A DNA stretch of 40,178 bases from Cystobasidiomycetes sp. EMM_F5 (Eukaryota). A program made the translations under genes and the position numbers. The notes under the pieces are model-generated. The model was not told the origin of the DNA, searched no databases, and was given only the letters and a program-made list of their open reading frames with translations. The stretch covers positions 1 to 40,178 of the forward strand of contig JBPGPT010000062.1 of the NCBI GenBank assembly GCA_051047955.1. The letters run 5' to 3'. Below, in pieces: positions 1 to 40,178 of this stretch; the first letter of the stretch is position 1; each line of letters starts with the position of its first letter.

Positions 1-420
1 GAGAAACCCATCTCTGGCGGTATATTCGTTCAGAAGGCTGCTAATGAGCCATTTGAGTACACTTACAAGGTATGTAGTAATCCTGCTCGCTCAGGAGATA
101 ACGTCGCTGATCCTGCATAACTCTGTAGTACAACGAGCTCAAAGTGATGGGCTATCCCTCTACATCTCTTCTTGTTCTGACCGCTCACGTTACAGATCAT
201 ACTCGAAGGACATATCACTCTAGAGGACAAGGCTCAAGGCGTCAAAGTGGGTCATGCATCTTCTGGCCGGGTGGTATATTAGCTGACTACGTAATCACTA
301 CAGATCGAAGCAAAGGCCGGCGACATCATCAAGATTGCAAAGGGAACCACAGTCACCTTCTCTTCGCCAGACTTTGGTCGAGCATTCTACGTTGGGCAGC
401 GTAAACTCAGGGACTTCTAG
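1..420 (+). CDS. EutQ-like cupin protein, 3' part (5' end outside window); exons 1-69, 129-143, 196-246, 304-420
   Basis: Splicing three GT-AG introns gives [83 protein letters not shown]. This has the two cupin motifs (Y-x-Y-x-E-x-K-IILEG and GDII-x-I-x-KG) typical of fungal EutQ-like proteins. Confidence 0.75.
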
Positions 421-536
421 TGCAGTTTGAGGAGCAGGCATGAAAGCCGATGCAATGTGGGATTGCTAGAGTACATTCGGATTAAAGGAGCAATTTCATA
501 CACCTTTCTGGCTCTGTGTTGCAGCAAGAGATGCCT

Positions 537-1128
537 TTAAACCTCCTTTGCCATCATTCCTGTGATGCACGTAAGCTCGTGTCTCGTTCGAAAGCTAATC
601 GCAATCAAGCCTACCTTCAAAGTGCTTCTGACCGAACCGCTCTTTGGGATTAACTACGTGTTTGAGCGCAGAGTCGACGTAGATTTCTGCGACGAGGTTC
701 ACGTCCTGAGTGCGACAATGTTCAGTCTTTGTTCCGCTTTGCTTTCGCGTGACCTACCTGAGCGTCCTCCAGCGCGCCGACCTTTACGAAGCGCACTCCA
801 GGAAGCGAGTCCGGATCCGAGTACAGAGCTGAGCCGCAGTCACCGCAAAAGTAGCGAGTTATGCAAGACCCGGCGTCTGCCTTTTTATCGCGATACGACT
901 TCGGAGTACCCTTGACGACTCTGACCTTGTCCTGCTGGCTCTTGAGGTTGAAGCTTGACGCCGTGTGCAATTTCTGACATGTTCTGCAGTGACAGGAGAT
1001 GCCGTCCTTGCTGTCGTCGTCCAATTCGTACTTGATGGCTCCTGAATCATTGAATAACCCGACTTGAGCTCCAGTTCTCCGCAATCTTTGGCTAACCCAC
1101 CGCAATAGCATTCCCCGGTGCGTGTCAT
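537..1128 (-). CDS. GFA/CENP-V (Mss4-like) Zn-binding protein, glutathione-dependent formaldehyde-activating enzyme family; 4 exons
   Basis: Spliced MTRTGECYCG/AIKYEL...ISCHCRTCQK...RYFCGDCGSALY...VKVGALEDAQ/DVNLVAEIYVDSA...HFE/GMMAKEV*. It carries the CxC, CHCxxC and FCxxCG Zn motifs of the GFA family. Confidence 0.88.
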
Positions 1129-1920
1129 CGTAAACTAGGAATGGATTTAATGGTCAAGAGGTCAAGCTCCCTACTCAATGCAATGCTCCCTCTCTATCCC
1201 CACAAGATAGGTCATATGGCCCCGCCCGCCCGCGGCGAGCGATATAGTGTATGCGAGGCGTATTGCCGATACGGCGCACGCGCAGATCTTATTGATTGAA
1301 AAACACACACATTGCATTTCTGATACATGCAGCTTCGCGAGAGATTATCGTTCTGACAGATCATGGCATCGATGGCTAAATCACAAAGAATATGATGCCA
1401 GTGTCCTGACATCTTTTCCAAGAACTTTTCCATCAGCGTCTGTAATTGTACATTGACTCATTTACCGGATATGCCTGTGGACCACCGCTCTGTGCTGCTC
1501 TGCCGGCGTCATTCTCTGCGCAGAACCCCCGCTCTCGATGTGCCATCCTCATCGGACAAGTTTTCAGCAGCTTTTACTCAGCATTAGCAAGACCACCACT
1601 TCCTGTTAGTACGTCTAGTTCTTGCTGTGCTTAGCTGTCTGCGGAAATGTTATGAAAGTCTTTGCAACTCGTCAGTCTTTTAAAAAAGCTGGAATGATTG
1701 TGTTTTGTCTGCAAAGCAACATTCAGGACGTCCTTGATGAATTTGCTCTCAGCCTGCTACGAAGTGATGGGTCTCGAAGGGTTGTCAGCGGACCCCAGCG
1801 ACCTCTAGCGACCTCGGCTGCAATGAGCCAACGTAGGGTTGAACATTGAAGAATGGGTCCAAGCTAATCAGATATTTCTTTCCAATAGAAAGCAGACCCT
1901 ACCACATCCTACCATCCTCC

Positions 1921-1942
1921 ACTGATGTACTGATGTACTGAT
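1921..1942. repeat. Short 8-bp tandem repeat (ACTGATGT) x ~2.8 upstream of the DUF3445 gene
   Basis: The sequence reads actgatgt actgatgt actgat. Confidence 0.6.
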
Positions 1943-2107
1943 TGCCCTCCTTATCCCCCACGCTCGTCGACTCCCCCACCCTTTTCGCGCAATGTCAGAC
2001 ATGTTGGACAAGATATGAATCCGTTGATCCCGCTGAGCCCTGCGCTCGCACGTCTGCGTCTCGCTTCTATCCTTCAGTTCTCACTTCTCACTGCCAACAT
2101 CCCTAGC

Positions 2108-3680
2108 ATGTCCACCCTTCTGCTCATGTGCGCTGGGCTGACAGCCCTAGCTTATCTCGTATGGCTCAAACACGCTGCGCTTTCGTTAACGCCGTCGTTG
2201 GCAACGCAAGAGGAACAAAAGCGAGCCACAGCCTCTGCAAGTAAAGAACGCCGGCTGCCGTCTCCAACACCATGGCTAGACTTCGATCTGGCAACTGCTC
2301 AAACAAGAGACTTTATCTACGAAAACCAGCCATTGGTACGAGACTTTATTGCTGGTACGAGCTGGCAACTGAAGCGATATCTGCAGAGGCTCCCCTATAA
2401 ACAAACAATGGCGCACAAGCCCATGCGTATGTGTTATTTGCGCCCTACATAGCCTTGCGATACCGTACAGATTTCCTGACGCCTGCCTGCCTCTGACTGA
2501 AGACACCAACAATTGGATTGAGATAGACAAGGATTACATCAAAAATCTCGAGCTCAAGAAACAAGTCATAGCGGAGCATGGCCCCGTGGTCCTGGATTGT
2601 CTGCCGGAATGCGAGGACGCTTGCGGTGAGCTTTTAGATATGCTGGTTGACTGGCTGCCAAAGGTATGTATAAAGCTAATCAAATACGTTCCGACGTTAC
2701 TGACTGGCTTTCCACACAGAGATATCCAACCCTTTTCTCTACACTAGCAAATGGCAGCGGTATTCGCAATGAAGTCACCAAGGTGGAATTCGAGGATACA
2801 GATCGCATGAAGGGGACGGCCGCGCTGCTCGCTATATCTCAGCTCGTCCAGGATGATTTTCTGATGGGACAGAAGAAGGAGAATGGCACCATCGCCTTCA
2901 CAGCTGGAATCGTAGCAATGCCTGGCTTTTATCTTCTAAGCGAGGTGCGTGACACATTGCATTAGGCATACGCGCCGGCAAGAATTGACGATCTGGATTG
3001 TGGATATATTTTAGAAAATAGGCCAGTCGTTGGAAGAAGTTCACCGACCGGTACCATCGTTCAAGGAGAAGCTACTGTTAAGCGTGGAGCGCACTCTGAG
3101 CAGATTCGAACCGGATATGCCTTTTGAGCGTACCGTGGGTTCAAGACGACCAAATCTGTTCCCAAGTGATGCCTACTAACATTACCCTTCCCGTGGCATC
3201 CACTTCCTGTCCTCTGATGAGCCCTGCAGTCATGGGAAATTGTCGATGACGAGAATCTGTTCTTTCACAACATCGCAAAACTTGCTCCGGGTGAGAAACT
3301 CAACAAGTTGCCCGCAGAGTTGTATTTCCGACAAGATAAGCAGAGCTTCGTCAAACTACCCAAGACTCGCGCCATCGCCTTCGGCGTACACCCCATCATG
3401 CGAAAACTGGACGACCTGAAAAATAGCCCACTAGTTCCGCAATTGCTTAGGGAAATCCATTTGAAGTCAGACGCTGCGTTGATGAAGTACAAGGTTGCGC
3501 CCGCATATGTCGATACAGTGCTACCGTACCTCGTACGTGACTTGTAGTGTATACCCAGTTGTGTATACCAGCTGACCCGCATCATTATAGGAGGAAATGC
3601 ACGCCTGGCAGATTGAGCAAGGACTGATCAAAGGGGACGAAGCGGTTTCCGATTTCCGCAGCTTGCGGGTCGGGAAGTAG
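2108..3680 (+). CDS. DUF3445 / heme-dependent oxidative N-demethylase alpha-subunit-like protein with N-terminal membrane anchor; about 7 exons
   Basis: Spliced protein contains NNWIEIDKDY, LVDWLPK/RYPTLF, LVQDDF, KIGQSLEEVHRPVPSF, FERT/SWEI and YFRQDKQSFVKLPKTRAIAFGVH, matching fungal DUF3445 motifs. The N-terminus MSTLLLMCAGLTALAYLVWLK is hydrophobic. Stop TAG at 3678-3680. Confidence 0.8.
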
Positions 3681-4387
3681 TAAGTATCACGGTTCGGAGG
3701 TCGTTCGCGGCAAGGTCTCAATAGATGCACCTCATGGGAAAAGGGCTCAGAGGTTGCGGACGTACTGGACAGCATGTCGTAACAATTCGAAGAAGGATTT
3801 TCGCATGAATGAACGCAGAGAGTGTAGTTACTAAGAAAAGCAAAGCCAATGAAGTGATTGAGGAACCAGAACCTGTCAGAACTCTTGAGCAAAGCAGTAT
3901 GTGGAGCAAGTATTGAGAAAATTCGTTTTTACAATGCCATCGAGTATATTACAGTAAAAGTACGATGGCAGAGAACATAAGTCAGTCCGTTGCGGGAGTC
4001 AGTCCCACCTTCAGAATGTTAATATACGGGAGTCAGAGTCAAAAATGAGCGTCTCCGAATTCGCAGAGAAGCAGAATCATATTGACATTGCACCATCATT
4101 GCAGCATATTCTGACATGTAGCATGGTTGCACATACTGTCATGATCGCAGACAGCTAACAAGGAGAAACGAGAGAAATCAGTAGATCTAGCACGTCGGGC
4201 AAATGATATTACGAAAATTTGCTCTGATTTGGTCCGAACTTGCGTCGAATACCTGGAACGCCTTGAACGCATTTAGCAGCTTGCGGGATGTCTGCGTTAA
4301 ATGTCCAAAATTATGGCGAATCGCGGGATGATCTTGGAAAGATAGGCTTCATGAGCAAGCTATTTCAGCAAGATTGAGCACGCATGC

Positions 4388-6263
4388 TCACTGTCGCGGC
4401 GGAGGTCGTTCCCCGGTCTGTCGAGCAGGGTCGTACGGATATCCGTAAGGAGGCATGGGTTCGCCATACGGAGGACCTCGTCCAACAGGCGGCATATGCC
4501 CATACGCATACATAGGAGGATACGCTGCATTGCGATCAACGCTGCCGTCTCGAACGCTACCACCTCGGTCTGAAGTCCCATTGCGTGCAGTACGAAGACC
4601 TGCACTCTCTGAACGCCCGCGATTATCATCGTCATCGTTCTTGTCCTTATTGCTATCATCTTTCTCGCTAGCGCTCGGTCCACGGGGCTGCGGCGGGTAC
4701 GGGTAGCCAGGTGGTACGACAGGCGGATAGCCCTGATACGGGTAGCCTGGCGGCATTCCATATGCAAATGGCGGAGGGTAGGGGTAGCCGGGATAACCAG
4801 GAGGAGGGCCATAGCGTGGGTCTTGACCAGAGGAGCGTGCTGCGCTGGGAGCCCGGTGTCCCACCCGATCCCCTTCATTATCGCGATCATCTCCAGCGTC
4901 GCTGTCGCGATCGTCATCACCATTCACAGAATCCTTGTCCCGATTCCTGCTAGAGCCGGTAGCTGCTGACGCGCCAGCAGCAGGCGGGGAGTGTGGTGGC
5001 ATAGAGCCGCTGCCATCTGGTGGTGGATAAGGAAAGAAGGCAGGCGGCGGGTAGCCCATCATGTGGGGCATCGGTGGCATTGGATAGCCAAAGGGAGGCG
5101 GCATGCCCCGTGGACCAGCGCCTTCAGGAAAGCCGTACGGATAGCCATAAGGGGGCATGCCAGGCGGAAACATGCGATAGTCGCGGTCATGATCCCCGTA
5201 ATGCCTGTCTCTCCCACGGTCGCGATAGTCTCCATAATCCCCGCTTCCCTGATCGTTTCGCCCATTTCTGCCGCGTTTGCGATGACGGTCTTCATCCCAG
5301 ACTTCGCCTCTGAGACGAGCTCTCTCCATGGCTGCCAGACGCGCTTCGTTTCGGGGATCCTTTGGACAGACTCGAGCATAATGACCAGAGTCACCACATG
5401 TGAAGCATGTGTTGGCCTCTATCGCGCCCTTTTGTGTTGTATTGGACTTTGAGGCTTCCACTTTAATTTGTGCACCGAGGAAATGGCCTTCATTGTATGT
5501 ATCTATGGCATATCGTGCCGAATCTTGTCCTTCGTATTCCTATCGAGACGGAGGGGTCAGCTGGAATGCTGCTACGTCGAGGACTACTCTACGTACGATA
5601 AAGGCAAAGCCGACTTTGATTTCGAGATGGGTAATCTTGCCGAATTGACCGAAACAATCTTCCAAGTCGGCCTTTTCAGTACGTTCTGGTAGGCCACCAA
5701 TGTAGATCTTGTGACTATGGTACGTCGACTCGTCATTTGGATCAATGTGCTTTGCGGGTCCTCCAATGCGGCCTGCGAAACGGGAATCGGTTTTGCGTTT
5801 TGGAGACGCGGAACGAGATCGGCGACGACGGGATGGAGAGTGAGGCGGTGAGCGTCGAGGAGAAGGGGACCGAGTTCGCGAGCGAGAACGGGAGCGGGAC
5901 CTGGAGCGAGATCTCGAGCGAGAATGTTTGCCGTAGGATGGTCTGCTCCGGTCTGCTGAGACAGGGACGGAATACATCGAGTGAGTTTTCGCTGTAGCAC
6001 TATACACAGAGCATGTTTATCCTACCATGCTGGTCAATATCTCGTTCAGAGTAGGTATTTGCGGGCAAACCTGCCCCATTGCTCCTGCGGTCGCTGTCGT
6101 CGATACCTGGGCGGCCGGACGAGGCATAAACGTTTCTCGGACTACCGGATCCCGCTCTCCGTGCCATTCTGTCGTCGTAGCTGCCAGGGTTGCCCGTTAT
6201 TGCAGGATTTCCGTCTCTGTATGGCTCCCTGGCTGAGGTAGCGATTGGGATGAAAGCGGGCAT
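4388..6263 (-). CDS. SR-like RNA-binding protein: RS-repeat region, RRM, CCHC zinc knuckle, Pro/Tyr/Gly-rich tail; 3 exons
   Basis: RSRSRSRSRS tract; RRM RNP2 IYIGGL and RNP1 GFAFI/EY joined across an intron (~5541-5596); CFTCGDSGHYARVC knuckle; PPGYP repeats. Confidence 0.8.
5815..5925 (-). repeat. Coding Arg-Ser dipeptide low-complexity repeat
   Basis: Encodes SRSRSRSRSRSRSRTRSPSPRRSPPHSPSRRRRSRS. Confidence 0.8.
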
Positions 6264-6619
6264 GATTTGCGAGGTTCAAACTGGATGGATGGGTTGGGAG
6301 TGGGTCTGCAGAGTGTTATAACGTGTCCGAACGTCGAGAAACCAGCGAAACCCGTCGGAATTGCTGGGTCTTTTGGATCTTTTTTCCTGGATGCCCGTTT
6401 GAGCTGGTTGTTTTTCGCCGCTGGGCAGTCAGTCTCCTAGGATGCTCCCACTGCGGGCATATTGCAGCAGTCCCAGGTCTCGTTTGCTGATTTGCTCTTG
6501 GTTGTCGCAGAGTCAAGCCATTTCGGGGCTTTGTTGGCTTCAAACCACGACGACGACGAGGAAAAAGAGCTGGAATATCGGAAACAGCGAGCAAGTAGAC
6601 ATCAGATAAAACAGCAACA

Positions 6620-7736
<1,117 letters not shown>

Positions 7737-8111
7737 ACGAGGTTACTTGCTCGATGTGCGTGTCGGGTCTGCAGGCGAATCTCGCCTCGTGTTCGCATCC
7801 AGCCAATGATGAGCCTAAGCTGGGCTTCATTTCATCGCAACAAGGCGCGCGAATGTCGTCAAACCCTCCTACGCACACCCGACCTGCCTGCTCCGGATTC
7901 TGATACTGCTCTGCAATGCCATTCTGTTTACGACCCTGGTCTGCTATCCTTCTTTGTGATTATTGTCGGATTAGTCGTCTGTATGTAACGACAGTAACGG
8001 TGATCTTGCGAGCTTTGGAGTGTGACCCGATGAAGCACAGCTCGAGCGGCTCGAGTGCGCTGCCTTGCCTATTGATGAACCTTCATGCGTCGCACAAGCA
8101 GTACACGCCTG

Positions 8112-8853
8112 TTATGCAGAGTTTTGGCGTTCTCGGTCCGCGCGAGACTGGTGTAAAGTATTTGGCCTCGTGATGGCGTTTTGTCCAGCCTGCAAGTAGT
8201 CTACCAGGCTGGGATACGACTGCGTCTTGCTCGTCAGGCCTTCTGGATGCGCGGTCACCTCTGACAGGGTTACTCCCCGTTTGAGCGTAGTCCATCTGGA
8301 AAAGTAAGCCAGATCCGGGTCAATGGCACGTCTAGCAAGGCTTCCAGTATAGATTGGATCAAATGCAGCCTACCGGAGTACTCTTGGGTCTGCTTTGAGC
8401 CTGGCGTCGAGCTGCCTGACAACGAGCGGGTTTGTATCAAATTGCATGGTCCAGTAGCTGCGTTTTCGATGAAAACCGCGACAGGGTCACCCGGTCAGCT
8501 CTGATATTTTATCGTAACACGCAGCCAGCTCACTCTGCGAGCTCATGCCATTCGCCGTCTTTGCGTATACGCTGCGGAAGACCTCTGGCGCCCCAGGTGT
8601 CAAGACGCCGCACGCAGCCGCCGTTTTCGTGTACGAAGGACGCTGTGGATTTTAGGAGGCTGTGCAGAGGGACCTATTGTTCATTAATATCCAAAAAAGC
8701 TCGTCAGTTTGCGGTATTGTTGTCGTTTTTTCATGAGGCCAGCTCGGAGCTCGCTGATAATTTCCAGCTGGCCAGCATCGAGTATCGCAGTATTCCACGC
8801 ACATGCTGCTTCACATAGTGCTGCGCGACGCATACAAGCTCATACAGCGGCAT
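8112..8853 (-). CDS. MRP17: Mitochondrial ribosomal protein bS6m; 4 exons, not represented in the ORF track
   Basis: Spliced MPLYELVCVAQHYVKQH/VPLHSLLKSTASFVHENGGCVRRLDTWGARGLPQRIRKDGEWHELAD/YWTMQFDTNPLVVRQLDARLKADPRVLR/WTTLK...*. The YEL, GG-x-VR, WG-x-R-x-LP and DPRVLR motifs are those of S6. Confidence 0.85.
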
Positions 8854-8956
8854 GGTTTGCCAGGTTGTTGGCAGAAAGCAGCAATCCAACGACGTCAAAT
8901 TTGCGAAATATCATATTAAATAATGGTCGCATTGCGTTTGATTTCGGATCAACATC

Positions 8957-10707
8957 CTACACCGACTCGCTCACTTTTGGCGAGTCACTGGGAGCCATAC
9001 TTTCAATCTCCACCTTCACCTCGTCTTGAACCCCGCTTTCGACGACATCGACGACATCTGTCCGCCGGTCTTGGCCCATTCCCTTCAGGCGACCCTTGCC
9101 CCGCTGTTGGTGCACCTCGTCCCAACTCTTCTGCGCTTGCGAGAGGCATTCCAAATCCGACCGATACGCTGCTTCAAATCTGTCCGCTTCCGCATCGAGG
9201 GTGCCTTCCTGGATACATCGACGTATCGCCTTCATGAAGGCAGCCATCACGCAGGTGTTGTGCATGGCCAGGAGGACGTGCGCAGTCATCTCGTGCGTGT
9301 GCAGCAGATGGTGGACATATGCGCGAGTAGGGGCGTCGCCTAATGCTTCTTCCCCAAACAACGACGTTAGATGCGCGTGCTCTGCACTCGTTGCGAGCGG
9401 CGAGAAGTCGGTTGCATGCTGATCATCAAACAGGTTGATTGCCCAGTCCACTTGCGGCACATCGGAGGAAGCCAGCACCGGAAAGCTGAATGAGAGTCCG
9501 ATACCCAGAGTCGACAAGTACGCAGTGTATTGATCCATGAAAAGATCGCATCCGGTCTGTCGAACTAGCCGCAGAACCTCGTGCGGTCCTCTTGGACAGA
9601 ACAGCAGACGAGGTTTGTTGCTTGGAACGCTGTTGACCGAGACGTTGATACAAGCAATGGCATCATCGTCTCCCCTGAATCTAGTAGCCATATCTTCCGG
9701 ATCGCGAAGCGTGGTGAGGTTGATGCTATAGCCAGCCAGCATATCGACTGGACGACGACCGCCCAAGTCTCCTGACGGCAAGTGTAGCGACTTCATGTAT
9801 TCACTACGTGCAGCCAGTGATAGACCTCCTACCAGGGGAGCAAAGAGGCAGGTCCCGGACTGAACATGGTCGTTCCTAGTTAGTCACTACTGGTATCTTT
9901 CAACCACAGATCACGTCCCCACCTTTTCGGCAGCTTGCACGGTTTTGACGAGCATCTTTTCGGAGCGGATCAAGCTTTTCGTCAGGCGTTTTTGGCTTCT
10001 GGTGAGGACAGTGGGATCATCGGCAAGACTAATCATGATATCCGGTGCCCGCAAAAGGGCAATAGTGTTAAAGTGTTCGAGTGTCATCTGGGGTAGGTGT
10101 TGAGCATCGGAGAACAACTGTGATTGTGCAACCCACTTTTATGACACCGCGGAAACCACGGCAGGCGACGTAGAGGTCCGTATTGGCAATTATCGGGAGG
10201 GTATCAGAAGGATCCCGTAGGCCAGCGAATAGCAAATGCGCGCTTTCTCCGTTATGACTTTGTTTTGAGCATCTTAGCCCGAGATACCGTGCTAGCGAGT
10301 AAGGTGCCTCGGTGTATGCCGGAGGATTGTAGTCGAGGCTGCGAGCGATAAAGCTCAGTCATGGACCACCCAGCTGTATGAGTGTGCTGCGAAATTCTGC
10401 AGGGCGTTTATCAAACTCACAAATGCTCAATTGCCATGTAGGCCATCTCTACAGGCAGACGACCGAGATTGTCTGGCGTCAGATGGACCGGGGCACCTTT
10501 GCGGGTGTACGCAATGATAGCGGGCGTCTCTAGCTCGACGGGCTGCGCTACACTGCCGTCTTCATGCGCGGGATGGGTAAATGATAGTTTCCCAGACCGA
10601 GCCGGCGATGACCGCGACTGGCTCGTCAGTGAAAATACGAGTGGAGAACGTGGAGAATGTGATTGCGAGTGAGCGGCTGCTGCGCCGTCGTTAGTTTGGC
10701 TATCCAT
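8957..10707 (-). CDS. QTRT2: Queuine tRNA-ribosyltransferase accessory subunit (TGT fold); about 4 exons
   Basis: ARSGKL...ETPAIIAYTRKGAPVHLTPDNL; LRAPDIMISLAD...KRLTKSLIRS; KPRLL...GPHEVLRLV..GCDLF; TRAYVHHLLHTHEMTAHVLLAMHN. It lacks the catalytic-subunit DSGGFQ motif. An alternative in-frame ATG lies at 10734. Confidence 0.85.
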
Positions 10708-11038
10708 GTTATATCTTGCAGACGACTGGGCCATTTGCGACCGAAATTGCTGCCAACGCCAGAGCGGACTGCGGAGACTCGCAGGCCGCAGACGACGAAG
10801 CAGTTCAGAGCGAATCGTCTCGATGACGGGCAAGGGCAATATCCTGAAAGCCGGGTCAGCGAACGGTATGCGATGCGGAGAGCGCCCAGTCGTGCGCCCT
10901 GGCACGGTGGTCTAGTCTTTGTCAAGCGAGCAATGCACAGTGACAACAGCGAGAGGTGCATCGTTAAGCGTATTCTAAATCGTACATCGGCTGCCATCGC
11001 TCGAGCCCACAACGTGCCATCGCACAGCCGACGTGCTG

Positions 11039-14000
11039 TCAAGATGCATACGGTATCTTGTTTTGCATGTACTGTGAAAGGACAGCGAGATATCGCATAA
11101 GTCAAAATGCAACGGACGTAACGCCTCATACGCGGCACTCTTGCGTACCTGGAAGCGGTCGTAAATTATGCTCATCGAATTCTCCGCGGCATTGTCGATA
11201 ACCCCCATCATATACCTGGCAGCTTCGCGTTGTGACAAGTCGGGACGGAACCTGTCGCGTAGGCGGTGCATCGTGCCCTCGCCCTTGAATGACGGCAGAT
11301 CTGTTGCCATCATCAATTGACAGGTAGCGACAATATCTTCAACATATGCTCGGCACGACAAGAAGGCCTTCACGGTGAGCTCGCAAAACTGTCGATAGCC
11401 TTGGCTGTCGCGTCCGCCCATCAGTGTTATCATTTCGTGCGTGAGCTTAAAGGAATTGGGCTCGAATTTGATACCCTGTACGAAGATGTACGAGACTCTG
11501 CGTCAGCGGTCCCCTGTGTCAAATTTATGTGCTAATAGTGGATACTTACTCCGGGACGTGCAGAGGCACAACGGGTGGCGAAGCGTTAGCAACTTATGGA
11601 AACCGCAGAGACAAACCATGACTCATCTATGTCAAAGAGGAAACCGAAATCTGCGAAAACAGCGTGAGGTCAGCCTCTCCTGATGTCACAGCCTGTGGCC
11701 GAACCGACGACAGCTGTTCAGTCGGCATTACTCACCGATGTGCGTTATTCTGCCTTCGCCGTCAATCATGATATTTCCGTTGTGGCGATCTTTGATCTGT
11801 AAGATATAGCATAGCACACTGTAGGCCGCCATACTCTGTATGAAATTCCTTCGTGCGCGTTGGAACTTGACCGAATCCGCGGGACCATACTGAAACAAGA
11901 AAAATGAGAGTAGATCGTTTATTTTCGCTCGCCCCATTTCATCGCGCGAAGTAGCGTTCGGTACGACGTCAATAATACCGGTCTGTGGATCGTTGTCAGC
12001 TAGGATCGAAGACTGTTGCTGTTTGTATTCGTAATGCTTACTCCCGGACCAGTCGCCAGCACTTTGTATGGTTGCACCTGTAAGTCAAGTCCTAGCACGT
12101 TGAACATATTCTTAAATTGCGCAATGACTTGAAGGGCGAGCACATCCTGTCGACAATCGTCTCCCACTTTAAAAATGGCTGCCAGTTTGGACCTTTGCAT
12201 CTCGTTGCCTTTGCGGGAAACCTCACCGCCCTGAAGAGACGGCAGCTCCTCACGCTCAGTGCCCGCATCTGCTGCTTGCTCCCCACCAGTTTCCTTTATG
12301 GCCTGTTCAGAGTAGTCGCTTGGTGCCTCTCGCTCAACGTAAAATGTAGCCATGAATGGTGTTTTTGCGTGCGACTGGAGTGGTCTACCAGAATGACGAT
12401 CGATATCGACCACCGTGCCTTCCGGGTGACTTGGTAGATATACCCCCTTTTCGACATTGATCTTCTGCATCTCCTCGTCTATTTTAGCCTTCTTCTCGGC
12501 CTTCTCCTTCTTGACCAAAGGCATTAGTTTCCTAGAGATGGACGTCACTTCGTTGAAGAAGCCAAACTCCTTTTCATAGAACACTTTGGCTTCTCCCGAC
12601 AAGGAGCTGACAATGAGATCTGTCATACGTTCAAAGGTCTCCTTCTCGGGATCAGCCTAGGACACAGTCGATCATTCGTCAGCAAGGACTCTTTGTCACG
12701 CACAAGCCCTGTCACGTACGATTGTTGCTAAATCATCCTTGAAGCAGTTCGCCTTCATATTCCAAATCATCTGATGGCAGAATAGCTGCGATATCTTGGA
12801 GGTTTCAAAGATGAACCTTTCCATGTAGTCTGTGCTACGCTTCAGCGTGTGATATTTCGTGAAGAAGAAGCCTGAGCGTACGAAGGGGGTCCGTGCGCAA
12901 CGCCTGCACTACTTGCGGCGTATAGAAGAAGACCAAGTCAACAGAGTGCTGCTCCAAGCTTCGCATTGCACACTGTAGTGCAAGTGGCTCTCGATTGTAT
13001 GATGGTAGGAATAGCTTGAGAATCTGAATCGGAGACTCCGGTGCCCAGTAAATCAGGTGCTGACGCCATGGAAAGTTGCCATTCAGTTCTGCTTTTCATG
13101 CTGTCGATAGCAAGTCGCTCACTTTGAGCCTGCTACCGGCAGCTGCTGAAGATGCGCAAGCTGATAAGAATATGTTCAAAGCCTCTGCTACTTTGTACGA
13201 TTGTGATGGATGGTCGAAAACGTATCGTTTGACTTCGTCAGCCACACTGCTCAATTTGAAGCGATCCGCCATGAATACGGCGAGCCTTGGACTCCAACCC
13301 CATGCCACCCCAACAAGTTCCGACCAAGTCGCCTGCAAGGAGTGTATCAGCCGACATAGTCGTGTTTGACTTTGCAAGGTAACACACAGACGACAAACTC
13401 CGCAACAGCTCAGCTGGTGCGTCAGGACCCTTCTTGCTGTCCTCCATGGGATTCATCCATATCGAAATACGCTGCAGTTCGTCCTCAAGGTGTGCCAGCA
13501 ATAATTGCTGCGACAGGCGCAACCTCCGTTTTGTCGGGTCTGTGAAGCTAGTTTAGATGATCTCCCTGTGTTTGACGCTGTCGCCCTTACCATTCTCAGA
13601 GCGTAGTTGTCGTCTGTGCAAGCTTACATCCAGAGTCGACTGCCGGTCGTCAGCCTTCACAGCTTGAATGAGAAGCTGGATGGACTTTGCATCTTCGCTC
13701 AACTGAACCCGATCGGAGCCGTATGACCACCTGCGCGAACCTTATCGTAAACCTCGATATCACTACAAGCCAGTCGTACAATTCACTTACATCGGCCGCT
13801 GTTCGAACCAATCAAATGCGGCAGCGTATAACCTTTTCTGCAGAGTCTTGAAAAGCGATGCCTCCAAATTAGTGTTGTGGAGTATTCCGAACCCGAAAGC
13901 AAGTAATTTCATGCGCAGCTCGCGGCAAAGGGGGTGTTTTCTAAGGGCCCATCAAGTCAGTATACACGCCTGCTAAAAACGCACGAAGGATGGCCTTACC

Positions 14001-17000
14001 CCCACATCTGGCATCGATGATAGGTCCGTAGAACCATCCTCATGCAGCCCAAAACAAGGTATTTTTTGCGATACCTAAAGGCCTGAAAGCGGCTTGTAAG
14101 GAACTCCAGCAGGTATCGTTGCGGAAGCAGAATGGATTGGACGGTACGCGAGGCTTTTGCAATCGCAGCGATGTCAGTCGGAGAATACTCCGTCTTGCTC
14201 TGGATCGGATCCTCGGCTCTGTGCGGACGGTGTCAGGACGTGGTAGCTGGCTTACGACGAACTGCCCACCTACTTCAGAAGTACAGAGAACAGGCCTCGC
14301 CGACGCCTGACCGTCCAGCCCCAGGCGAGATACAAGTCGCACATAAGCTTGTCTTCTACTTCGGCACGCTTGTCGACTAGCCATGCCCACACTTCCACGC
14401 CAAGATGCATAGCGGGCGGATTGATGGCATGGACTGGTAAAAACACAATTTCGCGCACTAGGTCATAGTTGATTTCCTTCTGAGCAATTATGACAGCAGC
14501 CGTCCTGTACAGCAGCGTTCGCATGTCGTCCAGAGAAAGACGAGTGGCCCGCGTACGGAGGCTCTTTGACACATTTCGTAAATTTGCTTTCAGAGACTTG
14601 ATATGCTGCGCATCAGCTGATATGTTGCCAGTGGCGGACATTTCAATGACTGTTGCTGCCTCAGAGCCAAAAGTGTGTCTTGTGCCGAAGGCGCTAGCGA
14701 AGAGACTTGCGGTATCGGCCTTCCATCCACCATAATTTGCGAAAGTAGCTACGGGGGCAAGCGAAAGAGGAGATAAATGACATGACTACGAATAGAGAAT
14801 CTTTCATCGCACCTTCCTTCGCGCTTCTGGGCATCGTTTTGGCTATTTCCAAAGCCACGCTCTTTCCCATACCCGAGCCAGCACTCAGTTCCATGGCCGG
14901 TTCATCATCGAGGTAGTTCTGCAGGAGGCCAGCCATTTCGAGCGGAGACGCGCTGAGAGCAGCTAATAGCCAGACTCTGCTGTTCTGATATACCTGCGTC
15001 AATATTTCATTGCGTATAGCGTAGTTGTCCGGCAGAGTCAAGGATATCCCGCAGCGTTTCGAAGTGAACTCGATACTGGGCGAATACTCATTGCCGCACT
15101 CATCCTCACACGCGTCACGTAACAGGGTAAGCAGCTCCAACAGACCGGTCACCAGCACCGCGTCACACAGCAGTACAGGAAAAGCAGTAAAGATGTCGTT
15201 TAGCACGCGGATTGCTATAGAACGAGCGTTTCCTGAGCGATGAGCGCATCCTACGATCACAGCTTTGATGCGTTGTGACAAATTCACATCTGCGCGCTGG
15301 TTTCGCACTCGATCACCGTGATTCACTAGGAATGCGGTGGTTGCTTTATCTGCGATTTCCCGCAAGGGTTCCGCCAGAGGCCCTGAGTTTACGCTATCGT
15401 TATCGAAGTAGCCAAGCATCTCGGATGGATCACCCGCTGCTGCTCGGAAGGCTTCGAGCCGGCCGATCGTGAGTAGCAGGACCACTTGCGGATAGGTCAA
15501 GATGCGCGACTGCAAAACCCCCTGCTTCGGTATAAAAGTAGCAAGGTCGCGACGAAGACCGTCCGCCGACTGCAGAAAGTTCGGTCAGAGATGCTCTGCA
15601 ATGTGAACTCGAAAGACAAGCTGAATAGGACCAACCTGCCCCGACTCGCGTCTTAGAACGGGATCATACTCCAGCTCGGACGATAGGTATTTATTGCTAG
15701 TTCCGCGCAATAGACAAGGTGTTTTTGTTGCTAGTCGCTCTAGATGTTTGTAGTGTCTTGCTGTCTCTCGCCGGTTTGGGGTTGCAAGGTCCAAGACGAT
15801 GGCAGTAAACCAAACGTTGCGGAGCAGCGACATGAGATCCGACTCCAAGTTATGCATGTAGTCTACAGCGTGGTGCGCAGTCATCAGTGCATCGATTGCG
15901 GATAAGGTATCTGCTAATTTAGAGAGTAGAAGAGTTTGGTCGATTGTCGATCGCGAGCTCTGTCTTCCATAGTATGAGCTTTGTTCAAGAAACAAAGCGC
16001 ATAAATGCCGTAACAGAATGAACGCGTATCCTTTGATATGGGCGACGCTTCGAGCCAAGTGCAGCATGGCGTCTGAGATCTGCAAAAGGTTGCACGCCCC
16101 ACTAAGTCAACAGAAGTAGTCCTTTATTGATTAAATACGTACGGAGTTGCCGAGCCGCTCGTCATTTGCCAGATTGCCGGTTTTGGTGACGTCGCACAAC
16201 ACCCTGACGATATCAATGTAGTCGTCTTGCGTTGCGAAAGTTGCCAAGTCCCCACAGCATGATAGCGCCGCGCTTTCGATGGCAGGATCTGTTGATGTAC
16301 GGATACGCTGCAATACCATAGAGAGGGCTAGCTTGATCACATCCGGGCTCTTGTTCTTCACGGCCAAACGCGTCACTGCAAACAGAGCTTGCAGTGTGAT
16401 CTGGGTCTTCTCCTCTAGCGTGAGTTTTGCTGACATGTTGTGAGTGCGCACAGACGCATACGAGTCGTCCGGCCCGTTACCCAATGCGACAGACCTCAGA
16501 CTGCCAGTGGTCGATTGCTCCCCTCTAGTAGAGGGAATGCAACTGAGAAGTGAGTACACAACAGAGAGAGTAACATCGTGTTGACCGATGCGGTCAAGGG
16601 CACTTGCCAATACATCGCTTGCAAGCTGTAGCGTCTGCGATGGTGCAACGCCCGTTGGACTCACCAGTTCTAGCGAAGGACTGGTGAGAAACCTCCGCAC
16701 TGCAGGAACAGCCATAGGCGCCAATGAAGGAAAAGCGTGGAGGAGCGCAGACCAACAGGTCAAAGTTGCGCGCGTCAATACGTTGTCTTGGGTAGGAGGA
16801 TCGGCGAGAAACTCTGACAGCAACGACGCAGGTGCAGCATTCGCGTTGTGCTCGCCTACACTGACAGCGATTAATGCCATCTGTGAATGAAAGGAAGATA
16901 AGTGTGCGTGTGCGTACGAGGCTGCTCTGAATGGTGCTGCTCACCATGCTATTGATGAGGATTTGCACTTCGTAAGGGTCAAGAGAAGATGTGCCGAGAT

Positions 17001-18367
17001 CCTGATCAGTCTCGGCTTCGATTTGTGATGATGCAAAGCGTATCGTGTTCGTGGACGCATCCTCGATGGATTGGCTGATCGCACGTGGCACGTTATGTGA
17101 CTTTATCGTATCGACATTGCCGCCAACAAGCGCAGTCCATCCTTCCTCTGCCGTGCTGATGCGACCGACAGCCAAAGACACAGCGATACTGCGAAGAATG
17201 CGGCCATCGACGAAAGTCGCCATTCTGGGCGTAAACGGCATGAACAGTGAATCATATCGTGCCAGAACTCCGAAGATGATTCTGCCATCGGAGGACGAGT
17301 GCGCACTTGAGCCGCGTAGCACGCTCTCAACATTGGCTGCCGCCGTCGACGATAGTGGTTCAAGGCGCTCTAGAACGGACGATGCCAAGGAGGCATGCCA
17401 GAGTGTTGCACAGTCCGCAAATGCGCGCCCAATGCCATTGATGGCAGGCAGAATATGTGTAATAATCCTGAATCCTGCAATCATCCAGATGTCAGTGACT
17501 GGATTGGTGAACAGATGAGATGGAATGGTCGATACCATCGCTGTGAGCCAGATCTTCCTTGAGCATGCTGTATGTATCCATCAGGATATCAAGAGCGGCC
17601 GGCTGCATTGTGTAATTTGCCAAACGTATGGCCGCGTTTGCCAGTGCGAACGCTAGCTGATCTGCGCAGAGCCATCGGTGTGTCGTGCCTGTGGAGTAGG
17701 GATTCGTGTTATCTCGCACGTCGTGTGTGTGCCATGTGATCACTCACCGTTGACTCCGAAAGACTTCAGGCATGTCAGCGTGGGAAGCCGGCGGAGAATG
17801 GCCAGGACGGCAGTCACGGCGCTTTCGTCGAGGACCGGGGCCGTAACACTCGACGATTGACTCTCATTGACGAGCTCATCAGAGCCATGAGCCTCGAAAG
17901 ACTCGGATGCAAAGCCATATTTCGAGCTCGGAACGGCGAGCGCTCCGACGTACTCTGCCAGAGCTACTGCCGCGTTGGTGCCCTGAAAGGCGTAGTCTGT
18001 GTCCGAGTAAACGGTATCCTGCGACAAGCCAAAGGCAGCCAGGATATCCCCGCCTTTGCCGTTTGTCGCAGAATGGCCATTTCTCGCTCGATTCAGCCCG
18101 TTCGAGCGAGAGTCAGTACGTATTCCATCGTCAGTACCATTCCGGATATCTTGCTCGTCGCCGTCGCCGTCCTCGTCGTCGTTCCAGCGAGTCTTCCCGT
18201 CGCGTTTCCGCTGCTGCTCTCTGGCAAAGGATACCCCCAGGCTCGACAATATGCTCTGGTGGAGGTTGAAGTCGAGACTGCGGGAAGCGAGCACGGCGGT
18301 TCATTAGCTGAACACCGTCCGGAAGAGTCCTACGAGTCGCTTTTGGAGACACGCCTTACCTGTCCAT
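11039..18367 (-). CDS. STT4: Phosphatidylinositol 4-kinase type III alpha; many exons
   Basis: Start MDS/LDFNLHQSIL (ATG 18367); long helical solenoid; FYTPQVVQALR, QLFCHQMIWNMKAN; kinase motifs GRPLQSHAKTPF, FKVGDDCRQD, QIKDRHNGNIMID..HI/DFGFL; C-terminus YDRFQ/YMQNKIPY. The exact last codons are uncertain. Confidence 0.95.
11558..11626 (-). other. Predicted non-canonical AT-AC spliceosomal intron (69 nt) in STT4, followed by 8-nt micro-exon 11550-11557
   Basis: Minus strand reads ...GAC ATA G|ATGAGT...GCTAAC...CTCTGCAC|GTCCCGGA|GTAAGT. Of the splices I tried, only this one restores the expected DFGFLFDIGPGGIKFEPNSFKL. Confidence 0.75.
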
Positions 18368-18566
18368 GTTGGTTTGGGTTGGCAGGACGTCAACAGGCAA
18401 AACGGCAATCAAGCAGTCAAATATCAAAAGACCGCGACTTGCAGTCGTTTATCCTTCTACAACTACTCGCACAACATCATACGCACTGCTAGGAGGCCCT
18501 CGTTTGTTATTTGCAGTCCGCTCCTGCCCAATCTCCACCAAACATGCTCGACGCCGTCGCCCGCTG

Positions 18567-20238
18567 TCAATTCTCTGACTCCCAAGGGCTCCTCACATAC
18601 TCGACGTCCGAGTCACTGTCATCGTCTCTGTGGCCAGATCGGTCTACCGCAGACCCAGTCCGCGCGTCTGACCCTGCCGTCCTAGCGGCAGAGGGGGTAC
18701 CGGCAGTCGCTGCTCTCGTCGCAGATGCTGCACCGGGACTACCATACGTCCCACTCGAGGGTGAGCCTGTCGTGCTCGGATTGTCCAGCAGCGATATCGT
18801 CTGACGAGGTAGCATCTGCACTTTGGCAGGTGAGCCGCTCATGCCTGATCCAACCCGTCGACCAGACGGCGAAGAGGCGTATAGTCCGGCTGAGGCTGCA
18901 ATACCTGGCGTCGGAGAAGTTGATAGGCTGTAAGGAGCTGCACTTGACGTGTGGCTTGTAGGCATCGGCTGGGCGGGCGTAGCGATTCCTGTCGGTAAAG
19001 GCTTGTTGTAGTCTGTATTTGTAGTACAGTCGCTAAGCTCGCGGCGCTGAGCTGTCTTTGCTGCCTAAATCAAAATTTACATACCTGTCTTGGCTGATGG
19101 AGACACGCTATAGTCGCGCATAGTGCTCTGGCTGGCAAAAGGACTCTCCGATCTCAGCTCGTCTCTTTGTGGATTTGGCTTGGCAAAGCGAGCTTTCAGA
19201 TCATTGATGTTGAAGTTTTGAATGTTGTTCTTGACGTCTTCCAGCTTGATCCCACCTTGCCAAGGTGCAGGAATGCTGATGCCGCCAATCGTCGCTTGCG
19301 TACGAGATTGGTTGGGCCTCTCTGCGTACGCACCTCCTTCCGCCCGCTCATTGTCGTGCTGCATTTGCGCCTGCTGAGCTCTCTGTTGCTGCACTTGGGC
19401 GTACTTGTCCTTGGCTTTGCCCAACCATTCGTTGAACGTCTTTTTGCCGGCTAGCGGAGGGTTTTTCAGCTGAAAGGTGCTCAGAGCACGACACAGTCAT
19501 GATCCTTACTGTCTGCTAGCTTGCCAAACTGTTCGCTGAGCTGATCGAGCTCATCTTGGCCTTTGTATCTCCCACTCTCGGTTGATGAATCTGTTTGCGC
19601 TGGCAGCTGAGCAGTCGTAGACGAACGTCCGTCGCGAGGTCGATAGTTGAGATTCTCTGGCTGCCACTGATGGTCACCTTGTGCAGCTGAGGGCGCGGTC
19701 CCCAGTGGCCGACCGTACGCTGCTTGATGCTCTCGCTCCATTTGCTCCATGAGTTCGCGAGCGTACGCCTCGTCCGCAGCCATCTGAGCATTCCTCGCAA
19801 CAGCCGCAGCGTCGCCGTTGTTGTGACGGGGACTTGCATTGTTTGCGGGGATTGCTGCGACCGTAGGTTCCGTCGACGACAGCTCGAGGAGGGCCATTGA
19901 CGCGGCGTCTGGGTTTCCACCGTGGGCCGCGAGGACTTCAGCGATGACTGAGGAGTGTTAGTAGTATTCAACGACGCCGTTTCAGCTTGAAAGCTGGTTA
20001 ATTCAGAACATCAAAGTCAGGACTTGCTCTGCCTGTCCATGCCAGGAAACGCGGCTTCGAGCGCTGCAACGGTATCGTGAGTCTGATTTGGAGGGCTGGA
20101 CGGTCTCGTATGTTGCTGTTGTGGTGCTGAAACGGCACTTTGCTGTTCAGATATCGCTGGAGCTGGCGTTGGCGCTGGCTCGACATGGCCAGCCAGCCTC
20201 GTCTCATCGTTGGCATCCGCAGCTTCAGACTCTGCCAT
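18567..20238 (-). CDS. CUE-domain ubiquitin-binding protein (Cue5/Don1-like); 4 exons
   Basis: Spliced VAALEAAFPGMDRQ/IIAEVLAAHGGNPDAASMALLELS forms a CUE domain (FP ... LL). It is followed by QMAADEAYARELM and a C-terminal acidic DDSDSDVEYVRSPW motif. Requires a GC-AG first intron (19948-20027). Confidence 0.8.
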
Positions 20239-20381
20239 TTTACTCGTCGTTTGTTGGTCGAGTTGGTCGGATTCCAAGCCTGTTTCGAACCAAAGAAACA
20301 GCTTTCAAGGCTTGCTTCCCGACCAATTGGACTGACTGACTTTTACTAACGAAAACTGACGCTTACTGATATTTATTAATC
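20239..20381. promoter_or_regulatory. Probable bidirectional promoter between the CUE gene and POL32 (143 bp between ATGs)
   Basis: Head-to-head start codons at 20238 (-) and 20382 (+), with an AT-rich stretch (atatttattaat). Confidence 0.5.
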
Positions 20382-21936
20382 ATGCCGGGAATCGCACTCT
20401 CTACCACGAAAAAGAACGTCCTCGCCCAGTCCATTATCGTCGACAAACAGGTCATCACGTACAGAATTGCTGCCCGGATGTTCAAGTGCACGGTCCAGGA
20501 AGCGAGACAGCAAGTAGACGAGTGCTGCGGCTGGGAATAGTGTACGCTGACGCGTCAAAGTCTTGTCCAGATACCTCGAAGCGTTTCATCGCCAGAGCGA
20601 AGGGAGAACGCACGCGACACACCTCGTCACTGGACACATACGTCGCCCAGAAGTCAATGGAGCTGTCAACGGAGATGCAGACATGGCGGACGCCGATGCG
20701 GAGAATGGCATGACCGACCCAGAGACGTCCTCTCCTCGGACCGCGCCGGCTACCTACATGCTGTCCCAATCCAAGCCTGTCCCGGAAGCGGCACCATCCA
20801 AATACGTTCATTGTGTCATGCTCGTGCCAGAGGATGAGATGAAAGGTGACAAGCTACTGCAACTGCCCGATAAATTCCAACTGAATGTCGTGTGTAGCGA
20901 AGCTGGGTAATTTTTCGCGCATAATGTCAAACGAGGTATACTCTCTCGAGCCCAACAAGCTACCGGTGAATTACCGTACACGCATCCGGCAAGCGGTACT
21001 TTCCCATTGACATGCTCAAATTGCAGGACCTCGTCCTCCTCACTAAAGCCAATATGCCCATCTATTCGGATGCTGCGTTGGCCGCTGTCGAGAGCAGTAT
21101 CCTGGGAAGGATAGTTAGCAGCAGAACTACTGTTCAGGTGTGCATCAAAGCGCCTTTGGCATGTCGCGCTGATCTCACATATTCATTCGTGAAGCCGAAA
21201 AAAGCTGCTCCGCTATTGGCATCTACATCCTCGACTACAACAGCTGCACCTACCAAAGCGCCTGCGAAGCGTAAAGCCCCCGAGCCCGAAGAAGCAAATC
21301 AAACTTCCGGCAGCAAAAGCAACAAGCCTCCTGTTCTTACCAAATCTGCAACATCGAATTCCACTACAGCAAATAAAGCAAAACCCTCTAATTCCAAAAT
21401 GCCTGTAGACGCCAAACAGCCCGATGGCGATGAGTTCGACGGGATGTTGGATGATGACGATGATTTAATGGCAGAACTAGCAGGTAAGGCACTTCACACT
21501 GTCCGCGTGAAACCCTGCCAACATTGCATACATAGCGGAAGCATCTACCAGCGTACAAAAGCAGACGTCAAAGAGTGAAGACACGGAGAAAGATGGCCAA
21601 CGGTCAACTACGAAGAGAGGGCAGCCGCGCAAGACCCGTCGGGTTGTGAAGAAGATTACTACAAAGAACGAAAAGGGTTTCCGCATAACGAAGGAGGTGG
21701 AGACGGACGAATCATACAGCGGAAGCTCCGGTGAAGAGGAAGGAATCGATCCTGTAGTAGCTGGCTCTGGCGTGATCGCTAAACTAGGCAGCACGTCATC
21801 ATTGCCCGAGAGCAGTAAAGCAAGCAAATCCACCAAAATCGCTGCCAGTGCTCCTTCCAAACCGAAAAAGACGGCAAAGCCGGGAGAACAGACCAGTCTG
21901 GGCAATTTCTTCAGTAAGCCAAAGCCGAAAAAGTGA
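20382..21936 (+). CDS. POL32: DNA polymerase delta subunit 3 (Pol32/Cdc27); about 6 exons
   Basis: The N-terminus VLAQSIIVDKQVITYRIAARMFKCTVQEARQ/YLEAF matches the Cdc27 winged-helix start. It also has RVVKKITTKNEKGFRITKEVETDESYS and a C-terminal PCNA-interacting PIP box QTSLGNFF. The first intron is GC-AG (20510-20570). Confidence 0.88.
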
Positions 21937-22036
21937 TTATCGCACAAAAGCCGGACATACTAGAATCAGGACGCCTTATTGGATCCGCGGCCGTGCGTGG
22001 TCTGCGGTACGCGGAATCACTGTGATTTGAGGATGA

Positions 22037-23950
22037 TTATAGAGGTTGCCAGGCGTATTCGGTATTGCGATTTCGCCTTCGTGCAGGCGTCTCATGCGTG
22101 TGACGGTCGATGATGCGAGTTGGTACTACAGGCTCTGACTCAAATTTGCTGAGGAATGCATTTATTGAGCCGGTCAATATCCGTAGTTCGGTTTCAAATT
22201 CTGGCCGATTAGACACGGTGGTTTGACGAGCTAGAAACGAGTATAATCGGTGTACAGTCTGCGTTGCTTCCAAGCCCGCTTTCGCTTCGCTGTCTTGATC
22301 GCTCGTATGTGTACTATTCGATGCGACAATTATCGAGGCCTTTGCAGTCTGTATGCGGCTGGACCGTGTTCGCGCATTGAGTGGGTTGCCTGCTACGTTA
22401 ATCATTATAGCCATCTGCGATCCAGACGTAGAACACTGGAGTGCGTCCTCGACACTGCTCTTGGGAGCTCCTTGGTAGAGGAAGCTTCTGCCGTCAAACC
22501 AGGACGATAGTCCATCCACACTCGTCAAGCGGTTCTTGCCTAATTCCAGCTTCTCAAGGCAAGGAAACCGCGTCTCTGAACATGGAATAGAAGCTACAAT
22601 GGCTTCAATCTGGTTCTCTGAGACATCCAGAGTCTTCAAATACTGCAATGAAGCGAACATTGTTAGGGGCAAATCGCCCGTGATCCGGTTATGTGCAGCA
22701 TTCAGATGAAGCAGGGAATTAGGAAGCAGGGTTGTTGACGTGAACGCTCCAGTTTGCAGTTCATTGTGGCTGAGGTCGAGGGTCAACAGCCGCGGTAGCA
22801 GCTCTGCCGTCGATGGTGCAGTCGTATCTGTGTAAGCATGCAAGCGTCAAGTTAGCATCCGACCTAGCCATCTTTCCTAGCACGCACCCTCAGTCTCGAA
22901 CGAGGCGAAACTAGCATCGCTACGAAATGACGTGTCTTCATTCTGATCCGATACACCGGCGACGGGGAGCGATCTGTGTCTTTTGCGGCTGCTGAGAAAG
23001 CAGAGACTGACTAGGTTAGACCACGACGTCGGCCATAGACTGTGTAGATGGTTATTGGCGAGATTCAGAATTTGGAGATTTACGAGACCACAAATCTCGA
23101 CGGGAAACTCTGACAACCGATTACGAGACAAGTTGAGCGTTGTGAGAGAAGCAGCGCGGCACATACTGGCCGGTAGGGGTGATGAGATATGATTATTGTG
23201 CAGGTCTAGTATCTCCAGGCAGGGAAATCCAGCTATGGCCTCGTCGATGACGGTCAAGCTGCCATTGCTTGCAGTTAGCGCCTTCAGCTCGGCCACTTCC
23301 CACCATTTTTGTTTAGCATCATCCTCTGATGAATCCATTGCAAGGTCTAAGCTCGTGTTGGCAGACTGACAGGCGGGTCTTCGAGAAACATAGGGGGAGC
23401 CTCGAGGCAGCAAGTTTTGGAAGATTTCGGCAGGCAGGGCGTTGTTTGAAGTATGTGTGTCGAGGACATGTAGACGTCCTGATAGGATAAACACTTCAAC
23501 AAACAGGTCCTGCGTTCCTTTATTCGCAACGCAACGCACCGGTCAGTTTGGCTTGAGCGATGGCTTCTTCCAGCGTCGGGAGGCCAGACTCATCACGCGT
23601 CTTGGCTGCTGGAGTACGCTTGGTAGCGTTACTCTCGCCGTGAGCGTCAGCGTCTCCGATACTTTCATCAGCCTTCAACTTTGTTGACGCCGCGGCGCGT
23701 CGAAGGGCTGCGATTCTTTCGCGGACTGCACGTAGAATGTCAGCCCAAATGTAGTGTCAGAGTCAGCAGAAGCACGCTCGTCAGCTCGAAGCTTTCCCAT
23801 CAGGAATGGCGGCCTTTGAGCACCTTGCGGGCTGGCGGCCAACGTCGACGAGCCAGATGGTCCAGGACTGGCTCTGCCGCCAGTAGCAGAGTCTGAGCGC
23901 TGGGCCAGCTTGGGCTTGACTGGCGTGCGACTGCCAGACCGCACGTCCAT
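22037..23950 (-). CDS. Leucine-rich repeat protein, LRRC40-like; about 4 exons
   Basis: Multiple LxxLxLxxN repeats (LEILDLHNN, LTTLNLSRN, LQILNLANN, LLTLDLSHN, LKTLDVSEN, LEKLELGKN). The segment AKLTGRL...KWWEVAELKAL resembles the LRRC40 N-terminal region (recognised from memory). Confidence 0.75.
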
Positions 23951-24925
23951 GGTAGGCAATGTCGTGGATGCAATGGCCGCGTATCAAAACATCGAAATAT
24001 ACATTGCGGAGAATGCTAAATCACAATACGGAAATTGAACATGCCCGCGCAAACCGGCTAACGGACTGTGCTTCTGCAGCGCGCAAACGCTAATCCAGTG
24101 CTGACGGCCCTGCGTTGCCTCTGCCCAAAAGAGCATAGAGTTTCCGCAGTGCGTATGCTATACTCGGTCTGGCGCTGGGAGTCGAGACAGCACAGAACCT
24201 CAGAAGCGTGGTAATGTCGTCATCCCTCGGCCGGCGTAGCTGATATACAGATCAGCGTCATGTCCGCTCTGCGGCCTTACCGAGTAACAACGCAGCACGA
24301 ACCTGCAACAGAGTGTCTGCCACACACCACACGTCAGCCTTGAAAGGACACCAGGGTGCCGACGCATCAGCGAGTTCGGGAAGTCGCGCATTCACAGCAA
24401 GAAAAGGCCGAGCAACGGTGCGAAGTCGGGCTGACCGGTGGATCTGGGCCTGTATTTTGTCCAAGTATCAGCCATCTTTCCGAATCACACGACATTTACC
24501 CGCGGCGTACACCTCGCCAGTCAATGACGCTGATCCGGCTACGATGGCTGTCCCACAGGATATTACTAGCCGATCTGCAAAACCGAATCAGTACAATGTC
24601 TTCAAGTCAGTACAGGCATTGACACACAGATCGAGATGTGTGATTGACCATCGGTGAAAGCAGTCAACGGCCTTCAGTATCATCAGGATGATGAAGTTCC
24701 GCTCGGTCTAGTGGATGCACATACTTCAAATACTTGCAGGACGAAGAAACGCCAGACTGTCTCGTCTACGTTGTTCCAGTCATACTCATAAGCGCAATGC
24801 CCTCCGTCGACTTGTATGACAAATGTCACCGAAATGCCATCGAGACATGCTTGCATGATGCGTTGTATTTCTGCTCGGGACGAACATCAACGAGGGAAAA
24901 TGGAAGCGAAAGGCCGAATGCTTGC

Positions 24926-25318
24926 CTATAACACGATTGCATGGATCATCCAGTAATACCCTGTGATGCAAGATCTGAAGGGCCACCAGCTCCTCGCTCG
25001 GACCGTCGAACGTAGGCAGAGCTCGAATGTACACGATTTTCCCAGACACTCTGCATCTCCCCTTTCGAACACGGTCGAGCTGACAATAGCGCAAACGAGT
25101 TGCATTAGACGTTGTCCGAATTGCAGAGATATCGAACCGCTCTGTACCGGACTGAAGTATGCGCTATGATCCATGGATGCTTCGATGTCGTAGCCGTTCA
25201 GATAGAGAATGTCACTGAAAGTAGCCCATTCGAAGTCGTTTGCAGTAGATGTACCAGTAGTCTGTGAAAAGGATAAGAGCAGGGTAAAAAAGAGAGGTTG
25301 CGCTCGTATGACTGACAA
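24926..25318 (-). other. Possible lineage-specific small secreted Cys-containing protein (model incomplete)
   Basis: The ORF begins with a signal-peptide-like hydrophobic stretch (PLFFTLLLSFSQT) and has 5 Cys. It has no in-frame ATG without an upstream intron and no recognisable family. Confidence 0.25.
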
Positions 25319-25786
25319 GGCTATTGCCGGTGCTTATGCAGCTCTCGACATAGGATTCCGAGCTTGCGCATTTGGTCCGCAACGGCAACAAGCTATCCGA
25401 CTCTCGCAGCCATCCCATCAACGACGGGTATTCCTGAACCATGACTTGGGTCTGTCTCGATCCCGTCAAACTTCCCGAAAACTACCGAACGCCGCGGTAC
25501 GATCTTTGCACGTCCATTGGATCCAATCACCGCATCTCCCACGGTGCCCTGTCTGAGTTGCTGTCCTTGAGAGCTGGTCATTTGCTTTGAAGAAAGAAAC
25601 AACAAGTGAAGAGACGCGATCGAGGTCACGTGATCGTTACAACCAATACGATATTGAGCTGAAATATTGGGTGGAGACGTGAGCTAGTCAGCTGGAACCC
25701 TTGAGAATCGCACCGCAGATCTCCGGCCACTGAGGAGGCTAGCAGAATGCATTGACGGGGAGCCGTAAGTCAGCATACACAGCACA

Positions 25787-26768
25787 TTATGCTTCCAAGG
25801 CCTCTATTATATCCTTCTCCAACGTCTCAGGGGTGGCCCTCGATGAGTACCGCTGAATGACCGCTCCGTCCTTTGAGACCAGGAACTTCTCCTGTGGAAA
25901 CAGTGCATACAATTGTCAATCAGAAGCGCGCCGGCCATCACGCGCCCGCAAGCTCACGAAATTCCATTTGATAAGGCTCAAACCAAATAGCCCTCCCTTT
26001 TCGCTCTGAGATGAACCATCTCTCAGCTTGCCTCATACCACTTGTTAAACGGAATGGTCAACTCACCTTGAGGAAATTATATAAAGGCGTAGCATTTTTG
26101 CCATTCACGTCATTTCGCTTCAAGATAGGGAATGTGACATTGTACGACGCTGAGCAGAATTTGGCAATCTCTGCACGGAGAGGAGGAAAACGTTTCAGGC
26201 GGATGAGAATCACTTTGTCGACGATAGTTTCGACCAACCGTCGTCATTTCCTGGTTCCTTTTGGATACCGAGAGTCAGTGGTATCAGCCAGCAGCTTTGG
26301 CAAAGGGCAAAGGTTGTATGACGGTGGCTCACCTGATACCCGAACTGGTTGCATGGCTGCCCGACGATCACGAACCCTTGATCCTTGTGCGCTTGGTACA
26401 GGGCCTCAAGACCGGCTGGGCATGTTCCAACGTTAGGAGACGGCCTGTTGCTGCGCAGCCAACCCACCGTATTGTCCGGTAAACCCGCACTTTTACCAAT
26501 TTCTCCGTCAGTTGTTGTTATCAGATAGCGCAGCGTCTGGTCCTGCCTGTACGCTCACCTTTGACGCGACATTTACGACGAGCACGACTTTTCCCTTCAG
26601 GTCTGCCATGGCCATCGTCTTGCCGCCTGGCATATCTGCTGAAATATCGTAGAATCCTGGATTGGACGTCATTGTGGTCAGGGAACGAGTAACTAAAGAG
26701 AGCTGCTTTTGGATGCGGAAGGAAATCAGTGGGTTGAGCGGAGCGCGACAGAGACTGCGGACGCGCAT
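25787..26768 (-). CDS. HYR1: Cys-type glutathione/thioredoxin peroxidase (GPX/Hyr1 family); 7 exons; second ATG at 26672
   Basis: Spliced [28 protein letters not shown]...[22 protein letters not shown]...VTFPI...DVNG...[27 protein letters not shown]...IQRY*. The catalytic codon is TGC (Cys), not TGA. Confidence 0.92.
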
Positions 26769-27029
26769 GCACAGGTTGGGGTTGACGCTGTGCTGAGGTG
26801 AGCGACCTTGGTAATCAGGTGTGCATGTCGTACGATTCAAAAACAGGCAGCCAATACCTCAAAGAACAATACAGACGACGATAACGAGTATTACAGCAAT
26901 GCTCATGCTTGCCGCTCTATTCTACAGAGAAATTTGCGACTGAATCTACCGGTGCGGGGGGTGTGCTACAATACACGTCGGTTGGGTAATGACTTTGCAA
27001 GAGCCTGTGAGGCTATGTTTGCTATTGCT

Positions 27030-30000
27030 CTATTCCGACGAACTCTCTGGAACGGCTCCAGCCTCGACTTGGGAAATAACGGGGAGTTCAGCGCTCAGCT
27101 TCCCAATCGCATGATCCTTGAAGACTGTCGCGGTCATCGACAATAAGTATTGTGGGCACCAGCTATTAGGCATCGACAACTCACCTTCTTGCAACACATC
27201 GCGGACCGTATCTACGTAGACTAATTCCACGCCTTCCTTCACCGATGACGGCACATTGTGCTCGACCTGTAAAAGATCGCGTCCGGTCAGTTCAAGCTGT
27301 CGTATTGACTTCCATCAACGCTCACATCGGCTCGACATGCAGCTGGTAGGAGAATCTTCTTCATACCTGCTCGGTGCGCAGCAAGGATTTTTTCCTGAAC
27401 ATTTTGACCACAAGAAAAGGTCAGAAATCAGACTGCGATCGGCTAGTGTCAAGACTTTTACCTTGAGGCCGCCGACGGCTAGTACACTCCCAGCTAAAGT
27501 GATCTCGCCAGTAAGAGCTATGTCGGAGGGTATGCCTTGTTTAGCGAATAGCGAAACTAGACTGGTCAGGATTGCTGTCCCTGCAGAAGGACCTCTGTTC
27601 ATCCAGAATGCATCATGATCAGCTGCGTCATTCTTTCATGACACGTCAGAGGACGCACTCTTTTCCAATGCCCCCCTCAGGCATGTGTAAGTGGAGCGCC
27701 TTCTTTTCCAATATATCCTCTTCCGCAGTCTTTGTCAACTGCAAGGTGTATGCATGCGCCTTGACGAAACTCAACGCAATTTGAGCGCTCTCACGGATGA
27801 CTTCTCCCAACTTTCCAGTCAACTGAATACCGGAACCTGGCATGGTCTTCGCTTCAATGGGCATGACCTACGAGGTAAGGCATCTATCAGTAAGCACGTC
27901 GGATGGTGATCACATTGCTACTTACACTGCCCGCTCCGTTGCCCAGGTAGCCCAGTCCACAACTGACGCCGGGCGGTCCCATCTTAGTATAAATCCTTTC
28001 TCGTTGGTATATGGGCGGTCCAACGTAGTCGATTAGACTGTCGCTACCGATGGTGACCTGCACGCTAGCCGGAATGTCCATAGGTTTGCGCACTGCAGTT
28101 GTAGTGCTGCGCTCTGATCCTGCTTTGGCCTCCTCTGTCGCAGCTGCAGGCGATGGTGGAGTTCCAGTAATCTTCTCAACATTTTCGTGAACGACTGCGG
28201 ACGTATCGCTCGGCGGCGGCTCGACGACCGCTGCGGCCTCTGGCAGCTTATCTTCACCAAGGTCTCGTACAATCTTCAATGCAGCTTTGCGGTATATCTA
28301 CATCGTGAAAAAAGAATGTCCGGTGTCAGCCAGTAGTTTAACGAATACCAACCTTCTTGCCTTTTCTATCAACTGCTTCAGTCTCCTGACGCCAGACTCT
28401 CGGGCATAATAGCGGATCAGAGTTTCGATTGCGCCGGGCGTTAGGTTTATATTTGCTGTCTTAAGACCAGACCCTTCCTTGGCTTGCGGCGACAAGTATT
28501 TCGAGGCGATGGCAACCTTTTCGTCTGAGACATATCCAGACACTTCCATGACTTCCATGCGATCAAGAAGCGGAGCGGGTATCGTGTCCAGCGTGTTTGC
28601 CGTACACACGAAGAGCACTCGCGATAAATCGACCGGCACATCGCAGTAGTGATCCAAGAATGCAACGTTTTGTTCGGGATCAAGCATCTCCAGCAGTGCG
28701 CTTGCAGGGTCTCCGTTGATGCCTCGACCGATTTTGTCCACCTCATCGATCAGAATCAAAGGATTTTCGGTCTGTACTTTCTTGAGTGCTTGGATAATCT
28801 TCCCTGGCATGGCGCCAACGCTAGGGGGGCTAGAGTCAGTTTGTTCATCGCCACATGCCATTGTAAACTTACTATGTCCTGCGATGTCCCTTGATCTCCG
28901 CGACATCGGTCAAACCACCAACAGAGAAGCGGAAGAATTGACGATTCAGTGCTCTCGCAATCGACTTGCCAATGGATGTCTTGCCGACACCGGGCGGTCC
29001 GACAAAGCACAAGATCTTGCCTTCGACTGTACCTCGCAATTTGCCCACCGCTAGGAATTCCAAAATGCGATCTTTGACATCCTTCAATCCATAGTGATCC
29101 TCGTCAAGCACCTTGACTGCATGGGGAATGTCGAAGTTTTCCTCTGAATGGCGACCCCAGGGGATCTGCGTGAGCCAGTCCAAATAGTTGCGCGTGACAT
29201 TAAATTCCGAGGCGGCTGGCTCGAGATGCTGAAGTTTGGAGATTTCCTCGTCAAAGACCTTTTTAACGGTTTCTGGCATATTCAGAGACTCTGCCTTCTC
29301 CTTAAACTTCTCTACCAGCTTATCCTTTCCATCACTCTCCAGACCTAGTTCTTTCTTGATTCCCTTTAGTTGCTCCATGAGGAAATACTCTCTTTGTCGC
29401 TTCTGAATTTTTCCTTCGACATCGCGTGAGATCTTGTTCTGTAACTGCGCATTAAGCAGTTCTTTCTTCAAGACCAGCAACGCCTTCTGTAAACGGTCCT
29501 CAATCGTGTTGCTTTTCAAGACTGCTTGGAGCTCTTCAATCTCCCCGCTCGACACAGCCGCTGCAAAGTCGGCCAACTTTTCTGGCTCATCAAATACATT
29601 GCCGGCACCAGATTGGAGAGAAAAGTTCGCTATCTGATCACGGAACAGAGGGTTGAGACCGGCAATGTCTTTGAAGACGCTGATAATTTCGCTCGTCACC
29701 GCTCGCACTACTTGAGAACTTTTCTTGTATGGCTGAAGGGCGATGTTCTCCACGTTTACAAGGGATACCGCGAAGTCTTGCAAAAAGGATGTCTGGAAGG
29801 GCGGAGCAGTCGAGGCGGGTGCAGGAGTGCTCTCTGGTGTAGGCGAATTGCTGTCATTGCTTTCAATCTCGTCAACTGCAGGAGCGACACTGGCCTCGCT
29901 GTTGTGCGAGGGGGCTGATGTGCTGACTGGAGAGGGTGCTTCCTCTAACGACTTCGTATCCATGGCCGGGGCACCAGGGCTAGACGTACTGGCTGCTGGA

Positions 30001-31151
30001 GGCAAGACGCCGTCGGCTTCAGCATTCTGTATGATGGCATGTATTGGGGCTGCGCCGTCTCTTGGTGGCAGGAGATCCGTGATGCGTATACGACGATGTG
30101 GATAGAGCACGGCAGTCAGACCCTCTGGCTCGTCTTTGCCTCCGCTCTGAGCGGGGAACGTGGAGGTGATTTGCGCAAAAACTCCGACGGGATGGACTGT
30201 ATTTAGATCTGTGATTGTGTCGGCATCCGCATCTTCGTCACGTAGCAGGAATGCCCCAAGGTACGGCTGGCCTCGTCGCATCATTTCCTTTATGGCTGCG
30301 ACTACCGCTGGATTGCGCACCACCACAGCCTTGTAGAAGCCTGGAAAGAGTGGCCTCCTTGTGATGGGCAGAGCGAGGACCTGAGGATACACTTCGGGAA
30401 CTGTAGGTTTGGATATCTGTGTGGATGGATTAGAATTCGGCGACGAGGGGGATGAAGACGGGGGAGACGACGACGATGAGGAAGAAGAGGAGGAGGATGA
30501 TGATGAGCTGGACGAGCCGCTGCTACTGCTCCCGCTGCCAGAGTCACTACTGCCCGACGAGGAAGACGGTGGCGACATTGCTGACGACGAGCTTTGAATA
30601 CTGGCCGAGCTTGACGGAGAAGCCTGCAGCGGCGTCGAGGAGATATCAGCAGCCCCACCCGGATGCGACTGTGGATCTGCCTGCCCCGTCAGCGTTGAAG
30701 CCTGCGAAGCTTGGCCGTTCTCCTGGATCGGAGGTGCAGCTTTTCCTGCATCTGACGATAACCGGCTGCCATTTGACGGGGAAACTTCTCCGGCCGCCTC
30801 GTTGGTGCCAGTGCTTGATTCCTGGCCATCTTGCGCAGCTTCAATATCCTCTGGCTCGCTGCGATTCTTTTCATTTCCGTCAGCTTCGTCACCGTCCGAT
30901 TTCCTGTTGATCCAGCGAGGATAGCCCGTTCTGAGGCTCGTATGGAGCTGTGCCCGCCCAAGGATGTGCTCGAGGTCGCCGCTGCCCGCCGTCGATGCCA
31001 GCTTTCCGTATTTTATTGCGCCCGATGACGACGACGACGACGAAGATGATATCGCTGCATTTCCCGCTCTCGCTGCTGCATTTCCACCGCTAGCCCGCCC
31101 AAGTCTCTGCGCGGCTTTCGCCAGTCTGTGCTGCGCTGGCCGTGTGAGCAT
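27030..31151 (-). CDS. PIM1: Mitochondrial Lon ATP-dependent protease; about 8 exons
   Basis: Arg-rich presequence; LON N-domain ([14 protein letters not shown]); Walker A GPPGVGKT, Walker [23 protein letters not shown]; protease [17 protein letters not shown] and [12 protein letters not shown] (Ser-Lys dyad). Confidence 0.96.
30462..30568 (-). repeat. Poly-Ser low-complexity coding tract in the Lon N-terminal extension (second short tract 31024-31050)
   Basis: Encodes [33 protein letters not shown] using mixed codons. Confidence 0.8.
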
Positions 31152-31439
31152 TATTTGCCTTACGTCGTCCGGTTGGCAGAAAGATATCCAACAAAATCTC
31201 AAGAAATGGCAACAGCAACGGCGACGAGCAGGCATAGCAAGGCTTTCTTAGTCGTAATAATCTCCCAGGGAGACAGAAATATATCAAAGATCCCTCGAGA
31301 ATCAAGCTTGTCTGCGCTGAATCAGCATCGAATAGATAGAAGATATACTTTGATAGTAGACAACATGGCAGGGAACGGCTTCTTTGGCCCAGAAGAATAT
31401 CGATAGTGGTACACAACGCAAGCAACTGCATCCCGCTCA

Positions 31440-32350
31440 TTACGCAGCTTTGGATTGTCTGGCAGCGGCTCGCTCTTCGACGTCGAGTTCGGCAATCTGG
31501 ATGGCCGCCTTGCCCAGCTGCACGACATTGATGATTTGCTTGATGAGCATGCCAGGAGCAGTCGCAACCGCCAGCAGCTGTGGCCACGTGATGGTGTAGA
31601 CGAGGCGGACAATGTCTTTCGGCAGCACTTCCACCAAAGCTGCCGGGAGGATCCTTCCGAGTCCAAACGGGACGGTGTAGTAGGCCGCGAGGTACAAGCT
31701 CACAAAGAAGGCTTCGTTGGCTGCACACAAGCTCACGAGAACATGCCGGTTCGTGTAGTAGAGGTTGAGGATGCGCGACCTGCTCTTCGAGACGGCCTTG
31801 TGCGATTTCTGGCCGGTACTGAGCGAAGCAATGGTGTGAAAGTAGTGCGACGACCAATCTGACGCAATCAGAGCTTGAAAGATGAGCTGCGCGCGTGGGT
31901 AGGTCATGCAGAGGTAGCAGCAGAGCGCCGTTGTTGCGACCCTGTCCGAAAGAGAAAGAGACATGGTCAGTCGCAGCCGCCCCGCCAGAGCGACTCCACG
32001 CCAAAGCCCACCGGTCGACGCAGAGATCCAGCGCAGCACCCAGGCGAGATGTTTCGTTTCTTCTGCGAGCGAGAAAGCCGTCTGCCATGTCGAGCATTGA
32101 AGATACAAAGTAGCACGTCGCAGAGTACCGCGGGTGCCGGGACATTGCCTCGAGCGAGACGGCGAGCAGTATGATCCGAACGTATCCGATAATGTTCTGA
32201 ATCATTGACCTCGTCTTCAGCTTTCTGGGCAGCTTGCATTGCATTGCCTTGCCCGCTCACCGGCACAAACAGAAATATCGTCGCAACATCTTCAGCTTTC
32301 CTCGACGACGACGGCGACGTCTTTGCTAGGCTCTGCAGCGGCTGCGACAT
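31440..32350 (-). CDS. PIS1: Phosphatidylinositol synthase (CDP-diacylglycerol--inositol 3-phosphatidyltransferase); 3 exons
   Basis: Spliced IFLFVP/NIIGYVRIIL...LDMADGFLARRRNETSRLGAALDLCVDR/VATTALCCYL...SHYFH...GQKSHK...ILNLYY...LCAANEAFF...KQIINVVQL. Contains the CDP-alcohol phosphotransferase motif. Confidence 0.92.
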
Positions 32351-32715
32351 GGCTTGCTTTCTCAGAATTGCCCCGAGTTGGTTTGCGGAAAAGGCATATG
32401 GTTGATAGCGGCACTCGGGTAAGAAAGCAAAAAGAAATACAGAGCAAGCTTCGTATTCGTCTGCACAAGAGTAAAAGAAACGGCTTGCGAATGGTGTTCT
32501 GATATCATCGGCCTGTTCGTTTATTCGAACGTATGGTACATTCTGCAAAGTCACCGACATCATCGGCGTCGCTCACAAACGAGGCTGCCTCTTCCATCAT
32601 ATAGAGCGCCGTTCCCGTTGCACTGCAACATGTCCATTCGGACCGCAATCTATACCGCCCGTTTGCGTCCCGCGTTGGTCTGCATTGTCCCGCACTAAAC
32701 AGCGTCGGCGCTGAT

Positions 32716-33830
32716 CTAGGCGGCGTACTGATAACACCCATACGTCACTACTTGTACCAGCAGCTCGTCGAAATTGCACCCACCTTTTTCGTCTGCTCCA
32801 ACGCTTCCTTCTTGAACCCAGCATTGTCCGTTCGGTACTGCTCAGCAATAGCTGGGATGAGCGGATCGTCTGGATTTGGCTCGAGGAGCAATTGATGGAG
32901 TCCTCGAAGAACTGTGGGAAAGTCGTCGATAACAGGGAAGGAGTATGAATAGCTTAGCCCCTGCAATGCTCTTCCACTGCCATGGATGGCCCTGCGCGGT
33001 GACATACTGTTTTCCGTTCTGCGCAGCGTGAGCCGTCAGCGTGTACAGTACGTTCGAGTTGTGAGATGGGTCAATCTACCTAGTGCTCGGTTTCCATTGG
33101 TCTGCTTTCAGTATACCCATGCAAATGTTGCCTTCTTCCGTGATGTTCTGAGATCCAATTGATAAGACTATGTGCGCTTTGGCTTTGACCGCACGGAATG
33201 CAATGACATACTGGATGATATATACGCGTTCGCTTCAAACACAAGAGTCAGCATACTGCTTAGTGCCAGGCAAGCAGGTAAGTGCGACGTACAAATTTCA
33301 CCTGCCAACCATGATGGCGAATTTGCAATGTCATTATTTTGAATGGCATTGCGTATATCTATGTTTTTGATGAGGGGATCCGCTTACCTGAGGGGCCTGG
33401 AGTGATAAACACCAGCAATTCGACCCGTCAGAACGAGGAATCCCCATTCGCAGCCGCTACTGACCTTGAAGGGATACTCTTTCGAGAATGTAATCTCTAT
33501 CCGGAAAGTTCCGCCCGAGTAGTAGGGTGCAGGCCCAACGATGGAGCCCGACCAGGCAAAGATGTCGTTTTCGTTTGCTGGACCAGCCGAGCACCCCAGC
33601 TCGCGCAGACTGTCATCTGGCCCACGCGGACGGCGCGGACGGCAGAAAGCATCAGCAAGACCATGCGAAACCATCCCACATTGCGGAATTTCCATTCACT
33701 GTTTTGAATCTCGACGAGCTCCTAGAGGTTCGACGTCAGTTCCCGTTTCGCAGCAAACGATATCCGAAATGCTGCCGTCTGGACAGCTCTCGACAGCGCT
33801 GCACACCTTTGCCAGTCGTTTCTGTGCCAT
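32716..33830 (-). CDS. Ubiquitin-conjugating enzyme E2 (Ubc4/UBE2L3-related); 10 exons
   Basis: Spliced MAQKRLAK/ELVEIQN/NDSLRELGCSAGP...GGTFRIEITFSKEYPFK/APQ/VKF/RTRIYHP/NITEEGNICMGILKADQWKPSTR/TENI/LRGLHQLLLEPNPDDPL...EQTKK/YAA*. The HPN motif and catalytic Cys are present. Confidence 0.9.
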
Positions 33831-34021
33831 CTCGTTGCAGGGTGATGACCTGACTTGGTTGGAACGGATCAGACTCGAGGCAATCTGGCAGACGACGAGC
33901 AATATGCAGGCTTATCAAAACACAACGAGAGGCTGGGTGAAATCATTTGCGCAGCAACTGCGAGTAGCATACAACGAAGAGAATCGACGCAGGCTAGCTT
34001 CAGATGGCTGTAGCGTGGTCC

Positions 34022-34606
34022 TCAGATGAAGAGCCTTTCAACTTGGTCCTTGAGCTTCTGAATCTGGGACTGGAGCTCGCGGGACTCGTTGGTGGTGATG
34101 CTGTGAAAGAGACGGCGCGTCAGAAGGATTGTCCTATCAACTCATTGACATACGCAAGCCAACTCACGCGCACGCAATAACAGGCCGGCTGACACCGCAG
34201 GCTCGTCCGAGCGCAGCTTTCGACGGGACAAAGACGTAGGGGACGTTCTTGTCCTCGCAGAGAAGAGGCAGATGGAGCAGAATCTCGATGGGGTTGGTGT
34301 CTGCTGTGAGAATGATAATTTCTGCAATTCCCTGTAGAAATCGACGGCGAAAGTGACGCTAAATCAGCGGGATGACTTATATTTCGACCAGGCATTCCAC
34401 CCCCACATACCCTGTTGAGCGCCTTTGTGCTCTCGTTGGCTCCGCTGCGTCTGCTCTTGTAATTTGTAGCTTGTCTGAATAACACTGTCAGCGCTGGAGA
34501 TTTGCGGGAAACAAAGCGCGATTCCTCACTGGACGAGGTCTAGCAGGCTGTTGGTCGTGTTGGCGTCGGCCAGAGGGAAAGCCTTTGGGTTTTGTTCGGA
34601 AGCCAT
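34022..34606 (-). CDS. SNU13: L7Ae-family K-turn binding protein Snu13/15.5K; 4 exons
   Basis: Spliced [127 protein letters not shown]. Confidence 0.93.
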
Positions 34607-35275
34607 GGCTGGTTGATGCTGAGAATGTCCAGGAAAACGAGGCGATTATACGACGGCGAGAGCTCACGGCTGAGGCAGCAGTAGCTTCCAACTCAATGGC
34701 ACTGGCTGGGCTCAGGATCCTCGCTCAAGAGAAAACGGCTTGTTGGCTGGGTTGGGCTAAGCGGAACCGGAGACAACGTGAAAAATTTGTACACATGGCC
34801 ATCGCGAAGATTGCTTTTTAGCGAAAGCAGTATCTGTCTTACCCCAGCTGAGCCTGTCACTATGCCAACAAAGGGCCGCCTGGATGCAGCACCACTTGAG
34901 CGAATCCAGTTCTATCAGTTTGACAATTTCGCCTGCCCAGAGATGTGTGCGATAGCTAGTCGTTTTGCTGAATCCAACACGTACTGTGTGAATGTCCATA
35001 GGCATGACGGGATGACGACCCGGTAATTTGGTGACTGCTTCAGCTGGCCCGCACTGAAGTTCACCAAGCATCGTCGGAGTGCCAGAAGTGTCGTGTGGAT
35101 TCATTGTACCTGCACGGAGGTGTAGCAGAAGGGAGCTCAATGCGTATGCGAGCTTCCTGTCCATATCAACGTGTCGATTGTTCTGCGGCATTGGCGCGAT
35201 GACCATCTCCATCCCGACCAAGCATTTCATCAAGTTTGTCGATATTGTCGATTACGTCTGACGTGAGCGCTTGTT

Positions 35276-35789
35276 TCAAGTCATGCCGACTTCCACATCT
35301 CCGTCTCTCTGACCGATATCCTGCAAACCGACGACCGGTTGCCCTGCCGCAATTGCGACTTTGCGGTCCTCTATGCGTTCAGGATCGAATGCCTCGATAG
35401 TCTGGACGACGAGTTGTACATCGCTTAGGAGATGGTCGAGGGCTACTCTAGCTTGTCGAACAGACACGGCGGTGATTGTGCTTGTAGGCAGCAAGAGCGT
35501 GCGCGCGGCGAGTCAGATGCTGTATGTCGTTCGCCGTGCTTCACAGCTCACACGACCAAATCTTCCCCGTCCGTCACGAGGCTTCGACTGACAGTATCGC
35601 TGCGCAGAATCTTGTCGACCTGGATGACTTGCAACGCCAATTGTGCGTGTTGTGGGCTGCCAAACGGAATACGGACCGAGCTGAATGTAGCATGAGCTGG
35701 CGCTTCCGAGGATCAGTTTAGCGATAGCTTCGCTCTCACACAGCGTGTCTTGTAACGTCAGCACTGCTGTTTGCAGCTTCCGTTTGCAT
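35276..35789 (-). CDS. PCC1: KEOPS/EKC complex subunit Pcc1 (CTAG/Pcc1 family); 3 exons
   Basis: Spliced MQTEAANSSADVTRHAV/SVRIPFGSPQHAQLALQVIQVDKILRSDTVSRSLVTDGEDLVV/TITAVSVRQARVALDHLLSDVQLVVQTIEAF. The IPF...A..A...VD..L pattern and C-terminal helix fit Pcc1. Confidence 0.8.
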
Positions 35790-35942
35790 GTTTCCTTATC
35801 CGAGTTGGAGCAGAAGAGACCTTGACAACCTCGAACTTTTGCGACTTCACCGTTGCGACGATTCGACAACAACGCGAGATATATATATTGACATCTGAAT
35901 ACTAATAACCCAGCGGCAGTGCCCTCGTAAAGCCCGCCCGCG
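35790..35942. promoter_or_regulatory. Probable bidirectional promoter between PCC1 and shugoshin (153 bp) with a TA-repeat/TATA-like element
   Basis: Head-to-head ATGs at 35789 (-) and 35943 (+); atatatatatt at about 35879-35889. Confidence 0.5.
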
Positions 35943-38366
35943 ATGGGACTCACAACCCGCCGAACGAGCGGAATGGTCGGGCAGTCTGGCAACGGCGGCC
36001 AGCACATCCTGGACTCGCTCGACGCGTTCAAGCGCAAGCACTCGACGCAGAACCGCGAGATCATCCACCGCAACAGCGATCTGATGCGGTGAGTTCGTTT
36101 CCGAGCGGTTCGGACCGTCAAGCTGATCCGTGTTTACTATTGCCAATATCCCGGAAATCGTATGTCAGAGCCAATTCTGAGCTGACACGGAAGCTCCAGA
36201 TCTCGCAGGATCAGCTGATGGCTGCAAGAAGTAAAGCCGTCGCTGCAGACACCTCCATTCAGCAGCTCGAAGCCCGGATGGCGTGGCTCGAACGGGAGGT
36301 TGTCGAAGCAAGGAATGCCAATAGACGGTTGCACTCTCCGGCTCTAGCAGATGCCGCGCAGGTGCGGATATAGCCGTCGTGCAAGCTCATCTATCCTTAT
36401 GATCTTGTCTACAGTTTGTGCAAGTCATTGATGGCATCGTCAACCAGCTCAACACGCTCAAGAGCGCATTCACTGCAATCGCAAAAGCCCAGGGTAGGTC
36501 TGTCAGCGTGACTTTGAAGCGTCACCTCGCTGACATTCTGCTCAACCTGGCATTGCAGATACTGCACCTACCGAGGTCAAACCGAAAGCATCGCAGTCTC
36601 GTCACCCAGCACATATACAAGCAGCAGCACCATCAACGTCGTTGATCGCTGTGCCTCGCGGAGCTCGACGGTCTTCAGCGACTCCAATCGTGTCGAACGA
36701 GCCTGATCTCTCGCAAATTTCCGAAGACAGTCATGAGCCATCCCTGACGGAATCGCAACGGCGAGGAGCTGCAGGCTCCCCATCTAGTGACAACGACGCA
36801 AGTGACGGCGTGGAAGGCTATTATGAGCACATTACTTTCACTAAATCAGGAAGCCGCGAACCTGACAGCGAACCAGTTGAGCAGGGCGTGCTCGTGCAAC
36901 AGACGCTCACAACAGATAAAGACACGCCGCCTTTGACAATATCATCAGCGCACGCTATTGACATATCAAATGTGGACGAGTCACGCCGCAGACAGGCTAA
37001 ACGAAGAAAAAGTGCAAACTTTCCCGCTCTTGCTCCCAGGTCACCGCGCCAAGGTAGCCTACAAGCGGCAACGATCACGTCGGCAACTGACAAACCCGCT
37101 GATAGCAGGGTATCAGGGCTCTTCGACATACAGTCCTTCTCCGAGGGAGTTGTCTTGAATACCGGGCCATCCATGTCCGTTTCGCGGCCTTTACCCAAAC
37201 TGCATCAGGTCACAGTGGATCGCACGATTTCTGCGCGGTACTCGCTGCCCTCCAACCGAAAGGCTTCTATCGCGTCAAAGGCTTCGCCACCTCTCGAGAG
37301 CCGATTGAACGACACATTGGACGTTTTAGGGAGAGACGTTATCTCTGGCTCTTATGTCGCAGGCTCTCGTCGTATGGACTCTCCCAGCACCTTGCGCGAG
37401 TGTCACCAATACGAGGATTCCTCTGTTCACCAAAAGAAGCATCTTGACAGCTCCATGGTCGGCCGACCGCACGACGCGCGCGACGCACATGACGCGCATG
37501 ACGTTGGCTGCACTACGGGGGTCGCCACCGCTGGTCCGCAAAGTGCGCTGGAGGAACAGGACGAACGCGCTACTGTGCGGCCGGCCGTGCTCTCCAGTGC
37601 CCGAACTGCGCGTGCCGTGAAAGCGATAAATCACGACAACCTTCGCCTGGACAAAACGTCGCAGGTCATGAAGCCTGTCACCACGGGCCTCGTGCACCTT
37701 CCTGTGTCGCAAAATAATGGGCCCCGAAGATCGACCACACCAGAGTCAGAACCTCCTGTCGCACAAAACAGTCTCACCCCACACGACTTACACGTAATGG
37801 CGAGCAGCCCTGGCAATGTTCGGACACCAGCCTTTCGGCAGTCTGGCAGCGCCGACATGCAAGCCAGCCTTGACGTGAATGTCTCGCACATCACGAGAAC
37901 AAGCAGACCTCGAAGGCGGCAGGTGATTGATGACTCTCTGTCTCCACCTACATCCGACTTTGACCATGTCGCGGTACAGTCGGACTTTGGAAGCAATGCT
38001 TCAGTTGAACCACGGTCACCGCTCCCGACTTCGGCTAATAACGCTGCCGCGTCTTCAGTGAACTTTACCATTGCTGGCAACCGCGAAAGCCGGCGAGCGC
38101 GTTCACAAGTCAGCTACCAGGAGCCAAGTCTGGTCAAGTAAGCTGTACAGTGCGCATTAGGTATTGCGACAGCCTGCTGAAGTGTCTGCATTGTTTCCAG
38201 GAAGATGCGGCAGCCTGCTGGGTATGTTCCCAGCATCAAAACTACAGCTTCCACCAGGAGTATTCCAGTCAATGGCGGTGTGCGACGAAAAAGTCAACAC
38301 CGCGCATTTGACGCTGTTCAGCAATCCACAACAACAATCGTGTCACCACAGCGTTTGTGCCCATAG
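35943..38366 (+). CDS. SGO1: Shugoshin; 5 exons
   Basis: N-terminal coiled coil FKRKHSTQNREIIHRNSDLMR/ANSELTRKLQ, a long disordered middle, and the C-terminal basic SGO motif RRARSQVSYQEPSLVK/KMRQP spliced across intron 38138-38200. Confidence 0.85.
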
Positions 38367-39052
38367 ATCAGCCATCGTCAGAACTTGTACAATACTTAAT
38401 CAGCATGTTGTGTATCTCGTGCAGCAACGTCTGCTGACCATGATCATAGCCGTGATAGGTGATAGAGTCAGCAAACGCATCACAGCGTGCGTTGACGCAG
38501 AATACAATGCACCCATGTAACCCGCTACGGCACGCAAGCTTGTATGATTCCCGCACACACGGATTAGGGCAAGTGTGGAGCGTCGTGTCACGATGTCAAA
38601 CGTCAGATACGCCAGTACCGTCCCGAACAATGAAAAGTAGCGATGATCATTCGCCGAGACTGTACAACATGTGTCTCATCTGCTTCCATCCTTACAGTAT
38701 GACGCAGGGACCGGCATCGCCAATGTTTGGTTGGTCAGAATGAGGTGAGCATAATAGGCGATGACATAGGAAACAGGTGGGACAGCAAACAATCACTCGC
38801 CGCTCGTAAAGTCTTGCTGTTTAACAGGAGCTTGGGCGAGTCATTGTAATTTGATGCTCCGTAATTTAGTTAAGGAAATGGGAGGAGCATACTATTTCTT
38901 TGGCACAACATCGACTGACATAAGCATGACTTTACGCTAGTTGGCAGCCTTGCGCGTTTCAAGTCGGTGGCATAGTAGGCGCTCCGAACCTGATCCTTGA
39001 CATGTTCAAAGCGAAATGAAGTCTCGAATCTTCAAATTTTGAGCTGATGAAT

Positions 39053-39210
39053 TGATGAGGAGACAACAGCTGACGACTAATTTACAACGAGACTTGTGCG
39101 AACTGATGACTCACGTTCAACAGTCTAACGCATGTCGCGTTCAACTAACAACTGACATCTTCCTAGTCCGCATGTTTGACGGTCAAACCGTTCATACTGA
39201 CGCTCCCACT
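39053..39210 (-). repeat. Putative polypurine tract and 3' LTR of the copia element (boundaries tentative)
   Basis: On the minus strand AGTGGGAG (PPT-like) is followed by CGTCAGTATG...; a candidate end ...CTCATCA lies at 39053. The second LTR is outside the window, so this cannot be confirmed. Confidence 0.4.
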
Positions 39211-40178
39211 GAACTGTTTGGGCGCTCTATTCCAATTGCGGAGACATGCTGACGGAATACATCTTTTGCGAGAGGTTTGGTGAAGATATCGGCAGTGTTA
39301 GATGTTGTGTCGATGTATGATAGACTGATTGTGTTGTCATCCAGAAGTTGTCGAATATGATGATATCTGAGCAAGATGTGTTTAGTTGCATCGTGACTAG
39401 TCTTGTTCTTAGCCAAAGCGATAGCTGATTTGTTGTCGGCATAGATTGGTGTTGGGCATGTAGAAACGTAGCTGTCTCCAAGCATTGCCAGACACCTCCG
39501 CTCCCACTGAATATCGCGAACGAGGTCATCCATAGCGATATACTCAGCTTCGGCCGTTGAGTGAGCTATGATTGGCTGTTTCTTGCTTCTCCATGCAATA
39601 ACGCCTCCACGGTACTTGACGAGCCATCCGCTTGTTGATTTGGAGGTTTGTTTGCATCCCGCGTGGTCAGAATCACTGATGCCCTCGAGAACGTCATCAG
39701 TACCGGCGAGACGTAGTCCATGAGAGCGGGTGCCGGCGAGATATCGTAGAATGCCCTTGCATATTTCATAGTGACGATTGTTCCATTTTGCATTGTAGGA
39801 AGACATCCTGTTGACGGCGAAAGCGATGTCGGGTCTTGTCATTGTTGCAAGATATTGCAGGGATCCCGTGATGGTCCGATAAGGAAGGTGGGAGGCGAGA
39901 CGGTGTTCTTCATCAGTAGCGTTTACAAGATCTGGAAGGACAGAAGGGGACATGGGGATAACGTTGGTTTTGCATTGGTCGAGGTCGAACCGCTCTAATA
40001 CGCGTTGGGTGAATTGGGTCTGCGTGAGCCAGATACGTCGGTTTTGCCTATCTCGATGAATTTCCATGCCTAAAAAATATTGAAGGTCGCCCAGTGGCCG
40101 ACATGGGAAACGATCATTTAGTCTCCGTACGAACTCGTCAATCAATGCTGCGTCTCTTCCTGCAATAGCTGAATCGTC
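39192..40178 (-). mobile_element. Ty1/copia LTR retrotransposon pol, 3' part: reverse transcriptase C-terminal half and RNase H
   Basis: The window edge begins at the DD of the RT YxDD motif (DDSAIAG). It continues with LGDLQYFLGMEI, YRTITGSLQYLATMTRPDIAFAV, SDSDHAG, STSG, WRSKKQ, STAEAEY, DNKSAI, TKHI and ADIFTKPL. There are no introns or internal stops. Confidence 0.95.

Follow-up and report, generated by a model that had tools for sequence, protein, structure and literature searches.

Few intron classes are as rare as the introns with AT-AC ends that the major spliceosome removes (U2-type AT-AC introns). According to the passages on AT-AC introns in Sheth et al. 2006 (PMC1557818), described cases occur in SCN4A and SCN5A (both experimentally U2-dependent) and in TAF2; the survey lists 15 for human, 6 for mouse and 3 for fly but none for worm or Arabidopsis, and the ends of the animal introns are conserved between human and pufferfish and between human and fly. 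The same passages describe the rescue of a G1-to-A mutation by a change of the last G to C in yeast and human pre-mRNAs spliced by the major spliceosome, and they mention that xylanase genes of filamentous fungi have been hypothesised to contain AT-AC II introns. In the statements of three further papers that touch on the subject, AT-AC introns account for 0.03% in SnowyOwl models (PMC4084796), are listed among the splice-site subtypes in Coprinopsis (PMC12230235) and are described as rare in fungi (PMC7072748). By these tallies, AT-AC introns of Dikarya were already known at very low frequency.

In this study, we analyzed a stretch of 40,178 nucleotides from Cystobasidiomycetes sp. EMM_F5 (the window). 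Positions 11626-11558 of its minus strand very probably constitute a genuine AT-AC spliceosomal intron, which is removed by the major (U2-dependent) spliceosome to join the DFG...GPGG loop of the kinase STT4, in an arrangement that is probably ancestral. It appears to be a previously undescribed, well-conserved case of a known rare intron kind; no description of the STT4 AT-AC intron, its conservation or its micro-exon was found in open-access papers and preprints. It would be a natural and deeply conserved case in a phylum without a minor spliceosome.

Like the introns of SCN4A, SCN5A and TAF2, the STT4 intron combines AT-AC ends with an otherwise good U2-type 5' site and with ends that have long been conserved, as far as those introns are described in PMC1557818. 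Unlike them, it lies in a lipid kinase gene, adjoins an 8-nt exon and is common to basidiomycete subphyla. It is also short (55-71 nt in relatives) and belongs to a fungal group without a minor spliceosome, and its U2 dependence is one that we infer. With the yeast and human suppressor mutants, it shares the A at +1 and the final C, both in a setting of normal U2-type signals. However, the mutants are laboratory constructs of reduced efficiency, whereas the STT4 intron is natural and maintained, and it differs from them in its signs of compensation, as positions +3 to +6 are near-perfect and the A-G at -2/-1 does not vary.

Gene identity and exon structure

The gene in the window encodes PI4KIII-alpha (STT4). 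The PI3/PI4-kinase catalytic domain (PF00454) was detected on three exons, at profile positions 3-56, 99-166 and 187-240, a protein search recovered named full-length STT4 homologues, and the exon at 11149..11475 gave human PI4KA structures as its best PDB matches (E = 3e-16). The PI4K N-terminal region (PF19274) scored 19.4 bits in the window, below the cut-off of 22.4, and a protein search with an N-terminal exon returned only 6 matches with 27-38% identity. A tree of the C-terminal 400 residues, which is more informative than the latter search, was used for placing the organism.

The features of the 3' region are listed in Table 1. Splicing of the six exons gives an open frame with the usual C-terminus of the family. 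The exon at 11736..11982 is collinear with the cDNA-like locus L001 in the alignment and ends in ...CACATCG at 11736, where the final base is the first base of the DFG Asp codon. The term cDNA-like refers to the absence of several introns, which is the only basis of the label. The other introns of the gene carry GTRAGY, GCTGAC and YAG and are of similar lengths; the intron at 11983..12041 was taken as an example of the normal splice signals in this organism.

Table 1. Exons and introns in the 3' region of the STT4 gene of the window
Feature	Position	Strand	Signals and remarks
Upstream intron, 59 nt	11983..12041	minus	GT-AG: GTAAGC ... GCTGAC ... CACAG; missing from cDNA-like L001
Catalytic-loop exon (...QIKDRHNGNIMIDGEGRITHI) of STT4 kinase domain	11736..11982	minus	PF00454 profile positions 99-166
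Intron A, 85 nt	11651..11735	minus	GT-AG: GTGAGT ... GCTGAC ... CAG; missing from cDNA-like L001
24-nt exon, (D)FGFLFDI and first base of Gly codon	11627..11650	minus	Ends GACATAG; aligns to L001 1250-1272
Putative AT-AC intron, 69 nt, phase 1	11558..11626	minus	Orthologous introns AT-AC in 45/45 distinct sequences
8-nt micro-exon GTCCCGGA	11550..11557	minus	Finishes Gly, then Pro-Gly of GPGG motif
Intron C, 74 nt, phase 0	11476..11549	minus	GT-AG: GTAAGT ... GCTGAC ... TACAG
Kinase C-lobe exon, GIKFEPNSFKL... to ...YDRFQ	11149..11475	minus	Begins GGTATC; PF00454 positions 187-240
Last intron, 77 nt	11072..11148	minus	GT-AG: GTACGC ... CACAG; missing from cDNA-like L001
Last coding exon, YMQNKIPYAS and stop codon	11039..11071	minus	C-terminus matches end of L001

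The 5' site of the AT-AC intron reads AG/ATGAGT, with ATGAGT at 11626-11621. A branch-site candidate, GCTAAC, is located at 11590-11585, 28 nt from the 3' end; the 27 bases that follow it are free of AG, and the intron ends in ...TGCAC, with CAC at 11560-11558. An earlier CAC lies 11 nt beyond the candidate branch A; therefore, the choice of the 3' site is not simply that of the first YAC. The ATGAGT and GCTAAC motifs and the TGCAC end, as well as the 24-nt and 8-nt exons and the GTAAGT donor of intron C, had been placed by a preliminary description of the window, and they agree with it to the base. Scripted removal of the AT-AC intron and intron C results in an open frame with the DFGFLFDIGPGGIKFEPNSFKL motif, which is common to the related proteins P0001, P0003, P0004 and P0005. 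The 8-nt exon has the properties of a micro-exon, being internal, coding and flanked by two introns, and it is presumably included in the mRNA of this organism.

Conservation of the orthologous site

We compared the window with 80 metagenome loci of STT4 (81 sequences in total), which were assigned to classes by their best blastx matches at 52-91% identity. Forty-five distinct complete introns were available at the site, 43 scored by script and two (L022 and L077) by eye. AT-AC ends are present in all 45, although these do not amount to 45 independent trials because the metagenome sequences are related by descent. A GT-AG intron was found at this site in none of the 81 sequences, and the neighbouring downstream intron is GT-AG in 42/42 distinct sequences. 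The preliminary description, which had proposed comparing the AT-AC and GT-AG states of orthologous introns, treated the intron as a peculiarity of one gene copy; instead, it is old and widely shared in basidiomycete STT4. With these ends recurring in 45 of the 45 distinct introns, the pattern lies far above chance.

The 5' site is ATAAGT or ATGAGT in 40 of the 45 distinct introns; among the 43 scored by script, ATAAGT occurs 26 times, ATGAGT 12 times and five variants once each. Positions +1, +2, +5, -2 and -1 are invariant in this set. G occupies +5 in 100% of the AT-AC introns, and the A-G at -2/-1 before the intron is fixed. A at +4 (95%) and T at +6 (98%) are more frequent than in the GT-AG neighbour, in which the respective values are 69% and 62%. 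The Ile codon that precedes the site is ATA in 43/43 sequences with the intron, versus ATT in 7, ATC in 7 and ATA in 2 without it. The high match at +4 and +6 and the ATA codon point to compensation for the weakness of the first base. Between their ends, the 43 introns have diverged (median pairwise identity 0.58; 25 clusters at at least 70%). Across 59 distinct segments of orthologues, the micro-exon varies at positions 2, 5 and 8 only, all of them third codon positions.

The two-intron arrangement with the 8-nt exon between was found in 46 of the 81 sequences, which include Pucciniomycotina-like (the window), Tremellomycetes-like and Agaricomycetes-like members. The AT-AC intron is missing in 22/81; 10 of these have no intron at the site, and 12 have the downstream intron only. 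Some long genomic contigs (L004-L007 and L011) are among these 22.

Origin and persistence of the intron

The occurrence of the arrangement in these three groups suggests that the AT-AC intron, the 8-nt exon and the GT-AG intron are probably ancestral to Basidiomycota and have undergone repeated losses. Only two states occur among the 81 sequences, an AT-AC intron or its clean loss, and conversion to GT-AG is never seen. STT4 kinase is essential in yeast. A deletion of STT4 was not obtained in Cryptococcus, according to the part of PMC5052723 that concerns this gene. Conversion from AT-AC to GT-AG would require two simultaneous substitutions in a probably essential gene, and the AT-AC form may have persisted because of this requirement; such a barrier would lead lineages to keep the intron as AT-AC or to lose it cleanly. 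The site may thus illustrate an evolutionary, mutational trap.

An older origin can be considered, tentatively and as an unlikely one. The intron may be a molecular relic: the Dikarya ancestor would have had a U12-type AT-AC intron in its PI4KA gene, and the major spliceosome would have captured this intron as the minor one disappeared. The 5' site would then have drifted to ATRAGT, with the AT-AC ends frozen by the two-mutation barrier. The phase 1 position and the apparent presence of the intron in the ancestor of Basidiomycota bear on this proposal. PI4K terms were absent from the supplements of a survey of U12 introns (PMC2846911), which gives no sign for or against an origin before Dikarya, nor does a sample of more distant PI4KA proteins, and a full-text search found no literature linking PI4KA with the term "minor intron". 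If the proposal is true, the intron would record the way in which Dikarya got rid of minor introns, and the pairing of the first and last nucleotides could be studied on a natural substrate that is open to genetic tests.

It is also conceivable, with a low probability, that a real U2-type intron persists for its effect on the output of STT4, which would be tuned by slow or regulated excision or by the order of splicing that the 8-nt exon imposes. According to PMC1557818, the major spliceosome handles AT-AC substrates with lower efficiency than GT-AG substrates. Retention of the intron in the window leads, as read from the sequence, to an in-frame stop, the TAA within GCTAAC, and the intron has survived in lineages that are evolutionarily far apart. 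However, its conserved ends are equally explained by the two-mutation barrier, and its repeated clean loss stands mildly against a regulatory role; the intron is dispensable because it is absent in 22 of the 81 sequences, some of them long genomic contigs. We prefer the reading of a U2-type intron that is presumably spliced constitutively and retained by the mutational barrier.

Splice models and transcript-like sequences

Enumeration of the in-frame GT/GC-AG models in this stretch gave 36, of which 7 have a single intron and 29 have two. None of them yields GPGG, and the DFGFLFDIGPGG loop is obtained only by AT-AC splicing. The preliminary description had remarked that GT-AG alternatives replace GPG with DESWF; this product does correspond to one of the 36 models, in which a weak GT-AG intron extends from a GTCTCT donor at 11612 to the acceptor at 11476. 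It is very improbable that the true mRNA has this form. In its favour, the reading frame is kept, the dinucleotides are canonical and many public models of relatives resemble it. However, it lacks the PGG motif that 86 of the 120 homologues listed and most of the more distant PI4KA representatives have, and it assigns to an intron the 8-mer G.CC.GG., which is codon-like in 59/59 distinct segments. Moreover, the stretch coding for its extra residues is not conserved, and the cDNA-like sequences L045 and L048 carry the GPGG reading.

One comparison of a cDNA-like with a genomic sequence is that of L048 and L028 of a relative, which are 99.7% identical over 331 nt and 100% identical over 66 nt. 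In L048, GACATAG is joined to the 8-nt exon, which directly follows ...CCAC in the genomic sequence, and the 8-nt exon is then joined to the next exon. The AC acceptor and the 8-nt exon are therefore in use in this relative. The L028 contig begins inside the AT-AC intron, and the AT donor is seen only in L041 and L044, which are 93% identical to L048 over 330 exonic nt. The micro-exon of L028 differs from that of the cDNA-like contig by one base (His for Pro), which may be an error or an allele. This pair and the comparative sequences support the earlier proposal of a natural U2-type AT-AC intron in the activation loop of PI4KIII-alpha/STT4, and splicing in the organism of the window is likely to follow the same course.

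A comparison of the window with four sequencing runs yielded no splice junctions. Two further observations concern other organisms. Record 9 of X2, from another species, runs through PGG-IKFE with no downstream intron, and its end coincides with the base just after the AC of the window; it is uninformative for the window. Four X3 reads derive from a relative in which an intron ending in ...TAATAG lies ahead of the downstream exon.

Type of spliceosome and proposed mechanism

The intron can be classified as a U2-type ("type II") AT-AC intron. AT...AC ends are present in the window and in 45/45 orthologues, and, by the feature used in Sheth et al. 2006, the 5' site departs from the U2-type consensus at +1 only. 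Removal by the minor, U12-dependent spliceosome is exceedingly improbable. The intron resembles U12-type AT-AC introns in its terminal dinucleotides and its phase 1 position, which are typical of many minor introns. However, the window's intron has no ATATCCTT 5' site, and the region 10-20 nt before its 3' end has no TCCTTAAC branch site. The preliminary description had noted that the U12 5' consensus is lacking, and this extends to the relatives; a script scan found [AG]TATCC in 0/43 orthologous introns, in which the site is ATRAGT. A CCTTRAY-like string occurs in 3/43, at 36-41 nt from the 3' end, which is too far for a U12 branch site. As for the machinery, the sections of two surveys that deal with Basidiomycota report that minor introns and minor snRNAs were not found there (PMC10639083 and PMC11347168), in line with the reported general lack of a minor spliceosome in Dikarya mentioned in the preliminary description. 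No Rfam matches were found in the 40-kb window. The U2-like signals, together with the published absence of minor snRNAs and introns in Basidiomycota, point to the use of the major spliceosome.

A mechanism can be proposed on the basis of these signals. The 5' site AG/ATGAGT would be a near-perfect target for U1 and U6 were it not for the A at position 1, where G is usual, and an ordinary fungal branch site, GCTAAC, at 28 nt from the 3' end with an AG-free tail would provide normal U2 signals. In the second catalytic step, A at the first and C at the last intron base may substitute for the usual non-Watson-Crick contact between two G residues, as established for the yeast and human suppressor mutants, so that the step could proceed. 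Removal of the AT-AC intron and of the next GT-AG intron would join the 24-nt, 8-nt and downstream exons and complete the DFG...GPGG activation loop. The locus may provide, in tractable fungi, a natural substrate on which the handling of A...C ends and of an 8-nt exon by the major spliceosome can be studied.

That the intron ends result from a fault of assembly or sequencing, or that the gene is a pseudogene in decay, is scarcely credible, for although the window is a single assembly, AT...AC recurs in 45/45 distinct orthologous introns from many contigs and the frame is open over six exons up to the usual C-terminus of the family. A 151-nt contig of run X1, which may come from the window's own sample and hence is not independent, is identical over 11587-11737, including the first bases of the intron. 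Of the two intron ends that the preliminary description had suggested checking against genomic reads, the 5' end is in agreement in this contig; the match stops at 11587, and none of the records from the runs compared covers 11558.

Public gene models at the site

The prediction that gene finders would mis-annotate this site is borne out by public models. By hand count, 25 of the 84 named homologues in NCBI/nr (approximately 30%) lack the canonical motif exactly at the site, and by this count the 25 basidiomycete STT4 models are wrong here. In the faulty models, the intron is read through, the 24-nt exon is skipped or residues are invented. The public model P0053 of Coprinopsis cinerea is one of those listed that are broken here. 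A simple rule could mend STT4 models at this site in annotation pipelines.

In 13/13 proteins that keep DFGFLFDI and lose GPG, the next residue is Asp (G+AT), and in 6 proteins Arg (C+GN) precedes PGG; these signatures indicate that the same AT-AC arrangement was read through in the models of named fungi. In non-basidiomycete lineages, V, A, S or T occupies the position of the split Gly, and the protein models are silent on introns. Among 150 distant PI4KA representatives, the sole aberrant model at the site with the DFGFLFDI signature was P0143, which is again of the basidiomycete type.

Exon-intron organization at the activation loop

The alignments give good support to the view that the PI 4-kinase gene STT4 carries an old, phylum-wide U2-type AT-AC intron beside a conserved 8-nt exon. 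A U2-type AT-AC intron and an 8-nt exon at this site had been proposed in the preliminary description, and all of its coordinates and motifs were correct when the minus strand was read again. The pieces of the window were joined by script and gave an open frame with DFGFLFDIGPGGIKFEPNSFKL. The six 3' exons of STT4, when joined, also remain open and lead to the C-terminus ...YMQNKIPYAS and a stop codon. If the 69-nt intron is retained, an in-frame TAA is met according to our own reading of the sequence. The 27-base tail on the 3' side of GCTAAC in this intron has no AG. The GT-AG introns of the window contain GTRAGY, GCTGAC, and YAG, with a spacing similar to that of the AT-AC intron.

Features of the window around the STT4 activation loop
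Feature	Position	Strand	Sequence or remark
Upstream exon	ends at 11736	minus	ends ...CACATCG; sequence reading
Intron, 85 nt	11735-11651	minus	GT-AG
24-nt exon	11650-11627	minus	GACATAG at its end
AT-AC intron, 69 nt	11626-11558	minus	starts ATGAGT, ends TGCAC
GCTAAC inside AT-AC intron	11590-11585	minus	
8-nt exon	11557-11550	minus	GTCCCGGA
Intron, 74 nt	11549-11476	minus	GTAAGT...TACAG
Downstream exon	starts at 11475	minus	starts GGTATC
Single intron, 77 nt	11148-11072		at the place of a relative's 10-nt exon
STT4, intron-rich	10975-19000	minus	
308-aa ORF adjoining STT4	8957-9883	minus	

Splicing with GT or GC donors and AG acceptors was modeled by script. The 36 in-frame models (7 single-intron and 29 two-intron) all use poor donors and none restores GPGG; the DESWF alternative considered earlier is among them.

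Conservation in metagenome relatives

Metagenomes were scanned with an alignment for the C-terminal exon; 264 stretches matched, and 169 of them were confirmed. The best 80 were kept (L001-L080) and were compared together with the window; 77 of these 81 sequences were parsed by script and 4 by eye. In this set (best 80 of 169 and the window), 46 sequences, among them the window, L022, and L077, have the AT-AC intron followed by the 8-nt exon and then the GT-AG intron. The AT-AC intron alone is found in 12 and the downstream GT-AG intron alone in another 12, to which L080 belongs, while 10 are intron-free at the site. The remaining locus, L028, is a partial contig beginning inside the first intron. 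The preliminary description had proposed that orthologous introns be compared for their AT-AC or GT-AG state. After removal of identical copies, the first site has 45 complete introns, every one of them AT...AC; all 42 distinct downstream introns are GT...AG, and no GT-AG intron was found at the first site in any of the 81 sequences (best 80 of 169 and the window).

The interiors have diverged. The 43 scripted AT-AC introns have a median pairwise identity of 0.58, with 68% of pairs below 0.6, and fall into 25 clusters at a threshold of at least 70%. Information reaches 2 bits at +1, +2, +5, −2, and −1, and is approximately 0.1-0.5 bits at interior positions. The 8-mer is G.CC.GG. in 59/59 distinct segments and varies only at 2, 5, and 8, which are third codon positions; this pattern is typical of a coding exon rather than of intron sequence. 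The AT-AC intron and the 8-nt exon read from a single genome are very probably real.

Some loci deviate in detail. In L022 and L077, approximately 150 nt 5' of the KFE match, Arg (AGA) replaces the otherwise invariant Ile of DFGFLFDI; despite this, A-G is kept before the AT-AC donor, which fits selection on the last bases of the exon for splicing. In L080 (1254-1380), the downstream intron is one base off, so that it is in phase 1 and splits the second Gly codon of PGG. Met takes the place of the Ile/Val that precedes KFEP. Intron sliding may have occurred here.

Junction in a cDNA-like contig of a relative

L048 is 99.7% identical to L028 over 331 nt and 100% identical over 66 nt. Four introns of L028 or the related L041 are absent in L048, which was therefore called cDNA-like. 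At the loop, L048 reads GACATAGGTCCCGGGGGTGTC, and L028 reads ...TCTCCAC, GTCACGGG, GTAAGA...CCGTAG, GGTGTC. The comparison indicates that the mRNA form takes the AC acceptor and keeps the 8-nt exon, and no sliding of the boundaries gives other dinucleotides. The donor end lies off contig L028; in L041 and L044, which share 93% identity with L048 across 330 nt of exon, G directly precedes ATAAGT.

The 8-nt exon of L028 (44-51) is GTCACGGG (His) and differs by one base from GTCCCGGG (Pro) in L048; the His base may reflect an allele or an error of sequencing close to the end of the contig. A second tiny exon of 10 nt, CTTCAAAATG, is located close to the 3' end of the STT4 gene in this Agaricomycetes-like relative (L028:430-575 versus L048:1185-1215). 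Two of the four introns, both GT-AG, flank it, and it is present in L048.

Spliceosome type and proposed mechanism

A U12-type 5' site is present in none of the 43 scripted introns, and the U2-type assignment made from the window appears essentially right. The 5' hexamers are ATAAGT (26), ATGAGT (12), and five single variants, and the lengths are 55-71 nt. The string CCTTRAY occurs in 3/43, in each case at 36-41 nt from the 3' end, while a CTRAY box occurs in 29/43 at a median of 21 nt from it. Position +4 is A in 95% of the AT-AC introns versus 69% in the GT-AG neighbor, and +6 is T in 98% versus 62%. The preceding exon has A-G at −2/−1 in 45/45. The Ile codon is ATA in 43/43 when the AT-AC intron is present; when it is absent, the codon is ATT (7), ATC (7), or ATA (2), the last two being the cDNA-like contigs L045 and L048. 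These preferences suggest compensation for the weak first base of the 5' site. In the relevant passages of two pan-eukaryotic surveys, Basidiomycota have no minor introns and no minor snRNAs (PMC10639083, PMC11347168). We infer that splicing of this intron is U2-dependent and constitutive.

U2-type AT-AC (type II) introns are described as an established but very rare class, with counts by Sheth et al. (2006) of 15 (human), 6 (mouse), 3 (fly), and 0 (worm and Arabidopsis); those of SCN4A and SCN5A were shown by experiment, and fungal xylanase introns were hypothesized (PMC1557818). The passages concerned in fungal annotation papers give AT-AC introns as ~0.03% or just list them as an accepted type (PMC4084796, PMC12230235, PMC5389616, PMC7072748). 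Our full-text search of open-access papers and preprints found no description of the STT4 AT-AC intron or its micro-exon. This intron is not peculiar to one genome and adds to the known rare class.

STT4 is essential in yeast. In the proposed mechanism, AG|AURAGU would be recognized by U1 and U6 despite A at +1, and pairing of the CTRAY box with U2 would allow the first step to proceed. In the second step, an A-C contact would stand in for the one normally made between G(+1) and G(last), as described for yeast and human suppressor mutants with lower efficiency (PMC1557818). If only one end changed, the resulting GT...AC or AT...AG intron would be defective within STT4, a gene whose deletion was reportedly not obtained in Cryptococcus (PMC5052723). 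Because of such a defect in such a gene, the ends would never switch, yet the whole intron could be lost; a trap of this kind may explain the fixed AT-AC ends. Removal of the two introns at the 8-nt exon is probably sequential, because so short an exon could not accommodate complexes at both of its ends simultaneously. A putative regulatory role has also been suggested for the AT-AC intron; however, the intron is dispensable in 22 of the 81 sequences (best 80 of 169 and the window), which is mildly against it.

Probable age and losses

The locus L001 is 84% identical to the window in amino acids and collinear with its exons, and all five 3' introns are absent. Its Ile codon is ATT, and by the Ile-codon rule the AT-AC intron is probably missing from its genome. 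In P0002, which is a read-through ORF from a relative with 86% identity, only the downstream intron is present. A tree built from the 400 C-terminal residues places the window, L001, and L002 in one group (SH-aLRT 99), sister to Atractiella (95) and inside a Pucciniomycotina group (92). Loci were classed by best blastx match (52-91% identity); these labels and the tree are both coarse. On this basis, the full two-intron architecture is found in Agaricomycetes-like loci (most of them), in the Tremellomycetes-like L023 and L025, and in Pucciniomycotina-like sequences (L008 by best match; the tree places the window here). Most simply, the ancestor of the basidiomycetes would already have had both introns and the 8-nt exon, and its descendants would have repeatedly lost one of the introns or both.

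Annotation of homologous proteins

The intron had been expected to mislead gene predictors, and this was borne out. The canonical DFGFLFDIGPGG is present in 86 of the 120 listed homologues, so the splice is already implicit in correct public models. It is absent in 34, of which 8 are without one of the two anchor motifs used for scoring. Among the 84 of the 120 that bear NCBI or nr names, 25 basidiomycete models (hand count) are wrong exactly at the activation loop: the AT-AC intron is read through, the 24-nt exon is skipped, or residues are invented (P0025, P0037, P0041, P0046, P0049, P0051, P0053, P0054, P0057, P0059, P0064, P0073, P0076, P0081, P0085, P0088, P0094, P0104, P0107, P0108, P0112, P0113, P0116, P0118, P0119). 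Examples include Cryptotrichosporon argae (Tremellomycetes), Tulasnella sp. (Cantharellales), Coprinopsis cinerea, Amanita thiersii, and species of Trametes, Fomitopsis, Termitomyces, and Athelia. Thirteen proteins keep DFGFLFDI and lose GPG; the next residue is Asp in all 13, followed by K, E, N, or M, because G+AT and then AAG or GAG are read through. Six proteins have Arg directly N-terminal of PGG because the last intron base C and GN are read as a codon. The failure of gene finders at this site comes from the intron ends, which are not GT-AG; the mis-annotation is systematic and could be corrected.

Gene identity and surroundings

The best structure match of the window's downstream exon is human PI4KA (E = 3e-16), and full-length homologues bear the names STT4 or PI4K. 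The profile of Pfam PF00454 is matched by three exons (positions 3-56, 99-166, and 187-240), and the gap at 167-186 corresponds to the place of the 24-nt and 8-nt exons. A further exon scored 19.4 bits against PI4K_N, below the cut-off of 22.4. No Rfam family matched anywhere in the 40-kb window. The best named relatives of the STT4 product are 35-38% identical in an N-terminal exon and 66-68% in the C-terminal exon. The product appears to have no close named relative, and the organism appears to belong to a Pucciniomycotina lineage without sequenced close kin. Near-identical public DNA was found only in phyllosphere metagenome runs, at a low share.
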